Under the pieces are notes generated by a model, which did not search any database, had not been told where the DNA came from, and saw nothing but the letters and a program-made list of their open reading frames with translations. Made by a program: the position numbers and the translations under genes. A DNA stretch of 64,000 nt, from positions 705,535 to 769,534 of the forward strand of contig OZ244879.1 in the NCBI GenBank assembly GCA_965221295.1, in the 5' to 3' direction. Source of the stretch: Dehalococcoidia bacterium. Its GTDB lineage: Bacteria > Chloroflexota > Dehalococcoidia > Lucifugimonadales > UBA3495. Below are positions 1-64,000 of this stretch, piece after piece; positions within the stretch are counted from its first letter, which is position 1, and each line of letters starts with the position of its first letter.

Positions 1-1070
1 ATGAACCCGAGCACCAGGGTGATCCCAACCGCCGTTTGCCAGTCGCCCAACCAGAGCAACAGGTACCCGAACCCCTCCACGGTGAGGCTGATGAACATGA
101 TGGCCTTCTTGGATACCCGGTCTCCCATGTATCCCATCGCCAAGCGGGACACGAAGTTGATGAAGGACATCACGCCGATCAGGTTCGCCGCCATCTGGGC
201 GCTCATGCCCTTGTCGTCAACCAGGATGGGGAACAGGCTGACCAGGATGCCCAGTGTCGCCGTCTGCCGCAGGCCGGCCCCCACCAGCAGGAGCCAATAC
301 GCCTGGGTTCTCAGAGCCTCGCGTACGGAGTAATCCCGAGTCTCCCGTTGGGCCGGCGCGCCCCGGGCGCCGCTTCTGGAGACCGCCGGTCGGGTTGCGC
401 CGTCGGGTAGTAGGCCCATGTCCTCGGGCTTGTTGCGAAACCAGATGCACAGAGGCAGCAGGATCACCAGATAGAATGATCCCGAGACTATCAGACCCCA
501 CCGCAAGCCGGACTTGTCGATCAGCAGGTTCATGGTGGGGATCAACGCCAACCCGCCCAGGGACGACACGGCGGCCAGGATGGAGATCGCCAGAGAGCGC
601 CGTCGTTGGAACCACTGATTGAGGCCGGCGAAGCAAGCGTGCTGAAAGGCCATGCTGTTGCCCAGCGACACCAGGCCCAGGTAGATTAGCGCGAAACCCC
701 AGAATCCGGGCAGCCAGAAGGCCATGACGCCGTAGCCGGCTACGGCGATGAGCAACGAAGGGACCAGAACCTTGCGGTTGCCGAATTTATCGATCAGCCA
801 GCCGGCGACAGGTCCTTCCAGCCCACCCTCGGCGCGGGCGATGGAAAACACCAGGTTGGTTTGGGCTTGCGTTATCCCCAACTGGTCTCGGATGGGGATG
901 ACCAGGACGCCAAAGCCGCGAAAGAAAATGCCGCTGGCGAAGAAGGACATCACCGAGGTGATGGCAACCATCCACCAACCGTAGTAGATGCCGCTGCCGG
1001 AGCTTTGTCCTCGGCGTGGCTCAGTCGGGTGAGCTGTAGCGCGAGCTGACGAATGATCGGATGTTGCCAC
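1..1070 (-). CDS. MFS transporter (3' end runs off window)
   Basis: Manual minus-strand translation from GTG at 1070: VATSDHSS...GIYYGWWMVAITSVMSFFASGIFFRGFGVLVIPI...; typical MFS N-terminus (YYGW) and GWLIDKFG loop motif; absent from ORF track because it has no stop in the window. Confidence 0.85.
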   Translation of the reverse strand, partial: MATSDHSSARATAHPTEPRRGQSSGSGIYYGWWMVAITSVMSFFASGIFFRGFGVLVIPIRDQLGITQAQTNLVFSIARAEGGLEGPVAGWLIDKFGNRKVLVPSLLIAVAGYGVMAFWLPGFWGFALIYLGLVSLGNSMAFQHACFAGLNQWFQRRRSLAISILAAVSSLGGLALIPTMNLLIDKSGLRWGLIVSGSFYLVILLPLCIWFRNKPEDMGLLPDGATRPAVSRSGARGAPAQRETRDYSVREALRTQAYWLLLVGAGLRQTATLGILVSLFPILVDDKGMSAQMAANLIGVMSFINFVSRLAMGYMGDRVSKKAIMFISLTVEGFGYLLLWLGDWQTAVGITLVLGF

Positions 1071-1212
1071 TGGACGCAATCTGCCGGAGCGCCAAAAGTT
1101 TGACCCGGCCAGTCAATTCGCCCTGGGCGAACCGGCCGGGTCAACGCGCGATGTCAGGCAGTGTAACGGCTGGCGGCGGCGCGGGCAAATGGCGACAGCG
1201 CTCATCGTCGCG

Positions 1213-1437
1213 AGGAACTACCACGCCGGGAACTGCCAGACCGGGAATTGTTGCGCTGGGAATTACTACGCTGGGATCTACTACGCCGGGGATTACCGGA
1301 CCGCGAACTACCATGCCCGAGGACTACCGGGCCGGGAATTACCACGCCGGGAATAGCCACGCCGGGAATTGCCACGCCGGGAACTACCATGCCAAGGAAC
1401 TACCGGGCCGGGAATCGCCACGCTGGGAACGGCCACG
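1213..1437. repeat. Degenerate 15-bp tandem repeat, about 14 units, consensus GCCGGGAAYTACCAC
   Basis: Visible units such as gccgggaattaccac, gccgggaatagccac, gccgggaattgccac, gccgggaactaccat. Confidence 0.85.
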
Positions 1438-1458
1438 CGCGCCAACGAGAGCGCCAAA

Positions 1459-1488
1459 TTGACAGATTCGCGGCTGCGATGCTATATT
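1459..1488 (+). promoter_or_regulatory. Sigma70-type promoter upstream of korAB
   Basis: TTGACA (1459-1464), 18-bp spacer, TGc-TATATT extended -10 (1483-1488). Confidence 0.6.
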
Positions 1489-1734
1489 CCCTGCGCTGAA
1501 CACTACGGCGCAATCGCGCGCGCCATTGGAAGATGACGCGGGCCGGTATCGAACGCAGCCCAACCGGGCGCTTTCTTTATCATTGTCAATAATTGGAAAT
1601 CCCTAGCGGCAACACCTCCCATCCAGCACCCGGGACGGTGTTAATTTGTGTGCGAGACCGATAACGCTCTGGCTTGCGATCATCCGAATCGCCAGCCGTT
1701 CAGCAGACCATAGCCGGTTCGGAGGAACCTCCAG

Positions 1735-3444
1735 ATGCAAATGAACGACTTTGTCGTCCGGTTCGCTGGCGAGGGCGGACAGGGCGTCGTTACCTCAGCC
1801 GAAGGTCTGGCCCAGGCTTCTACTCAAGTCGGCTACCACGCCCTGACTTATGCCACGTTCCCCTCCCAGATCCTTGGTGGCCCTACGTGGACTCAGGCCC
1901 GCATCCGCACCGAACCGGTCCTCAGTTCCGGCGACGAGGTGGACGTGCTGGTCGCTTTCAACGAAGAGGCCTACGAAACCCACGCCGAGGAAGTCCGCGA
2001 GGGCGGGGTCATCATCTACAACTCCGACGACTTCACCATGACGGACCCAAGGTCGTTCGGACTCGCCATCGATTCGCTGGCGCGCTCCACGGGCAATAAC
2101 CGCGCCGCCAACATGGTCGTCATTGGCGCGTTGGCACAACTGGTCCACATGCCCCAGGAGTATCTGGAAGACTTCGTGGAATCCCGGTTCCGCCGTGGGC
2201 GCGATAACGACGACGAGATTATTTCATCCAACATTCAGGCGATGCGCCTGGGCCGGCAGCACGCCGCCGAAAGCGGTTTCGTACTGGGCGACCTGGCCCC
2301 TCCAAATCCACCCGATTACAAGCAGATGATGCTCAAGGGCAATGAGGCCATCGCGCTGGGCGCCACCCACGCCGGCTTGGGGTTCTACGCCGGATATCCC
2401 ATTTCGCCCGCCACCACCATCCTGCTATGGATGGAACGGAACTTGGTGGGAGACGACAAGTTCGCCTACCAGGTATCCTCCGAAATCGAGGCGATTACCG
2501 CCATTCTTGGCGCTGGTTTCGCCGGCAAGAAGTCCATGACTGCCACCGCCGGACCCGGCATCTCGCTGATGAGCGAAGGCCTCGGCCTGGCCTGGATGGC
2601 TGAAATCCCCCTGGTCGTGGTGGACGTGCAGCGCGGAGGCCCCGCCACTGGTCTGCCCACCAAGACCGAGCAATCCGACCTCATGGGCTGCATGTACCCG
2701 GCTCATGGTGATGTCCGAATGCCCATCATCGCTCCCGGCTCTGTTGAGGAATGCCTCTACGCCGCGGCGCAGGCCGTCAACTGGGCGGAACGCTACCAGG
2801 GACCCGTAATCCTGATGAGCGAAATGTCCATGGCAGAGCGGGTGCAGAACATACCGCGCCCCGACCTCGCCAAGATTCCGGTCGAGGAGCGGCTCACCTA
2901 CGAAGGCAGCAACGGGTATCATCGCTACTCCGGCCACGAACTGTCCCCCATGCCCCTGCCGGGCGGGCCCGGTGCCTATGTCGCCAACGGCAGCGAACAT
3001 GACGAGATGGGCGACACCACTCACCTGCCCAGCCGGCACATCCAGATGACCGAACGGCGGTTCGGCAAGCTCAAGCTCCTGGAAGAGGACAACTACGAAA
3101 GCGACAACACCGAGGCCAAAGTCGCCATCATGACTTGGGGCGGCTCCAAAGGGCCGGCGCGGGAAGCTTACGACCAACTGCGTGAAACGGGAGTTGACGT
3201 TGGCTGGTACTTCACCATGTTCCTGAACCCGCTGCCGCCACGGCTGCTGGAAGAACTACGCAGCAAGGAGCTGGTGATCGTGCCGGAACTGAACTACCAG
3301 GGACAATGGGCCAGCATCCTGCGCTCCGAAGGCGTCAAGGCGCAGCCCATTACCCAGTACACCGGCCTGCCCTTCAAGGTCAGCGGCCTGGTATCCCGAG
3401 TTACGGAAATTGTGTCAGAGCATACGGAGGCTGCGCGGGTATGA
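1735..3444 (+). CDS. korA: 2-oxoacid:acceptor oxidoreductase alpha subunit (fused gamma domain)
   Basis: GEGGQG N-terminal motif, YAGYPISPAT, ATAGPGISLMSE, DVQRGGPATGLPTKTEQSD; substrate specificity not determinable. Confidence 0.9.
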   Translation: MQMNDFVVRFAGEGGQGVVTSAEGLAQASTQVGYHALTYATFPSQILGGPTWTQARIRTEPVLSSGDEVDVLVAFNEEAYETHAEEVREGGVIIYNSDDFTMTDPRSFGLAIDSLARSTGNNRAANMVVIGALAQLVHMPQEYLEDFVESRFRRGRDNDDEIISSNIQAMRLGRQHAAESGFVLGDLAPPNPPDYKQMMLKGNEAIALGATHAGLGFYAGYPISPATTILLWMERNLVGDDKFAYQVSSEIEAITAILGAGFAGKKSMTATAGPGISLMSEGLGLAWMAEIPLVVVDVQRGGPATGLPTKTEQSDLMGCMYPAHGDVRMPIIAPGSVEECLYAAAQAVNWAERYQGPVILMSEMSMAERVQNIPRPDLAKIPVEERLTYEGSNGYHRYSGHELSPMPLPGGPGAYVANGSEHDEMGDTTHLPSRHIQMTERRFGKLKLLEEDNYESDNTEAKVAIMTWGGSKGPAREAYDQLRETGVDVGWYFTMFLNPLPPRLLEELRSKELVIVPELNYQGQWASILRSEGVKAQPITQYTGLPFKVSGLVSRVTEIVSEHTEAARV

Positions 3445-4307
3445 GCAAAAAGAACCCAGAATACGACTTCAAGTGGTGCCCCGGCTGCGGCGACTTCGGC
3501 GTTCGACGCGCCCTGGAATTCGCCATGATCAACCGGCTCGAGGATACCGGCCTGCCCATTGAGAATAACGTAGTGGTGGCCGGCATCGGTTGCAGCGGCA
3601 ACTTGGTCCACCTGCTGGAGGGCGAACAGCCCTACGGCATACATGGCATCCACGGGCGGACCCTGCCCGTCGCCATGGGCATCAAGATGGCGCGTCCCGA
3701 ATTGAACGTGATCGTGGTCGCCGGGGATGGCGACTTCCTCAGCATCGGCGGCGAGCACATCGCGCCCCAGGCGGCCCGCAACGTCAACCTCACCGCGGTG
3801 GTCATGGACAATGGCGTCTATGGCCTCACCAAAGGCCAGAGTTCGCCCACCACCGAGATGGGAGCCGTAACCAGCAGCACCCCCTTCGGCAAAATCGAAG
3901 CGGACCTGGACCCGCTGGAGCTGTACCTCACGCTGGGGGTTTCATTCATCGCGTCCGGCTTCTCGGGGCAGCCCCGCGTGCTGGCCAGCCTGATCAACGA
4001 GGGCATGAACCACCAGGGCATGTCTATGATCCACGTGCAGTCGCCCTGCGTGACGTACAACGACACTTACCAGCTGATCAAGGGCAATCCACGCGAGGGC
4101 ATCGCTCCCGCGCTGTGGGACATCCCCGAAGATCACGATCCCAGCGACAAACAGGCCGCCCGGGAACTGGTGCAGCAGGGCGGGCTTCCCGTAGGCATCA
4201 TCTACCGGGACGAGCAACGCCAGTCCCTGGACGCCAACATGAGCATCATCAGGTCGAAGGCCCGCCAACGCTCCGTCGAACAGCTCATGGACGCCTACAC
4301 CTTTTAG
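3441..4307 (+). CDS. korB: 2-oxoacid:ferredoxin oxidoreductase beta subunit
   Basis: WCPGCG, GIGCSG, TPP-binding GDGD...DNGVYGLTKGQ; ATGA overlap with the alpha subunit stop. Confidence 0.9.
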   Translation: MSKKNPEYDFKWCPGCGDFGVRRALEFAMINRLEDTGLPIENNVVVAGIGCSGNLVHLLEGEQPYGIHGIHGRTLPVAMGIKMARPELNVIVVAGDGDFLSIGGEHIAPQAARNVNLTAVVMDNGVYGLTKGQSSPTTEMGAVTSSTPFGKIEADLDPLELYLTLGVSFIASGFSGQPRVLASLINEGMNHQGMSMIHVQSPCVTYNDTYQLIKGNPREGIAPALWDIPEDHDPSDKQAARELVQQGGLPVGIIYRDEQRQSLDANMSIIRSKARQRSVEQLMDAYTF

Positions 4308-4717
4308 CTTCGTGAAACCCAAGCGACCGGCGCCAACGTGAGCGAAGGGCCGTTTCCCAAAAGGACAACCCAGCGGGGAACACCCACGGGATGCCCTGCA
4401 CGGCTTTTGGTTTGGGGCAGCGTCGAATTGGAAACTCCTTGGCGGCGAGTCCGTAGCCCATTTGCTGCGCAAACTTCGGCGCCGCGCGATCAGGAACGGT
4501 TTGGGCGGCGCCGTGGATCAAATCGTCGCTGCGATGGCCGCCGAGTTGAACCAGCCGGCGCTGCAGTTGGCCAGCGCATGGATTGAGTGCGCCACGTTGG
4601 GCTCGCCATGGCGGTTTGCGGACACCGGGCGCTCGCCAGCGCGACCCCGCGTGGCGAAGGAACCGTCGCGATGCTAGAATTGTCAAACGCAGCCATCTGG
4701 GTCGGGAGAGCATTGCC

Positions 4718-5305
4718 ATGAGCTCGTCATCGTCAGCATCACGTCGCAAGCGGGTCTACACCAAGTACGGGGACCAGGGCGAAACCAGCCTGCTGTACGG
4801 CGGGCGTGTTTCCAAGGCCAGCCCGCATACCGAGGCTTACGGCATCACCGACGAGGCGGTCAGCCTGATGGGGTTGGCCCGCGCCTTGACCGACGACGAC
4901 AAGGTCAAGAACATCCTGCGCGACCTGCAGCGAGAACTATTCACCGTGGCCGCAGAACTGGCCACCGACCCCGAGAAGTACGACCTCTTTCACCAGCATT
5001 TCAAGCCGGTGACCGAAACGATGGTGGACAATCTGGAAACCATAATCGACGAACTGGAGACCCACTTCCAGATGCCCCAAGTGTTCATTCTGCCCGGCGG
5101 CACGCCATCATCGTCGGCCATGGATTCCGCCCGAACCGTGATCCGTACCGCCGAACGGCGGGTGGTGGCGCTGTCGGAGGGTGGCGGCCTGACCAACCCG
5201 CTAATCCTGGCGTACCTGAACCGGCTGGGCGACCTGCTGTTCGTGCTGGCCCGCTACCACGACCGGGATATCCCCATCGAGCGGGCTACCGGCGACCGGG
5301 TTTGA
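4718..5305 (+). CDS. pduO: PduO-type cob(I)alamin adenosyltransferase
   Basis: VYTKYGDQGETSL, FILPGG, RTVIRTAERR, YLNRLGDLLFVLAR. Confidence 0.9.
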   Translation: MSSSSSASRRKRVYTKYGDQGETSLLYGGRVSKASPHTEAYGITDEAVSLMGLARALTDDDKVKNILRDLQRELFTVAAELATDPEKYDLFHQHFKPVTETMVDNLETIIDELETHFQMPQVFILPGGTPSSSAMDSARTVIRTAERRVVALSEGGGLTNPLILAYLNRLGDLLFVLARYHDRDIPIERATGDRV

Positions 5306-5312
5306 TCCTCGT

Positions 5313-6053
5313 ATGCCGGCCTGCGGAAACACCGCCGCTGGAACTCCGGCCAACGGAACTCTGACCAACGGAACTCTGACCAACGGAACTTTGACCAACA
5401 AAACCCCAGTCATCGGAGACCCAACTATCGTCGTCATCGACTACGAATCTGGGAACCTGCGCAGCGTCGCTCGGGCCGTGGAGAAGGCCGGCGTAACGCC
5501 CAGGGTGACCTCCGATCCGGCGGCGCTGGGTTCCGCCGATGGTGTGATCCTGCCGGGCGTGGGTTCCGGGCCAGCCGCCATGGCGGCGCTGCGATCGCGC
5601 CAGCTGACCCGTCCGCTGCTGGGATACATCGCCCGCGGACGCCCGTTTCTGGGGGTATGCCTGGGTCTGCAACTGCTGCTGGATGCCACCGACGAGGGCG
5701 GCGCGGATGGCGGCGGCGCCGAGTGCCTGGGTTTGGTGAATGGACGGGTTCGGCGGCTGCCCGATGGACTCAAGGTGCCCCACATGGGTTGGAACACCGT
5801 CCACTTTCAACGCGCGCATCCCCTCTGGGAGGGCATTCCGCAGGATAGCCATTTCTACTTCGTGCACAGCTACTACGCCGACCCGTTGGAGCGGGCCAGC
5901 GTGGCTGGCGTCACCGAGTACGGCGTTCCCTTTTGCAGCGTCTACGCCCGGGACAACGTGGTCGCGACCCAGTTCCACCCGGAGAAGAGCGGAGCCAACG
6001 GACTGCGCATCTACGCCAACTTCGTGAAGCAGGCGGCCGCCGCCGTCCGTTGA
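5313..6053 (+). CDS. hisH: Imidazole glycerol phosphate synthase glutaminase subunit
   Basis: IDYESGNLRSV, LPGVG, GVCLGLQ, PHMGWN, FYFVHSY, QFHPEKS; N-terminus contains a short 15-bp repeat so start is uncertain. Confidence 0.92.
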   Translation: MPACGNTAAGTPANGTLTNGTLTNGTLTNKTPVIGDPTIVVIDYESGNLRSVARAVEKAGVTPRVTSDPAALGSADGVILPGVGSGPAAMAALRSRQLTRPLLGYIARGRPFLGVCLGLQLLLDATDEGGADGGGAECLGLVNGRVRRLPDGLKVPHMGWNTVHFQRAHPLWEGIPQDSHFYFVHSYYADPLERASVAGVTEYGVPFCSVYARDNVVATQFHPEKSGANGLRIYANFVKQAAAAVR

Positions 6054-6254
6054 ACTGACCGCCGCTCGCTGACCCGACCGATCATCACGGCCGCGGCGTG
6101 GTGGGCAGCGCGGTTCAGGATCGCCGCCGCCCGGCCCGCCTGAGGACGCCCCCGGAGCCGTTTCCTGGTCTCATTCCCCAGACTAATTCCCCGGAGTCAT
6201 GCGGGGAACCGAGCAATCATGCGAGGGACCGAACCATACGCTGGAGCAACGCCA

Positions 6255-6971
6255 ATGGACATCATACCGGCCATCGACCTGCGGGGCGGCAACTGCGTCC
6301 GCCTGTACCAGGGCGACTACGAGCGAGAGACGGTGTTCTCCGACGACCCGCTGGGCGTGGCGGAGCGCTGGCAGGCCGAGGGCGGCCAGCGCCTGCACGT
6401 CGTTGACCTGGACGGCGCTCACACCGGCAATCCGGCCAACCTGGCGGCCATCACCGCCATCACCGGCCGGCTGACCATCCCGGTGCAGGTGGGCGGCGGC
6501 ATCCGCAGCGTGGATACGGCGTCTGGCCTCTTCGACGCTGGAGCCGACCGCGTGGTGGTGGGCACCGCCGCCGTGTCCAATCCCGACCTGGTTGAGGAGC
6601 TGTGTAGCCGCTTCGGGGCCGAACGAGTGGTGGTGGCGCTGGACGCCCGGGACGGCCTGGTGGCCATCCGAGGCTGGACGGAGATTTCGCAAATCACCGC
6701 GACCGAGTTGGCCCGTCGCATGGCCGACCTGGGCGTGGTCCGCCTGCTCTACACCGACATCTCCCGGGACGGCACGCTGGAGGAGCCGAACTACGCGGCC
6801 ACGGCGGCTTTGGTCCGCGACAGCGGGCTGGCTGTCCTTTCCGCCGGCGGCGTCGGCGCGGCCGAGCACGTGGCGAAGCTGGTACCCACCGGCGCCGAAG
6901 CGGCCATCATAGGCCGCGCCCTATACACCGGAGACATCACAATAGGCGGAGCGCTAGCAGCGGCGGGGTAG
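6255..6971 (+). CDS. hisA: ProFAR isomerase
   Basis: IIPAIDLRGGNCVRLYQG, LHVVDLDGA, QVGGGIRS, TDISRDGTL. Confidence 0.93.
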   Translation: MDIIPAIDLRGGNCVRLYQGDYERETVFSDDPLGVAERWQAEGGQRLHVVDLDGAHTGNPANLAAITAITGRLTIPVQVGGGIRSVDTASGLFDAGADRVVVGTAAVSNPDLVEELCSRFGAERVVVALDARDGLVAIRGWTEISQITATELARRMADLGVVRLLYTDISRDGTLEEPNYAATAALVRDSGLAVLSAGGVGAAEHVAKLVPTGAEAAIIGRALYTGDITIGGALAAAG

Positions 6972-7012
6972 CGGGGCGCCGGGCCTGCGACCGCAGCGGT
7001 TGGTTAAATCGG

Positions 7013-7915
7013 CTAGTTTGAATCACCAACGCGCATTTCCCGCCACCGCGCCGCGTGTAAGGTCTCGCGCAGTTCTGCTCGAATTACTGACACCGGCTTG
7101 CGCGGATCCTTCGTTCGCAGCAAAATGTCATCAACAGACCAACGATGGCACACTCCATGTCTGGTTCGGTAAATGGCCAACGAGGTAATTTCCCGTTTGT
7201 CTTCGTAATCCAACAGATAATACCCTAATACCTGCCGGATATCGTTACTATTGATGGGCTTTTTGCCAGATTTTAGCTCGATTAAGCAGCCATCTACCAT
7301 CAAGTCAGCGTCCGCACCTCCTACGTCGCTACTACCCTCGAATGTTGGGTTCAACACGGCAGGCCGATCGAGAAAATTCGACATAGCCTCACGATACAAC
7401 GCGTTTTGCGCCGCTATGTCGTCAATCAGCGACTGACGCGGTTTGTTGATGAGTTCGTGTACGTCCTGTGGTGACCATTCGAGATCTTTGTGTATCTTGT
7501 GGGTGCGGATCATAACGTCAAGCAATGCCATGGTGTAGCAAAAGCGGCACAGCTTGTCTTCATCATCGCGTTCCAGTTCACCCCGTTCGGGGCGTATCCG
7601 AGCCTGGAACTCTGCCAATTCATCAAAAAAGTCTGGCAGTATCTCCCGCAATTCCCCCCGCACCCAGAAAGCGGCGGCCCTGGCTACGGTCTGTTTGACA
7701 TCCATTTCGGCGTAGTTGAACCTGATGCGGTAATCGACCGCTTGCCCGACGCTCCCGAGCTCGTATGATTCGGCGCCATCCGGTGAAGAAATCATGCTCG
7801 ATTGTTTTGTCTCAACGTTCGCCAATACTGTCATGTCCCTGGTGTGGGGGAACTGATCCCGTAGGAATAAACTAATCGGGCTTTCCTTATTTTCTAGTTG
7901 CGAGGTCAACGACAT
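7013..7915 (-). CDS. Hypothetical protein with PD-(D/E)XK nuclease-like C-terminal motif
   Basis: Start MSLTSQL with AGGAGG RBS; motif GGADADLMVDGCLIELKS...QVLGY; visibly more AT-rich than flanks. Confidence 0.7.
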   Translation of the reverse strand: MSLTSQLENKESPISLFLRDQFPHTRDMTVLANVETKQSSMISSPDGAESYELGSVGQAVDYRIRFNYAEMDVKQTVARAAAFWVRGELREILPDFFDELAEFQARIRPERGELERDDEDKLCRFCYTMALLDVMIRTHKIHKDLEWSPQDVHELINKPRQSLIDDIAAQNALYREAMSNFLDRPAVLNPTFEGSSDVGGADADLMVDGCLIELKSGKKPINSNDIRQVLGYYLLDYEDKREITSLAIYRTRHGVCHRWSVDDILLRTKDPRKPVSVIRAELRETLHAARWREMRVGDSN

Positions 7916-8080
7916 CGGGCCCTCCTGTTCGTTCCGTTGCCTGTCTGCGAGACACGCGACCACCATGGCGAGATGGTAGTATCTCCCCCACCCCCCGTCA
8001 ACTTTGCTCACTTTCGCTTGCGGGGTGGGTGTGCTAAATTTACGGGGCTTCATCATCGAACGACTGGAGAATCCCGCCCC

Positions 8081-9394
8081 ATGCTGCCATCCTACCTGTC
8101 CCACGTTTTCCCCGACAGCGCCGATACCAACTCCGCCGGCCACCTGACTCTGGGCGGCTGCGACGCCATCGACCTGGTTGAACAGTACGGCACTCCCCTT
8201 TACGTCCTGGACGAGGCGACCCTGCGGGCCCGTTGCCGGCAGTTCGCCGACGCCTTCGCCCAGCGTTATCCCAACTCCCAGGCCGTCTATGCGTCCAAGG
8301 CGTACATCAACCCGGCGTTGGCGCGGATTTTCGCCGAGGAAGGCCTGGGGCTGGACGTGGTATCGGGCGGCGAGTTGGCGGTGGCCCAGGCCGGCGACGT
8401 TCCGGTGCAACGGGTTTACTTCCACGGCAACAACAAGACGCCAGCCGAGTTGGAAGAAGCCGTGGCCGCCGGCATCGGCCGGGTGGTGGTGGACAGCTTC
8501 CACGAGTTGGAACTGCTGGAACGCATTTGCGCCGATTCGGGCCGGACTCAGGACATCCTGGTGCGCGTGTCGCCGGGGATCGACCCGCACACCCACGCCT
8601 ACACCACCACGGGCGTCATCGACTCCAAGTTCGGCTTCTCCATTCAGACCGGAGACGCGGAGCGGGCCATCGTGCAAGCCATCGACGCGCCGCACCTGAA
8701 TCTGCGCGGCCTGCACTTCCACCTCGGCTCGCCGATCTTCGAGCTGGAACCCTACCAGGCGGCCACCGACCTGGCGCTGCGATTCGCCGCCGGTCTGCGG
8801 GAACAGGGCCTCGACCTGCAGGAATTCAGTCCCGGCGGCGGGTTCGCCATCGCCTACACCCGGGACGACCGACCGCCGTCCCCCGGCGCCTACGCCGAAG
8901 CCATCGTGGGTACGCTGACGGCGACCTGCTCGGAGTTGGGTTTGGACCAGCCCAGCCTGGTGGTTGAACCGGGCCGGTCCATAATCGGCCCGGCCGGCGT
9001 AGCGTTATACCGGATCGGCGCCATCAAGGACATTCCGGGCATCCGCACCTACGTTAGCGTGGATGGCGGCATGGGCGACAACATCCGGCCAGCGCTGTAC
9101 CAGGCATCCTACGAAGTCCTGTCGGCCAACCGTCCCGGCGACGCCGCGGACACCACGGTCACCATCGCCGGCAAGTACTGCGAATCGGGCGACGTGCTGG
9201 CCTCCGACATCCTGCTGCCCAAACCGGCTCCGGGGGACGTGATCGCCATACCGGCCGCCGGGGCCTACTGCCCGTCCATGGCCAGCAACTACAACCTGAA
9301 CCCGCGCCCCCCCATAGCGCTGGTGCGGGATGGCGAAAGTCGCCTGATTCGCCGCCGCGAGTCATACGCGGACATGATGCTCTGCGATATCTAG
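8081..9394 (+). CDS. lysA: Diaminopimelate decarboxylase
   Basis: YGTPLYV, YASKA (PLP Lys), FHGNNK, SKFG, HFHLGS, EPGRS, GKYCESGD. Confidence 0.93.
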   Translation: MLPSYLSHVFPDSADTNSAGHLTLGGCDAIDLVEQYGTPLYVLDEATLRARCRQFADAFAQRYPNSQAVYASKAYINPALARIFAEEGLGLDVVSGGELAVAQAGDVPVQRVYFHGNNKTPAELEEAVAAGIGRVVVDSFHELELLERICADSGRTQDILVRVSPGIDPHTHAYTTTGVIDSKFGFSIQTGDAERAIVQAIDAPHLNLRGLHFHLGSPIFELEPYQAATDLALRFAAGLREQGLDLQEFSPGGGFAIAYTRDDRPPSPGAYAEAIVGTLTATCSELGLDQPSLVVEPGRSIIGPAGVALYRIGAIKDIPGIRTYVSVDGGMGDNIRPALYQASYEVLSANRPGDAADTTVTIAGKYCESGDVLASDILLPKPAPGDVIAIPAAGAYCPSMASNYNLNPRPPIALVRDGESRLIRRRESYADMMLCDI

Positions 9395-9464
9395 TCAACC
9401 AGGTTCCCTGGCAGCGGCGGCCCAATCCCGGCAAGTTCGCCGCCAACTCGAAGGCAGACAGAGC

Positions 9465-10481
9465 ATGTGGCAAACGGTCGGTCAGGATCACCTGCTGAAG
9501 CAACTGTCCGGAAGCCTGCGGTCGGGGCGAATCGGGCACGCCTACCTGTTGGCCGGGCCGCCCCACGTGGGCAAGATGACCCTGGCGCTGGACCTGGCGG
9601 CGGCCGTCAACTGCCAGAGCTCTAGCGACTCGGCAGACGGCCCCTGCTGGCAGTGCGAACCGTGTTTGCGCATCCAACGGGGCGTCCATTCCGATATGAG
9701 CGTCGTCGCCGTGGGCGGAGACTCGCGCGCGCAGACGCGCATCAGCATCGAGCAAATTCGGGATGCGGAACATTTCCTGTCGGTCACGCCAGTGGAGGGT
9801 GGCTGGAAAGTCATCATCATCGACGGAGCCGAAACGCTGTCGGCGGGGCAGGGCGAATCGGCCAACGCCCTCCTCAAGACGCTGGAGGAACCGCCGGAAC
9901 GGTCGCTCCTGCTGCTCCTGTCCGCCGAGGAACACGCGATCTTGCCGACGATTCGGTCGCGCTGTCGCCTGCTGCATCTGCGACCCATGGCCGGAGATCG
10001 CCTCGCTGAGCGCTTGGCGACGCAATGGGGCGCCGACCCGGAGGCAGCCGGACGGCTCGCCCGATTGGCCCGAGGTTGCCCGGGTTGGGCCATCAACGCC
10101 CTGACCAACCCCGACGCGCTGGAAGCGCGGGCGGCCCAGCTGGATCGAATCACTGATCCCGGCGAGGCTGCGCTGGACCAACGGTTTGCCTTGGCCAACG
10201 CCCTGGCCGGCGATTTTTCGCGCGACCGGGAGTCCGTGCGGCAGACCCTCTACCTGTGGCAGGGATGGTGGCGGGACCTGTTGTTGATCAAGGAAGGAGC
10301 TCCCGCCCACGTTCAAAATGCCGACCGGCGACCCGAACTGGACGCCGCAGCGTCCAACGTAGCGTCGCCGGACATTGTGGAGTTCCTGAAGCGGGTGCAG
10401 ACCACGCTGGCGGCGCTGGACGCCAACGCCAATCCACGGCTGGCGCTGGAATACATGATGCTAGGGACGCCAAGTTTGTAG
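9465..10481 (+). CDS. holB: DNA polymerase III delta' subunit
   Basis: HAYLLAGPPHVGK, Zn motif C..CWQCEPC, ANALLKTLEEPP, LPTIRSRC. Confidence 0.9.
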   Translation: MWQTVGQDHLLKQLSGSLRSGRIGHAYLLAGPPHVGKMTLALDLAAAVNCQSSSDSADGPCWQCEPCLRIQRGVHSDMSVVAVGGDSRAQTRISIEQIRDAEHFLSVTPVEGGWKVIIIDGAETLSAGQGESANALLKTLEEPPERSLLLLLSAEEHAILPTIRSRCRLLHLRPMAGDRLAERLATQWGADPEAAGRLARLARGCPGWAINALTNPDALEARAAQLDRITDPGEAALDQRFALANALAGDFSRDRESVRQTLYLWQGWWRDLLLIKEGAPAHVQNADRRPELDAAASNVASPDIVEFLKRVQTTLAALDANANPRLALEYMMLGTPSL

Positions 10482-10494
10482 GCGAGCCACAGCG

Positions 10495-10947
10495 TCAGGC
10501 CGCGACGTACTCTTTGAATCGGCCTTTGTTCACCAGCCGCAATCTTCCCTGCTTGACCAGCGCGCGGATGGCCTGCTGCACCTGGGGATCGCCGCGCCTG
10601 AAGAAGCGCCCGTTGATTTTGCTGACAGTGCGCGGAGTTTCGCAGTATTCCCAGATCTGCTCCGCCAGCAGGCCGCCGGTGTCTGGCAGGCGACGTATCG
10701 GGCGGACCAGCGTATGCCCGGCGTTTCCGTCAACGTCCTCGCCTGGCTGGTACTCCAGGTAGCCGTCATGCTTGGATAGGAAAGCCCTGAGTCGCTTGCG
10801 CAGGATTCCGCCGGCTCCCGTGGAACCGTAACCGTGCACCACGTCCAGCGCGGCAGATCCACCGGCGGCGGCCGCCCGGTTGTAGGCATCGATGAAGTCG
10901 GCCAACGCTTCCGGCCAAGTCTGGCCGTGCAAGTCCATGCTGATCAT
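10495..10947 (-). CDS. Smr-domain protein with possible C-terminal winged helix
   Basis: MDLHG...VVHGYGS..G.LR...R...GNAG Smr motifs. Confidence 0.75.
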   Translation of the reverse strand: MISMDLHGQTWPEALADFIDAYNRAAAAGGSAALDVVHGYGSTGAGGILRKRLRAFLSKHDGYLEYQPGEDVDGNAGHTLVRPIRRLPDTGGLLAEQIWEYCETPRTVSKINGRFFRRGDPQVQQAIRALVKQGRLRLVNKGRFKEYVAA

Positions 10948-10953
10948 GGTGGA

Positions 10954-11691
10954 TTAGTCGGCAACCGCCAGGGCCGCGGTATCGTCCTCCCGCCGCCGTC
11001 CGGTTGCTTGCCACGGGATGTATTGGCGCCATTCGTCCAGGATGGTCCGATTCTCCAGAACCCGGTACGGATTGGGCTGCGGAGCCGTGGGTGGGCGCCG
11101 CAGTTTCATATTCGCCTCCTCGGGCGTGCGGCCGGCCTTGTCCAGATTGCATCGGCCGCATGCGGCCACCACGTTGTCCCAGGTGTGCGGGCCGTGTTGT
11201 CGCCGGGGCACCACGTGATCTAGCGTGAGGCGCTGGGAACGTATGCCGCAGTACTGGCAGGTGTAGTGATCGCGCAGGAAGACTTCTTTCTTGGATAGCC
11301 GGCGAGGGGCGAACGGACGCTTCACCAAATACACCAGGCGAATGATGGACGGCGCTTCCAAAGCGGCATTGAAGGTGCGCAGCCGATCTTCGCCGGACCG
11401 CGATTCCAGCGTTTCGGCCTTGCCTTTGGCGACCAACACGATGGCGCGCCGCACGGTGCACACGTTCACGGGGACATAGTTGAGGTTGAGCACCAGAACC
11501 GGCGCCGTGAGGCGGCCCGGCATCGATGGGTTGCCGCGCCGTCGTTTACCCTCCTCGAGCGTCGTTTCGGTGGCCTGGGTAGCATTTCTGCGTTGAGGAC
11601 CCGATTGCCGGCCATTCCCCTTGGGCTGTCGCGCCGACCCTCTGATTTTGGTGGCGCTCTTTCCTCGATTGGTTCGTCCCCGGCTTGCCAT
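10954..11691 (-). CDS. HNH endonuclease (start may be later, about 11523)
   Basis: VLVLNLNY.P, RDHYTCQYCG...LTLDHVVPR...HTWDNVVAACGRCNLDK. Confidence 0.88.
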   Translation of the reverse strand: MASRGRTNRGKSATKIRGSARQPKGNGRQSGPQRRNATQATETTLEEGKRRRGNPSMPGRLTAPVLVLNLNYVPVNVCTVRRAIVLVAKGKAETLESRSGEDRLRTFNAALEAPSIIRLVYLVKRPFAPRRLSKKEVFLRDHYTCQYCGIRSQRLTLDHVVPRRQHGPHTWDNVVAACGRCNLDKAGRTPEEANMKLRRPPTAPQPNPYRVLENRTILDEWRQYIPWQATGRRREDDTAALAVAD

Positions 11692-11835
11692 CCGCCAACC
11701 TCAACGCAGGGGTGATGAGTTAGGTGCCGCGTCTTGCCCAAAGATGTGATGGAAACGAATTGGTCTCTCGTTATTATACTGGCATTTCGGCGCTTTTGGC
11801 AGACCGCCTGGCGCGCGCAATAGCGCTGGGCCTGG

Positions 11836-12183
11836 TCACAAGAGGATCGCCCAAACCAACGCCCCAATGACCAGGCCCAAGCACAAGCCGCCGGCGTGAT
11901 TGATGCGAACGGTCTTGGAATCATAGCCGATCCTCTGTTCCAAGCTCCTCCCAAAATAGCCGATGCTGATTACACAGATCACTCCAACAAACGCCAGCGG
12001 CCCGTACACCAGCGCCGCGGAACCCGCGTCTCGGAACGCCCAAGCCAGACCAACCAGCAAACCGACGGCGCCAAGCGACAACGACATGCGCAGGAGACCG
12101 ACGCGAAATCCCCACGCCATCAGGAAACACCAGCCGGCCAAGCCCAACAGCCGCCATGGCGATTCGGAAATCCAGTCAAACAT
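11836..12183 (-). CDS. Small CvpA-like membrane protein
   Basis: MFDWISESPWRLLGLAGWCFLMAWGFRVGLL...INHAGGLCLGLVIGAL; about four hydrophobic segments. Confidence 0.55.
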   Translation of the reverse strand: MFDWISESPWRLLGLAGWCFLMAWGFRVGLLRMSLSLGAVGLLVGLAWAFRDAGSAALVYGPLAFVGVICVISIGYFGRSLEQRIGYDSKTVRINHAGGLCLGLVIGALVWAILL

Positions 12184-12315
12184 GCGCGAATTGTCCGCGA
12201 AAATTTGGGCGTTCGCAAGCGGTCCGGCGAATCGAGTCTCCAGGCTTGCCATACCGTCCTGTAGCGCGCGCCGTAAAATCCATGGGCCCTCCGGGGCGGA
12301 TGCTATAATCCCAGC

Positions 12316-13023
12316 ATGAGTGGCAGTTTTGGCAATGGCGCAAGCCGAGGTCCGGTGGTGGCAATCGACGGGCCGGTGGCTTCGGGCAAGACGTCCGTGG
12401 GGAGAGCCGCCGCCGACAGGTTGGGCCTCCGTTTTCTTGACACCGGCGTCATGTACCGCGCCATCACCTGGCTGGCGCTGCGCGACGGTCAACAAATCGA
12501 CGACCACGAGGCCATGGGCCAACTGGCGGAGAGTTGCCCCATGCGACTGGCCGACGATCAGGGACCCGCCATCATCGTGGTCAACGGACACTCGCTGAGC
12601 GCCGAGGAATTGACCGAGGCGGAGATTGACCGCAACGTCTCCGCGGTAGCCGCCAACTCGAAGGTTCGCCGCGCCCTGGTTGTGCAGCAGCGGGCCATCG
12701 CCGTCGGCGGAAGCATCGTGGTGGTGGGCAGGGACATCGGATCCGTGGCGCTGCCCGACGCGGACGTGAAGCTGTACCTGGACGCTTCTGCGGAGGCGCG
12801 CGCGCGCCGGCGGCAGCTCCAGCGGCGGCAAGGTGGCAGCGAGGTTGACTACCAGCAGGCCCTGGCCGACACCAACCGCCGGGATCGGCTGGACAGCCAG
12901 CGCGCAGACTCGCCACTGGTGGCGCCCGACGACGCCGTCATCATCGACACCGGAGAGTTGGATTTTTGCCAATCGGTGGATGCAGTGGTGTCGAGAATTT
13001 GCGCCGCCACCGTGCATCGATAA
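12316..13023 (+). CDS. cmk: Cytidylate kinase
   Basis: VAIDGPVASGKT, LDTGVMYRA, VGRDIG, RRDRLDSQRADSPL. Confidence 0.92.
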   Translation: MSGSFGNGASRGPVVAIDGPVASGKTSVGRAAADRLGLRFLDTGVMYRAITWLALRDGQQIDDHEAMGQLAESCPMRLADDQGPAIIVVNGHSLSAEELTEAEIDRNVSAVAANSKVRRALVVQQRAIAVGGSIVVVGRDIGSVALPDADVKLYLDASAEARARRRQLQRRQGGSEVDYQQALADTNRRDRLDSQRADSPLVAPDDAVIIDTGELDFCQSVDAVVSRICAATVHR

Positions 13024-13048
13024 CCGGCGCTGACAGGGAGGGAGAGTT

Positions 13049-13753
13049 TTGGCCTGGTTGTATCAACCCAGCCGTCGCTTTGGACAGATCATCTGGGCGC
13101 TCACCGGACGGATGAAAGTGACCGGCCGGGAAGCGGTACCCCCATATGGCCCCCTGCTGGTGGCCAGCAATCACCTATCGCTGAACGACGCTGGCGCTCT
13201 GGCGGTCGCCTTGCCGAGACCATTGGTATTTTTGGCAAAGAAAGAACTGTGGAACAGCCGCATCGGACGGTTCTATTGCAACGCGATGGGGGCAGTTCCA
13301 CTGGACCGTCAGCGGGGAGGTGGCGGGGCGCTCAGACATGCCCTGGAAGCGTTGCGGCAAGACCAAGCGGTTTTGATGTTCCCCGAGGGAGGCATCAGCC
13401 GAACCAACCAGATGGAACCGGGCCGCGCCGGGTTGGCCTGGCTCGCCCTGAAGAGTCAGGCTCCAATCCTCCCGGTGGGCATCGCCGGCTCCGAAAAATT
13501 CCCCTCTTGGCGCATGCCCGTGCCGCTGTGCAGTTGGCAGGTCAACATCGGCACCCCGTTCACGCCGCCGCAGGTTGAAGGCCCAATCACCAAACCGCTG
13601 CTGGAGGCCGTGACCAACATGGTGATGGAGCGCATCGCGGCTCTGGTGCCCGACGACTACCGCGGCGCCTACGCCGACGCGCTGCGCCCGCGTATCCCCG
13701 GCGATGACCAGAGCGACCGGCAAACGCCGGCGGAGCAGAGTCTTCGGACGTGA
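13049..13753 (+). CDS. plsC: 1-acyl-sn-glycerol-3-phosphate acyltransferase
   Basis: ASNHLSLND (HX4D), FLAKKEL, MFPEG; follows cmk. Confidence 0.85.
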   Translation: MAWLYQPSRRFGQIIWALTGRMKVTGREAVPPYGPLLVASNHLSLNDAGALAVALPRPLVFLAKKELWNSRIGRFYCNAMGAVPLDRQRGGGGALRHALEALRQDQAVLMFPEGGISRTNQMEPGRAGLAWLALKSQAPILPVGIAGSEKFPSWRMPVPLCSWQVNIGTPFTPPQVEGPITKPLLEAVTNMVMERIAALVPDDYRGAYADALRPRIPGDDQSDRQTPAEQSLRT

Positions 13754-14650
13754 TCAGCAGAGCGGCGCGTCCTGCCGATGCCGGTACCGAACTGGTTCTT
13801 CGTCCAGTATGCGTTCCAGCTCGGCGGTCCGTAGGTTTATGGTGTCGAGGATAGCCGGCGGGATTCCGGCGTCTTCGTTCACGTAGTTTCCCAGCAGCTC
13901 CAGCTCGTCGAATCCCTGGAAGCAATCGACCACTCCGCGCAGGGACGAGGCGGGGTATTGGGTGTCCTGACCCACGCCACGGCCGATGGAGAAGTGGTAA
14001 ACGTACTTCAGATGGTCTTTGAGATAGCGCACCACCGGGAAGAAATCGCCGTCGCTGGAAACCAAAACCGCCACGTCGAAATTGTCCATCTTCGATATCA
14101 TGTCCACGGCGATCCCAATATCGACGCCCTTCTCGCCGACCTGGGTGCCCTGGAAGGTGATGTTGCCGTCATAATCGTATTCCAACCGGTAGGGCCGGAA
14201 CGGCTGCACCACATACTGGCCAACGTACTTGAACTCCAGGAAGTTGGTGTTCTGCTGAATGTCCTCGAAAACCGACTTGCGCAGTTGGTGAAAACGGCGG
14301 AATTCGTGCTCGTACCAGTCCTGCGCTTTTTGAATAACCAACTCCGGCGTCAACTCCGGGATGCGGGCGCCATACTCGTCCACGATGCGTTGGGCTCGCC
14401 ACAGATTGGGCGACCATGGGGTGATGTTTTCGGCGTAGTACCAGTACACCCTGACCAATTGATGATCCCAGCCGGTAACTTCGTCGAATTTCACCAAAGC
14501 GTCGTGAAAGAACTCCTGCCAGCGGAAGTGCTTCTCATCTAGGCGGTATTCGGGATTATTGGGATGGGGAGGGTCTGACCGGAAGTGAAAGTCTCGAAGG
14601 TTGTGTCTGAAACTTTGCCCTTCCACGAATACTACGGTTTTGAACGGCAT
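13754..14650 (-). CDS. NYN-domain (LabA/DUF88, PIN-like) protein
   Basis: VFVEGQSF...EKGVDIGIAVDMI...VLVSSDGDFFPVV; RBS GGAG before ATG at 14650. Confidence 0.8.
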   Translation of the reverse strand: MPFKTVVFVEGQSFRHNLRDFHFRSDPPHPNNPEYRLDEKHFRWQEFFHDALVKFDEVTGWDHQLVRVYWYYAENITPWSPNLWRAQRIVDEYGARIPELTPELVIQKAQDWYEHEFRRFHQLRKSVFEDIQQNTNFLEFKYVGQYVVQPFRPYRLEYDYDGNITFQGTQVGEKGVDIGIAVDMISKMDNFDVAVLVSSDGDFFPVVRYLKDHLKYVYHFSIGRGVGQDTQYPASSLRGVVDCFQGFDELELLGNYVNEDAGIPPAILDTINLRTAELERILDEEPVRYRHRQDAPLC

Positions 14651-14793
14651 GTTCCTGCTCCTGACCGTTACGGCAAAGACCCAGATGCGCCAGGCTCTGA
14701 TCGGACCGCCAGCCCAAAGGGGACATTTCAATTCGCCTCGTCGGCGCGGCTGCCCCAAGCGCCGAAGTCGTGGAGAAACGCGCCGGTGGTCGT

Positions 14794-15696
14794 TCAGTCC
14801 ACCGGCGCGGCGATGTCGATATCGTACCGTTGCAGTAACTCGTCAAGTTGGGCGGCAGTCCGTTCATCCGGCGGCGTCAGCGGAAGCCGCGGGTCGCCCA
14901 CGTTGAACCCGGACCGGTTCAATCCGTACTTGACTGGAATGGGGTTGGATACGATGAACAATCCCTTGAAGATGTCCAGCAATCGCAAATGTTCGGCGCC
15001 GGCCGCTTCGACATCGCCTTCCAGGGTGAGGCCCATCATTTGCTTGATCTGGTTGCCGACCAGGTGAGCCGCAACGCTCACCACTCCGTATCCTCCCATC
15101 GTCATGATGCCGAAGGTTTCGTCGTCATTGCCCGACCACACTCGAAAGTCGTCCGGGGTATCGCGGATGACCTTGGCGATCTGCACGGGGTCGCTGCTGG
15201 CTTCCTTGATGCCGATGATGTTTTCGATCTCGGCCAGGCGCACCGTAGTATCGTTGGTCATGTTGAGGCTGGTGCGGCTCGGCACGTTGTACAACATCGC
15301 GGGCAGATTCGTGCATTCGGCCAAAGCTCTAAAATGCCGGTAGAGGCCTTCTTGAGGCGGCTTGTTGTAGGCGGGCACGGTCAGCAGCAGGGCGTCGGCG
15401 CCAACCTGTTCCGCCTCCCGGCTCAGTTCGATTGACGCTGCGGTGTTATTGTCGCTGGTTCCGGCGATCACCGCGCCCCTCGAACCGATGGCTTCCTTGA
15501 CTTCCCCGTAAAGGCGCGCCTTTTCCGCCGCGGAAAGCGCCGGACCTTCCCCGGTGGTTCCGGTCACCACCAGCCCATCCGACCCGGAATCAAGGAGGGC
15601 CACTGCCAACCGCTTGGCCTGTTCGTAATCGACTGCTCCGTCGGCATCGAATGGCGTCACCATAGCTGTGATCAAGCGACCAATTTCAGTGGGCAT
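14794..15696 (-). CDS. dapA: 4-hydroxy-tetrahydrodipicolinate synthase
   Basis: ITAMVTPF, GTTGE, LYNVPSRT, GIKEAS, SNPIPVK. Confidence 0.92.
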   Translation of the reverse strand: MPTEIGRLITAMVTPFDADGAVDYEQAKRLAVALLDSGSDGLVVTGTTGEGPALSAAEKARLYGEVKEAIGSRGAVIAGTSDNNTAASIELSREAEQVGADALLLTVPAYNKPPQEGLYRHFRALAECTNLPAMLYNVPSRTSLNMTNDTTVRLAEIENIIGIKEASSDPVQIAKVIRDTPDDFRVWSGNDDETFGIMTMGGYGVVSVAAHLVGNQIKQMMGLTLEGDVEAAGAEHLRLLDIFKGLFIVSNPIPVKYGLNRSGFNVGDPRLPLTPPDERTAAQLDELLQRYDIDIAAPVD

Positions 15697-15958
15697 GATC
15701 CATACCTCCCTGCCGGCGCCCCCTCCGAATCGTCCTGCGCCTTTGGGCAAATGCCGGCTATGTACTGATGAGCATTCCGGGCATTATACACAATTCGTTC
15801 CGGGAACCGCCATAGGCCATAAACCGCCTTAGTGCCGCGCTCCCGTCCCGGCGTTGCCAATACTGTGGAACCGCTCTGGGTGGCGGCCAACCGCCTTGAC
15901 CCGTCGTCGAGCGACTGACTATAATCTGCTGTTCCTGTTCGCATTGCAGATTGTAATC

Positions 15959-17020
15959 GTGTCTGAAACCAGCGCCGAATCACACACCTCAGCGTCCATC
16001 TCGGCGTTGACGCGCCAAGCCCTCGAAGAGCTGGACGCCTTGTCCGATGCGGATCAGGCCGAGCGATGGCGGGTCAGCTACTTGGGTCGGCGTGGACGCG
16101 TCACAGGCCTGCTGCGTTCAATATCGGAGTTGGAGCCGGACCAGCGGCGCGAGGTCGGCTCGCAGGCCAACCGGGTTAAAAACGCTTTGGAAGAAGCGTT
16201 GGACCGCAGGATACGTGAACTGGCCCAGGCGGAAATCTCGGCCCGCGACGCCTTGGACGTCACCATGCCCGGCCGGCCGTCGATCACCGGGCGCCTCCAT
16301 CCCACCACTCAGATCGTGCGCGAAATCTGTTCCGCCTTCATGTCCATGGGCTTCAGCGTCGTTGAAGGCCCGGAGGTGGAACTGGACCACTACAACTTCG
16401 AGATGCTGAACATCCCGGCAGGGCACCCAGCGCGGGACATGTGGAACTCGCTATGGGTGGACTACCTGAACGAGGATGGCCAGCAACCCATGCTGCTGCG
16501 CACCCATACCTCGCCCATGCAGGCCCGCGTCATGGAGGCGCAGGAACCACCGGTTCGAGTGATCGTGCCGGGCAAATGCTACCGGTACGAGGCCACCGAC
16601 GCCACCCACGAATGGCATTTCTACCAGATCGAAGGGCTGGCGGTTGCCGAGGGCATCACATTCGCCAACCTGAAGGGGACGCTGTACGAATTCGCGCGCC
16701 GGGTGTTCGGACCGGAACGCCAGATCCGATTCCGGTGCGACTACTTTCCCTTCGTCGAGCCCGGCGTGGACATGTCCATTTCCAACTTTGTTGACCCGGC
16801 CACTGGCAAGCGTCCCATCAATCGGGATGAGGACTGGATCGAGATCATGGGCGCCGGCATGGTTCACCCGCGGGTCCTGGAAGGCGTGGGATACGATCCG
16901 CGGCGCTACACCGGGTTCGCCTTCGGCATGGGCCCCGAACGGATCGGGATGCTGAAGTACGGCATCGACGACATTCGCCATTTCTACCGGAACGACGTTA
17001 GGTTCCTGAGGCAGTTTTAG
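15959..17020 (+). CDS. pheS: Phenylalanine--tRNA ligase alpha subunit
   Basis: HPARDMW, LRTHTSPMQ, DATH...FYQIEG, YFPFVEP, GFAFGMGPER; probable GTG start. Confidence 0.95.
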   Translation: MSETSAESHTSASISALTRQALEELDALSDADQAERWRVSYLGRRGRVTGLLRSISELEPDQRREVGSQANRVKNALEEALDRRIRELAQAEISARDALDVTMPGRPSITGRLHPTTQIVREICSAFMSMGFSVVEGPEVELDHYNFEMLNIPAGHPARDMWNSLWVDYLNEDGQQPMLLRTHTSPMQARVMEAQEPPVRVIVPGKCYRYEATDATHEWHFYQIEGLAVAEGITFANLKGTLYEFARRVFGPERQIRFRCDYFPFVEPGVDMSISNFVDPATGKRPINRDEDWIEIMGAGMVHPRVLEGVGYDPRRYTGFAFGMGPERIGMLKYGIDDIRHFYRNDVRFLRQF

Positions 17021-17062
17021 CCCACTCCGGGAATCCCCGCCTGACCTTCGCCGCTGGCCGAT

Positions 17063-19489
17063 ATGCTCATACCTTTTTCCTGGCTTTCCGAATACGTTGA
17101 CATCACGTTGCCGGCGGACGAGTTGGCCCATCGGCTCACCATGGGCGGCATCGAAGTCGGCGACGTAATCACCCGGGGCGGCTGGGAGGGATGCGTGGTC
17201 GGCTACGTGCGCGCTACCAGGCCGCACCCCAACGCCGATTCGCTGACGTTGTGCGAAGTGGACCCCGGCGATGGGCCTCCCGTTGAGGTGGTCTGCGGCG
17301 CGCCCAACGTGGCGGCCGGCCAGAGCATCTGCTTCGCGCGCCCTGGCGTGACCCTGCTCAACATGCGCACCGGTCGCCGGGAAGAACTCCAGCCCGCCCG
17401 CATCCGCGGCATCGTTTCCGAGGGAATGATCTGCTCGGAGGCGGAATTGGAAATCAGCGACGAACACGAGGGCATCATCGTATTGCCCGATGACGTCGCA
17501 GTCGGGGCCCCGTTGGATGACGTTCTGGGCGATACCTTCCTCGAACTCGAGCTGACGCCCAACCGGGGCGATTGCCTCTCCATATTGGGAGTCGCCCGTG
17601 AGATCGGCGCCATCACCGGCCAACCGGCGCGCGTCCCGCAGCCGTCCTACCCGGAGTCCGGCGCGCCGGCCGCGGACCAGGCCAGGGTTACCATCGCCGA
17701 TCCGGACCTTTGCCACCGCTACACCGCTTCCGTCGTCACCGGAATCACCATCGGCCCGTCTCCCCACTGGCTGCAGGACCGGCTGGTTCGGGCCGGGATG
17801 CGTCCCATCAACAACGTGGTGGACGTGACCAACTACGTGATGCTGGAGTTCAACCAACCGCTGCACGCGTTCGACCTGGATACCGTGACCGACCGGCACG
17901 TGGTGGTGCGCCGCGCCGTCGCTGGCGAAAAATTCACCACCCTCGACGGCATTGAACGAACCCTCAGCGCCGATAACCTACTGATCGCCGACCCGGAGCG
18001 GGCCATCGGCATCGGCGGGGTCATGGGCGGCGCCAACAGCGAAATTACTTCATCCACCACGAACCTGCTGCTGGAATCGGCGACCTTCCATAACCTGAAC
18101 AACCGGCGCACCGCCGCCGAACACAACCTGCGCACGGAAGCCAGCCAGCGCTTCGAGAAGGGACTGCGCCCCGAACTGGCTCCCATTGCCCTGCGCCGCG
18201 CCACCCAACTGATCCTGGAAACCGCCGGCGGCGAGGCGGCGCCCGGCATCATCGACGTGTTTCCCGCCCATGATGAGCCCGCGCCGCCTGTGCCGCTGAC
18301 CGAGCATCGGCTGCGGCAACTGCTGGGCATGGACCTGGACATCGCTCGCGCAGAATCGGCGCTGGCAAGCTTGGGCATCGCGACCCGACGCGTCGGGCCG
18401 CACAGCCTGGAAGCCGATCCACCCTACTGGCGCAGCGATATCGCAATCGAGGAAGACCTTATCGAGGAGGTCATCCGCATCATTGGGTATGACGAGGCGC
18501 CCACCACTATGTTGGCCTCGCCTATCCCCTACCACCAGGGCCACGCGATGACCTCGCTCAAGGATCAATTGCGAGATGCACTGGCGGCCGCGGGTATGCA
18601 GGAGACCATCAGCTACCCATTGATAGGGTTTGATGACCTAGAAAAACTGGGAACCTCGGGTCATCAGCCAGCCGCCCTGCTTCGTGTCGCCAACCCGATG
18701 TCCGCCGAGCAGGACATATTGAGACCCACGCTCGCCGCCAGCATCCTGAATACCCTGGTTTACAACCAGGGGCACAACGACGGAGGATTCCGGCTGTTTG
18801 AAGTGGGTCGGGCCTTCATACCCCAGGAATCCGGCCTGCCCGAGGAACGAGAACTGGTGGCTGGCGTGATGTCGGGGCCCCGCTACGACGCCCACTGGTT
18901 GAGCGAGTCCGAACCCCTGGACTTCTTCGACCTGAGCGGAACGTTGACCACCGCGTTGGCACGGCTGGGCGTCAAGGTTGCGTATCAGCCCTTCGACGGC
19001 TCCCTGTTCCATCCCGGTCGCTGCGCCAACATCGTGGTCGCCGGAGACCGGGCGAGGGAGATCGGCGCGGTGGGCGAGTTGCACCCCGACATCCGCGACG
19101 CCTTCGGCCTGGCCTCAGACCCGGTAATTTACTTTGAACTGCGCGTTGACGACCTGCTGGCCGCCACCCAAGATGACAGCGACCCTGAAAAACGCTTCCA
19201 GCCCCTCTCCCGTTTCCCGGCAGCCAATCGCGACCTGGCCTTGGTGGCGCCGGCGAACGTGCCCGCCGGACACGTGCAGAGCCTGATCGAGCGTGTCCGC
19301 CTGGTGGAACGAGCCGAGCTGTTCGACGTGTACTCCGGCGAAAACCTCCCCGAGGGTTCCCGTTCTCTGGCCTTCCGCATCAGGTTCCGCGCCGCCGACC
19401 GGACTCTGACCAACGAAGACGTGAACCGGGCCGTCAACGGATTGACCCGGGTCCTGGAACGGGAAGTGGGCGCCACGGTACGGGCCTGA
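17063..19489 (+). CDS. pheT: Phenylalanine--tRNA ligase beta subunit
   Basis: HPNAD, VVCGAPN, TPNRGDCLS, NNVVDVTNY, RFEKG, FDVYSG..RTLT. Confidence 0.95.
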   Translation: MLIPFSWLSEYVDITLPADELAHRLTMGGIEVGDVITRGGWEGCVVGYVRATRPHPNADSLTLCEVDPGDGPPVEVVCGAPNVAAGQSICFARPGVTLLNMRTGRREELQPARIRGIVSEGMICSEAELEISDEHEGIIVLPDDVAVGAPLDDVLGDTFLELELTPNRGDCLSILGVAREIGAITGQPARVPQPSYPESGAPAADQARVTIADPDLCHRYTASVVTGITIGPSPHWLQDRLVRAGMRPINNVVDVTNYVMLEFNQPLHAFDLDTVTDRHVVVRRAVAGEKFTTLDGIERTLSADNLLIADPERAIGIGGVMGGANSEITSSTTNLLLESATFHNLNNRRTAAEHNLRTEASQRFEKGLRPELAPIALRRATQLILETAGGEAAPGIIDVFPAHDEPAPPVPLTEHRLRQLLGMDLDIARAESALASLGIATRRVGPHSLEADPPYWRSDIAIEEDLIEEVIRIIGYDEAPTTMLASPIPYHQGHAMTSLKDQLRDALAAAGMQETISYPLIGFDDLEKLGTSGHQPAALLRVANPMSAEQDILRPTLAASILNTLVYNQGHNDGGFRLFEVGRAFIPQESGLPEERELVAGVMSGPRYDAHWLSESEPLDFFDLSGTLTTALARLGVKVAYQPFDGSLFHPGRCANIVVAGDRAREIGAVGELHPDIRDAFGLASDPVIYFELRVDDLLAATQDDSDPEKRFQPLSRFPAANRDLALVAPANVPAGHVQSLIERVRLVERAELFDVYSGENLPEGSRSLAFRIRFRAADRTLTNEDVNRAVNGLTRVLEREVGATVRA

Positions 19490-19740
19490 CCGACCCTGGC
19501 CGTCGGACGGCCTGATTGCTCGATTGCCAGTACGCCCCGATTGCCACCACGCCCCCAATTGCTAGTACGTTTCGATTATCTCTACGCAGCGCGGCCATCT
19601 AGTTGACGCAGCGATTTCACCGCATCGCCGCCACTGCTCGACGTAGGCCAACTGCGGCGGGAGGCCAACTGTGAGAGCCGGAACCGCTTGGAACGCGCGC
19701 CGGAGATCGGGCCCCACTGTGATACAATATGGTGTTCAAA

Positions 19741-21117
19741 ATGAGTACTCACCAACACTCGCGCCACCTTCATGCCCATGATGCTCACGGAGACGGAGAT
19801 CACGAGAGCATACATGACCACGGCGGCCACGGCGGTCATTCCCACGGCCACGAAGACATGCTGGAGGTGGAAGACGCTTTCGCGCGAATAATCGCCAACT
19901 TCCAGCCGCTGGATCCGATAGAACTTCCGGTTCTAGAATGCCTCGGGATGGTTCTGGCTGAGGACATCGCTTCGCCTCTGGACCTGCCTCCGCTGGCGAA
20001 CTCGGCCATGGACGGATACGCCGTGCTGCATTCCGACATCGCCGGCGCTGACCATGCTCCCCCGACCCTGGCGGTGATTTCCGCAGTGGCAGCCGGGCAG
20101 GTATCCCACGAAACCGTTGCCGCGGGCAAGGCCATTCGCATCATGACCGGCGCGCCGGTTCCCAACGGCGCCGATACCGTGGTCCCGTTCGAGGAAACCG
20201 ACGAACTTGACCGGCGAGGGCGGGGTGAACCGCTCAATGAGATCGTGATTCGCAAAACGCTGCCCCGCGGCAGCAACGTCCGCCCGGCCGGAGAGGACAT
20301 TGCCGCCGGCGATTTGGCGCTGCCTGCCGGCACGGTGGTGCGAGCCGCCGAAGCCGGCGTCATGGCTTCCCTGGGGTTGGCTACAGCCTGCGTGACCCGC
20401 CGCCCGGTGGTGGCGGTGTTGTCCACCGGAGACGAACTCACGCCAGCCGGCGAATCGCTGAAACCTGGCAACATCTACGACAGCAACAGCAGCGGCGTCG
20501 CCGCCGCCGTGGTCGCGGCCGGCGGCGTTCCACGCATCATCGGGATCGCTCGGGATACGCTGGAAGACCTGCACCGCTGCATCGACGCCGCGGCCGACGC
20601 CGACCTGCTGGTAACCTCCGCCGGAGTATCCAAGGGCGACTACGACATGGTGAAGGATGTGCTCGAACAGAGGGGCCAGATGAACTTCTGGTCGGTGCGG
20701 ATGCGTCCGGCCAAACCCCTGGCCTTTGGGTTGCTGCGCCGTGAGGGTGGCCGGCCGTTGCCTCTGCTGGGGTTGCCGGGAAATCCTGTCAGCGCGTTGC
20801 TGGCTTTTGAAATGTTCGGGCGGCCGGCCATACGGCGAATGCTGGGCAGAAAGAAACTGGGCCGCCCAACCGTTGAAGGCGTGCTCACCGGCCCGATTTT
20901 CAATAGCGACGGCCGCCGGGTTTACGCCAGGGTGGAGGTGGAGCGCCGCGATGGGACCTGGTTTGCCACGCCCACCGGTCCCCAGGGTTCCAACATCCTG
21001 ACATCGCTTTCGCGCGCCAACGGCCTGGCCATCTGCCCGGCGGACCTGCCGCGCAAAGCGGCCGGGCAGGCCGTCAAAATCATCATGCTGGACTGGAACG
21101 AAGAGGTTGCCGAATGA
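19741..21117 (+). CDS. moeA: Molybdopterin molybdenumtransferase with His-rich N-terminal extension
   Basis: NSAMDGYA, IMTGAPVP.GAD, STGDEL, GLPGNPVS. Confidence 0.92.
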   Translation: MSTHQHSRHLHAHDAHGDGDHESIHDHGGHGGHSHGHEDMLEVEDAFARIIANFQPLDPIELPVLECLGMVLAEDIASPLDLPPLANSAMDGYAVLHSDIAGADHAPPTLAVISAVAAGQVSHETVAAGKAIRIMTGAPVPNGADTVVPFEETDELDRRGRGEPLNEIVIRKTLPRGSNVRPAGEDIAAGDLALPAGTVVRAAEAGVMASLGLATACVTRRPVVAVLSTGDELTPAGESLKPGNIYDSNSSGVAAAVVAAGGVPRIIGIARDTLEDLHRCIDAAADADLLVTSAGVSKGDYDMVKDVLEQRGQMNFWSVRMRPAKPLAFGLLRREGGRPLPLLGLPGNPVSALLAFEMFGRPAIRRMLGRKKLGRPTVEGVLTGPIFNSDGRRVYARVEVERRDGTWFATPTGPQGSNILTSLSRANGLAICPADLPRKAAGQAVKIIMLDWNEEVAE

Positions 21118-21731
21118 GCACAATTTCCGTCAATCCCCGTTTGGAAGGACTGGAATATCGCTTCAGCGTGGAACGCTTGGTCGAGCTGAACCGATCGCCC
21201 GTGTCGCTGCTGCTGGCTCGGCTCAATCGAACGTGCCCCTCCTACGGGAAGGGCGCGGCGGAGGTTGACGACCCAGCCCGCCTGATCGAGGAAATTCGCG
21301 CCAATTGCGCCGACGACGCTGATTACATCCTGCAAGCCATGCCCCTCCAGGAGATCGTATTTCGCACCCTACTGCTGGCCGAAGACCACACCCTGACGCT
21401 GCAGGAGTTGCATCACGAGTTGACCGAGCGCTGGTCCTCTCCGATCCGACCCATCACGGTAACCGTCGCCGGCCTGGCCCGAATACTGGACAACGACGTG
21501 TTCTACGGCTTTGAACTCCTGACGCCGCCGGAACCGGAAGTCGTGGAGCCCGATCTGCCCATGCTGACGCCCGCCGAGGACGTTGAAGGCAGTTTGATGC
21601 TCGAAATCATGGCCGCCATCCAGGAAGACGACGAGGATGACTACCCATTGGACGACGAGGACGAAGACGAGGAAGACGACCCATACGAAGAGGATGACCA
21701 GGACGAGGACGAGGGGGCGGACGACGATTAG
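21114..21731 (+). CDS. Hypothetical protein, possible winged-helix domain plus very acidic tail
   Basis: ATGA overlap with moeA; 205 aa; C-terminal ~35 residues mostly D/E. Confidence 0.75.
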   Translation: MSTISVNPRLEGLEYRFSVERLVELNRSPVSLLLARLNRTCPSYGKGAAEVDDPARLIEEIRANCADDADYILQAMPLQEIVFRTLLLAEDHTLTLQELHHELTERWSSPIRPITVTVAGLARILDNDVFYGFELLTPPEPEVVEPDLPMLTPAEDVEGSLMLEIMAAIQEDDEDDYPLDDEDEDEEDDPYEEDDQDEDEGADDD

Positions 21732-21828
21732 CCGGATAATGATTGGCCGGATGATGATTAGCCAGGCAACGTTGCGGCTATGGCCAAAAGGGCGAATACC
21801 TAATATCGCGCAGGTTGGTGGGTAATCG

Positions 21829-21857
21829 TTGACTGAGTATTGAGCCACCGCTAAAAT
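21829..21857 (+). promoter_or_regulatory. Sigma70-type promoter of infC-rpmI-rplT
   Basis: TTGACT, 17 bp, TAAAAT. Confidence 0.7.
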
Positions 21858-21930
21858 AGGCTCATCAAACGAGGGTTGCCCCGGTTCGCCGGGCAGCGGC
21901 CCGAAACGACCTACACAGGGAGGTGGCGCC

Positions 21931-22494
21931 ATAGCCAGGCAGTACAGGGTCAACGAACAGATACGCGTACCACAGGTGAGAGTGATTGGAGAAGACGGCG
22001 AGCAGCTTGGGGTGATGACAGTGTCCGACGCGCTCTCCCGGGCGCGTATGCAGGAACTTGACTTGGTGGAGGTGGCGCCAAACGCTGACCCTCCCGTTGC
22101 CCGCCTCCTCGATTACGGCAAGCTACGGTACCTTTCTTCCAAGAAGGAACGCGAGACCCGAAAATCCCAGAAGAGCAACGAACTGAAGGAAGTGCGTTTC
22201 CGACCCAACATCGGAACCCACGACTTCGACGCCAAGATGCGCAAGGTAAAACAATTCATCGGCAACGGAGACAAGGTCAAGCTGACGGTGCGGTTCCGAG
22301 GCCGCGAAGCGGTTCATCAGGAAAACGGCCTCTCCTTGTTGAAGAAAGTGGCCGAAGAGATGAAAGACGACATTCGCCTGGAACAGCAACCGTCTATGGA
22401 GGGCCGGGCAATGTCCATGGTGCTCATCCCAAGCCCGGCCACGACCACCCGCCAGGAACGCAACGAAACCAGGGAACCCGCCACCGCGGAATAG
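21931..22494 (+). CDS. infC: Translation initiation factor IF-3 (non-canonical ATA start)
   Basis: GGAGGT RBS then ATA-ARQYRVNEQIRVPQVRVIG; DLVEVAP, GDKVK..VRFRGRE. Confidence 0.93.
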   Translation: MARQYRVNEQIRVPQVRVIGEDGEQLGVMTVSDALSRARMQELDLVEVAPNADPPVARLLDYGKLRYLSSKKERETRKSQKSNELKEVRFRPNIGTHDFDAKMRKVKQFIGNGDKVKLTVRFRGREAVHQENGLSLLKKVAEEMKDDIRLEQQPSMEGRAMSMVLIPSPATTTRQERNETREPATAE

Positions 22495-22500
22495 AAGAAC

Positions 22501-22701
22501 ATGCCCAAACTCAAAACGCATAAAGGCGCCAAAGCGCGCATTCACGTAACCGGATCAGGCAAGCTCATGCGCCGCAAGCGCATGAGTAGCCATCTGCGGC
22601 GCAAGAAGCCAAAGAAGGTTACCCGCAAATACGCCCAGAAGATGCCTTTCGACCAGGCGGACGTCAAGCGCCTGAGCCGTTTGGTGCCCTACGACGTCTA
22701 A
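22501..22701 (+). CDS. rpmI: 50S ribosomal protein L35
   Basis: [13 protein letters not shown]...TGSGK; conserved infC-rpmI-rplT order. Confidence 0.95.
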
Positions 22702-22721
22702 ACACCGGAGATCGCTACACC

Positions 22722-23081
22722 GTGCCAAGAGTCAAGAGGGGCGTGACCAAGCACGCCCGCCACAAGAAGGTAATGAAAGCCGCCAAGGGATACCGGGCGT
22801 CTTCAAGTCGAAACTACAAGTGGGCCAAAGAAGCGGTGATGCACGCGTGGAGCCACGCGTATCGCCACCGCCGCCAACGCAAGGGCGACTTCCGCCGGCT
22901 GTGGATCATCCGCATTGGCGCCGCCTGCCGGCAGCATGGCATGACCTACAGCCAGTTCATGCACGGCCTGAACGTAGCCGGCATCGAAATCGACCGCAAG
23001 ATGCTGGCAGACCTGGCAGTCCGCGACCCGGATGCCTTCCAGCGCCTGGTGGAGGTGGCCGCCGGAGCTGCCGCTACCTAA
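22722..23081 (+). CDS. rplT: 50S ribosomal protein L20
   Basis: MPRVKRGV...[12 protein letters not shown]...[10 protein letters not shown]. Confidence 0.96.
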
Positions 23082-23111
23082 CCGCCAGCTGCTACCGCAA
23101 GTCGTAGAACC

Positions 23112-23142
23112 GGGGGCGCATGACAATGCGCCCCCTTCCTTC
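23112..23142 (+). terminator. Probable intrinsic terminator after rplT
   Basis: GGGGGCGCAT-gaca-ATGCGCCCCC 10-bp stem followed by a pyrimidine run (ttccttc). Confidence 0.6.
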
Positions 23143-23610
23143 ACTATCAATTTGCCGTCCCGATTTGAAGTCGTCAATACTCTGGAATGACTCCATTTGC
23201 CAAGTTGGTAGATAACGTCCCAAAACACGTCCCTAGCGTCCATCATTCCGGGGAACGATAGCAACGTTCCAAACCTGGCGTGAGCGATTGGCTGCCGGGC
23301 TGCTGGGGCGCATGATCGTTGGTTGCGATCAACAGGCTCGCGGCGCCGCGCTCGCAATGACGGCGACAATCTCCCTTCGCGGTGGCAGCGAGGGAAACAC
23401 TCTTCGGGATTGCAGATCGGGGAAGCTGGCGACGGCGGGCGCGGGCGTCTCTCGGCGCGTGGGCGGCTGGCCGTCGCGGCCGGGGATGATTCAATCGCGC
23501 AGCGCAACCGGCAAACTGGGTACGCTCCGGCGTCGGGAGCGCGCTCCGCCCATCCGCCGTTTGTGGCATAATACGCCAACCCATTACACCCCAACGGAGG
23601 TACGCACCGC

Positions 23611-24792
23611 ATGGTTGACCTCAGGCGCGCCGCCGCCATCGTGGGCATCCACGAGCACGTCACCCGCTACTCGCCCGACAAAAGCGAACTCCAAATCCAG
23701 GGCGAAAGCGTCATCAAGGCTCTGGCTGACGCTGGACTCACCAAGAACGATGTGGACGGTCTGTTCACCGCGTCCAGCAGCGTCCGCAACAGCGGCATGA
23801 ACCTGGCCGACTACCTCAACATATACCCCAGCTACGTGGACAACACCACCGTCGGCGGCGGCTCTTTCGAGTTTCACCTCTCCCACGCGCTGACCGCCAT
23901 CGCCGCTGGCCGCATCAACGTAGCAGTCATCACCTACAGCAGCTTGGCCCGTTCCGGCGGCGTCTCGGTGGGCACCGGCGGCGTCGGACGCTTCGGCCAC
24001 CCCGTCCTGGACCCGTCTCCCGACAGCTTCGAGGAGCTCTACGGCCTCACCACCGTGGGCCTCTACGCCATGATCGCCCGGCGCCACATGCACTTGTACG
24101 GCACCACCGCTGACCAGCTGGCCGAGGTATCCGTGGCCATGCGACACCACGCCTCCATGAACCCCGAGGCGCTCTTCCGGGACCCCATCACCGTTGAGGA
24201 TGTGGTGAACTCCCGCGTGATCTCCGACCCGCTGCACCTCATGGATTGCTGCATCATCACCGACGGCGGCGGCGCGGTGGTGGTCGCCTCCCCCGAGGTC
24301 GCCCGCAACTGCCGCCACACACCGGTGTGGGTACTGGGCGCCGGCGAGGCCATCGCCCATCAGGGAGCCGGCAAGCGCGACCTCATCTACATCGCCGCGC
24401 ACCAGAGCGCGCCTCGCGCCTTTGAGATGGCCGGCGTAACCCATGACGACATCGACATGGCCATGGTGTATGACTCCTTCACCATCACCGTGGTGGAAAC
24501 CCTGGAGGACCTGGGTTTCTGCAAGAAAGGCGAGGGCGGAGAGTTCGTCAGTGGGGGCCGCCTCAAGGTGGGCGGCGCGTTGCCCATCAACACCGACGGC
24601 GGCGGCCTGTCATCCAACCATCCGGGGATGCGCGGCATCTTCCTGCTGCTCGAGGCCACTCGCCAACTCCGCCACCAGTTCGACGGCTCCGGCCGTCAGG
24701 TCCCCGACTGCAAGATCGCCCTGGCCCACGGCACCGGCGGCGCGCTGGGTTCCCGCCATTCCGGCGGCACCGTCATACTCGCGAGGGATTAG
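23611..24792 (+). CDS. Thiolase-superfamily protein (SCP2-type/Ltp2-like)
   Basis: DCCIITDGGGA, VYDSFT, INTDGGGLSSNHPG; adjacent DUF35 gene. Confidence 0.85.
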   Translation: MVDLRRAAAIVGIHEHVTRYSPDKSELQIQGESVIKALADAGLTKNDVDGLFTASSSVRNSGMNLADYLNIYPSYVDNTTVGGGSFEFHLSHALTAIAAGRINVAVITYSSLARSGGVSVGTGGVGRFGHPVLDPSPDSFEELYGLTTVGLYAMIARRHMHLYGTTADQLAEVSVAMRHHASMNPEALFRDPITVEDVVNSRVISDPLHLMDCCIITDGGGAVVVASPEVARNCRHTPVWVLGAGEAIAHQGAGKRDLIYIAAHQSAPRAFEMAGVTHDDIDMAMVYDSFTITVVETLEDLGFCKKGEGGEFVSGGRLKVGGALPINTDGGGLSSNHPGMRGIFLLLEATRQLRHQFDGSGRQVPDCKIALAHGTGGALGSRHSGGTVILARD

Positions 24793-24794
24793 AT

Positions 24795-25208
24795 ATGACC
24801 ACCACCTGGAACAAACCCCTGCCGTCCATCGTGGGCGAGACCAAGCCCTTCTGGGATTCCTGCCGCCGTGGTCAGCTCGTCATCCAGCGCTGCGACGACT
24901 GCGGAGAGTACCAATGGTACCCGCGGGGCATCTGCGCCAATTGCTGGAGCGAAAACATCCGGTGGGTCCAATCCTCGGGCCGGGGAACCGTTTGGACGTA
25001 CACCGTTACCCAGCAGAACCGCACCACGGGCTTCGCCGAAATGGTTCCCTACGTCCTGGCGCTGGTCGAACTGGAGGAGGGCGTGCGCATGTTCACCAAC
25101 ATCGTGGAATGCAACCCTAGGGACGTTCACATCGGCATGGCCGTGGAAGTGACCTTCCAGACCGCCACGCCCCAAATCACGATTCCCTACTTCAAGCCAG
25201 CCTCCTGA
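24795..25208 (+). CDS. DUF35 Zn-ribbon/OB-fold protein
   Basis: PFW...QRCDDCG..YPRGICANC...SSGRGTVWTYT...PYVLALVELEEG. Confidence 0.88.
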   Translation: MTTTWNKPLPSIVGETKPFWDSCRRGQLVIQRCDDCGEYQWYPRGICANCWSENIRWVQSSGRGTVWTYTVTQQNRTTGFAEMVPYVLALVELEEGVRMFTNIVECNPRDVHIGMAVEVTFQTATPQITIPYFKPAS

Positions 25209-25311
25209 CCATTCCCGACGGCCCCATCGATACGCGGGCTTCCCTCCTTGTCGTGACGAGACGCGGCAACCACGCAGCGCCGCCAGCGGCCGTTCGGCGC
25301 TGGGCGCAGTG

Positions 25312-25815
25312 GCCGTTGGGTGCGGTCAACGAGATTGCCGCGCTTCGCTCGCAATGACGTGGGGAAAAGGGCTCGCAAAGACAACAACTGTCATTGCGAG
25401 GACTGATAGCGACGCGGCAATCCCGATGCCTGGACGAACGACCGCCGGGGCGGGAGGGCAGAGCGCCGTTGGGTGCGGGCAACGAGATTGCCGCGCTTCG
25501 CTTGCAATGACGTGGGGATAAGGGTTCGCAAAGACAACAACTGTCATTGCGAGGAGCGATAGCGACGCGGCAATCCCGATGCCTGGACGTACGACCGCCG
25601 GGGCGGGAGGGCAAAGCGCCGTTGGGTGCGGGCAACGAGATTGCCGCGCTTCGCTCGCAATGACGTGGGGATAAGGGCTCGCAAAGACAACAACTGTCAT
25701 TGCGAGGAGCGATAGCGACGCGGCAATCCCGATGCCTGGACGGACGACCGCCGGGTCGGGAGGGCAGAGCGCCGTTGGGCGCGGTCAACGAGATTGCCGC
25801 GCTCCGCTCGCAATG
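25312..25815. repeat. Palindromic REP-like array A (153-bp unit, about 3.3 copies)
   Basis: GAGATTGCC recurs at 25331, 25484, 25637, 25790; arms GTCATTGCGAG..GCAATC and GAGATTGCC..CTCGCAATGAC. Confidence 0.9.
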
Positions 25816-25883
25816 GCAGTGTGAGGTGGCTGTTGCTGTTGGGGGTCGAGGCGGGCCGTTGCAGGTGGGGCGGGTCGTATCGA

Positions 25884-26246
25884 CTACTGCCATGCCCGCA
25901 GGCGGATCTCTTCGCTGGTGTCCATGTCCCTTTGCGCTTCTTCCGGCTGGTCGTTGAACAGGTACGACAGCGAGCGGCGAGAATAATAGTTGTCGTCCAC
26001 CGGATCCAGACGGATCGCCTCCGTCAGGTCGGCGATCGACTGCGGATAATCGCCAACCTCGTACCATGAAATCCCTCGGTTGAACCAGGCGTCGGCGCAG
26101 GCGGCGTCCAGCTCGATGGCCATGGTGTAGTCGGCAATGGCCCGGTCGTACACTCCGTTGCGGCTGTACCGGTTGCCGCGCTCTACGTACTCCTCGGCCG
26201 TGGCAGGCTCCGGCGGTTGAGCGAATTGCGGTCGCGACGTGGTCAT
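25884..26246 (-). CDS. Small TPR-repeat protein
   Basis: YVERGNRY...YDRAIADYTMAIELD...AWFNRG...SIADLTEAIRLDP. Confidence 0.82.
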   Translation of the reverse strand: MTTSRPQFAQPPEPATAEEYVERGNRYSRNGVYDRAIADYTMAIELDAACADAWFNRGISWYEVGDYPQSIADLTEAIRLDPVDDNYYSRRSLSYLFNDQPEEAQRDMDTSEEIRLRAWQ

Positions 26247-26319
26247 CGAAGGCCGAAACGATCTGACATAATGCAACGCAAAAGCGGGAGCTTGATCACT
26301 TGGCTACATCGCCGATTGG

Positions 26320-27111
26320 CTACATCACCGAGCGAACCAGGCCGCCGTCCACCAACATCGTGGTTCCCGTGATGTAGCTGGAGCGGGACGACGCCAGGAA
26401 GGCCACCAGGTACGCCAGTTCGCGGGGTTCGCCGATGCGCTTCAGCGCGGTCTGTTCGGCCCGCTGCGCCAGAGCGTCCTCGATGGGGATGCCCTGCGTC
26501 CGCGCCCGATCCTCCACGTTCTCCATCATCCGTTCCGACATGATGCTGCCGGGGCATACGTTGTTGATCAGGATATTCTCGTGGCCCACGTCATCGGCCA
26601 GGTTCTTCATAAAGCCGACCACGCCCATGCGGGTCGCCGCCGACAACGCCAGGTTGGGTATGGGCGTGTACACCGTGCTGGCCAGGATGTTGATGATGCG
26701 ACCGCCGCCCTGCGCTCGCAGGTGGGGCAGGGCCTCTCTGGTCATGCGGGCGAAGAAGAAGAGAGAGCGATCCGCGGAAACCTGCCACAGTTCTTCCGTG
26801 GCGTCCTGGGCGTACGCTTGAGGCGGGCCGCCGGAGTTGTTCACCATGATGTCCAGCTGACCAAAATGCGACACCGTGCTGGCCACCAGATCCGCGATGG
26901 TTTCTTCCCGGTCCAAGTCGCCGGCGAAGGTGTAGATTTCCGCGCCGGTCGCCGCTCGAATCTCGTCGGCGGCGCGTTCCAGGGCCGACGCAGTGCGGGC
27001 GCACATGGCCACCCGGGCCCCTTCCTGGGCCAGCGCCTCCGAGCACGCACGCCCGAGCCCCTTGCTGGCGCCTCCCACGATTGCGACTTTACCGTTCAGT
27101 TCCAGGTCCAT
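26320..27111 (-). CDS. SDR family oxidoreductase
   Basis: GGASKGLG, LDIMVNNSGGP, NNVCPG, SYITG.. VDGG. Confidence 0.9.
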   Translation of the reverse strand: MDLELNGKVAIVGGASKGLGRACSEALAQEGARVAMCARTASALERAADEIRAATGAEIYTFAGDLDREETIADLVASTVSHFGQLDIMVNNSGGPPQAYAQDATEELWQVSADRSLFFFARMTREALPHLRAQGGGRIINILASTVYTPIPNLALSAATRMGVVGFMKNLADDVGHENILINNVCPGSIMSERMMENVEDRARTQGIPIEDALAQRAEQTALKRIGEPRELAYLVAFLASSRSSYITGTTMLVDGGLVRSVM

Positions 27112-27226
27112 TGCCCGCCTCCAAATGTGCTGACGCCGATTATATCAGCCATCGACCGGCGGCGGTTGCCAACGCTGCGTTTCGACCAATAACCGTTGCC
27201 CAGTTAGTTTTTGGCAACAGCCACGC

Positions 27227-27270
27227 CGGGATACGCTCGCTCACCCGCCGCGGTGAGCGAGCGTATCCCG
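27227..27270. repeat. Perfect 19-bp inverted repeat with 6-nt loop
   Basis: CGGGATACGCTCGCTCACC-cgccgc-GGTGAGCGAGCGTATCCCG. Confidence 0.85.
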
Positions 27271-27355
27271 TTTGTCACCGTGAGTAACGGTATCCATTGA
27301 TCGACAGACCCACCAGCGCCATTGCGTCGGCGAACGGTTGCCGAACGGTGGGCCC

Positions 27356-28185
27356 TGCGGCCGTTGGTTGTGGTCAACGAGATTGCCGCGCTACGCTCGC
27401 AATGACAGGGGAAAAAGGCCCGCAACGGCAGGGGAGTAAGATGGCGACGGCAGGTGGCGAATCAGCCCGCAACGGTGAAGGGTGACTGGACCGCGGTGCA
27501 TGGCAACTGTCATTGCGAGGCCGAAGGCCGTGGCAATCCCGTCGCCTGGGCGAACGGCCGTCAGCGGTTGGGGCTCTGCGGCCGTTGGTTGTGGTCAACG
27601 AGATTGCCGCGCTACGCTCGCAATGACAGGTGAAAAAGGCCCGCAACGGCGGGGGAGTAAGACGGCGACGGCAGGTGGTGAATCAGCCCGCAACGTTGAA
27701 GGGTGACTGGACTGAGGTGCATAGCAACTGTCATTGCGAGGCCGAAGGCCGTGGCAATCCCGTCGCCTGGGCGAACGGCCGTCGGCGGCCAGAGCCCTGC
27801 GGCCGTTGGTTGTGGTCAACGAGATTGCCGCGCTTCGCTCGCAATGACAGGTGGAAGGCGCTCGCATTGACAGGGAAACAGGCCCGCAACTGCGGGGGAG
27901 TAAGATGGCGACGGCAGGTGGTGAATCAGCCCGCAACGTTGAAGGGTGATTGGACCGCGGTGCATGGCAACTGTCATTGCGAGGCCGAAGGCCGTGGCAA
28001 TCCCGTCGCCTGGGCGAACGGCCGTCAGCGGCCAGAGCCCTGCGGCCGTTGGTTGTGGTCAACGAGATTGCCGCGCTTCGCTCGCAATGACAGGTGAAAG
28101 GCGCTCGCAATGACAGAGAAAAGGAGCTCGCAATGACAGGTGAGAGGCGTTCGCAATGGCAGGTCCAATGAGCGCTCGCAATGGC
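27356..28185. repeat. Palindromic REP-like array B (about 221-bp unit x3 plus short CTCGCAATG repeats)
   Basis: GAGATTGCC at 27379, 27600, 27821, 28064. Confidence 0.9.
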
Positions 28186-28230
28186 AGCAAGGGAGGCGCT
28201 CATGTTGACTACGTGGCCGCCGCGCATGGC

Positions 28231-29028
28231 TCACGCCGATTGGTTCATCTCGTGCGGCTGGGCGTATCGTGCCATGAAGGTTCGGATGGCGTTGAAGTAC
28301 TCCCGGAAGCCCACGTACATTAGGTCGTTGTGCCCGGCGCCTGGAATGATTTCCAAATGCTTGCGCGTGGTTTTCAGCCTGTTGAACATGTCCACGGCTT
28401 CGGCCAGAGGCGCCGATTCATCCCATTGCCCGTGAATGACCAATGTCGGGATGTTGATGGAATAGAACCTGGCTTGATAGTCGTCCTCCAGCGTCTGCGC
28501 CACTTCCGGCGCCAGTCCCTGAGAGATCCGCCCCAGGTTGGCTCGCCCGCTCTCGATGATGACGCCGTTGATCCGGTCAGCCGCAGTTACGGCCAATTCC
28601 CCGGCGGCGTGGCGTCCCATGGAACGGCCCATGACGTACAGTGGGCCGGTGAACCGAAGGTCTCGCATCGTTCCTTGCAACCATTCCAGCGTTTCGCGGG
28701 CGTCGGAGAGCAGGGCGCTGAAACTCGGCGAACCGCTGGAAGCGCCGTGGCCCCGGTAATCGGCGATGAAGAAATTTGCGCCGATGGCGTTGTAGTGCGG
28801 CGCGATGTCGTCGTAGCGGGCCACCGTCTCACCACCGCCGTAGAAGAACAGCACGGTGGGATTGCTGCGCCCTACGGCGAAGAACCGGCACGACAGGATG
28901 GCTCCATCGGAGACGGTCACGCCATAGTCCACCGCTCCGTCGGGCGTGTCAGACCAACCCCGCGACGGATGAAAAGCCCGCGCCGAGGCCTCAGGGTCGT
29001 CCAGGGCGGAATAGTCAACGGCGTCCAT
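28231..29028 (-). CDS. Alpha/beta hydrolase
   Basis: ADYRGHG.S, GRSMG nucleophile elbow, VIHGQWD, GAGHND. Confidence 0.88.
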   Translation of the reverse strand: MDAVDYSALDDPEASARAFHPSRGWSDTPDGAVDYGVTVSDGAILSCRFFAVGRSNPTVLFFYGGGETVARYDDIAPHYNAIGANFFIADYRGHGASSGSPSFSALLSDARETLEWLQGTMRDLRFTGPLYVMGRSMGRHAAGELAVTAADRINGVIIESGRANLGRISQGLAPEVAQTLEDDYQARFYSINIPTLVIHGQWDESAPLAEAVDMFNRLKTTRKHLEIIPGAGHNDLMYVGFREYFNAIRTFMARYAQPHEMNQSA

Positions 29029-29071
29029 GGCGTCCTCCCGTTGGCGGCGGGCCTCTCCTCAGCCAGAGTTG

Positions 29072-30379
29072 CTAGGGCTTGACCGCGCCGATTATGTATT
29101 CAGTGTGCATTCGGCGCTCGATGCCGTCGGCGGCGCCAGCCCGGCCGCCGTTGCGGGCCGGCATCATGCGACGGTCGCGGTCCAGTTTGCGGAGGGTCAC
29201 CGCCACCACGTCGAGGCCGGCTCGAGACGCCAAATCGGCCAGGCATTGGTGGGTGGGTATCTCCACACCCCGCATGGTGGAAGGGCCGATCACGATGGCG
29301 GCGGCCGCGCCGGGGCGCAACGTTCGAGCCATCTCGCCGATGGCGGCCGACATGTCGGCGAAGTATCGTCGTAGTACGCGGGACTTGGCGGCGTCGGCGA
29401 CGGACAGGCGCTCAACCACGGCCTGAACCGATGCCGGCGATTCGGCGGAGCCAGGCCCGGCTCTGTTGCGCCCCGACTCGGCGCCGATGTACCGCCCGCG
29501 CAGGTCGGTCAAGTTCGGAATAGGGTCGCCGAGCCAGGCCAGCGAGAACTTGTGGGCGCGCATGTAGTCCAGCGCGTTGGCGTAGGGCGGCGACGTCACA
29601 ATCAGGTCCACGCTGTGGTCGGGCAGCGGCAGGTTGCGGGCGTCGCCGTCGATGATGCGGCTCTGGCCCACGGCGCCAGAATCGACGGCTGCGTAGGCTT
29701 GGACGGCGCGTTCCAGCAGACTTGCGAACAGGCGGATGGGTCGTCGCGGCGTTTTGTCGGCCACCCGGTGAGGGCGCGTGTGGGCCAAATCCCGGGCGCG
29801 GGAAACTCCGCCGGACTTGGTGACGATGGTGGAGGAAAAGATCACCTCCAGCAGGTTGCGCCGGTGATCGTCGGGTTCGGCGCGGATGGCCAGAACCAAC
29901 GCGGCCAGTTCCTGCTGGGTTTCCGTGAAAAACCAGTAGTCCAGAAACTCCAGCGTGGCGGTGTCCATGGCGTCCCGAACTGCGGCCAGAGGATCGACGG
30001 GGCCGCTGACGCCGGCGTACAAGTCGGCGGCGCGGCGAAGCGCGGCATCACCGAACTCCCGCACCGCGTGGGAATCAAAGGCGGCGGTGCGAGCCGAACT
30101 CTGCCGTCTTGCCAGCGGGTCCAGGTCGACCCCGATGACGGAGCGGCCGGTCTCCCAACCTTCCAGCAAGGTGATGCCAGAGCCGCACATGGGGTCCAGA
30201 ACCGTGTCGCCGGGCCGGGTGAGGCCGCCTACGAAGTGGCCAGCCAGCCCGTAAGGGAACCGCGCCGCGAAGGGATGCAGGGCATGCAACGGGTGGGCTT
30301 CCCTCGCCGGCGCTTGAAACGCCAAGTCGCCGGCCAGCAGGTCGGACAGACGGCTACGCGTAGTGGAGACCGTCGTCAT
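29072..30379 (-). CDS. Amino-DNA methyltransferase (SPPY type, probably m4C), orphan
   Basis: HPFAARFP, VLDPMCGSG (motif I) preceding DLIVTSPPY (motif IV). Confidence 0.85.
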   Translation of the reverse strand: MTTVSTTRSRLSDLLAGDLAFQAPAREAHPLHALHPFAARFPYGLAGHFVGGLTRPGDTVLDPMCGSGITLLEGWETGRSVIGVDLDPLARRQSSARTAAFDSHAVREFGDAALRRAADLYAGVSGPVDPLAAVRDAMDTATLEFLDYWFFTETQQELAALVLAIRAEPDDHRRNLLEVIFSSTIVTKSGGVSRARDLAHTRPHRVADKTPRRPIRLFASLLERAVQAYAAVDSGAVGQSRIIDGDARNLPLPDHSVDLIVTSPPYANALDYMRAHKFSLAWLGDPIPNLTDLRGRYIGAESGRNRAGPGSAESPASVQAVVERLSVADAAKSRVLRRYFADMSAAIGEMARTLRPGAAAAIVIGPSTMRGVEIPTHQCLADLASRAGLDVVAVTLRKLDRDRRMMPARNGGRAGAADGIERRMHTEYIIGAVKP

Positions 30380-31266
30380 GTGGTGGCGGGTCCATTGTCA
30401 ATTGCGTCCGATCGGAACGCCGGATCGCTCACCGCTGGCGCTGACGTTGTTGTTCGCTGCAAGTTCCTGACTCCAGTGGCGTCTGGGCGGTTTTGGGGAC
30501 GACGCGCCGGCGGCCAAATGGGTTGGCCCGGCGTAGGTTCTGGCGATGTCGCTTCGGTTATGGTCGCCATACGGGAACGCCGCGCCGCGATATTAGCCGG
30601 GGCCTGGCATCGTTGGCGACCGCCCGAGGCTGGGCAGAACAGAGTATAACGGATGCTCAAGGGGTTTCGGGGGCGCCCAGCGCTCGGTGATCGAACGACG
30701 CGCGTTCCGGTCTGTGGCTCCTGCGCCGATTGACGACTTCGACGCCATCCTGCAGAGCGACTTCGCCATCCTGCGGAGCGATTTCGGGAGCCGGCTGCTG
30801 GCCCATGTTGCCCGGTCTGGCGGCGGCCGAAGCGCGCGCGTTGCCTGGTGAATGCTCGGTTAGGCGCCGACGCCGCGAAGCGATGCTGGAATTGGCGAGG
30901 CGCAACCTGGCGCTGGGTCTGCCGGCCCTCCAATAAGATGAACCGGTGGGGTGGGCAGCCAAAGCAGAACAGAACGCCGGGAGCGACACCCGTTGCGGTC
31001 AATGCTAAACGCGACGGAAAGGCGGCAATCCCGGAGGGTTGGCGCGAACGGCCGTCGGACGGCTAGACCGAACGGCCCCGCGTTGCGGTCGTCGAGATTG
31101 CCCCGCTTCGCTCGAGATGACCCAGGGAAAAAGCCCCGCCATGACTGATGCAGGATCATTCAGCCGCTAAACTCCTCCGACATGGTTTATACTGGCATCA
31201 TCTAAACTGGCGCCAACATGACAAACCGAGGCCGTTTACCCGCTCGATCTATTGCGGAGGGTAGCC

Positions 31267-32211
31267 ATGTTCACTAAATTCGCGTTGAGAAAGAGGCCAC
31301 GTTTCCTTGTTGTCGCGCTGGCGGCGACGCTGCTGGCGGCTGCTGCGGCGCTGCTGTTGGTGGCCGATAGCCCACCGACGTTTACCGCAGGTCTGGGCCA
31401 GTCCGCGCCGACGCCCTCGCCAACCCCCTCCTCGACACTCTCACCTACCCCCTCGTTGACGCCCTCGCCAACCTTGAGCGCGCAACCGGGTAGTCCCAAC
31501 GGTTTGACCGCCGCTCCCGGTATCGTGCCCGACGCCCCTCCGGGCTCGGTTGTGGTCCGCTGGGTTCCGGCAACCACCGCCAGCCTGCACCTGGTTTACC
31601 TGGTCAAGGCGGATGGGACCGGAGGTCGGTATTGGCAGGCAGCAGACGGCGCCTACGCGACCACCATCACCGACTTGGATATTGGCCAAGCCTACTGGTT
31701 CGCTGTAGTGGCCGGGCGTCCGGGCGCCGACGGCGAGCCCTACCAATGGTCCCAGTGGAGCAACTGGGCCCAGGCGACGCCGGTACTGCCTGGCCTGCCT
31801 CCGCCTCCGCTGCGGCCACAGCCCACCGTGACCGCCACGGCAGTAGCGCCTGGTTCGTCCAGCAACGCGCCCACCCGTACCCCGAGTCCCGGCAGCCAGT
31901 CTTCCGGCAGCAGTCGATACGTGGAGATCGAAGGCATCGTAACCTCCATCAACGCCGAGGCGGGCACGTTCGTTGCGGAAGTGCGCGAGCACGAATATTT
32001 CGGCGCCAATCCCCCACCCGCGCAGGTGACCGTCGATTACAACCGGGTCAGTTTCATCGCCAATTGGATCTCCAACGGCCTCTACGTTGAAGCGGAAGGC
32101 AGCTACGACGCGGCGTCGGCGACCCTGTACGCCCGCGAAGTCGAACGTGAAGACCGCGACGATGACGACGATGATTATGACGACGACGATGATGACGATG
32201 ACGACGATTGA
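31267..32211 (+). CDS. Secreted/surface protein: signal peptide, P/S/T linker, FN3-like domain, DUF5666-like domain, poly-Asp tail
   Basis: Basic plus hydrophobic N-terminus; PGSPNGLTA..VVVRW...TITDLDIGQAYWFAVVA...WSQWS; EIEGIV...G.YVEAEG...LYAREVE. Confidence 0.7.
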   Translation: MFTKFALRKRPRFLVVALAATLLAAAAALLLVADSPPTFTAGLGQSAPTPSPTPSSTLSPTPSLTPSPTLSAQPGSPNGLTAAPGIVPDAPPGSVVVRWVPATTASLHLVYLVKADGTGGRYWQAADGAYATTITDLDIGQAYWFAVVAGRPGADGEPYQWSQWSNWAQATPVLPGLPPPPLRPQPTVTATAVAPGSSSNAPTRTPSPGSQSSGSSRYVEIEGIVTSINAEAGTFVAEVREHEYFGANPPPAQVTVDYNRVSFIANWISNGLYVEAEGSYDAASATLYAREVEREDRDDDDDDYDDDDDDDDDD

Positions 32212-32261
32212 TGAGTTGGGAGTCGCGTAATCGCGTCTTGGCCGGAGAGCTTCGGCCAACT

Positions 32262-32960
32262 GCCATTGCGCGGAGCGTTAGCGACGCGGCAATCTCGCAG
32301 CCGGGGCGAACGGCCCTTAGGGGACGGCGCGCGGCAGCGCGTTGCGGTCAACGAGATTGCCGCGCTGCGCTCGCAATGACAGGTGGAAAATCGGCCCGCA
32401 ACGGCGGAGGGTGAAGCGGCACGCAATGATGGAGGGTGAAGCGGTCCGCAACGGTGGAGAGCGACTGGTCCGCGGTGCATAGCAACTGTCATTGCGAGGA
32501 GGGATAGCGACGTGGCAACCTTACACCGGGGCGAACGGCCTTTAGGGGCGGCGCGCGGCCGCGTGTTGCGGTCGCCGAGATTGCCGCGCTTCGCTCGCAA
32601 TGACAGCGGGGAAATAGGCCCGCAACGGTGGGGGGTGACTGGTCCGCATTGCATAGCGACTGTCATTGCGAGGAGCGTTAGCGACACGGCAATCTCACAC
32701 CGGGGCGAACGGCCTTTAGGGGGCGGCGCGCGGCCGCGTGTTGCGGTCGCCGAGATTGCCGCGCTTCGCTCGCAATGACAGGTCGGAAATAGGCCCGCAA
32801 TGGCGGAGGGTAAGTGGCCCGCAATGATGGAGCGTGTGAAGTGGCACGCAATGATGGAGGGTGAAGCGGTCCTCAACGGTGGAGTGTGGCTGGTCCGCGG
32901 TGCGTGGCGACTGTCATTGCGAGGAGCGATAGCGACGCGGCAATCTCGCAGCCGGGGCGA
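32262..32960. repeat. Palindromic REP-like array C
   Basis: Several GTCATTGCGAGGAGCG..GCAATC / GAGATTGCCGCG..CTCGCAATGAC pairs. Confidence 0.88.
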
Positions 32961-33017
32961 GCGGCATCCGCCCAGCCATTTTGCGCTATCACATGCTGCA
33001 GAGGCCGTGCCTGCGTT

Positions 33018-33647
33018 TCACCGATCCCACGCCAGAGCCACGCCACTGATGTGCGAAGTGTCGTTGTACAGGTGCATCACCGCGTTATTCGGGTACACGT
33101 GAATCACCGTCAGCGAGCAATTGTGCATCGCGAACTTCCAGTTGGCCTCCAGCGGCAAGTCCAGCAGCGAAACGATCCCCGCCCGCAGACTCCCGCCATG
33201 TCCCACGATCAGCGCGCTCTCATCCATGTGCGCGTCCTTCACCCTCTGTACAATACCGGCTAGGCGAGAGCTGGTCTCCCGGATGCTCTCTCCACCAGGC
33301 GGAGCGAAGTCCAAGTCGTTGGCCAACGACGGTTCGTACAAATCCGGGTACTTGTCCCGGTACTCCGCTTCCGTAAGGCCCTCGAACACCCCTTTGTTGT
33401 ACTCCCGCAGTTCCTCTGTGTAGGTGATGGGGACGTCTCGCTCGCCCAGCGCCACCCGCGCCGTCTCCGCGGCCCGAGACAGGTCAGACGAATACGCCAC
33501 GTCAATGGACACTGACGCCAGCCGACGCGCCAGCATCCCCGCCTGTTCGCGGCCCCGTCCCGATAGCGGCACGTCGGTATGGCCCTGGATCCGGCCGGCC
33601 GCGTTCCATTCCGTTTCGCCGTGCCGCGTAATGTAGATGATTCCCAT
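33018..33647 (-). CDS. cobC: Histidine phosphatase, probable alpha-ribazole phosphatase
   Basis: RHGETEWN, SSDLSRA.ETA, LRE...G.FEG, VGHGG; last gene of the cob cluster. Confidence 0.75.
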   Translation of the reverse strand: MGIIYITRHGETEWNAAGRIQGHTDVPLSGRGREQAGMLARRLASVSIDVAYSSDLSRAAETARVALGERDVPITYTEELREYNKGVFEGLTEAEYRDKYPDLYEPSLANDLDFAPPGGESIRETSSRLAGIVQRVKDAHMDESALIVGHGGSLRAGIVSLLDLPLEANWKFAMHNCSLTVIHVYPNNAVMHLYNDTSHISGVALAWDR

Positions 33648-33676
33648 GCACTCTCCTCTAACCGGTCTGCCGAAAT

Positions 33677-34804
33677 TCATAATCGGGCGATGGCGTCGGT
33701 CAATCGAATGCAGTCCGCCACCGGCCTTAGGCCAATGCGGATGCAATCCGACAGCCCGAACGACGCGCAATCGCGCACGAATAACCCGCCTCGGGCCAAC
33801 CTCTCCCGCAGCCCAGACGCGTCGCCCACCTGCGCCAGTACGAAGTTGGCCGCCGTCGGGTAGCATCGTATCCCCAGCGGTTCCAGCCGTTCCACCACGC
33901 AGTTTCGCGACGCCGCCACCGCCTGCCGCGCCCTTTCCAGGTAGCCGCCATCGGCCAGCGCCGCCACCCCAGCCGCCTGCGCCAACCCGTTCACGCTCCA
34001 ATCCGGTTGCAGGCCTTGGAGTCGGGCGATCACTGGGGCCGGCGCCACCGCATAGCCCAGCCGCAATGCGGTCAGCGCGTAGTCCTTGGTCATAGACCGC
34101 AACGCCACCACCGAGTTCATGCCCGCCGCCATTCCCACAACGTTTGCTTCAACCCAGCTTTCCGACAAATTGATGTACGCCTCATCGACCACCAGCAGTC
34201 CCCCAACCTGCGTTGCCGCCGTTGCCACGGCTTCCAGATCCGCCCTGCTCACCAACGCGCCGGTTGGGTTATTGGGATTGCACACGAATATGAGCGCGGG
34301 CCGACGCGCCGAGATCAACTCCGTCGCGGCGCCCACGTCCCACGAAAACCCATGGCAACTGCGCATCGCCGGCAGCGCCGAAACCGCGCCACCGGAAATT
34401 CGTACCGCCCCATCATACTCCCCATAAGTCGGCGTCAGAATGAGCGCGCCTGGCGCCTCCCGGGTTGTCCCCTCGGCATCCCCGCCGACGTAAGCGCGCG
34501 TCAGCAGGTGGATGATCTCCGTTGAGCCGTTGCCCACAATCACGTTTTCCGGTTTCACTCCGTCTCCGGCGTGATGCTCCGCAATGGCCTCCGTCAACTC
34601 CAAACAGTGAGGGTCGGGATATGCCGCCAAATCCACAGCCGAGATCGCCGCCAGCGCCCCCTCCGGCGGTCCCAACGGACTCACGCTGGCGGAAAAGTCG
34701 AGGCAGTCCTCCAGCCGCAGGCCCAGCGCCCGTAGTTCCGCCTCCTTGATGCCGCCATGCACCGGACGCTGTACTGGATTCGGCGTGTCGCAGTTGTGTC
34801 CCAT
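33677..34804 (-). CDS. cobD: Threonine-phosphate decarboxylase (class I/II PLP enzyme)
   Basis: HGG, LDFSASVSPLG, YPD, GNGSTE, CNPNNPTG, VDEAY, RSMTK...LRLGY; cob context. Confidence 0.82.
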   Translation of the reverse strand: MGHNCDTPNPVQRPVHGGIKEAELRALGLRLEDCLDFSASVSPLGPPEGALAAISAVDLAAYPDPHCLELTEAIAEHHAGDGVKPENVIVGNGSTEIIHLLTRAYVGGDAEGTTREAPGALILTPTYGEYDGAVRISGGAVSALPAMRSCHGFSWDVGAATELISARRPALIFVCNPNNPTGALVSRADLEAVATAATQVGGLLVVDEAYINLSESWVEANVVGMAAGMNSVVALRSMTKDYALTALRLGYAVAPAPVIARLQGLQPDWSVNGLAQAAGVAALADGGYLERARQAVAASRNCVVERLEPLGIRCYPTAANFVLAQVGDASGLRERLARGGLFVRDCASFGLSDCIRIGLRPVADCIRLTDAIARL

Positions 34805-34974
34805 CGGTTTGCTCGCCCATGCTGGGTCTGTAGCCCAGCGCCGAATCATCTTACACCCTCAAGGGCGCCCACCGTCAGCAGTCTGTCGCCGCGAGGTCTT
34901 TCCCCTGATCACGAATTTCTCCGCGCCACCACGAGCCGCTATCCGCTCCGCCATCACCAGCAACTTTCACTTCC

Positions 34975-35230
34975 GTCAATGCGAGCCACGTTTTTCTGTC
35001 ATTGCGAGCGCAGCGCGGCAATCTCGTTGACCGGAACCAACGGCCTTTCGCGCTCGCCGTCTGGCCGCGACGGCCGTTGCTGGCGGGGCGAGACTGCCGC
35101 GTCGCTGGCGCTCCTCGCAATGACAGTAGGGGGAGGCGCTCCTCGCAATGACGGTTGGAGGGCGCGCGTCATCCTATTGTTGCGAACGCAGCCCCGCTGT
35201 CAATGCGAGCGCAGCCCGGCAATCCCAACC
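34975..35230. repeat. Palindromic REP-like array D inside the cob operon
   Basis: GTCATTGCGAGCG..GCAATCTC ... GAGACTGCC..CTCGCAATGAC. Confidence 0.8.
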
Positions 35231-35362
35231 GCCACACCTGCCGGCCGTCAGACCTCCTCATTGCGCCCGTTCACCCCCGCGCAGAGTCGGCGGGTCGCTA
35301 CCCCGCCTGGCAATCGGAGCCAGGTCAACTCCAATCCCAGCCTTCGCGGTCCCATCCTTAGC

Positions 35363-36334
35363 TCACAAAGACCACTTGAGCCAAATGACCCCGACCGCAA
35401 CCAGCGCCGACAGCGCCGTGGTGGCGTAGAGCGCCCGAGTCGCGGCGCCTATGTGTTCCGGCAACGGTTCCGGGGCCGGGTCTCCCAGCCGATAATGCCC
35501 CGTTTTCTCCAGCGTGACTCCCAAACCGCCAGCCATGGCGGCCATCGTCCAGCCGGCGTTGGGCGATTCCGTACGTCCGCGATGCGCCAACATGACGCGC
35601 CATGATCGTCCTGCGGCCATCCCCGGCAGGATCGCCGTGGCGAGGCACAACAGCGTCGCCGCCAGCCGCGCCGGCCCTACGTTCACCAGGTCATCCAGAC
35701 GAGCCGACGCCTTCCCCAAGTGTTCGTAACGGCCACGATAGCCGACCATGCTGTCCAACGTATTGATGGCGCGATAGGCCACCGCTCCAGGCAGGCCGAA
35801 CAACGCGAACGCCAACAACGGACCCACCACGCTGTCTGTGATATTCTCGGCCACCGATTCGATGGCTCCGGCCGCCATCTGTCCCACCGTGAGCTGCGAC
35901 GTGTCCCGGCTGACCAGCGCCGACATCCGTCGCCGGGCTTGCTCAACGTCTCCCGACGCCAGGATGCCTCCGATCTCGGCGGCTACCCGGTGCAGCATCC
36001 GCACCGAAAACGTTGATTTCAACAGCGCCGCCGTTACCACTACGTGAACCACCGGATGAATTTGAGCCAGCCCGTACACCGCCGCCCAAGCCGCGGCGCC
36101 CCATATGGCGGGTATAGCCAGGGCTATAGCGGCCCCCGCCAACAGCTGCAGCGCCGCCGGGGCACGTACGCCCGGCGCCATCCGTTCCGCAACCGCCACC
36201 GTCTTGCCGATCCAGACCGTCGGATGCAATCGGTTGGGCGGCTCGCCCAGGGTCACGTCCAGCAGCAACGCCAACGCCAGTATCAGCGCGTCCGGCGGCG
36301 CGGGCAGCGTGTTCAGAGCGGACGCCACCATCAT
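35363..36334 (-). CDS. cbiB: Adenosylcobinamide-phosphate synthase
   Basis: LDVTLGEPP..LHP, VSRDT, IESVAEN..D, YRAINTLDSMVGY, SPNAGW. Confidence 0.9.
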   Translation of the reverse strand: MMVASALNTLPAPPDALILALALLLDVTLGEPPNRLHPTVWIGKTVAVAERMAPGVRAPAALQLLAGAAIALAIPAIWGAAAWAAVYGLAQIHPVVHVVVTAALLKSTFSVRMLHRVAAEIGGILASGDVEQARRRMSALVSRDTSQLTVGQMAAGAIESVAENITDSVVGPLLAFALFGLPGAVAYRAINTLDSMVGYRGRYEHLGKASARLDDLVNVGPARLAATLLCLATAILPGMAAGRSWRVMLAHRGRTESPNAGWTMAAMAGGLGVTLEKTGHYRLGDPAPEPLPEHIGAATRALYATTALSALVAVGVIWLKWSL

Positions 36335-37200
36335 CCTCCCTCCAACCACCGTCCTTGCGGCCCAGCCACCCACAGCGCGTCGGCCAAGATTCCGCTGCCG
36401 TAACCCACGTCAACCAACCCGCCCGCCGACGATGTCAACAGCGCCAGCAGCAGCGTCAGCGATAACGCCTCCATGATCTCGTTGGTTGCCCCGTAGCAAT
36501 CTCCGGTCAGCCCGCCGTCCAGTCGTCTTTGCGACCAGCGTCCCAGCGCCAGCGCCAGCAGCGACGCCACAGCCAGCGCCGCCATCCCCACCGGCCCCAG
36601 CGACAGCCACGCCACCGCCGTGGCAGTCAGCAGCCCAAACCCAGACGCCAGCCAGGGCTTCCCACTCCGGGCGAACGCGCTTCCGATGCCCTGCGTTCTG
36701 CCGTAGGGAAAGACGGTCAGCAACAGGGTCATCGTCCACCGAGACACCACCGGGAACAGCAGCAGCGCCCCAACCTCGAAGCCGGATGGCGCCAACCCCG
36801 ACAGCGCGCCGAACTTGATCAGCAGCACGCAACTACAGCCCGCCACCGCAAAGGAACCGACCCGCGAATCCCGCATTATCTCCAACCGGCGCTCAACCGT
36901 CCGTCCGCCCCACATCGCGTCGCAAAAATCCATCAACCCGTCCAGGTGCAGAAACCGATTGAACAACGCCAACGCCGCCACCAGCAACGCCGACGACAGC
37001 AGGCCGTAACCCAACCCCGGGGAAATCAGCCGGCATAAGGCCAGTATCGCCAGCAGCGACAGGCCGTAGAGCAACCCGACCAACGGATACCAACCGCGGG
37101 AACGGGAGATTTCCCCGTCGGTTGCGGAGGCCACCCCCACCGGAAGGATGGTGAGGAAGGAAAGCGCCACCAAAAGCGGGGCGAATGTCGCTCGCAACAT
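36331..37200 (-). CDS. cobS: Adenosylcobinamide-GDP ribazoletransferase (cobalamin synthase)
   Basis: FLTILP, YPLVG, LHLDGLMDFCD, IMRDSRVGSF, GGLTGDCYGATNE. Confidence 0.9.
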   Translation of the reverse strand: MLRATFAPLLVALSFLTILPVGVASATDGEISRSRGWYPLVGLLYGLSLLAILALCRLISPGLGYGLLSSALLVAALALFNRFLHLDGLMDFCDAMWGGRTVERRLEIMRDSRVGSFAVAGCSCVLLIKFGALSGLAPSGFEVGALLLFPVVSRWTMTLLLTVFPYGRTQGIGSAFARSGKPWLASGFGLLTATAVAWLSLGPVGMAALAVASLLALALGRWSQRRLDGGLTGDCYGATNEIMEALSLTLLLALLTSSAGGLVDVGYGSGILADALWVAGPQGRWLEGG

Positions 37201-37215
37201 GCCGCCGCGCCGCCG

Positions 37216-38286
37216 CTAGCCGTCGTCGCCGTCCGACACGCCGGCCTCGGCGAATGTCGCCATCTCCGCCAGGCACTTGGCTGAGGCTTCCACCAAGTGC
37301 ATGGCCAGGGCCGCGCCGGTTCCCTCGCCCAGGCGCATCTCCATGTCCAGCAGCGGTGTTAACCCCATGGCCTGCAATCCGACGTTGTGGCCCGGCTCAA
37401 CCGAACGATGCGCAGCGATGCACCGCTGGCCGATCTCGGGGCACAACCGCCAGGCGATGAGAGCCGCCGCCCCGCTGATGAATCCGTCCACTATCACCGC
37501 GCAGTTGCGAGCCGCCGCGCCCAGCATTACCCCGGCCAGCGTTCCAATTTCGTAGCCGCCCACTTTGGCCAGCGTGTCCAGCCCGTCGTTGCCGTCCGGT
37601 CGATTCCGGTCCAACGCCCGGCGAATGGTGGCGATCTTGGCCTCCAACCCGGCGTCGTCCACTCCCGTGCCCCGTCCGGTAACCGCCGCCACATCCGCTC
37701 CGGTGATCGCCGTGGTAATCGCCGCCGACGGCGTGGTATTGCCAATCCCCATATCGCCCCCGGCGATGAGATTGGCGCCCGCATCCGCGCTGGCGTTGGC
37801 CGCCTCGATGCCGATTTCCAGGCAGCGTATCGCGTCTTCGCGGCTCATGGCGGGGCCGGTCGCGATGTTCCCAGCGCCGTATCCCACTTTGGCGATGGTC
37901 AACCCCGGTCGAGGCTCCATGTCCACGGCGACGCCGGCGTCGATGACCGTGATGGCGGCCCCGGCGTGGCCGGCCAGCGCGTTGATCGCGGCTCCGCCAG
38001 CCAGGAAATTCAGTACCATTTGCGGCGTTACCTCGGACGGAAAGGCCGACACTCCTTCGGCGGCGACGCCGTGGTCGCCGGCCACCACTATCACGGCCTT
38101 GCCCGCCACCCGCGGTATCGGTTGCCCGAAAATTCCCGCCAGCTGTATCGACAGCGACTCCAGCCGACCCAAACTGCCCGGCGGCTTTGTGAGTTGGCCC
38201 TGGCGGGCTTCGGCGGCGGACATTGCGTCCGCGTCCAGCGGCTTGATTGCGGCGATGGTTCGGTCAACCAGCGTAGAGATCGTCAT
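37216..38286 (-). CDS. cobT: Nicotinate-nucleotide--dimethylbenzimidazole phosphoribosyltransferase
   Basis: LTKPPGSLGRLE, AGDHGV, GDMGIGNTT, DGFIS, MRLGEGTGA. Confidence 0.93.
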   Translation of the reverse strand: MTISTLVDRTIAAIKPLDADAMSAAEARQGQLTKPPGSLGRLESLSIQLAGIFGQPIPRVAGKAVIVVAGDHGVAAEGVSAFPSEVTPQMVLNFLAGGAAINALAGHAGAAITVIDAGVAVDMEPRPGLTIAKVGYGAGNIATGPAMSREDAIRCLEIGIEAANASADAGANLIAGGDMGIGNTTPSAAITTAITGADVAAVTGRGTGVDDAGLEAKIATIRRALDRNRPDGNDGLDTLAKVGGYEIGTLAGVMLGAAARNCAVIVDGFISGAAALIAWRLCPEIGQRCIAAHRSVEPGHNVGLQAMGLTPLLDMEMRLGEGTGAALAMHLVEASAKCLAEMATFAEAGVSDGDDG

Positions 38287-38314
38287 TGCGCCTCCCAGCG
38301 TCCTGTCGTCGCGA

Positions 38315-38712
38315 GCGCCCCTCTGCCATTCCGAGGCGCCCGCCCTCTGCCAATGCGAGCCACCCGCCCTCTGCCATTCCGAGGCGCCCGCCCTCTGCCA
38401 ATGCGAGCCACCCGCCCTCTGCCATTCCGAGGCGCCCGCCCTCTGTCAATGCGAACCGTTCCCCATCTGTCATTGCGAGGCGCCCCCCATCTGTCATTGC
38501 GAGGCGCCCTCCCCATCTGTCATTGCGAGGCCGAAGGCCGTGGCAATCTCGTCGACCACAACCAACGACCGTCCGCCCGCCCTCTGTCAATGCGAGCGAC
38601 CCCCCCATCCGTCAATGCGAGGTGCCCCCCATCTGTCATTGCGAGGCCGAAGGCGATGGCAATCTCCCAGGTCACAACCAACGGCCATCCGCCCGCCCTC
38701 CGTCATCGCGAG
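38315..38712. repeat. REP-like array E: short degenerate tandem units plus full arms
   Basis: Repeated ccgccctctgcca(tt/at)(c/g)cgag and ccccatctgtcattgcgagg units. Confidence 0.82.
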
Positions 38713-38747
38713 ACGCCCGCCTGAGCCGATACGATGGCCCGCCAATT

Positions 38748-39317
38748 TCAAAACTCGATGCCCGGTTGCGCCTTGATTCCAGCGTCGTAGGGGTGTTTCA
38801 CCACGTTCATCTCCGTTACCAGGTCGGCGTATTCCACCAACGCTTCCGGCGCGTGCCGTCCCGTGATGATGACGTGCTGCATCTCCGGGCGGGCTTTCAG
38901 TGTCTCCACCACGTCCTCCACCGGCAGCCACCCGTAATGCATCGGGTACGTGAACTCATCAAGGATCACCAGGTCATATTCCCCGCCGGCGATCACTTCC
39001 TTGGCGTCCTCCCACAGGGCCCGGGCCAGGTCGGCGCTGGCGTCCAGGTCCTGGGACCGCCAGGTGAAACCGTCACCCATGGCCCGCACGGCCACGCCCA
39101 TTTTTTGGGCCGCTCTCTGCTCGCCAAAATTGGCCGTGGTGTGCTTGATGAACTGCAGCATGATGACCTTCATGTCGCGGCCCCACGACCGCATCAGCAC
39201 GCCCATCGCAGCCGTGGTCTTGCCCTTGCCGTTGCCGGTGTTGACGATCACCAGCCCCTTGTTGATGCGAGGGCCACGCACCGATTGCGGGCCGTGGCGG
39301 GTCTCTTGCGTCGTCAT
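38748..39317 (-). CDS. cobO: Cob(I)yrinic acid a,c-diamide adenosyltransferase (CobO/BtuR type)
   Basis: [45 protein letters not shown]. Confidence 0.92.
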
Positions 39318-39358
39318 TGTCTGGTCTCCTTGTCAGGCGTAATCGTCGTCAGGACAGG

Positions 39359-40732
39359 TCACCCGCTAGATGCGGCGGCGCAGGTTTCTACGAACCGGCG
39401 AGCCAATCCGGGCCGGCTGCCCAGGTGCACGTGTATGTATGATGCCCACACATTGCCCTGCCGAAACCCCTCGGGGCGGCCGGCTTGGTTCATCACTCGG
39501 TACGCCGCCGATTCCATCCCCGGCGGGTCCTGCAGCGCCGACCAGTGGAACTCGTGGCCGCGCACCTGCTGCCCCTTGCGCAGCAATGGACCCTCGGCGC
39601 AAGCCTCCACCTCGCGATAGCCCAGATGCAGCCGCCGATCCTCCATCGAGGACACCACGGGTATCGCCCCCACCATGGGATATTGCCGGCCATCCAGATC
39701 CGACAGGCTGCGGCCCAGGTACATCAGGCCGCCGCACTCTCCGTAAACGGTTGCTCCCCTCTCGATGGCGCCCCGGATGGACTGGAGCATCCCATGGTTC
39801 TCCGACAGCTCTTCGGCGAACAGCTCAGGGAAGCCGCCGCCCAGGTACACGCCGCCTATCCCTTCCGGCAGCGCGGAATCGTCCAACGGCGAGAAAGGAA
39901 CTATCTCCGCCCCCCACGCGGACAGCAAGTCCAACGAGTCCTGGTAATAGAAGGAAAACGCCCGATCCTGCGCCACCGCAATGGCCGTCCGCCTCGGCTG
40001 CAGTTCGTCAGGAAATACCCTGGCGCCAGCGTTGGCGGGTCGCCCGGCGCCCCGGGCGATCCCCACAATGGCGTCCAAGTCGATGGTCTGCTCGATCTGG
40101 GAGTCAAGCGCTTCATACCACTCTTTGACCACGGTGCCTTCCACCGTGGGTATCAATCCCAGGTGGCGCTCTGGCTGCGCCAGATCATCCCGCCGCGGCA
40201 GCCACCCGACGACGGGCAGCCCCGTGGTGGCCTCGATCTGAGGCTTGCAGAATTCCAGGTGACGCTCGCTGCCCAACCCGTTGAGTATTACGCCAGCGAC
40301 GCGAAGCTCCGGGTCAAATTTCTGGTAGCCGAGAACCTCAGCGGCCACGCTTCGCGCCACCTTTCCGGCGTCCGCGATCAGAATTACCGGAGCGTCCAGC
40401 AGCTTGGCCAGCTCGGCGGTGGACCCATCCTCGCCCAGCGAGGAATGCCCGTCAAAGACCCCCATGACACCCTCCACCACCGCGATGTCAGCGGCCCCAG
40501 CGGCCCGGTGGAACAACTCAGCCACCACGGGATGGGGCAACAACCAGGTGTCCAGATTCCGCGAGGGCGTTCCGCACGCGATGGTGTGATAAGTCGGGTC
40601 GATGTAGTCCGGTCCAGCTTTGAACGGCTGCACCCGCAACCCCCGCCGCGCCAACGCCCCCATTATGCCGCTGGCAATGGTCGTCTTGCCCACTCCCGAG
40701 CGTACGCCGGCGATCACTACGGCGGAAGTCAT
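39359..40732 (-). CDS. cbiA: Cobyrinate a,c-diamide synthase
   Basis: SGVGKTT, FKAGPDYIDP, EGVMG.FDG, ERHLGL, GGFPE, ECGGLMYL, GHEFH. Confidence 0.92.
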   Translation of the reverse strand: MTSAVVIAGVRSGVGKTTIASGIMGALARRGLRVQPFKAGPDYIDPTYHTIACGTPSRNLDTWLLPHPVVAELFHRAAGAADIAVVEGVMGVFDGHSSLGEDGSTAELAKLLDAPVILIADAGKVARSVAAEVLGYQKFDPELRVAGVILNGLGSERHLEFCKPQIEATTGLPVVGWLPRRDDLAQPERHLGLIPTVEGTVVKEWYEALDSQIEQTIDLDAIVGIARGAGRPANAGARVFPDELQPRRTAIAVAQDRAFSFYYQDSLDLLSAWGAEIVPFSPLDDSALPEGIGGVYLGGGFPELFAEELSENHGMLQSIRGAIERGATVYGECGGLMYLGRSLSDLDGRQYPMVGAIPVVSSMEDRRLHLGYREVEACAEGPLLRKGQQVRGHEFHWSALQDPPGMESAAYRVMNQAGRPEGFRQGNVWASYIHVHLGSRPGLARRFVETCAAASSG

Positions 40733-40813
40733 TGGGTCCTGCGCGGCGACGTGTCGTTCAACATGGCCATTACCTCGGCTCAGCTATGCTCCACGGCTAG
40801 GGATGCTCTCCGG

Positions 40814-41263
40814 CTAGGGATGTTCTCCGGCTCGCCCAAATTCGTCCGCGGGCAGGGCGATCTTGCTGGGATACCTGCTCAACAGCGACATGAAGAACTC
40901 GTGCCGCGGAGGGTTGGTGGCGTCGTCATCCGACTTACGCAGGTAGATCCGCATGGCCGGGTTGCCATCGCCGTCCCGCATCCACAACTGGTATGACGGC
41001 AGGCCCTGGTCGTTGGTCGTGTGAATGAATTCGGCCTCGCGAATCTTGGACATGTCCAAGTGCATATGCGTCCCGCCCGGAACCATCAGGGTGACGATCC
41101 GCCCGTCTGGCGTGAACCGGAGATCGTCGAAGTCCATGTAAACCTCGGCGGAAGCCGCGGAGCTTTCCAACATCACCACCACTTCGTTGAAGCCAACCCC
41201 GTCGGCCCCGTCGCGGCACGCTTCGAGAATGTTCTGGAGGGTGGAACCATTGCGTTCGACCAT
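40814..41263 (-). CDS. ChuX/HutX-like tetrapyrrole-binding protein
   Basis: 149 aa; pattern ..E.....HMHLD..KI..AEF...SY.L...DGDG..AMRIYL...FF.L..RY resembles the HemS/ChuX family; RBS GAAGGAG. Confidence 0.6.
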   Translation of the reverse strand: MVERNGSTLQNILEACRDGADGVGFNEVVVMLESSAASAEVYMDFDDLRFTPDGRIVTLMVPGGTHMHLDMSKIREAEFIHTTNDQGLPSYQLWMRDGDGNPAMRIYLRKSDDDATNPPRHEFFMSLLSRYPSKIALPADEFGRAGEHP

Positions 41264-41549
41264 GAGGGACGCTCCTTCTCATGCCTTGCTTGCGGCGACA
41301 AGTCGCGGCGGACGCACGGCGTGGGGGTGGCTGGATTGTGGGTGGACGGATTATATCAGCGGCCGAAATGTCGATTCACTGGCTGCGCTGGCGCTGCCGA
41401 TCTCTGCGTGTTGTTGGTCTCCGGGCGTCGGCGGTTTCCGGGCGCCGGCGGTTTCGAGGCGCTGATGCGATGCGTCCCCCAGCGGGCCGGAGGAGGAGGT
41501 AACCGGCCCGCCGGAGCGACGCGGGAAAGATGTCAGATTCCCTGGCGTC

Positions 41550-41581
41550 AAAAAAACCCGGCTGCGCTTTTGCAGTCGGGT
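41550..41581 (-). terminator. Intrinsic terminator, likely the riboswitch expression platform
   Basis: Minus strand CCCGACTGC-aaaagc-GCAGCCGGG followed by T7. Confidence 0.75.
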
Positions 41582-41667
41582 AACGAATCGGGCTGGTAAC
41601 GATGATACCGCCGTCAATACGGTCACGGGTCCGCCCACTCGTTCCACGAAGCGCAGCTGGATCACTT

Positions 41668-41885
41668 CCGCTGGCAGGCCTCCTGGCTGATGGCTGATAA
41701 CGACGCTCCTCCGCCTTCCCACCCGCCTCATGGCGGACAGTGGCTGCGCGCAGGGAATGCTCCCCGCAGTCGCTCGGAGGGCGTCTCGCCAATTACAGTG
41801 GCGGGACCGCACCGGATTCGCACCGGATTTCCTTTTCAGTTCGCGTTGGGCGCTCCATTGCGACCAAACGCCAACCACCGGCGGA
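41668..41885 (-). promoter_or_regulatory. Cobalamin riboswitch
   Basis: Minus strand AAAAGGAAATCCGGTGCGAATCCGGTGCGGTCCCGCCACTGT ... GCCACTG ... GGGAAGG ... AGCCAGGAGGCCTGCC (B12 box); upstream of cob genes. Confidence 0.92.
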
Positions 41886-41914
41886 AGCTGATGAATTCGC
41901 CTGTTAACGCCTAG

Positions 41915-41943
41915 ACGATAACAACATCCCCAACCATTGTCAA
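41915..41943 (-). promoter_or_regulatory. Promoter for the riboswitch leader
   Basis: Minus strand TTGACA, 17 bp, TATCGT with upstream TG. Confidence 0.55.
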
Positions 41944-41975
41944 ATCGCGTCTCCCTCCCTTCCCCTGATCGCCCA

Positions 41976-42200
41976 CACTGTCATAGCGAGCAGCGGCTTG
42001 TTCTGTAATTGCCAGGCGATCTCCCCACCCGACATTGCGATGCGCTCCCCCTCGACATTGAGAGGCGCCCCCCACCTGTCATTGCGAGGCCGAAGGCCGT
42101 GGCAATCTCGTCGACCGCAACCAACGGCCACCCCCCATCCGTCGCCGGCCATTGCGAGGAGCGCCAGCGACGCGGCAATCCCGCAGCCCACAACCAATCG
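41976..42200. repeat. REP-like array F
   Basis: TGTCATTGCGAGGCCGAAGGCCGTGGCAATCTC and CATTGCGAGGAGCGCCAGCGACGCGGCAATCC arms. Confidence 0.78.
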
Positions 42201-42429
42201 CCGTCCGCCCCGATTTCACCGGATTGGCCAGTTCGCACGAAAAACCCGGGAGCGCGCCGTCATTTGGGCGAACCGAACCGCTGAGGATTCGATTGCGCCA
42301 TCTCGCAGTAGGACGCCCCCGGGCTGCTGTCACGGCCCTCCCAACGGATATCGGAGCTCGAGGCCCCTTTGCAAGTGGGGGAGAACCGTTCGCCGACAAT
42401 ATTATCACATCTGTCTAGACCATTGCGCC

Positions 42430-42459
42430 TTGACGCCTCAGCCGTCAATCGGGTACATT
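42430..42459 (+). promoter_or_regulatory. Promoter with an inverted repeat overlapping -35, upstream of the ferritin-like pair
   Basis: TTGACG, 18 bp, TACATT; TTGACG-N7-CGTCAA palindrome. Confidence 0.5.
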
Positions 42460-42500
42460 GCCCCGGATACTACGTCCTTTTGGGAATGGGAGGCAGGAAA

Positions 42501-43595
42501 ATGACCATCTTGCAGGATCGCCCCACCGCCGAGATGGAAGAGGCGGTCCAGAACGGTTTCGACCTTTCCTGGCTGCAACAACTCAAGCGCCAAATCCCCG
42601 GCGCCGCCGAGGAACTCGCCAACGATCCAACCCTTGCTGAGCGCTCGGCAGACTTGCTAGACGAGTCGCCCAACCAGACCCAGCGCACCCGCGGCGCTCT
42701 GCCTCGATCCGGCGTACCCCAGTATGCCGCCTACACCTTCCGCGACAAAAAGGAAGTCTGGGGATACAACCTGACCAAGCTCTACCAGGAAGCCGTTTCC
42801 CGGCAGTGGTCGTCCGCCACTGATATTCCTTGGGATTCCCTGCGCCCGCTCCCCGACGACGTCGAAGCCGCCCAATGCCAGCTTGCCACCTTCTTCGCCC
42901 AGGTCGAATTCGTGGCCGCCGACGTGCCGGGCCGCTTCATCGCCCAGATGTCCCCCGATTACCACGAGGTCCGGATGTTCCTCCTCACCCAGGTGATGGA
43001 CGAGTCCCGCCACATGGAGGTATTCCGCAAGCGCGCCCTCTCCAATGGCGGCGGCCTGATGCGCATGATCGACTCCGTCAGCGACGTCACCGGAGGCAGC
43101 ACCGACAACGCCCGCGAATTCACTGAAATGTCCAGCCGTCTTCACATCGTCGGTGAAGGCAACGTGCTCACCCTTTTCCGTTTGGGTGAACTCATGGCGT
43201 ACAACGACGCTGAAAAAGCCATCTATCGACGCGCCGCTCAGGACGAGGCCCGCCACGTCGCGTTCGGCGTCCTTCACGCCCGCTACATGAACGAATGCGC
43301 CCCCGAGCGCCGGGAAGAAATCCACGCCTACTTGGACGAAGCCGAAGACCGTCAGGCCACCGGCAACGGCGGCGAAAACCCGGCCGCCAGGAGCGCCAAC
43401 CTCACCGCCGAATCCCTCGCCATCCTGCTCGGCGGCGGCGCCGACAACGCCGACGAAGGTCAGAAGATCCTTGCCGCCATCCGGCAACGACAGGTCAAGG
43501 AATACTTCCAACGCCTAAAGTCCTGCGGCTTCGACGACCGCATCGAAAATGGCCGCGTCAACCCGGCGCTCCTGGAAGTTTACAAAGCCGCTTGA
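42501..43595 (+). CDS. Ferritin-like diiron protein with complete ligand set
   Basis: QW...DIPW; QVE ... DESRH ... VGE ... DEARH. Confidence 0.82.
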   Translation: MTILQDRPTAEMEEAVQNGFDLSWLQQLKRQIPGAAEELANDPTLAERSADLLDESPNQTQRTRGALPRSGVPQYAAYTFRDKKEVWGYNLTKLYQEAVSRQWSSATDIPWDSLRPLPDDVEAAQCQLATFFAQVEFVAADVPGRFIAQMSPDYHEVRMFLLTQVMDESRHMEVFRKRALSNGGGLMRMIDSVSDVTGGSTDNAREFTEMSSRLHIVGEGNVLTLFRLGELMAYNDAEKAIYRRAAQDEARHVAFGVLHARYMNECAPERREEIHAYLDEAEDRQATGNGGENPAARSANLTAESLAILLGGGADNADEGQKILAAIRQRQVKEYFQRLKSCGFDDRIENGRVNPALLEVYKAA

Positions 43596-43695
43596 TTCCG
43601 CCCACTGGATAAATCAGTCTCTACGGTGGCCCGTCGACCTGGTTTCGGCGGGCCGTTCCTCTACCCCGAGGCATCACTTACTCCGAGGCATCACC

Positions 43696-44895
43696 ATGAC
43701 GCAGAACGACGCTCAGCAACCCGCTCCCGCCGATGCGCCGGCCGACGACAGCGATCCCACCGGCAGCTACCGATCCTCTGCCGCCGACCGGGTTCAGCGC
43801 AACGCCGCCGCCGGCGACTCCGCCGATCCCGCGACGCAAGCGTCGCCCGACGCCCCAGACCAGCAGCCCGACGGGCCATCTGCCGCCGAGCGTTTCCCGT
43901 GGATGAAGGACACCAGGCAATGGGGCGTTCGCGCTCCCCTCACTGCCCACGGCCTCACCGTTGAATCCATCGCCCTTGGCGTGTACGGCGAAATCCCCGA
44001 CGAGAGCCGCGAAATGACCCGGATGCCGCGTGGATCCTTCGCCACACCCGGTATGCCCCGGCTCGACAACTACTCCGTCAACCGCAAGGACGAGCTCTGG
44101 TCTGAAAACGCCTCTTCCCTCTACGAAGAGGCGATTCAACGGCGTTGGAACGCCATGCAGGACATCGCTTGGGACGACCTGCCCACCCTGCCTCAAGACC
44201 TCGAAATCGCTTGGTGCCAGCTGTGCACCGAGTTGGGACAGCACGCCACCGCCGAAATCGACACCATCGGCCAGTGGCTCCATCGCATGAATTACGCCTA
44301 CATCGAACCCAAGATGTTCCTCGCTACCCAGGAATTCGACTCCGCCCGGCATTTCGAGGTGATGCGACATCGAGCCCTGTGCAACGGCGGCGCCCTCGGT
44401 CTCGAATCACCGGGCCACATGAGCCGCCGCATGTTGGAAACCCGCGCCGGTTGGCCCGAAGTCGCCGTCTCTCTCTACATCGCCAGAGGAACCCTAACCC
44501 TGCTGCTCTACCGGTTCGGCGCCCACTTCGCCGCCAACCCGGTTGACCGCAAACTGTTCAGCCTGAGCCTGCAGGACAAAGCCCGACACATGGCCTACGG
44601 ACTCGCCATGCTGAAACTCTCGGTCGCAGTGAAAGGCGCCGACTTCGGAACCTCTTTGCGCAGGATTCTCGGCTCCATCGAAAAGGACATGGCCGCAGAA
44701 CTGAAAGACCCAGCGCTGTGGGAGGCCTTGGCCATCATCAGCGGCGGTTCGGTCCCCATGATGGCCCAGGGCAAGGTTGCGGTTGAACGGCTTCGTTCGA
44801 CCTACGTCCGGCAGTACCTCAAGCGCCTGCAATACGCCGGCATCGATAAGCGGGAGAACGCCCTGCATCCCGACTTGGCCGCAATACTGCAATAA
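43696..44895 (+). CDS. Ferritin-like paralog with degenerate metal ligands
   Basis: Collinear with upstream gene (LYEEAIQRRW..DIAW, MFLATQ, RALCNGG) but DSARH and DKARH replace DExxH. Confidence 0.78.
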   Translation: MTQNDAQQPAPADAPADDSDPTGSYRSSAADRVQRNAAAGDSADPATQASPDAPDQQPDGPSAAERFPWMKDTRQWGVRAPLTAHGLTVESIALGVYGEIPDESREMTRMPRGSFATPGMPRLDNYSVNRKDELWSENASSLYEEAIQRRWNAMQDIAWDDLPTLPQDLEIAWCQLCTELGQHATAEIDTIGQWLHRMNYAYIEPKMFLATQEFDSARHFEVMRHRALCNGGALGLESPGHMSRRMLETRAGWPEVAVSLYIARGTLTLLLYRFGAHFAANPVDRKLFSLSLQDKARHMAYGLAMLKLSVAVKGADFGTSLRRILGSIEKDMAAELKDPALWEALAIISGGSVPMMAQGKVAVERLRSTYVRQYLKRLQYAGIDKRENALHPDLAAILQ

Positions 44896-44991
44896 TCCGC
44901 CGCCACGGCGTCGCCGGAGCCAAAATCGCATCGGGCGGGTTCCACGACCCGCCCTTACTACTGCCGCCATAGCGTAGAATATGGCGCCTCC

Positions 44992-45687
44992 ATGCTCATT
45001 TCCTCTGCCAATCTACTGCCCGACGACCTACCCGCCCTAGTCAGGTTGGCCGTGCTCTGCGCGGTCTCGGCCTCCGTTGCCATGTGGGTCAGCGGCTGGT
45101 TCCAGGCTGTCGCCGCTACGGTGTTCGGCGACCCAGCCCCCAGGGCCCAGGGCCGTCTGTTCGGCAACCCGCTGCGACACCTCGACCCGGTGGGACTCGT
45201 GGTCGCCACCGCTTCCGGCTTGGGCTGGGGAAGGCCGCCGCCCGGGCCGCCCGGGCGTCAGGGCCGATGGCCCTCGGTCGCGGTGGCAATGGCCGGCCCC
45301 TTGGGCAATCTCAGCGTAGGATTCTTGCTGGCGGCGCCGGTCAAGGCAGGGTGGTTGTCTTGGGCGTTTCCGTCTCCGGATAGCCTCACCCTGGTGATGA
45401 CCGGCGGACTCCGCTCCGGTCTATCAGACGTGGTGGGCCTGCTCATCATCTACAACCTCCTCCACGCCGTGTTCCAGTTGCTTCCGCTTTCACCCCTGGC
45501 TGGCTACCGTGTCCTCGCCGTGTTCCTTCCCGCCGCCGCCGCCGAAACCCACCAGCGGTTTCAACGATTCGCCCCGATCCTCCTGGTGGCCTTGATCGCT
45601 TCAGATTACGCGCTGCGACCCGGCCTGCTCTGGGCCACCATACTACCCGCCGTTCATTGGCTGGCGACGCTGGCCACCGGCTTCTAG
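44992..45687 (+). CDS. Site-2 protease (M50)-like membrane protein lacking catalytic residues
   Basis: GDP.P...GRL..NPLRHLDPVG...GWGRP...VAMAGPLGN typical of M50, but no HExxH, and QLLPLSPLAG instead of NLLPxPPLDG. Confidence 0.72.
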   Translation: MLISSANLLPDDLPALVRLAVLCAVSASVAMWVSGWFQAVAATVFGDPAPRAQGRLFGNPLRHLDPVGLVVATASGLGWGRPPPGPPGRQGRWPSVAVAMAGPLGNLSVGFLLAAPVKAGWLSWAFPSPDSLTLVMTGGLRSGLSDVVGLLIIYNLLHAVFQLLPLSPLAGYRVLAVFLPAAAAETHQRFQRFAPILLVALIASDYALRPGLLWATILPAVHWLATLATGF

Positions 45688-45844
45688 CCTTGGCCTTACC
45701 CGGTCAGTCGTGGCGAGAAGTGATCGGGACGCGGCAATCTCGGGCCCTACGTGAATTGCGGTCCATTCCGGTCAACCAAAGTTCCACGTCAACCTCACAA
45801 CGGTAGGGCGCTGCCCGTCGGTACCTTTGGGCTCGCGCGCTCGG

Positions 45845-46642
45845 TCAACCGGTCGGCCCGAACCGCTCGGTTCGGATGGCTGCTTCGGCGATGCCAACGG
45901 ACAGCAGCGCATCTCCAACGGTTTCAACGAATCCCGTCGGCCCGCAAACATAGCAAAGTGGTTGATTGGCGTTGCCCCAAACGCCACCGGCGCCCAGCTT
46001 GGACAACTCATTGAGGCATTCCCGCAGCATCTCGACGTCGACGCGCCGGCGGTACCCCGTCCATCCCGCGGGTTGTCGCCGGGTGAACGTGTACCGCGCC
46101 GTGGCCCGAGGGGAGCGCTCGTCCAGTCCATCCAGCCAGTTCCGGTAGATCACGTCGTCTGGCGTCCGCGCCGAGTAGAGCAGCAAAGCTGGCAGGTCCG
46201 CCGCCACCGCCTCCCGGTGCGCCAGGATGGAACGCAACGGCACGACGCCCGAACCGCCGGCAACCAGCAACAGCGGCCCGCCCATCTCGGCATCCCACGT
46301 GAACGGACCGCCAATCGGTCCGCGGACTTCCAACTCGTCGCCAGGCTCGACCACCTCGTGGAAATAAGGCGATACTTCCCCCTCGTCAATCAACTCCACG
46401 GTCAGGTCGATGACGCCAGCCGCGTCGGTCGGAGCCGACGCTATCGAATAGGAACGCTGGGCTTGATAGCCGTCGGGCGCCGTCAATCGAACGTCGTAAT
46501 GCTGACCAGCGCGAAAGGGAACCGGATGGTCCAGCCGCAGCGTGAAAGTGCGGGCCCGATGGGTCTCTATGGTTACCCGCTCCACGGTCGCTTTGCGCCA
46601 GGGTGACGGAGCGGCGCCGGCGCCCGGAAGAGGTGTCGACAT
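45845..46642 (-). CDS. FAD/NAD(P)-binding oxidoreductase (FNR-like)
   Basis: FRAGQH, RSYSIAS, GEVS, VAGGSGVVP, YVCGP, TERFG. Confidence 0.88.
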   Translation of the reverse strand: MSTPLPGAGAAPSPWRKATVERVTIETHRARTFTLRLDHPVPFRAGQHYDVRLTAPDGYQAQRSYSIASAPTDAAGVIDLTVELIDEGEVSPYFHEVVEPGDELEVRGPIGGPFTWDAEMGGPLLLVAGGSGVVPLRSILAHREAVAADLPALLLYSARTPDDVIYRNWLDGLDERSPRATARYTFTRRQPAGWTGYRRRVDVEMLRECLNELSKLGAGGVWGNANQPLCYVCGPTGFVETVGDALLSVGIAEAAIRTERFGPTG

Positions 46643-46695
46643 GATTCTCAAGAACCCTTACGCAGCGGAAACCGCCCGACCATCGCCCTACTCAC

Positions 46696-47120
46696 TATCA
46701 TCGCGAGGCGCCTGCCCCACCTGCCATCACGAGGCCGAGGGCCGTGGCAATCTCGTAGCCCGCAACCGACGGCTACCTGCATCCCCCACCTGTCATTGCG
46801 AGGCCGAAGGCCGTGGCAATCTCGTAGCCCGCAACCGACGGCTACCTGCATCCCCCACCTGTCATTGCGAGGCCGAAGGCCGTGGCAATCTCGTAGCCTG
46901 CAACCGACGGCTACCTGCATCCGCCACCTGTCATTGCGAGGCCGAAGGCCGTGGCAATCTCGTAGCCTGCAACCGACGGCTACCTGCATCCCCCACCTGT
47001 CATTGCGAGGCCCAAGGCCGTGGCAATCTCGTAGCCCGCAACCGACGGCTACCTGCATCCCCCACCTGTCAACGCGAGGCCGAGGGCCGTGGCAATCTCG
47101 TAGCCCGCAACCGACGACCA
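46696..47120. repeat. REP-like array G: 69-bp unit x6, one arm only
   Basis: CACCTGTCATTGCGAGGCCGAAGGCCGTGGCAATCTCGTAGCCYGCAACCGACGGCTACCTGCATCCCC; GAGGCC at 46731, 46800, 46869, 46938, 47007, 47076. Confidence 0.93.
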
Positions 47121-47134
47121 CCAGTAACAACCCC

Positions 47135-47740
47135 CTAGTCGCCCCAGTATCGTTGCTCTTTCCAGGGGTCGCCGTACATGTGGTAGCCGTACTGCTCCCA
47201 GAACCCAGGTTGGTCCTGGGTCATAAACCTGATGCCCCGCAACCACTTGGCCGACTTCCAGAAATACAGATGGGGAACCACCAGGCGCGCCGGCCCACCG
47301 TGCTCGGGCGCGATGGGCTGCCCGTCGAATTCGTACGCCACCATGCCGCGGCCTTCGACCACGTCCCACGTCGGCAGGTTAGTGGTATATCCGCCGTAGC
47401 AAAACGCCATCAGATACGGCGCCGGCTCGCTGACGCCGGCTGCAATCAGCAGGTCGTCAATGGCAACGCCCTTCCAGGTGGTATCGAGCTTGCTCCACTT
47501 CGTAACGCAGTGGATGTCGGTGAAAATTTCCGTCTCCGGCAGGCTGCGAAACTCCTGCCAGTTCCATTCCCCCAGCGGTTCGCCATCAGCGCCCAACAAG
47601 GCGAAAGACCATTGATCCAGCGGTACGCGTTGCGTGGGACCGGCGGTGAGCACCGGGAAGCCACGTTCCAGGTACTGGCCGGGCGGAATCGGGCGCGGCG
47701 GCGTTTCGCGTCGCCGTCCGAAGAACCCTCGTGTGGTCAT
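47135..47740 (-). CDS. Sulfite oxidase-like molybdopterin oxidoreductase
   Basis: PPGQY..FPVL, DIHCVTKWS, YTTNLP, EHGGPARLVVPHLYFWKSAKW, GFWE..GYH. Confidence 0.88.
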   Translation of the reverse strand: MTTRGFFGRRRETPPRPIPPGQYLERGFPVLTAGPTQRVPLDQWSFALLGADGEPLGEWNWQEFRSLPETEIFTDIHCVTKWSKLDTTWKGVAIDDLLIAAGVSEPAPYLMAFCYGGYTTNLPTWDVVEGRGMVAYEFDGQPIAPEHGGPARLVVPHLYFWKSAKWLRGIRFMTQDQPGFWEQYGYHMYGDPWKEQRYWGD

Positions 47741-48134
47741 GTTAGCTGAACTCCTGGCCTTTTGACGCTTTCGCGCGCGAGTGTGCCCTCAACGTTTACG
47801 AGAACCCAACGGAAGTTACCGAAATAGCCGGCGGCTGTCAAACCGCGTAACCGCCGTCATCCGGCTCTCCTACCTATCATCGCGAGGCGCTACTCCCCTG
47901 ACATTTGTAGGTTGCATGAGCCGCCCGGATAGGCCAATGCGGGGAGCGCCAGCGACGTGGTATCTCGTTGCCTGGGCGAACAGTCGCGCGTTGTGGTCGT
48001 CGAGATTGCCGCGCTTCGTTCGCAATGACAGAAGCGATTGTCATTGCGAGGAGCGCCAGCGACGTGGCAATCTCGTTGCCTGGGCGAACGACCGCGCGTT
48101 GTGGTCGTCGAGATTGCCGCGCTGCGCTCGCAAT

Positions 48135-49190
48135 TGTAAATGTCAGCTAATTCGATGACAGATCTTGCATGGCCTGTTGTGGGGTTTTGCCGTTCAGGGC
48201 CTGGTGAGGACGGAGGGTATTGTAGTACACCATGTAGTTGAGCAACTCGTCCTTGAGCTGTTGAGCCGTCTCGAAGACGCTACCATCGAGCAGGTCTTCG
48301 TTCAGGGTTCTCCAGAACCGTTCGACCTTACCGTTGGTTTGGGGCCGGTAGGGTCGAGTGTAGCGATGCTTGATGCCTAGTTCCTTCAGCATCCGTTCCA
48401 TGGGGTGGTTGTCGATGTTCTTGGGTGAAGCCATCTCCGGTCCGTTGTCGGTGAGCATGGCTTCGAAGCGCACCCCGTATTCGGCGTGCAGCATGTTGAT
48501 GCTCTTGAGGGTGGCGAACATCACGCTGAGGCTCTTGATGTTCTCGCACACCTCTGCCCAAGCCAGCCGAGTGCAGGCGTCCATCACACAGACCAGATAG
48601 TAGCGCCGGGCCGCGCCCACGATCAGGTCCTTGCTCAGGTGATGGGCGTCCAAGTGGCCCAATTCCCCAGCTCGGGTCTTGATGATGCGACGCTGGGTCT
48701 CTTTCATGGGTTGGCTCATCCGGTTCAAGCCATGCCGCTTGCAGATGGCGTAGATGGTGGAGGGCGCTGGCGCGGCCTCCCGGAGTTCCGGCTTCAGTAT
48801 GGCATAGATCTCATAGCGGTCAATGCCTCGGCGCCGTAGTTCCAGCACCTTCTCTTCGATGTCTGGGCTGGTGCGCCGGGTCTTCCACTTGGGACCGCGC
48901 TGGCGCGGCAGCAGATCGGCAGAATCGCCGGATTGCAAGTAGCGATTGTGATACTTGGCGAAGGTCTGTCGGTTGACGCCGTGATGCTGGTAGAAGTCGT
49001 TGAGGAAGCGAAACCTGGGATGCTGGCCAGCCTTGGTTAGCTGGTACTCAGACATCAGGTGAAGCCACTTTTGCACGTAGTTCCGCTCGATGGTCTTGTC
49101 TTTCCGATTGTCCCTCATTTTCTCCGATCGCCTCCAGTCGCTCCGGTCCTCGCCAGACCAATTCTGTCAACGAATTATCTAACAGATACA
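48135..49190 (-). mobile_element. IS481-family insertion sequence, 1056 bp
   Basis: Imperfect 28-bp terminal IRs TGTAAATGTCAGCTAATTCGATGACAGA / TGTATCTGTTAGATAATTCGTTGACAGA; GCAAT duplicated at 48130-48134 and 49191-49195. Confidence 0.9.
48147..49118 (-). CDS. IS481-family DDE transposase (integrase core)
   Basis: GELGHLD...DACTR...LTDNGPE...PYRPQTNGKVERFWRTL...YNTLRPHQAL.GKTP. Confidence 0.92.
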   Translation of the reverse strand: MRDNRKDKTIERNYVQKWLHLMSEYQLTKAGQHPRFRFLNDFYQHHGVNRQTFAKYHNRYLQSGDSADLLPRQRGPKWKTRRTSPDIEEKVLELRRRGIDRYEIYAILKPELREAAPAPSTIYAICKRHGLNRMSQPMKETQRRIIKTRAGELGHLDAHHLSKDLIVGAARRYYLVCVMDACTRLAWAEVCENIKSLSVMFATLKSINMLHAEYGVRFEAMLTDNGPEMASPKNIDNHPMERMLKELGIKHRYTRPYRPQTNGKVERFWRTLNEDLLDGSVFETAQQLKDELLNYMVYYNTLRPHQALNGKTPQQAMQDLSSN

Positions 49191-49695
49191 GCAATGACAG
49201 AAGCGATTGTCATGGCGAGGAGCGCCAGCGACGTGGCAATCTCGTTGCCTGGGCGAACGGCGGCGCGTTGTGGTCGTCGAGATTGCCGCGCTTCGCTCGC
49301 AATGACAGAAGCGATTGTCATGGCGAGGAGCGCCAGCGACGTGGCAATCTCGTTGCCTGGGCGAACAGTCGCGCGTTGTGGTCGTCGAGATTGCCGCGCT
49401 GCGCTCGCAATGACAGAAGCGATAGTCAAGGCGAGGAGCGCCAGCGACGCGGCAATCCCCTTGCCCCGCGAACGGCCGTCGGGGCGGGGCGGCGATTCGC
49501 CGCAGGCTTCTTGGTTCCACCATCGCGAGGAAGGCAAAAACGACGCTATGCCGCCCGCGGTCTACGGTTGCCGCGCCCCCCAGCCGCTCCCGCATGGCAA
49601 CCAGCGGCCCACCGTGCTGCCTCGCTTGCCCACATTGAACCGCGTGATTACAATGCAGCCAATTGCTTCCCCGGGCGAGCCTCAGGAGTTTCACA

Positions 49696-50937
49696 TTGCA
49701 TGCCGCCACTCCGGTTGCCCCCAATGCGACCGGCTTAAAGAATAACCGCGTATTCGTTCTCTCCAGCCTTTCCGTGGGACACGGCCTGTCCCACATGTTC
49801 GATCAAGGGCTGCCTTTGCTTATCACCGAGATCGCCAAGGCAATGGGCCTGAGCGCCTTTATGACCGCCACCCTGTTCTCCATGCGGCAAACCGGCTCCA
49901 GCGCCGTCAGCCTGGGCGGCGGCCCCCTGACCGATTATTTCAGATCCTACTGGGGACTGATCCTCACCGCCTGCATGTTAGGCCACGCCGTAACCTACGC
50001 CGCCATGGGCGCGTCCCCCAATTTCATCGTCGCGGCATTGGTGGTCCTGTTTGTGTCGGTGCCCGGCTCCCTGTGGCATCTGCCTTCGGCCGCCGCAATT
50101 TCCCAGAGGTTCCCAGACCGGCGGGGTTTCGCCATTTCGATGCACGGGTTCGGCTCCAACCTCGGCAACGTCAGCGGGCCGGTCGTCGCCGGCGCTCTCC
50201 TGGGCACGGGTTTCCTGATCTGGCGCCACGTGTTCTTCATCTACGGCGCCCTGGCGATCCTCATGGCGGCGCTGGTCTGGTGGTCCCTGCGAGAACTCGG
50301 CCGCGACCAGGACGTGGGCCGACCCGTTGATCTCGCCAGCCGGTTCGCCAACGCCCTGACCCTCCTCAAGAATCCGGTGGTGATGGCCTTGATCCTGGCG
50401 GCGCTGCTGCGCGGCATCGGCTTGAACGCCCTGTTCAACTGGACTCCTTTCTACCTCCGCGAAACCCTCGCCATGGGCGCCCTCCAAGCTGGGGTGTACT
50501 ATGCCCTCCTCACCGGCATGGGCATCGTCTCGGCGCCGGTCCTGGGCTGGCTGTCCGACAAATGGGGACGCAAAACAGTGCTTGTCCCCGGATTCGTGGT
50601 GGCTGCCGTACTGTCTCTGGTGGTTGCCAGCGTGGGCGGCAGCCTGCTGTTGATACCAATAATGGCCGGCTTGGGCCTGTTCAGTTTCGCCCTCCACCAG
50701 ATCATCCAGGCCGCCGTGCTGGACTACGTGGGGCAGGGCGCCGAAGCTACCGCCATTGGCCTGCTGTTCGGAATCAACGGCGTTATCGGAATCGGATCGC
50801 CCTTCCTCGCCTCGGCTCTCATCAGCTACACCGGGAGCTACGCCGTAGTTTTCTACTACGCGGGAATCCTCACGCTGATTACCGCAGCCATCATCGTGGT
50901 AATTCCGATGCGCCGGCCAAGCGCAACCCTCGACTGA
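49696..50937 (+). CDS. MFS transporter
   Basis: About 12 hydrophobic segments, GWLSDKWGRK; probable TTG start after AGGAG. Confidence 0.88.
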   Translation: MHAATPVAPNATGLKNNRVFVLSSLSVGHGLSHMFDQGLPLLITEIAKAMGLSAFMTATLFSMRQTGSSAVSLGGGPLTDYFRSYWGLILTACMLGHAVTYAAMGASPNFIVAALVVLFVSVPGSLWHLPSAAAISQRFPDRRGFAISMHGFGSNLGNVSGPVVAGALLGTGFLIWRHVFFIYGALAILMAALVWWSLRELGRDQDVGRPVDLASRFANALTLLKNPVVMALILAALLRGIGLNALFNWTPFYLRETLAMGALQAGVYYALLTGMGIVSAPVLGWLSDKWGRKTVLVPGFVVAAVLSLVVASVGGSLLLIPIMAGLGLFSFALHQIIQAAVLDYVGQGAEATAIGLLFGINGVIGIGSPFLASALISYTGSYAVVFYYAGILTLITAAIIVVIPMRRPSATLD

Positions 50938-51040
50938 TCCGGCACACATCCAACCGCAACCCACGAAACCGGGACAACCATCGGATCATCCGCAATTCGG
51001 CGGCAACCGCGTTCAGCATTCGCAAAGGGAGGAACCGCCC

Positions 51041-52021
51041 ATGGCAACGCTGGTAACCGGCGGCGTCGGTTTCGTTGGCGCCAACATCGTGAAGGAACTG
51101 GCGGCCCGAGGCCACCAAGTGGTGAGCTTGGACCTGCTGCCCGTTGACCAATTGCTGCTCGGATTCCTGGGCGATTTGGCAGGTCGCGTCAATTTCGTCC
51201 GGGGCGACATCCTAGACACGTCAGCCCTGGACGGTCTGCGCGCCACCTACCACATTGAGAAGATCGTCCACGCCGCTGTGATCACGGTCAACCGGGCTGA
51301 CCTGGAAACCGCCCGCAGCAAGGATATCCTCGACATCAACCTCGCCGGAACTGGCAATCTACTGGAATTGGCCCGCATCTGCCGTGTCCAACGCTTCGTT
51401 TACATCAGCTCCGGGGCCGCCTACGGCCTGGCCCGCGACCCTGACCAGACCTACAACGAAGACGACCCTCCGCAGCCTGGCAACCTCTACGGCATCACCA
51501 AGTTCGCCAGCGAAATGCTCGCCCGACGGTACGGCATTCTGCACGGCTTCGACACAGTGAGCCTACGCCTCAGCACGCCATACGGCCCCATGGAACGCGT
51601 AACTGGCCACCGCGGCAACATGTCCACCCCGTTCCAATGGACCGGGCAAATGCTGCGCGGCGAACCCATCGTGTCCAACCACTCCCAGCACGGCCGCGAT
51701 TACACCTACGTCCTGGATACCGCCTCCGCTGTGGCCGAGGTCGTCGACGCGCCAACCCTGCCCCACGACCTGTACAACGTCACCAACGGCGATCCCGTAA
51801 CCGAGGGGAGCATTCAGCGCGTCTTGGCCGAACTCTACCCCCAAACCACCTTGGTTGCGCCACCAACGGACTTGCCCGAGGACGCCTCTCAGGGTCCCAC
51901 TCGTGGGCCGCTGTCCGGCTACCGCCTTTGGCGAGACTTCGGTTGGACTCCCCAATATGACCTGGCTTCCGGCCTCTCCCACTACGTCCGCTGGCGTCAG
52001 GACGCCGGCTTCCTGGACTGA
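51041..52021 (+). CDS. NAD-dependent epimerase/dehydratase family protein
   Basis: TGGVGFVG, HAA, SSGAAYG, YGITK, RDYTYV.D. Confidence 0.88.
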   Translation: MATLVTGGVGFVGANIVKELAARGHQVVSLDLLPVDQLLLGFLGDLAGRVNFVRGDILDTSALDGLRATYHIEKIVHAAVITVNRADLETARSKDILDINLAGTGNLLELARICRVQRFVYISSGAAYGLARDPDQTYNEDDPPQPGNLYGITKFASEMLARRYGILHGFDTVSLRLSTPYGPMERVTGHRGNMSTPFQWTGQMLRGEPIVSNHSQHGRDYTYVLDTASAVAEVVDAPTLPHDLYNVTNGDPVTEGSIQRVLAELYPQTTLVAPPTDLPEDASQGPTRGPLSGYRLWRDFGWTPQYDLASGLSHYVRWRQDAGFLD

Positions 52022-52071
52022 CCGACCGGCCGATGCCGGCCCATAGCCAACGCCAAGCTCTGCAGGAGGAC

Positions 52072-53562
52072 ATGACCGTGTTGAAAGTTGAATCGGCCCA
52101 GGGCGCCATGACCGGCGACCGCTACATCTCCAGCCTGCGCGACTCCCGCGAAGTGTGGCTGGACGGCGCGAAAGTCAAGGACGTGCCGACTCACCCCGCC
52201 TTCTCGGGCATGGTTCACGAATTGGCTCGCATCTACGACCTGCAGCGCTCCGAACCCTACCGCGACGCGATGACCTTCGTTTCCCCAGATACCGGCAACC
52301 GCTGCAGCCTTTCGTGGCTGCTGCCCCGCAGCCATCACGACCTGGCCCTCCAGCGCCGCAACAGCGAGGTCTGGAACGAGGAATCCTGGGGTCAACTTGG
52401 ACGCAGCCCCGACATTCTAGCTCCCTACATCAACGGCCTGGTGGCCATCCAGGACGCCCTCGCCCAGGTCAATCACCCCCGCTGCGACTTCGCCGAGAAC
52501 ATCGTCAACTACCACCGCTATTGCATGGAGAACGACCTTTTCCTCACCCACGCCCTAGGCGACCCTCAAGTGGACCGCAGCCAGCAACCCCAGAACGAAA
52601 TCCGCTCCGAGGACGAAACCGAGGTTGCCCTCCATGTCATTGAGGAAACCGCCGACGGAGTTATCGTCCACGGCGCCAAGCAACTGGCCACCGCGGCGCC
52701 CATCAGCAACGAAACCTACGTCTCCCTCTCCGCCACCTTCATGCGCCGCGCCGACCCCAGGTTCATCCTCGCCTTCTCCATTCCCACCAATTCCCCCGGC
52801 CTCAAGATCCTGTGCCGCGAGCCGGTCTCCCTATGGGCGGGCAGCTACGGTCATCCCCTGGGCGCCGCTTACGACGAACAAGACGCCATGCTGTTCTTCG
52901 ACCACGTGCTGGTTCCCTGGGATCGCCTCTTTATGCTTTACGACTCCGGCCCGCTACTCCAGCGGTTGGGCTCCGAGGCTAACTTCCGCGGCTGGGGCAA
53001 TTTATGCCGCATTCACCAGCGCATGAAACTGATGACCGCCGTCGCCACCCTCATCGCAGAGTCCATCGGCGTCATCGAATACCGCGAGGTGGCCGCCAAG
53101 CTCGGCGAGATGGCGATGCATACCGAAATGTGGCGCCACGCCATGGACGGTGTGGAACACAACGCCTACCTGGCCGACAACGGCCTGATGTCCATGGGTT
53201 CCACCTCCGGCATGAACATCTACTTCGCCCAGATGTCGGCCCGCATGGTGGAACTGCTCCGCGAGATAGCCGGGTCCGGTATGGTCATGCAGCCCAGCGA
53301 GGCCGACCTCGCCAATCCTGAACTCCGGCCGTACTTGGACCGCTACATGCCAGGTCGTGGCGTCGGCGTCGAGTACAAATCGCGGCTCTTTCGCCTCGCC
53401 CACGACCTGGCCGCCTCGTCCTTTGGGATGCGGCAGGAAATCTACGAATACTGGCACGGCGGCGACCCCAACCGCAACCGCATCAACCTCCTGCGCAACT
53501 ACGACCAGTCGGAAATCACCAACCGGATCAAGGCGCTCATCGCAAAACCCCTGCGGTCGTAG
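52072..53562 (+). CDS. 4-hydroxyphenylacetate 3-hydroxylase (HpaB)-family flavin monooxygenase
   Basis: MTG..YI.SLRD.REVW..G, GRSPD, HAL.DPQVDRS, GAK.LAT, DEQDA...FDHVLVPW. Confidence 0.87.
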   Translation: MTVLKVESAQGAMTGDRYISSLRDSREVWLDGAKVKDVPTHPAFSGMVHELARIYDLQRSEPYRDAMTFVSPDTGNRCSLSWLLPRSHHDLALQRRNSEVWNEESWGQLGRSPDILAPYINGLVAIQDALAQVNHPRCDFAENIVNYHRYCMENDLFLTHALGDPQVDRSQQPQNEIRSEDETEVALHVIEETADGVIVHGAKQLATAAPISNETYVSLSATFMRRADPRFILAFSIPTNSPGLKILCREPVSLWAGSYGHPLGAAYDEQDAMLFFDHVLVPWDRLFMLYDSGPLLQRLGSEANFRGWGNLCRIHQRMKLMTAVATLIAESIGVIEYREVAAKLGEMAMHTEMWRHAMDGVEHNAYLADNGLMSMGSTSGMNIYFAQMSARMVELLREIAGSGMVMQPSEADLANPELRPYLDRYMPGRGVGVEYKSRLFRLAHDLAASSFGMRQEIYEYWHGGDPNRNRINLLRNYDQSEITNRIKALIAKPLRS

Positions 53563-53568
53563 CTCGAG

Positions 53569-54564
53569 CTATTCCCACGTGGCGAATCCCATCGCGCACC
53601 CCGTGCCCGCCGGCGACCGGTAGCACGGAACGTAGTCCACCACCTCCATGTCCAGGCGCTCCGTCGCCCCGGTCACCACGATCCAGTTGCGGATTTCAGA
53701 GCTGCCGGAGTTGATCTTTGCCCGGGGCAGCGCCATCAGTCGCTCAACGCTCTTCGCCTGCATCCCCGCCAGCGCCTGCTGGTCCAGCTCCTCGTCCACC
53801 ACGAAGTGGCTCAACCCACCGGACGCCAAAATGCCCACGCGCAGGTCCTGGGGCCAGGATTCAATCGCCCGACTCAGAGCCCGCCCCAGGTCGTAGCAGC
53901 GCTTCGGCGTGGGTTGGTTTGGCGGGTAGTAAGTGTTGAGCATCACCGGTACTGTGGGAATGACGTGTTCTGTCATCAACCGGTTGTAAACGTACCCGAA
54001 GGCGTGGCCAATGCCTCCCTTGGCTCTGCCTCCCTTGCTCGAGTCCAGGAACTTTGAGGTTCCCACGTCGAACTCCTCGTCCATCAAGCTGTCGATCATG
54101 TGCAGGCCCAGAGACGAAACCGTCGGCGCCACCACATCCTCCGTGCTGTACCCGATCAGCAGTTGGTTGCCGGTGGAAGGGCCCGCCTCGTGCCCCGATA
54201 CCTTGACTTCGTCCCCCCAATACACGCAGAAAGCCGGCATGTTGTCGTCCAGCAGGTACTCATGCTGGTCGTCGCCCACCATCACCAGCACGTCTATCTC
54301 CGCCTCGTACAGCTTCTTCGACAGGTGGGTGATGGCCCGCTGGTTCTGCTCGTGCCGCTTGGCGAACTGCTCGGGCGTGATCTCCCTGGCGATGCGTTCG
54401 GTGTCAACCCGCGCCAGCAAATCCTCGTAACCCGAGGTGATGCCGTCGGTTCCAATTAGCTCGGGGTTGCCCTTGTCCCGCTCCCCTCGTCCTGCCCAGC
54501 CTTCCGCGGGCGTGCTGAGCTGCGGGCTGTGCGATGATGCCAGGCCCAATACCAAATCTGCCAT
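53569..54564 (-). CDS. LigB-like (class III) extradiol ring-cleavage dioxygenase
   Basis: GLASSHSP, VGDDQHE, GHAFG, ASGGLSH, SSEIRNW. Confidence 0.85.
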   Translation of the reverse strand: MADLVLGLASSHSPQLSTPAEGWAGRGERDKGNPELIGTDGITSGYEDLLARVDTERIAREITPEQFAKRHEQNQRAITHLSKKLYEAEIDVLVMVGDDQHEYLLDDNMPAFCVYWGDEVKVSGHEAGPSTGNQLLIGYSTEDVVAPTVSSLGLHMIDSLMDEEFDVGTSKFLDSSKGGRAKGGIGHAFGYVYNRLMTEHVIPTVPVMLNTYYPPNQPTPKRCYDLGRALSRAIESWPQDLRVGILASGGLSHFVVDEELDQQALAGMQAKSVERLMALPRAKINSGSSEIRNWIVVTGATERLDMEVVDYVPCYRSPAGTGCAMGFATWE

Positions 54565-54991
54565 TGTCCTCCTCCTTTCGGTTCTTTCTCCGTTCGCCGC
54601 CTCCAATCACCATCGTTTCCGGCGCGCTTAACTCCTTGCGAGACTCCGGTGATGCGGCCCGCAAAATCTGGGTCTGCAACCTTCCGCTACGCTGCGCATT
54701 CTATCGCATTCTGAAACTGGAATGGAATCGGGCACCTTAACGATGCTCCGACGACTTCGCGGTGGTAAAGGCGTATCGACGTCCGCGCCGAGGTAGGGGG
54801 TATCATCCTTGTTGATGAGCGTCAATCGAGGTGTCCCATCGAGGCGCCCCATACGCGGAATCAACCGCGCAATCGCTTGGGACAACCGGGACCGCGTGGG
54901 CGCGTGAATTGCTTGACCGGCGGGGATTCAGGCGCCAGAATTGAACGGCCGGCGGGCGCCGGCGACACATCACGCGCAGGAGGCGTCAGCC

Positions 54992-55774
54992 ATGCTGATT
55001 TGCAGGTTTCGTACTGGCGACCGGGTAGCTCATGGGATCGTCGACGGCGATACGGTTGTTGAAGTACAGGGCGGGCTGTTCGATGGCCTGAAGGAATCGG
55101 GTAGCAAGTACGCCTTGAGTTCCGTCAAGTTGTTGCCCCCGGTGATTCCGCCGACGTTTTACGCGGCCGGCATCAACTTCCCGGAGCACGTGACTTGGGC
55201 CGCCCGTATGCGTGGCGAGGAACCCAACCTTCCCAAGAAGGCCGACGTCGGTTATCGCGCCGTCAACGCCCTCACCGGCCAGGGCGACCCGATCATGGTT
55301 CCCGCAGACGCCACCGACGAACTGCAATACGAAGGCGAGGTGGTGGTCGTCATCGGCAAGGAGTGCCGCAACGTAAGCCAGGACCAAGCCCTGGACTACG
55401 TGCTGGGGTACACCATCGGCAACGACGTGAGCGAACGCTATTGGCAGCGCAATGACCGCACCATGTGGCGGGCCAAGAACACCGATACCTTCAAGCCCAT
55501 GGGCCCCTGGATCGCCACCGACGTTGACCCCGATGAGATGCACGTAACAATCCAGGTTAACGAGCGGGTTGTCGGCGAATATGACCTCAACACCGCGATT
55601 TTCGGCGTGCGCGAGTACATCAGCGAAATGAGCAAATACCTGACGCTGGTACCCGGCGATGTTCTGTGGATGGGAACCGACGGCGCGACCGAAAACATGA
55701 AGGACGGCGACGTGTGCGACATCACCGTAACCGGCATCGGCACGTTGAGCAATCCGGTGGTGTGGGGCAAATGA
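54992..55774 (+). CDS. Fumarylacetoacetate hydrolase family protein
   Basis: YEGE..VVIGK, GYTIGNDVSER, RAKNTDTF.PMGPWI, TL.PGDV..GT. Confidence 0.9.
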   Translation: MLICRFRTGDRVAHGIVDGDTVVEVQGGLFDGLKESGSKYALSSVKLLPPVIPPTFYAAGINFPEHVTWAARMRGEEPNLPKKADVGYRAVNALTGQGDPIMVPADATDELQYEGEVVVVIGKECRNVSQDQALDYVLGYTIGNDVSERYWQRNDRTMWRAKNTDTFKPMGPWIATDVDPDEMHVTIQVNERVVGEYDLNTAIFGVREYISEMSKYLTLVPGDVLWMGTDGATENMKDGDVCDITVTGIGTLSNPVVWGK

Positions 55775-55863
55775 CCGGCGTCGGTTTCTGGGGTAGCTTC
55801 GGCGCCGCGTCAAGGACGCCAGGTCTCGGGAACCTTCCGGCGCGCGCGTTGGCTTGACGGAAC

Positions 55864-56739
55864 ATGGCGGCCTCTGGAAATTCCCTCACCTGCCATCGTT
55901 GCGGCGCGTCATACGCCGCCGAGCATCGGTTCTGCGGGTCATGCGGCGCCGAGGTGCGAACCGGTGTCGAAAGTGGTCCCGCAACGATGCCGGAGCCACC
56001 TGCCCGCCCGCGTCCCACCGCGCCGGCGTCGGAGGAAGTGGAGCGTCTGGCGGGCGTTCCTTACGATCCAACACGGCCCGATCCAACACGGACCGATTCA
56101 GCCCGGCATGATCCGTCATGGCAGATTGGGACTGCGCCCGCGGCGCGCGTTGACGACGCCTTCCACTACTACATACCCACTGGCCGCATCGTCCTGCTGA
56201 CCTTGCTGAGTTCCGGTCTGTACACCTTCTATTGGATGTACATTACTTGGCGACACTACCGCGACCACACCGGGGAAAGCGCGTACCCCATCTGCCACGC
56301 CCTGTCATTATTGTTGCCCGTCTATCAGTTTTTCCGGCTCCATGCGCACCTGCGCGTATACCAGGAATTGATGGCTGAACGCGGGGTTCCCAACACGCTC
56401 AGCCCGCTTGGGGCAGCGCTCAAGTACTTCGGGGTCGTGCTCCTGGGGATGGCGTCCTTGATGATTCCAGTGGAATCGAGCTTGACCGCACAGCAGCAGG
56501 CTACGTATGTGATCATCAGCGTCGGCCAGACGATCCTGTTGGCGTGGATCATGTGGCAGGCTCAGAGCAACTTGAACCGATTCTGGCGACGCCAACTGGG
56601 AATGCGTTTGGGGTCGCTACGGTTCAGCCTGCCCGAACTGACCCTGGTAGCGGTGGGTTTCTTGCTGGGATGGGGAATGCTGCTGGTCATTCTGATCGAC
56701 CCCACCCTGCTGCAAACCAACGCCGCTCCGAACGCCTGA
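55864..56739 (+). CDS. Zinc-ribbon membrane protein (DUF4234-like)
   Basis: CHRCG...FCGSCG N-terminus; GLY.FYW.Y..W; several TM segments. Confidence 0.7.
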   Translation: MAASGNSLTCHRCGASYAAEHRFCGSCGAEVRTGVESGPATMPEPPARPRPTAPASEEVERLAGVPYDPTRPDPTRTDSARHDPSWQIGTAPAARVDDAFHYYIPTGRIVLLTLLSSGLYTFYWMYITWRHYRDHTGESAYPICHALSLLLPVYQFFRLHAHLRVYQELMAERGVPNTLSPLGAALKYFGVVLLGMASLMIPVESSLTAQQQATYVIISVGQTILLAWIMWQAQSNLNRFWRRQLGMRLGSLRFSLPELTLVAVGFLLGWGMLLVILIDPTLLQTNAAPNA

Positions 56740-56911
56740 CCAGCGCGTCCCCAGCTGATCGCAGCCTTCGGGCTGAAACCGGGCGTCAGCGCTTCCATCC
56801 CCTGGCTTCGCAAGGAGCGGTACGCTCTGTGTGGTTGCCGGCAGCGGTTCAAATTTGCGATTGCCCGCTGCGTGTCCATTCTGTCAAGGGGAGCGGCGAT
56901 GGCGACGCCAC

Positions 56912-57510
56912 CATTGCGACGGCTGGGCCAACGGCCGTTGGGGAAGGGGAGCTTGCGGCCGCGTGTTGCGGTCAACGAGATTGCCGCGCTTCGCTCGCAA
57001 TGACAGATGACTGAAAGCGGTCAACGAGATTACCGCGCTTCGCTGGCAATGACGGCAACTGTCATTGCGAGGAGCGATAGCGACGCGGCAATCTCGATGC
57101 CTGGACGAACGGCCGTTGGGGAAGGGGAGCTTGCGGCCGCGTGTTGCGGTCAACGAGATTGCCGCGCTTCGCTCGCAATGACAGATGACTGAAAGCGGTC
57201 AACGAGATTACCGCGCTTCGCTGGCAATGACGGCAACTGTCATTGCGAGGAGCGATAGCGACGCGGCAATCTCGATGCCTGGACGAACGGCCGTTGGGGA
57301 AGGGGAGCTTGCGGCCGCGTGTTGCGGTCAACGAGATTGCCGCGCTTCGCTCGCAATGACAGATGATTGAAAGCGGTCAACGAGATTGCCGCGTTTCGCT
57401 GGCAATGCCAGATGACTGAAAGCGGTCAACGAGATTGCCGCGCTTCGCTCGCAATGACAGATGACTGAAAGCGGTCAACGAGATTGCCGCGTTTCGCTGG
57501 CAATGCCAGG
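56912..57510. repeat. REP-like array I (178-bp unit, then short single-arm units)
   Basis: GAGATTGCC at about 56978, 57156, 57334; repeated GAAAGCGGTCAACGAGATT units. Confidence 0.9.
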
Positions 57511-57748
57511 AGATGGTAGGCGACCCAAGACCCGCCCTCGTCATGGCGCAGGTAGGGAAGGCGGCCCGGGTCGCCGTGTTTGGGATGGCGGAAGGAGGGA
57601 AAGCGGACAGGGACCTGCGGTCTAAGCGTCGGGCGGCGCGATGGCAGCAATTTCGAGCATCTTCGTGTGGTAACATATGCGCCGTCGCGCCGTATGTTGA
57701 AACCGGCGCCGGTGAAAAAGTTGACGACACGACAGGTGCAGTAGAAGT

Positions 57749-58471
57749 ATGCAGCAGCCCGAAACTACGTTGATTTATTGGGCGCCGAGCAGAGTGCGAT
57801 TCAATCTCACGTTGATCTTGGCGGCGGTGGTGGTGGCGCTGGGACTCCTGCAAGCCGCGGGGTTCGACCCGCTGGCGGCGGCGTGCAGTCCGCGCTCCAG
57901 CGGCGAGGCCACGCAACAGGCCGAGGGCCAACCTGCCGCCAGCGACGACAACGCCGCCGCGACCAATCGGGGCAGCGCCTGGCTTCTGGTGCTCGTCGGG
58001 TTGGGCGTGGGCGCGTATTCCTGGCTGACCTCGCCGCGCCAGTATCGGGTCTATTCGGACGCGCTGATCACGATGTTTGGGACGCCGCGCCGACGCACGT
58101 TGCACTTCAGCGAAATCCGCGAGGTTGTCCTGGATCGGGGATTCATGGGAGACCCGCTGCGAGTCTATACGGTGAACCGGCGCCGGGTTCCGTTGCAGGT
58201 GCGCGAGCCGGAAGAAATGCACCGCTATCTGGACGGAGCGGTCAAAGATTTCTGGCGGGCTAACCCGCAATACGCTCCGCCGCCCGACGAGGAAGGCGCA
58301 GACGGCGCCGCTCCCGATGTGGTTGAATCCACGGCAGCTGACGCCAGTGATGACGCTGGAAACGAGCCGCAGCGCAGTCCCCGCTCTCGGCGTCGCAGCC
58401 TGCGGGAGGACGATGCCCAGACCGATGACTCCCATATCCCCGACGGAGATTCACCGCCCAGGTTCACTTAG
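57749..58471 (+). CDS. Hypothetical membrane protein (two TM segments, possible PH-like domain, acidic tail)
   Basis: Only plausible coding frame in the gap; two hydrophobic segments then P..Y......L....G.PR....I.F.EI.EV. Confidence 0.6.
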   Translation: MQQPETTLIYWAPSRVRFNLTLILAAVVVALGLLQAAGFDPLAAACSPRSSGEATQQAEGQPAASDDNAAATNRGSAWLLVLVGLGVGAYSWLTSPRQYRVYSDALITMFGTPRRRTLHFSEIREVVLDRGFMGDPLRVYTVNRRRVPLQVREPEEMHRYLDGAVKDFWRANPQYAPPPDEEGADGAAPDVVESTAADASDDAGNEPQRSPRSRRRSLREDDAQTDDSHIPDGDSPPRFT

Positions 58472-58562
58472 CAGGCTCTGCCAAGGCCCGCCTCGGAGGT
58501 GTCCGGCCGCCAGCCGTGACCTGGACGCTACCCGCATCGGCTGGCGGAAGGTGTTGGCGGCG

Positions 58563-59615
58563 CTAGTGGATCAGCATGGCGTCGCCAAAGGAATAGAAAC
58601 GGTACCCTAACCGTATGGCTTCCTGGTAGGCGGAGAGGATCCGCTCCCGGCCGGCGAAGGCCGACACCAACATGAGCAGGGTGGAACGCGGCAGGTGGAA
58701 GTTGGTGAGCATGGCGTCCACCAGGCGAAATCGATGGCCGGGCACGATGAAGAGATCCGCGTTGCCCGCGGTTGCGGAGAGGTCGCCATCCTGCCCGCCC
58801 GCCACGTGCTCCAGCGTTCGCACCGAGGTGGTGCCCACCGCGATGATGCGACGCCCGTCGCGCCGGGCTTGGTTGATGGCGTCGGCAGTTTCCTGGGGTA
58901 GGTCAAACCACTCAGTATGGATCTTGTGCTGGCCGATGTCCTCGCCGTGGACAGGCCGGAAGGTGTCGAGGCCCACGTGGAGCGTGACCCAGGCGGTAAG
59001 CGTCCCCAGGCTCCGAATAGATTCCAGCATCCCCTCGGTGAAATGAAGGCCCGCGGTGGGCGCGGCGACGCTGCCCGGCGCGTCGGCATACACCGTTTGG
59101 TAGCGCTCCGGGTCGGCCGGCTTTTCTTTGATGTACGGCGGCAGGGGCAACTCGCCAATGCCGTCCAGATCGGCCTCGTCGGATAGCCGTACCGTGCGCA
59201 GTCCATTCTCGTGGGTATCCAATATCTCGATGAGGACGCCATCGGAACCATCGGACTCGAGCGACCGAGTGGGGACGATCACCTGGGAGCCGGCTCGCAG
59301 GCGGCGGCCGGGGCGTCCCAAGGCCTGCCAAATTCCTGGTTCCACGCGCCGCGCCAGCAGTATTTCCACTGCGGCGCCGGACCGAGTTTCGGTTCCGTGC
59401 AGGCGCGCCGGGATCACCCGGCTACGGTTGAAAACCATCAGATCTCCGGGTCGCAGGTACTCGGTGAGATCGCGAAAGGATCGGTGTTCGCAGCCACCGA
59501 CGCTGGCCTCACGGTTGAGCGCCAGCAAACGGGACGAATCCCTCGGCTCGGCGGGCGCCTGAGCGATAAGTTCGGGAGGCAGGTGATAGTCGAAGTCGCC
59601 GGTGCGGAGTGTCAT
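58563..59615 (-). CDS. queA: S-adenosylmethionine:tRNA ribosyltransferase-isomerase
   Basis: DFDYHLPPELIAQ.P, LPPYI, YQTVYA, AAPTAGLHFT, TNFHLPRS, YRFYSFGDAM. Confidence 0.95.
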   Translation of the reverse strand: MTLRTGDFDYHLPPELIAQAPAEPRDSSRLLALNREASVGGCEHRSFRDLTEYLRPGDLMVFNRSRVIPARLHGTETRSGAAVEILLARRVEPGIWQALGRPGRRLRAGSQVIVPTRSLESDGSDGVLIEILDTHENGLRTVRLSDEADLDGIGELPLPPYIKEKPADPERYQTVYADAPGSVAAPTAGLHFTEGMLESIRSLGTLTAWVTLHVGLDTFRPVHGEDIGQHKIHTEWFDLPQETADAINQARRDGRRIIAVGTTSVRTLEHVAGGQDGDLSATAGNADLFIVPGHRFRLVDAMLTNFHLPRSTLLMLVSAFAGRERILSAYQEAIRLGYRFYSFGDAMLIH

Positions 59616-59688
59616 GGTGAATTCACCGGAAACGCTGGCCGGGCCCCGACCTGAGAATCGCGATTTCGCATCTCGCTGGAGCCGCGGA

Positions 59689-60576
59689 CTATTGCCCCGC
59701 CTGGAGCCGCGCAGCGTCCAGCGTGTTGCTGATTAGCATCGCGACGGTCATGGGGCCGATGCCGCCAGGGACGGGCGTTATGGCTTCGGCCTTGGCGGCC
59801 ACGGGTTCGTAATCCACGTCGCCGACCAACCGGTAGCCCCGCCGGTTGGATGCGTCGTCAACGCGGTTGATGCCCACGTCGATGACCACGGCGCCCGGCC
59901 GCACCATTTCGGCTCCCACCGCTTGCGGCGATCCCATGGCGGCGATGAGGATGTCGGCCTGGCGGGTCAGATCGGGCAGTTCGCGGGTCCGGGTGTGGCA
60001 CACGGTGACGGTGGCGTTGCCGCCGGGGGCCCGTTGCATCAGCAGGGCAGCCAGAGGCTTGCCGACGATGTTGCTGCGGCCGACGATCACCACGCGTTTC
60101 CCGGCTGGATCATAGCCGGACCGGAGGAGAACCTGCTGCACGGCGGCCGGCGTACAGGGCAAGAAGGTCGGTTGGCCCTGTAGCATCCGGCCCTGGCTCA
60201 CCGGATGCAGGCCATCGACGTCCTTCTCCGGCGCGATGCGCTCGATGACGGCGGTCTCGTCCAAATGGCTCGGCAGCGGCAGTTGCACCAGGATGCCGTG
60301 GAACTGTGGGGCGGCGTTGAGGCGGTCAATGTTGGCCAACAGTTCGGTTTGCGTGATTTCGGCGGGTAGCTGAAAGGTTTCGGAGAAGACGCCAGCGTCG
60401 GCGCAGGCACGCGCCTTGTTGCGAACGTACACCGCGGATGCCGGGGAGTCGCCGACCAGTACCGCGGCGAGTCCGGTCGTTACGCCGGCGTCTTTGGCAA
60501 GTTCCGCCACGCCGAGCGCGACCTCAGCGCGGACGCTGGCGGCCAACTCGTTGCCGTTGATAACTTGGGCGGTCAT
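59689..60576 (-). CDS. folD: Methylenetetrahydrofolate dehydrogenase/cyclohydrolase
   Basis: YVRNK, GILVQLPLP, KDVDG, PCTP, GRSNIVGKP, TPVPGGIGPMT. Confidence 0.95.
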   Translation of the reverse strand: MTAQVINGNELAASVRAEVALGVAELAKDAGVTTGLAAVLVGDSPASAVYVRNKARACADAGVFSETFQLPAEITQTELLANIDRLNAAPQFHGILVQLPLPSHLDETAVIERIAPEKDVDGLHPVSQGRMLQGQPTFLPCTPAAVQQVLLRSGYDPAGKRVVIVGRSNIVGKPLAALLMQRAPGGNATVTVCHTRTRELPDLTRQADILIAAMGSPQAVGAEMVRPGAVVIDVGINRVDDASNRRGYRLVGDVDYEPVAAKAEAITPVPGGIGPMTVAMLISNTLDAARLQAGQ

Positions 60577-60960
60577 CGGCGGTTTGGTTGTATTCCTAGT
60601 ATTGAACGGTGATCGATATTGAACGGTGATCGCGATTGGCGGCCAGTCGTCGGCGTGTCAGGGTCCGGCTGGCGAGATGTGGTCAAGGCTGTCAGGGGCG
60701 TGAAGCTCGATTCCTCGGCGTTTGGGGGTCAATCCGCAAAATTGACCCATCGAGGATTCAGGCGGTTCGAATGGCCGTCGCCGTTGCCACTTTACTGCGA
60801 TCACCCTTGGATTATACCGCCCAATGATACCATTTTAGCGACTGACCCCATCATGCCGTTACCTTCCCGCCGTCCGCCGTCCTGCCGTCGCCATGCCGCC
60901 GTCGCTACGCCGCCGTCGCCACGCCAATGACGTTTGCCATCGGCTGGGAATGGGCCTACA

Positions 60961-61905
60961 ATGCCCACCATGCGTATCGTGTCATTGTTGCCCAGCGCTA
61001 CTGAGACCGTGTTTGCACTCGGGCTGGGGGATTCGGTAGTGGGTGTTTCCCACATGTGCGACTTCCCGGCGGCGGCGCGCCAGCTCCCGGTGGTGAGCCG
61101 CAGCGTACGAAGCAAATCGCATCTGTCCAGCGCGGAAATTGACGCCATCGTCCAGCAGGCCAGGGCAACTGGCAACCCGTCCTACATCATAGATGGCGAC
61201 CTGCTGCGCCGATTGCGGCCGGACCTCATCCTGACTCAAGAGCTGTGCGAGGTGTGCGCCGTGGGCGCTGGTTCGGTTTTTGAAACGGCGGCTAAGGCGC
61301 TGGATTACACCCCCGAGATCCTGAGCATCCGGCCCGCCGGACTGGGCGACATCTTCGACAATATCCGGCGGATTGGAGACGCGGCTGGAGCCCCCGAACG
61401 GGCCACGGCGCTGCTGGACGAACTGGCCGGTCGCGTCGATTATGTTTCCGAGCGCGCGCAGGACGGGCATCAACCCAAGGTCTTCTGCATCGATTGGCTG
61501 GAGCCGTTGCGAAACACTGGGCAGTGGACTCCCGAGCTGGTGGAATTGGCTGGCGGTGAAGAAGGCCTGGCGGAAAAGTGGGGCAAGTCGCGAGAAGTCG
61601 CCTGGCAAGAAGCGTTGGATTACCAGCCGGACTACGTGATGGTGATGCCCTGCGCGTTCGACATGGACCGAACCATCGCCGAGGCGTCGCGTCTATCGGC
61701 CCGGCCGGAATGGAACGCTCTGGACGCAGTGCGCAACGGGCGCATTTTCCTGTTTGACGGCCAGATCCCCAGCCGGCACGGGCCCCGGGTCATCGACGTG
61801 CTGGAAGGGCTGGCGGAGGCGATGCGTCCTCAAATGTTCGACGGGCTGACCCGGCCGGGAATTTTTCGTCCGGCCACGCCGGCTACGCCAGTTGCGGCCG
61901 GATAG
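60961..61905 (+). CDS. BtuF-like cobalamin/Fe-siderophore-binding protein
   Basis: MRIVSLLPSATE...VGVSH.CD.P, PDLILTQ.LC.VCA, RHGPR; no obvious signal peptide. Confidence 0.8.
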   Translation: MPTMRIVSLLPSATETVFALGLGDSVVGVSHMCDFPAAARQLPVVSRSVRSKSHLSSAEIDAIVQQARATGNPSYIIDGDLLRRLRPDLILTQELCEVCAVGAGSVFETAAKALDYTPEILSIRPAGLGDIFDNIRRIGDAAGAPERATALLDELAGRVDYVSERAQDGHQPKVFCIDWLEPLRNTGQWTPELVELAGGEEGLAEKWGKSREVAWQEALDYQPDYVMVMPCAFDMDRTIAEASRLSARPEWNALDAVRNGRIFLFDGQIPSRHGPRVIDVLEGLAEAMRPQMFDGLTRPGIFRPATPATPVAAG

Positions 61906-61992
61906 CCAACGCGGCGCCATGGCCAGCGCAACGCCATAGCTGGTTGCGCCCCGTGGAACGACAATCGCAACGACACTTGGAGGGATGCGCCA

Positions 61993-62298
61993 ATGGGCTT
62001 GTACATGGTTTCGTTGGAACACGCTCCCGAACGCTGTCCGGGTGTGGATCTGGGAGTTCGCGACCGGGTCGTCCGCATGTCCTCGGAGCTTACCAACACC
62101 CTGCAACGGCGCGGCTGCGAGTTCAAAGGCGGCTGGGTCGGGAAGTCGTCGCACCGGACCTGGCTCCTGCTGGACGGACCAGACGCCCACGCGGTGGATG
62201 ACGCGGTGATCGATATGGGTCTGGCCACTTGGAACCGCGCCGAGATCTTCCCCATCATCACCATGGACGCCGCTTTTGGCGGATTGCCCACCGACTGA
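61993..62298 (+). CDS. Small hypothetical protein (possible dimeric alpha/beta barrel)
   Basis: GGAGG RBS; H.PERCP motif; 101 aa. Confidence 0.65.
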   Translation: MGLYMVSLEHAPERCPGVDLGVRDRVVRMSSELTNTLQRRGCEFKGGWVGKSSHRTWLLLDGPDAHAVDDAVIDMGLATWNRAEIFPIITMDAAFGGLPTD

Positions 62299-62468
62299 CT
62301 TGGCAACGGACTGACTTGGCAACGGACTGACTTGGCAACGGACTGACTTGGCAACGGACTGACTTGGCAACGGACTGACTTGGCAACGGACTGACTTGGC
62401 AACGGACTGACGTCCAAACCGACTGACATCCAGACCGACTGAGCTCCAAACCGACTGACTTCCAATTG
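62293..62468. repeat. 16-bp tandem repeat GACTGACTTGGCAACG: 7 perfect plus 4 degenerate units
   Basis: Units start at 62293 every 16 bp; variants gactgacgtccaaacc, gactgacatccagacc and others. Confidence 0.95.
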
Positions 62469-62525
62469 GTTTAGTTATGGCGCGCCTTGGTTCTGGCGTG
62501 TCCAGGAGCGTTTAGGAGAGGTTCC

Positions 62526-62960
62526 ATGAGCGAGAACATCTACCATCGGCGGCGGCGCATGGTGACCGATCCGGCGGACATCGGGCGGAACAAGATGGCC
62601 CCGGCCCGCAAAGTGGACATTGGCGCCGCGGGGGATTTCCCTTCGCTGCCGGCGCGGGTGAGGCTGGACGGAGGCGAGGAATTTTGGTTGGCCAAGGCCA
62701 AGGACGGACAATATCGCCTGCTGTCCATGGTGTGTCCGCACGCTTTCGGTCGGGTGGTCAAGTGGGACAAGAGCTTTCTGTGTCCCGACCACGGCTGGCG
62801 ATTCGAGGAGAGCCAGGGCGTCTGCGTCAATGGACCGCGGGCGCAACTCTTCTACCATGACGTGCTGGTGGAAAACGGCCGGTTGGTGGCGCAGATTCCG
62901 GCGGACAATGATGCTTCGGTCACCCACGCCCCTCCGCCGGCTTGGGCGGTTCCCAAGTAG
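62526..62960 (+). CDS. Rieske 2Fe-2S ferredoxin-like protein
   Basis: CPH...CPDHGW.F...G.C..GP. Confidence 0.85.
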   Translation: MSENIYHRRRRMVTDPADIGRNKMAPARKVDIGAAGDFPSLPARVRLDGGEEFWLAKAKDGQYRLLSMVCPHAFGRVVKWDKSFLCPDHGWRFEESQGVCVNGPRAQLFYHDVLVENGRLVAQIPADNDASVTHAPPPAWAVPK

Positions 62961-63134
62961 CCAAGCCCAAGTAGCCGGGCCAAGCAACGCTGGCCGTTGT
63001 GGAGCCGCAACGCGGAGAATACGCCTGCCGGGGTTGTCTAACCGGGGCCGGGGTCGGGACGACTCCTGAGCTAGCCGGGCAACGGTTACTACATTATAAT
63101 CGTTATCAAATTTGACCGATACATCGAAATTCGG

Positions 63135-63171
63135 TTGACACGCTGTTGGCGGTAATTTAAACTACCGCCAA
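63135..63171 (+). promoter_or_regulatory. Promoter with operator-like palindrome over -10
   Basis: TTGACA, 17 bp, TAAACT; TTGGCGGTA-N8-TACCGCCAA. Confidence 0.65.
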
Positions 63172-63240
63172 ATGTGAGCCGTTTGGGTCATCGTTGCCCG
63201 AAAGCGGCTATGGCAAGCACACACAGGAAGGAGGCACAGG

Positions 63241-64000
63241 ATGTCGCACAAAGATGACCTGGCATTGATGGCCCACCTGATGCGGCGCGCCGGCTTCGGC
63301 GCCAACCGCGCTGAGTTGGAGCGCTGCGTTGCCCAGGGTTACGAGGCCACCGTGGAAGAGCTTCTGAACCCGCCCGCCGAAAACGAGGGCGGCAAGATGG
63401 CTCTGTTGCTGCGGTATCACCCCAGCTTCCTGCTCCCCGGCGGCGTTCCCTTCTCCGGCCAGGCCAACTGGATGTACAACATGGTCTCCAGCGACCGGCC
63501 CCTGGAAGAGAAGATGACGCTGTTCTGGCACCATGTCTTCGCCACCGGCAACTCCAAGGTTGACAACTGCGACCAGTTGCTGGAACAGATCGACATGCTG
63601 CGCGAGCAGGGGATGGGCAACTACCGGGACATCCTCATTGAGCTGTCCAAGAACCCGGCCATGATCTTCTGGCTGGACAACAACGAGAATCATCGGGACG
63701 CCGTGAACGAGAACTGGGGCCGCGAGCTTCTGGAACTATTCTCCATGGGCGTTTCCAACTACACCGAAGTGGACGTTCGCGAGTGCTCCAGGGCCTTTAC
63801 CGGCTGGACCATCCAGGCCAAGCTGCCCCGAGCGCCCTACGGCCGCTACCCCTGGAAGTTCGAATACCGCGAGGAAGACCACGACTTCGGCGAGAAGACC
63901 TTCCTCGGTCGCACCGGCAACTTCAACGGCGAAGATATCATCGACATCATCCTGGAAGAGCCGGCGACCTCCCGCTTCATCTGCCGCCACCTCTACAACT
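63241..64000 (+). CDS. DUF1800 family protein (truncated at window end)
   Basis: GGAGG RBS; MSHKDDLALMAHLMRRAGFG...LEEKMTLFWHHVFAT...PAMIFWLDN...NENWGRELLELFSMG...FTGW. Confidence 0.85.
   Translation, partial: MSHKDDLALMAHLMRRAGFGANRAELERCVAQGYEATVEELLNPPAENEGGKMALLLRYHPSFLLPGGVPFSGQANWMYNMVSSDRPLEEKMTLFWHHVFATGNSKVDNCDQLLEQIDMLREQGMGNYRDILIELSKNPAMIFWLDNNENHRDAVNENWGRELLELFSMGVSNYTEVDVRECSRAFTGWTIQAKLPRAPYGRYPWKFEYREEDHDFGEKTFLGRTGNFNGEDIIDIILEEPATSRFICRHLYN

Follow-up and report, generated by a model that had tools for sequence, protein, structure and literature searches.

Closest described systems

R2lox proteins combine an R2-like fold with an E/ExxH/E/ExxH dimetal site. Their Mn/Fe chemistry is well studied, and no substrate or physiological role is known for them (PMC9314684). 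The same paper reports long-chain (hydroxy) fatty acids as R2lox ligands, with C16/C18 hydroxy fatty acids retained through purification of the protein; in haloarchaea, the R2lox genes lie in clusters with genes for ferredoxin and sterol carriers and are responsive to hexadecane (PMC9314684). The cyanobacterial aldehyde-deformylating oxygenase (ADO) is described there as a ferritin-fold enzyme that acts on long-chain aliphatic substrates with electrons supplied by ferredoxin (PMC9314684). VlmB, the azoxy synthase of the valanimycin pathway, is encoded in an antibiotic gene cluster and needs to be seen together with VlmO, the membrane protein with which it works (PMC11705231). Beyond PMC9314684, our search of the openly accessible literature returned nothing on a ferritin-like or R2lox protein with SCP2/Zn-ribbon partners, or on such a system in SAR202.

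In MmoX/MmoY and PaaA/PaaC, a catalytic subunit is accompanied by a ligand-poor paralogous subunit, as is the case for the alpha/beta pair described here. In yeast, the full-metal R2-fold protein Rnr2 pairs with the inactive Rnr4, a paralog without metal ligands that has a structural or assembly role and serves as a metal-loading or stabilising chaperone. The combination of a full-site R2-fold protein and a ligand-less paralog in alpha/beta would, by analogy, resemble this arrangement. To our knowledge, no ligand-less partner has been described for R2lox.

The alpha/beta gene pair and its family

The window, i.e., the whole 64,000-nt stretch of DNA from a Dehalococcoidia bacterium that was analysed, encodes two collinear plus-strand ORFs separated by a gap of 100 nt (Table 1). 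The first-pass annotation had described them as tandem ferritin-like paralogs, one with all six diiron ligands and one that keeps the scaffold and has lost the glutamates; this description was borne out in every part. Both are real ORFs, and their products are paralogs that share 32% identity over 298 columns (BLASTP, E 5e-46).

Table 1 Features of the alpha/beta locus (window positions) and accessory genes of the source genome (contig positions)
Feature	Position	Strand	Description
Sigma-70-type promoter-like site	42430-42459	+	-35 TTGACG 42430-42435, 18-nt spacer, -10 TACATT 42454-42459; consensus scan
Alpha subunit gene	42501-43595	+	364 aa; ORF with GGGAGG Shine-Dalgarno upstream
Beta subunit gene	43696-44895	+	399 aa; ORF with GAGG 9 nt upstream
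Zn-ribbon gene, source genome	G000:C1:1122755-1123060		Zn_ribbon_8 / FmdB-type PF09723
SCP2-like gene, source genome	G000:C1:1123109-1123534		SCP2 fold by model

Alpha carries the complete dimetal-carboxylate set of the R2-like ferritin fold (E136, E168, H171, E219, E249 and H252), embedded in the series E136, D167-E168-S-R170-H171, E219 and D248-E249-A-R251-H252. This E/DExRH/E/DExRH layout is invariant in 28 of 28 aligned alpha relatives, for which the mean column identity is 61%. Equally invariant in the same alignment are H215 and F175, the latter four residues past H171, at the site of the radical tyrosine in R2. The N-terminal extension, which has no counterpart in R2lox, contains the invariant residues N58, T60, G65, R69, Y78, K83 and W87, and no conserved tail motif is seen at the C-terminus in the 28 sequences. 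At the ligand positions of alpha, beta shows A184, D215-S216-A-R218-H219, G265 and D294-K295-A-R297-H298: all four carboxylate ligands are replaced (A184, S216, G265, K295) and the D..R.H scaffold residues are retained. The carboxylate ligands are absent from all 15 aligned beta sequences, three of which also miss the first His. The N-terminal ~65 residues of beta are rich in Ala, Asp, Pro and Gln and vary in length among relatives.

The family is widespread, unstudied and bacterial. It comprises 914 clusters at 50% identity (representative search), the best 150 of which all lie inside the family (E 5e-32 or better) and provide no bridge to a named one. Among these best 150 of 914 clusters, 68 full-length sequences (at least 300 aa) could be classified: 30 show EEHEEH, five are cut but consistent with it, and 33 have the ligands replaced by residues that vary freely, a split that, judged from the sequences, would be expected of one catalytic and one structural lineage.

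Family assignment and fold

No curated Pfam or NCBIfam cut-off was reached by alpha (28 relatives tested) or by beta, in agreement with the initial placement of the pair outside named families. The nearest named HMM family is R2lox: NF006200 matches all 28 alphas (best E 7e-10), with 35.7 bits for alpha and 19.2 for beta against a cut-off of 194, and scores in the whole series NF006198-NF006202 stayed below cut-off. When the alpha AF2 model, of only moderate confidence (pLDDT 72.3), was compared with solved structures by VIA-align, VlmB came first (PDB 8wvr and 6d9f; Z 23.2, rmsd 2.6-2.8 A over 255-256 residues; for 8wvr, rmsd 2.8 and 256 aligned), followed at Z 20-21.6 by R2lox (3ee4, Z 21.6; with 7qbp and 6f6f, Z 21-21.6), RNR R2 (Z ~21), MMOH (Z 20.6) and ADO (Z 20.4). 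On this model, the nearest structures are all O2-activating dimetal proteins. For beta, phmmer found no match in the PDB at E <=10.

VlmB is also the best PDB sequence match of alpha (phmmer E 3e-4 over 67 residues; profile E 9e-4) and shares its E/DExRH/E/DExRH layout in the HMMER alignment, but the two are only 20-22% identical, short of a close sequence relationship. The second-best PDB sequence match is ADO (5uxg, E 0.04), a marginal similarity to an enzyme that, unlike alpha/beta, has ~220-230 aa, a single subunit and no paralog partner. In the HMMER alignment with GkR2lox, alpha V138 coincides with the Val two residues past the first ligand, and the Tyr region is unaligned. By the spacing in R2lox, the cross-link tyrosine would presumably fall at alpha L214, an invariant residue five positions ahead of E219, so that the tyrosine partner of the Tyr-Val pair appears to be absent.

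The parallel with MmoX/MmoY and PaaA/PaaC drawn in the first-pass annotation holds for the architecture only; the nearest structures are VlmB and R2lox/R2. The remark that the sequences do not read like those families was well founded: neither Phenol_Hydrox (PF02332) nor PaaA_PaaC matched any of the 28 alphas, or beta, at E <=1. Alpha and beta both have ~350-400 aa, compared with ~500 aa for MmoX, and, in contrast to soluble diiron monooxygenases, the alpha/beta cassette lacks a conserved coupling protein, gamma subunit or reductase.

Linkage and predicted complex

At 77 of 80 genome loci, beta is the next gene downstream of alpha. Two of the remaining three are cut by contig ends; in the third (L042), the genome still has beta, on a different contig and at 77% identity, so that adjacency, put forward at the outset as a check on the pair, is almost universal. 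In other Dehalococcoidia (L088-L090), alphas with a full ligand set are also found singly, as alpha-alpha tandems and in the order alpha-alpha-beta-SCP2, so beta is not indispensable across the wider family.

Structure prediction for alpha together with beta gave an ipSAE of 0.83, against 0.00 for the best of three controls; this mark is reached by 116 of 157 solved complexes and by 2 of 215 mismatched pairs. The runs agreed in at least 96% of contacts with a partner pLDDT of at least 88, and the predicted interface joins alpha residues 96-107 and 134-176 to beta residues 143-155 and 185-224. The heterodimer proposed earlier is thus predicted as well, but R2-type dimers are present in the training data and the score may be a memory of them, solved R2 homodimers included; the alpha-beta heterodimer is accordingly a candidate arrangement beside an R2-like homodimer.

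It is rather unlikely, in our view, that alpha is an ordinary R2-type homodimer and beta a pseudoenzyme with a separate role, such as a metal-loading or stabilising chaperone or a regulator, instead of a stoichiometric subunit. The persistence of beta beside alpha across the orthologous loci, and even where it is unlinked, argues for a subunit, as do the conservation in beta of the helices predicted to touch alpha and, with the memory caveat, the contrast between the predicted complex and its controls. A homodimer would nevertheless suit the full-ligand lone alphas and alpha-alpha tandems (L089, L090), which in genome G154 coexist with alpha/beta pairs, and we know of no need for a dead paralog in R2, R2lox or VlmB.

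Accessory proteins and gene neighbourhood

A minimal enzyme with nothing else co-encoded, as first envisaged, turned out to be wrong. Distant relatives encode, further along in the same operon, one or two SCP2-fold proteins together with a four-Cys Zn-ribbon protein: among 14 clustered loci below 75% identity, 13-14 continue with a protein of ~140-165 aa (1-2 copies) and one of ~95-100 aa. The source genome carries both accessory genes side by side at a second locus, ~373 kb from the alpha/beta pair and thus unlinked to it. The Zn-ribbon protein encoded there exceeds the Zn_ribbon_8 cut-off (41.4 bits vs 34.4) and shows a CxxC...CxxC pattern; its relatives score 40.3 and 47.0 bits with the four Cys visible. 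The four-Cys protein accordingly matches a zinc-ribbon family and not rubredoxin. The SCP2-like protein had no Pfam match at E <=1 in four relatives or at E <=0.001 in the source genome copy; its model (pLDDT 91.8) matches Thermus SCP2 (2cx7; E 2e-5, TM 0.64/0.71, rmsd 2.9), with UbiJ-SCP2 (6h6o) next and 1wfr as a further structural match.

The accessory genes also follow alpha across genomes. Among 201 Dehalococcoidia genomes, alpha was found in 54 and the SCP2-like protein in 59, with both in 51, alpha alone in three and the SCP2-like protein alone in eight. Within this set, alpha is present in each of the 18 genomes with the Zn-ribbon subfamily, and 16 of 19 Zn-ribbon matches are immediate neighbours of an SCP2-like match. 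The ferredoxin and sterol-carrier clustering of haloarchaeal R2lox genes (PMC9314684) parallels these SCP2 and four-Cys partners of alpha/beta.

Outside the cassette, Pfam annotation of 105 ORFs in the flanks of 10 distant loci (ORFs were picked greedily, and shadow ORFs may be included) revealed no common pathway; transporters, SDRs, a thiolase, Rieske oxygenases, an amidase and others were all different, and no reductase was conserved with the cassette. Rieske genes near relatives at three loci (L056, L073, L090) are not conserved. An FNR-like gene in the window, put forward initially as a candidate electron donor, had to be rejected as the reductase partner: it is convergent to the pair, sits with an Oxidored_molyb (molybdoenzyme) gene, and is syntenic in close relatives only (33 loci, none of the distant ones).

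The neighbourhood also bears on whether the pair could tailor natural products in the manner of VlmB/AurF, as an N-oxygenase or azoxy synthase with a hydrazine or amine as substrate, which we consider very improbable. Neither the flanks of the 10 distant loci nor the window contained an azoxy or other biosynthetic gene cluster by Pfam; only 2 of 28 members hit AurF (PF11583), with E 0.096 at best, and the low identity to VlmB noted above also counts against this assignment, although VlmB is the best match by sequence and by structure (Foldseek E 1.7e-4) and, as a lead only, PF11583 AurF is found in 12-100% of the members of the nearest named ESM-Atlas clusters. Unlike VlmB, alpha is paired with a ligand-less paralog, and it has conserved partners of the SCP2-fold and Zn-ribbon types where VlmB has the membrane protein VlmO (PMC11705231). 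Furthermore, some genomes of Dehalococcoidia lineages hold up to five alpha copies, and lone alphas lie among catabolic-type genes.

Upstream region

The consensus scan found one promoter-like site upstream of alpha (Table 1), against 0.5 expected. A TTGACG-N7-CGTCAA palindrome, reported in the first-pass annotation, is indeed present in this promoter at 42430-42448, but its left arm is the -35 hexamer and the remainder falls in the spacer. A role as a regulatory site was not supported. One match compares with 0.14 expected by chance, and 14 of 100 shuffles yielded at least one, so the palindrome alone is not beyond chance. Of 78 loci, only one (L001) retains the right arm, whereas 50 have a TTGAC-N(18-20)-TAnAnT pattern in the 200 nt preceding alpha. 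An operator for a regulator dedicated to the pair, which the exact 6+6 palindrome overlapping the promoter might suggest, is disfavoured and most improbable; no regulator gene is conserved beside the pair.

Ribonucleotide reductase

Class I RNR small subunits have a radical tyrosine four residues after the first His, where all 28 alphas have F175. A divergent RNR small subunit (R2c-like, forming an Rnr2/Rnr4-style heterodimer) is likewise disfavoured and hardly credible, since the weak PF00268 match (16.7 bits) stays below the cut-off of 33.6 and is found in 2 of 28 members, the genome contains no class I R1, its class II RNR needs no R2, and the cassette combines SCP2-fold partners with an alpha that has no conserved C-terminal tail motif. 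The RNR R2 structures at Z ~21 speak for it, as do a first ligand E and an F at the radical-Tyr position, in which alpha presumably resembles Chlamydia R2c. A genome-wide search with PF00268 gave no match, and the sole RNR large subunit (PF02867) in the genome is the B12-dependent class II enzyme (NF006417, 1112 bits vs 961; TIGR02504, 708 vs 400). Alpha/beta would thus differ from Rnr2/Rnr4 both in not being an RNR component and in having partners of lipid-carrier fold.

Proposed function

We see about an even chance that alpha and beta are the central subunits of a heteromeric R2-like dimetal-carboxylate oxidase or oxygenase, as yet uncharacterised, that works with SCP2 and Zn-ribbon partners on a hydrophobic substrate. 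Alpha would carry the O2-activating site, either Fe/Fe or Mn/Fe, and beta would be non-catalytic, pairing with alpha through the helices that bear the first ligand and the first ExxH motif. The enzyme would work with one or two SCP2-fold carriers, which may hand a hydrophobic, lipid-like substrate to alpha, and with the small four-Cys Zn-ribbon protein, a putative rubredoxin-like electron shuttle or an adaptor. Because the family travels with lipid-carrier-like proteins, the molecule that the enzyme oxidises is probably a greasy one; the candidate reactions would hydroxylate, desaturate or deformylate a long aliphatic chain.

A bolder and distinctly more tentative extension is that the family constitutes a new oxygenase class, heteromeric and R2-like with an Fe/Fe or Mn/Fe site, made up of a catalytic alpha, a ligand-less scaffold beta, dedicated SCP2 carriers that bring in a substrate of long-chain aliphatic or isoprenoid nature, and a rubredoxin-like mini-protein with four Cys that supplies electrons. 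Marine SAR202-type Dehalococcoidia, Entotheonella and some Gammaproteobacteria might use it to oxidise recalcitrant lipid-like matter, which would give the long-sought physiological logic of R2lox-type proteins. The family offers genetic handles that R2lox lacks: it is large and strongly conserved, with an obligate-looking dead paralog, dedicated SCP2 carriers and a small four-Cys protein, and whatever ligands the SCP2 proteins retain on purification could point straight to the substrate. Given the expansion of alpha and its copies among oxygenase, amidohydrolase and dehydrogenase genes, seen in at least one locus, the family may be part of the oxidative equipment for attacking refractory organic matter, both in the ocean and in sponge symbionts.

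Ligand sites, family and fold

The first-pass annotation had described two tandem collinear paralogues, of which alpha keeps the full ligand set of a ferritin-fold dimetal protein and the downstream beta has lost the glutamates. Both ORFs are real (32% identity over 298 columns, E 5e-46), and the ligand contrast was upheld by 28 alpha and 15 beta sequences. In alpha and 27 relatives, E136, D167-E168-x-R170-H171, E219 and D248-E249-x-R251-H252 are invariant, as are F175 and H215, whereas beta carries A184, D215-(S/T/A)-x-R218-H, R264-G265 and D294-K295-x-R297-H298 at the matching positions; none of the four carboxylates therefore remains in the 15 beta sequences, three of which also lack the first histidine.

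Neither protein reached the threshold of any curated family. Alpha scored 16.7 bits against Ribonuc_red_sm (cut-off 33.6), 14 bits against DUF455 and 35.7 bits against the R2lox model NF006200 (cut-off 194), the last giving 19.2 bits with beta. NF006200 was weakly matched by all 28 alpha sequences and DUF455 weakly by 21, with AurF and Ribonuc_red_sm matched by two each. Among PDB sequences, alpha was closest to a VlmB homologue (6d9f/8wvr, E 3e-4), followed by ADO (E 0.04) and R2lox (E 0.1-0.8); beta matched none. The AF2 model of alpha (pLDDT 72.3, 80-92 in the core helices) is most similar to VlmB (Z 23.2, rmsd 2.6-2.8 Å, 255-256 residues, 20% identity), then to R2lox (Z 21-21.6), RNR R2 (Z about 21), MMOH (Z 20.6) and ADO (Z 20.4). 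On these structural matches, alpha is predicted to be a dimetal protein with an R2-like ferritin fold, belonging to a family that has no name.

A word-indexed search returned 1977 homologues, all labelled 'hypothetical' or 'ferritin-like domain-containing', and an exhaustive search yielded 914 clusters at 50% identity. Among the best 150 of these clusters, the 68 full-length representatives comprised 30 with the complete ligand set, 5 cut but consistent with it and 33 with widely varying replacements, a pattern that points to an old divergence between a catalytic lineage under constraint and one without ligands. No description of the family was found in the literature searched, subscription journals being outside its coverage.

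Linkage and pairing of alpha and beta

The pair is almost always adjacent, a point the first-pass annotation had proposed to check. Of 80 loci in genomes representative of their species (Dehalococcoidia/Chloroflexota, Entotheonella and Pseudomonadales), 77 have beta immediately after alpha, two more are cut by contig ends, and the sole exception, L042, retains beta (77% identity) on a different contig of its genome. At L042, alpha is directly followed by two genes in tandem (9135-9874, plus strand) of the PaREP1 family, which has been described in archaea. Three close relatives (L023, L048 and L074) carry 2.1-2.3 kb of extra DNA between alpha and beta, compared with 100 bases in the window; the L048 insert holds short ORFs.

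Structure prediction, another suggested check, returned an alpha-beta complex scoring 0.83 against 0.00 for the best of three controls, a mark reached by 116 of 157 solved complexes and 2 of 215 mismatched pairs. Runs agreed in at least 96% of contacts with partner pLDDT of at least 88, and the predicted interface is formed by the helices bearing the first ligand and the first ExxH motif. Solved structures of R2-type dimers exist, and the score may echo them; the prediction, whose three controls included no alpha-alpha pair, shows likeness to an R2 dimer and does not establish that a heterodimer is preferred over a homodimer. Other arrangements in Dehalococcoidia speak against obligate pairing: an alpha-alpha tandem (L089), alpha-alpha-beta-SCP2 (L088) and a lone alpha (L090), all with ligand-complete alphas, and a genome (G154) with two alpha/beta pairs and two lone alphas.

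Accessory proteins

Clustering of ORFs over 16 loci and the window revealed genes missed by the first-pass annotation, according to which no coupling protein, gamma subunit, ferredoxin or R1 gene was co-encoded. At 13-14 of the 14 loci with identity under 75%, the operon extends into genes for a protein of ~140-165 aa (1-2 copies) and another of ~95-100 aa. The smaller starts with MPxYEYxC, carries CxxC...CxxC and belongs to Zn_ribbon_8 (PF09723, above cut-off). The larger has no Pfam match; its model (pLDDT 91.8) adopts an SCP2 fold, nearest to Thermus SCP2 2cx7 (E 2e-5, TM 0.64/0.71), then 1wfr and UbiJ-SCP2. In the window's genome, both genes are unlinked from the pair, ~373 kb away and 48 nt apart, with an alpha/beta-hydrolase gene on one side and a beta-lactamase-family gene on the other.

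Across a sample of 201 Dehalococcoidia genomes (alpha called at E 1e-60 or better), alpha occurs in 54 and the SCP2-like protein in 59; 51 have both, three only alpha and eight only the SCP2-like protein, seven of these eight being weaker matches within one family. Each of the 18 genomes that carry the Zn-ribbon subfamily also has alpha, and of the 19 Zn-ribbon matches, 16 adjoin an SCP2-like match. These figures are counts rather than a statistical test, because related genomes are not independent. Another family includes six genomes in which hundreds of kb separate alpha from the paired SCP2 and Zn-ribbon genes; the cassette therefore repeatedly separates into two two-gene modules, both retained in the genome.

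Promoter

The palindrome noted upstream of alpha is present, while an operator role for it is unsupported. At least one match arose in 14 of 100 shuffles, so the palindrome alone is not beyond chance, and it is kept in only one of 78 related loci (L001). A TTGAC-N(18-20)-TAnAnT pattern occurs within 200 nt upstream of alpha in 50 of the 78, which makes the palindrome's left arm the -35 box and its right arm spacer without conservation.

Features of the pair, its surroundings and the accessory genes (G000:C1, contig of the window's genome; other positions in the window)
Feature	Position	Strand	Remarks
Tandem-repeat arrays	38318-38712, 42008-42090, 46715-47116, 47938-48134, 49191-49465		intergenic
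149-aa ORF	40814-41263	-	sub-threshold ChuX/HutX haem-utilisation match (22.3 bits, cut-off 25)
Palindrome	42430-42448		TTGACG-N7-CGTCAA
Promoter-like site	42430-42459		-35 TTGACG, 18-nt spacer, -10 TACATT; consensus scan
Alpha	42501-43595	+	364 aa; GGGAGG ribosome-binding site upstream
Beta	43696-44895	+	399 aa; GAGG upstream
M50-like membrane protein	44992-45687	+	
FNR-like flavoprotein	45845-46651	-	FAD_binding_6, NAD_binding_1
Oxidored_molyb	47135-47740	-	small, sulfite-oxidase-fold
Transposase	48147-49118	-	rve integrase core domains
Zn-ribbon gene	G000:C1:1122755-1123060		
SCP2-like gene	G000:C1:1123109-1123534		

Likely role

The system combines a ligand-complete R2-like alpha with a tightly linked ligand-less paralogue and co-occurring SCP2-fold and four-Cys partners; it is a candidate R2-like dimetal oxidase, set apart by its dead-paralogue partner and putative dedicated carrier proteins. 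Alpha would bind Fe/Fe or Mn/Fe and activate O2, with beta presumably taking the place of the second protomer in an R2-type dimer; the SCP2 proteins may present a hydrophobic substrate to the enzyme, and the four-Cys protein could act as electron shuttle or in partner docking. Glutamate as first ligand and phenylalanine at the radical-tyrosine position in alpha are as in the Mn/Fe proteins R2c and R2lox. This pattern is found in diiron enzymes too, so it does not fix the metal as Mn/Fe.

The closest precedent is R2lox: according to PMC9314684, C16/C18 hydroxy fatty acids co-purify with it, its haloarchaeal genes are grouped with those for ferredoxin and sterol carriers and respond to hexadecane, and its function is given as unknown. 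Genomes hold up to five alpha copies, and lone alphas sit among luciferase-like monooxygenase, amidohydrolase, SDR, Rieske and glyoxalase genes; a catabolic oxygenase thus fits alpha better than a housekeeping role. Function as an RNR R2 subunit is unlikely, as the window's genome has a class II (B12-dependent) enzyme as its only RNR and lacks any PF00268 gene. The class II gene (G000:C1 ~628367-632098; L092:1105-4836) encodes 1243 aa matching its family in two stretches, and the ~390-aa insert, weakly similar to an intein-bearing DnaB model, is probably an intein.

Neighbourhood

The FNR-like gene, earlier a candidate electron donor, was rejected as a cassette member: it is convergent to the pair and adjoins the Oxidored_molyb gene, and the two, syntenic with the M50-like gene downstream of the pair in 33 close loci, are so in no distant locus. 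No pathway is common to the flanks of 10 distant loci. At one of them (L077, Candidatus Azotimanducaceae), a divergent 243-aa ORF with a C-terminal rubredoxin domain (7267-7995, minus strand) lies just upstream of the cassette; not seen at the nine others, it is a possible electron donor in that genome.

Tandem-repeat arrays (periods 24/48/116, 23, 69 (5.8 copies, 96% matches) and 108 nt) occupy most intergenic gaps around the pair; a CATTGCGAGG-like core is common to most of them, and the arrays yield long spurious ORFs in several frames. The transposase gene has 108-nt arrays on both sides; relatives lack it at that place, an MFS gene being directly next in nine loci. Neighbours of the 149-aa ORF (38748-39317 and 39359-40732) appear by eye to be cobalamin-pathway-like.
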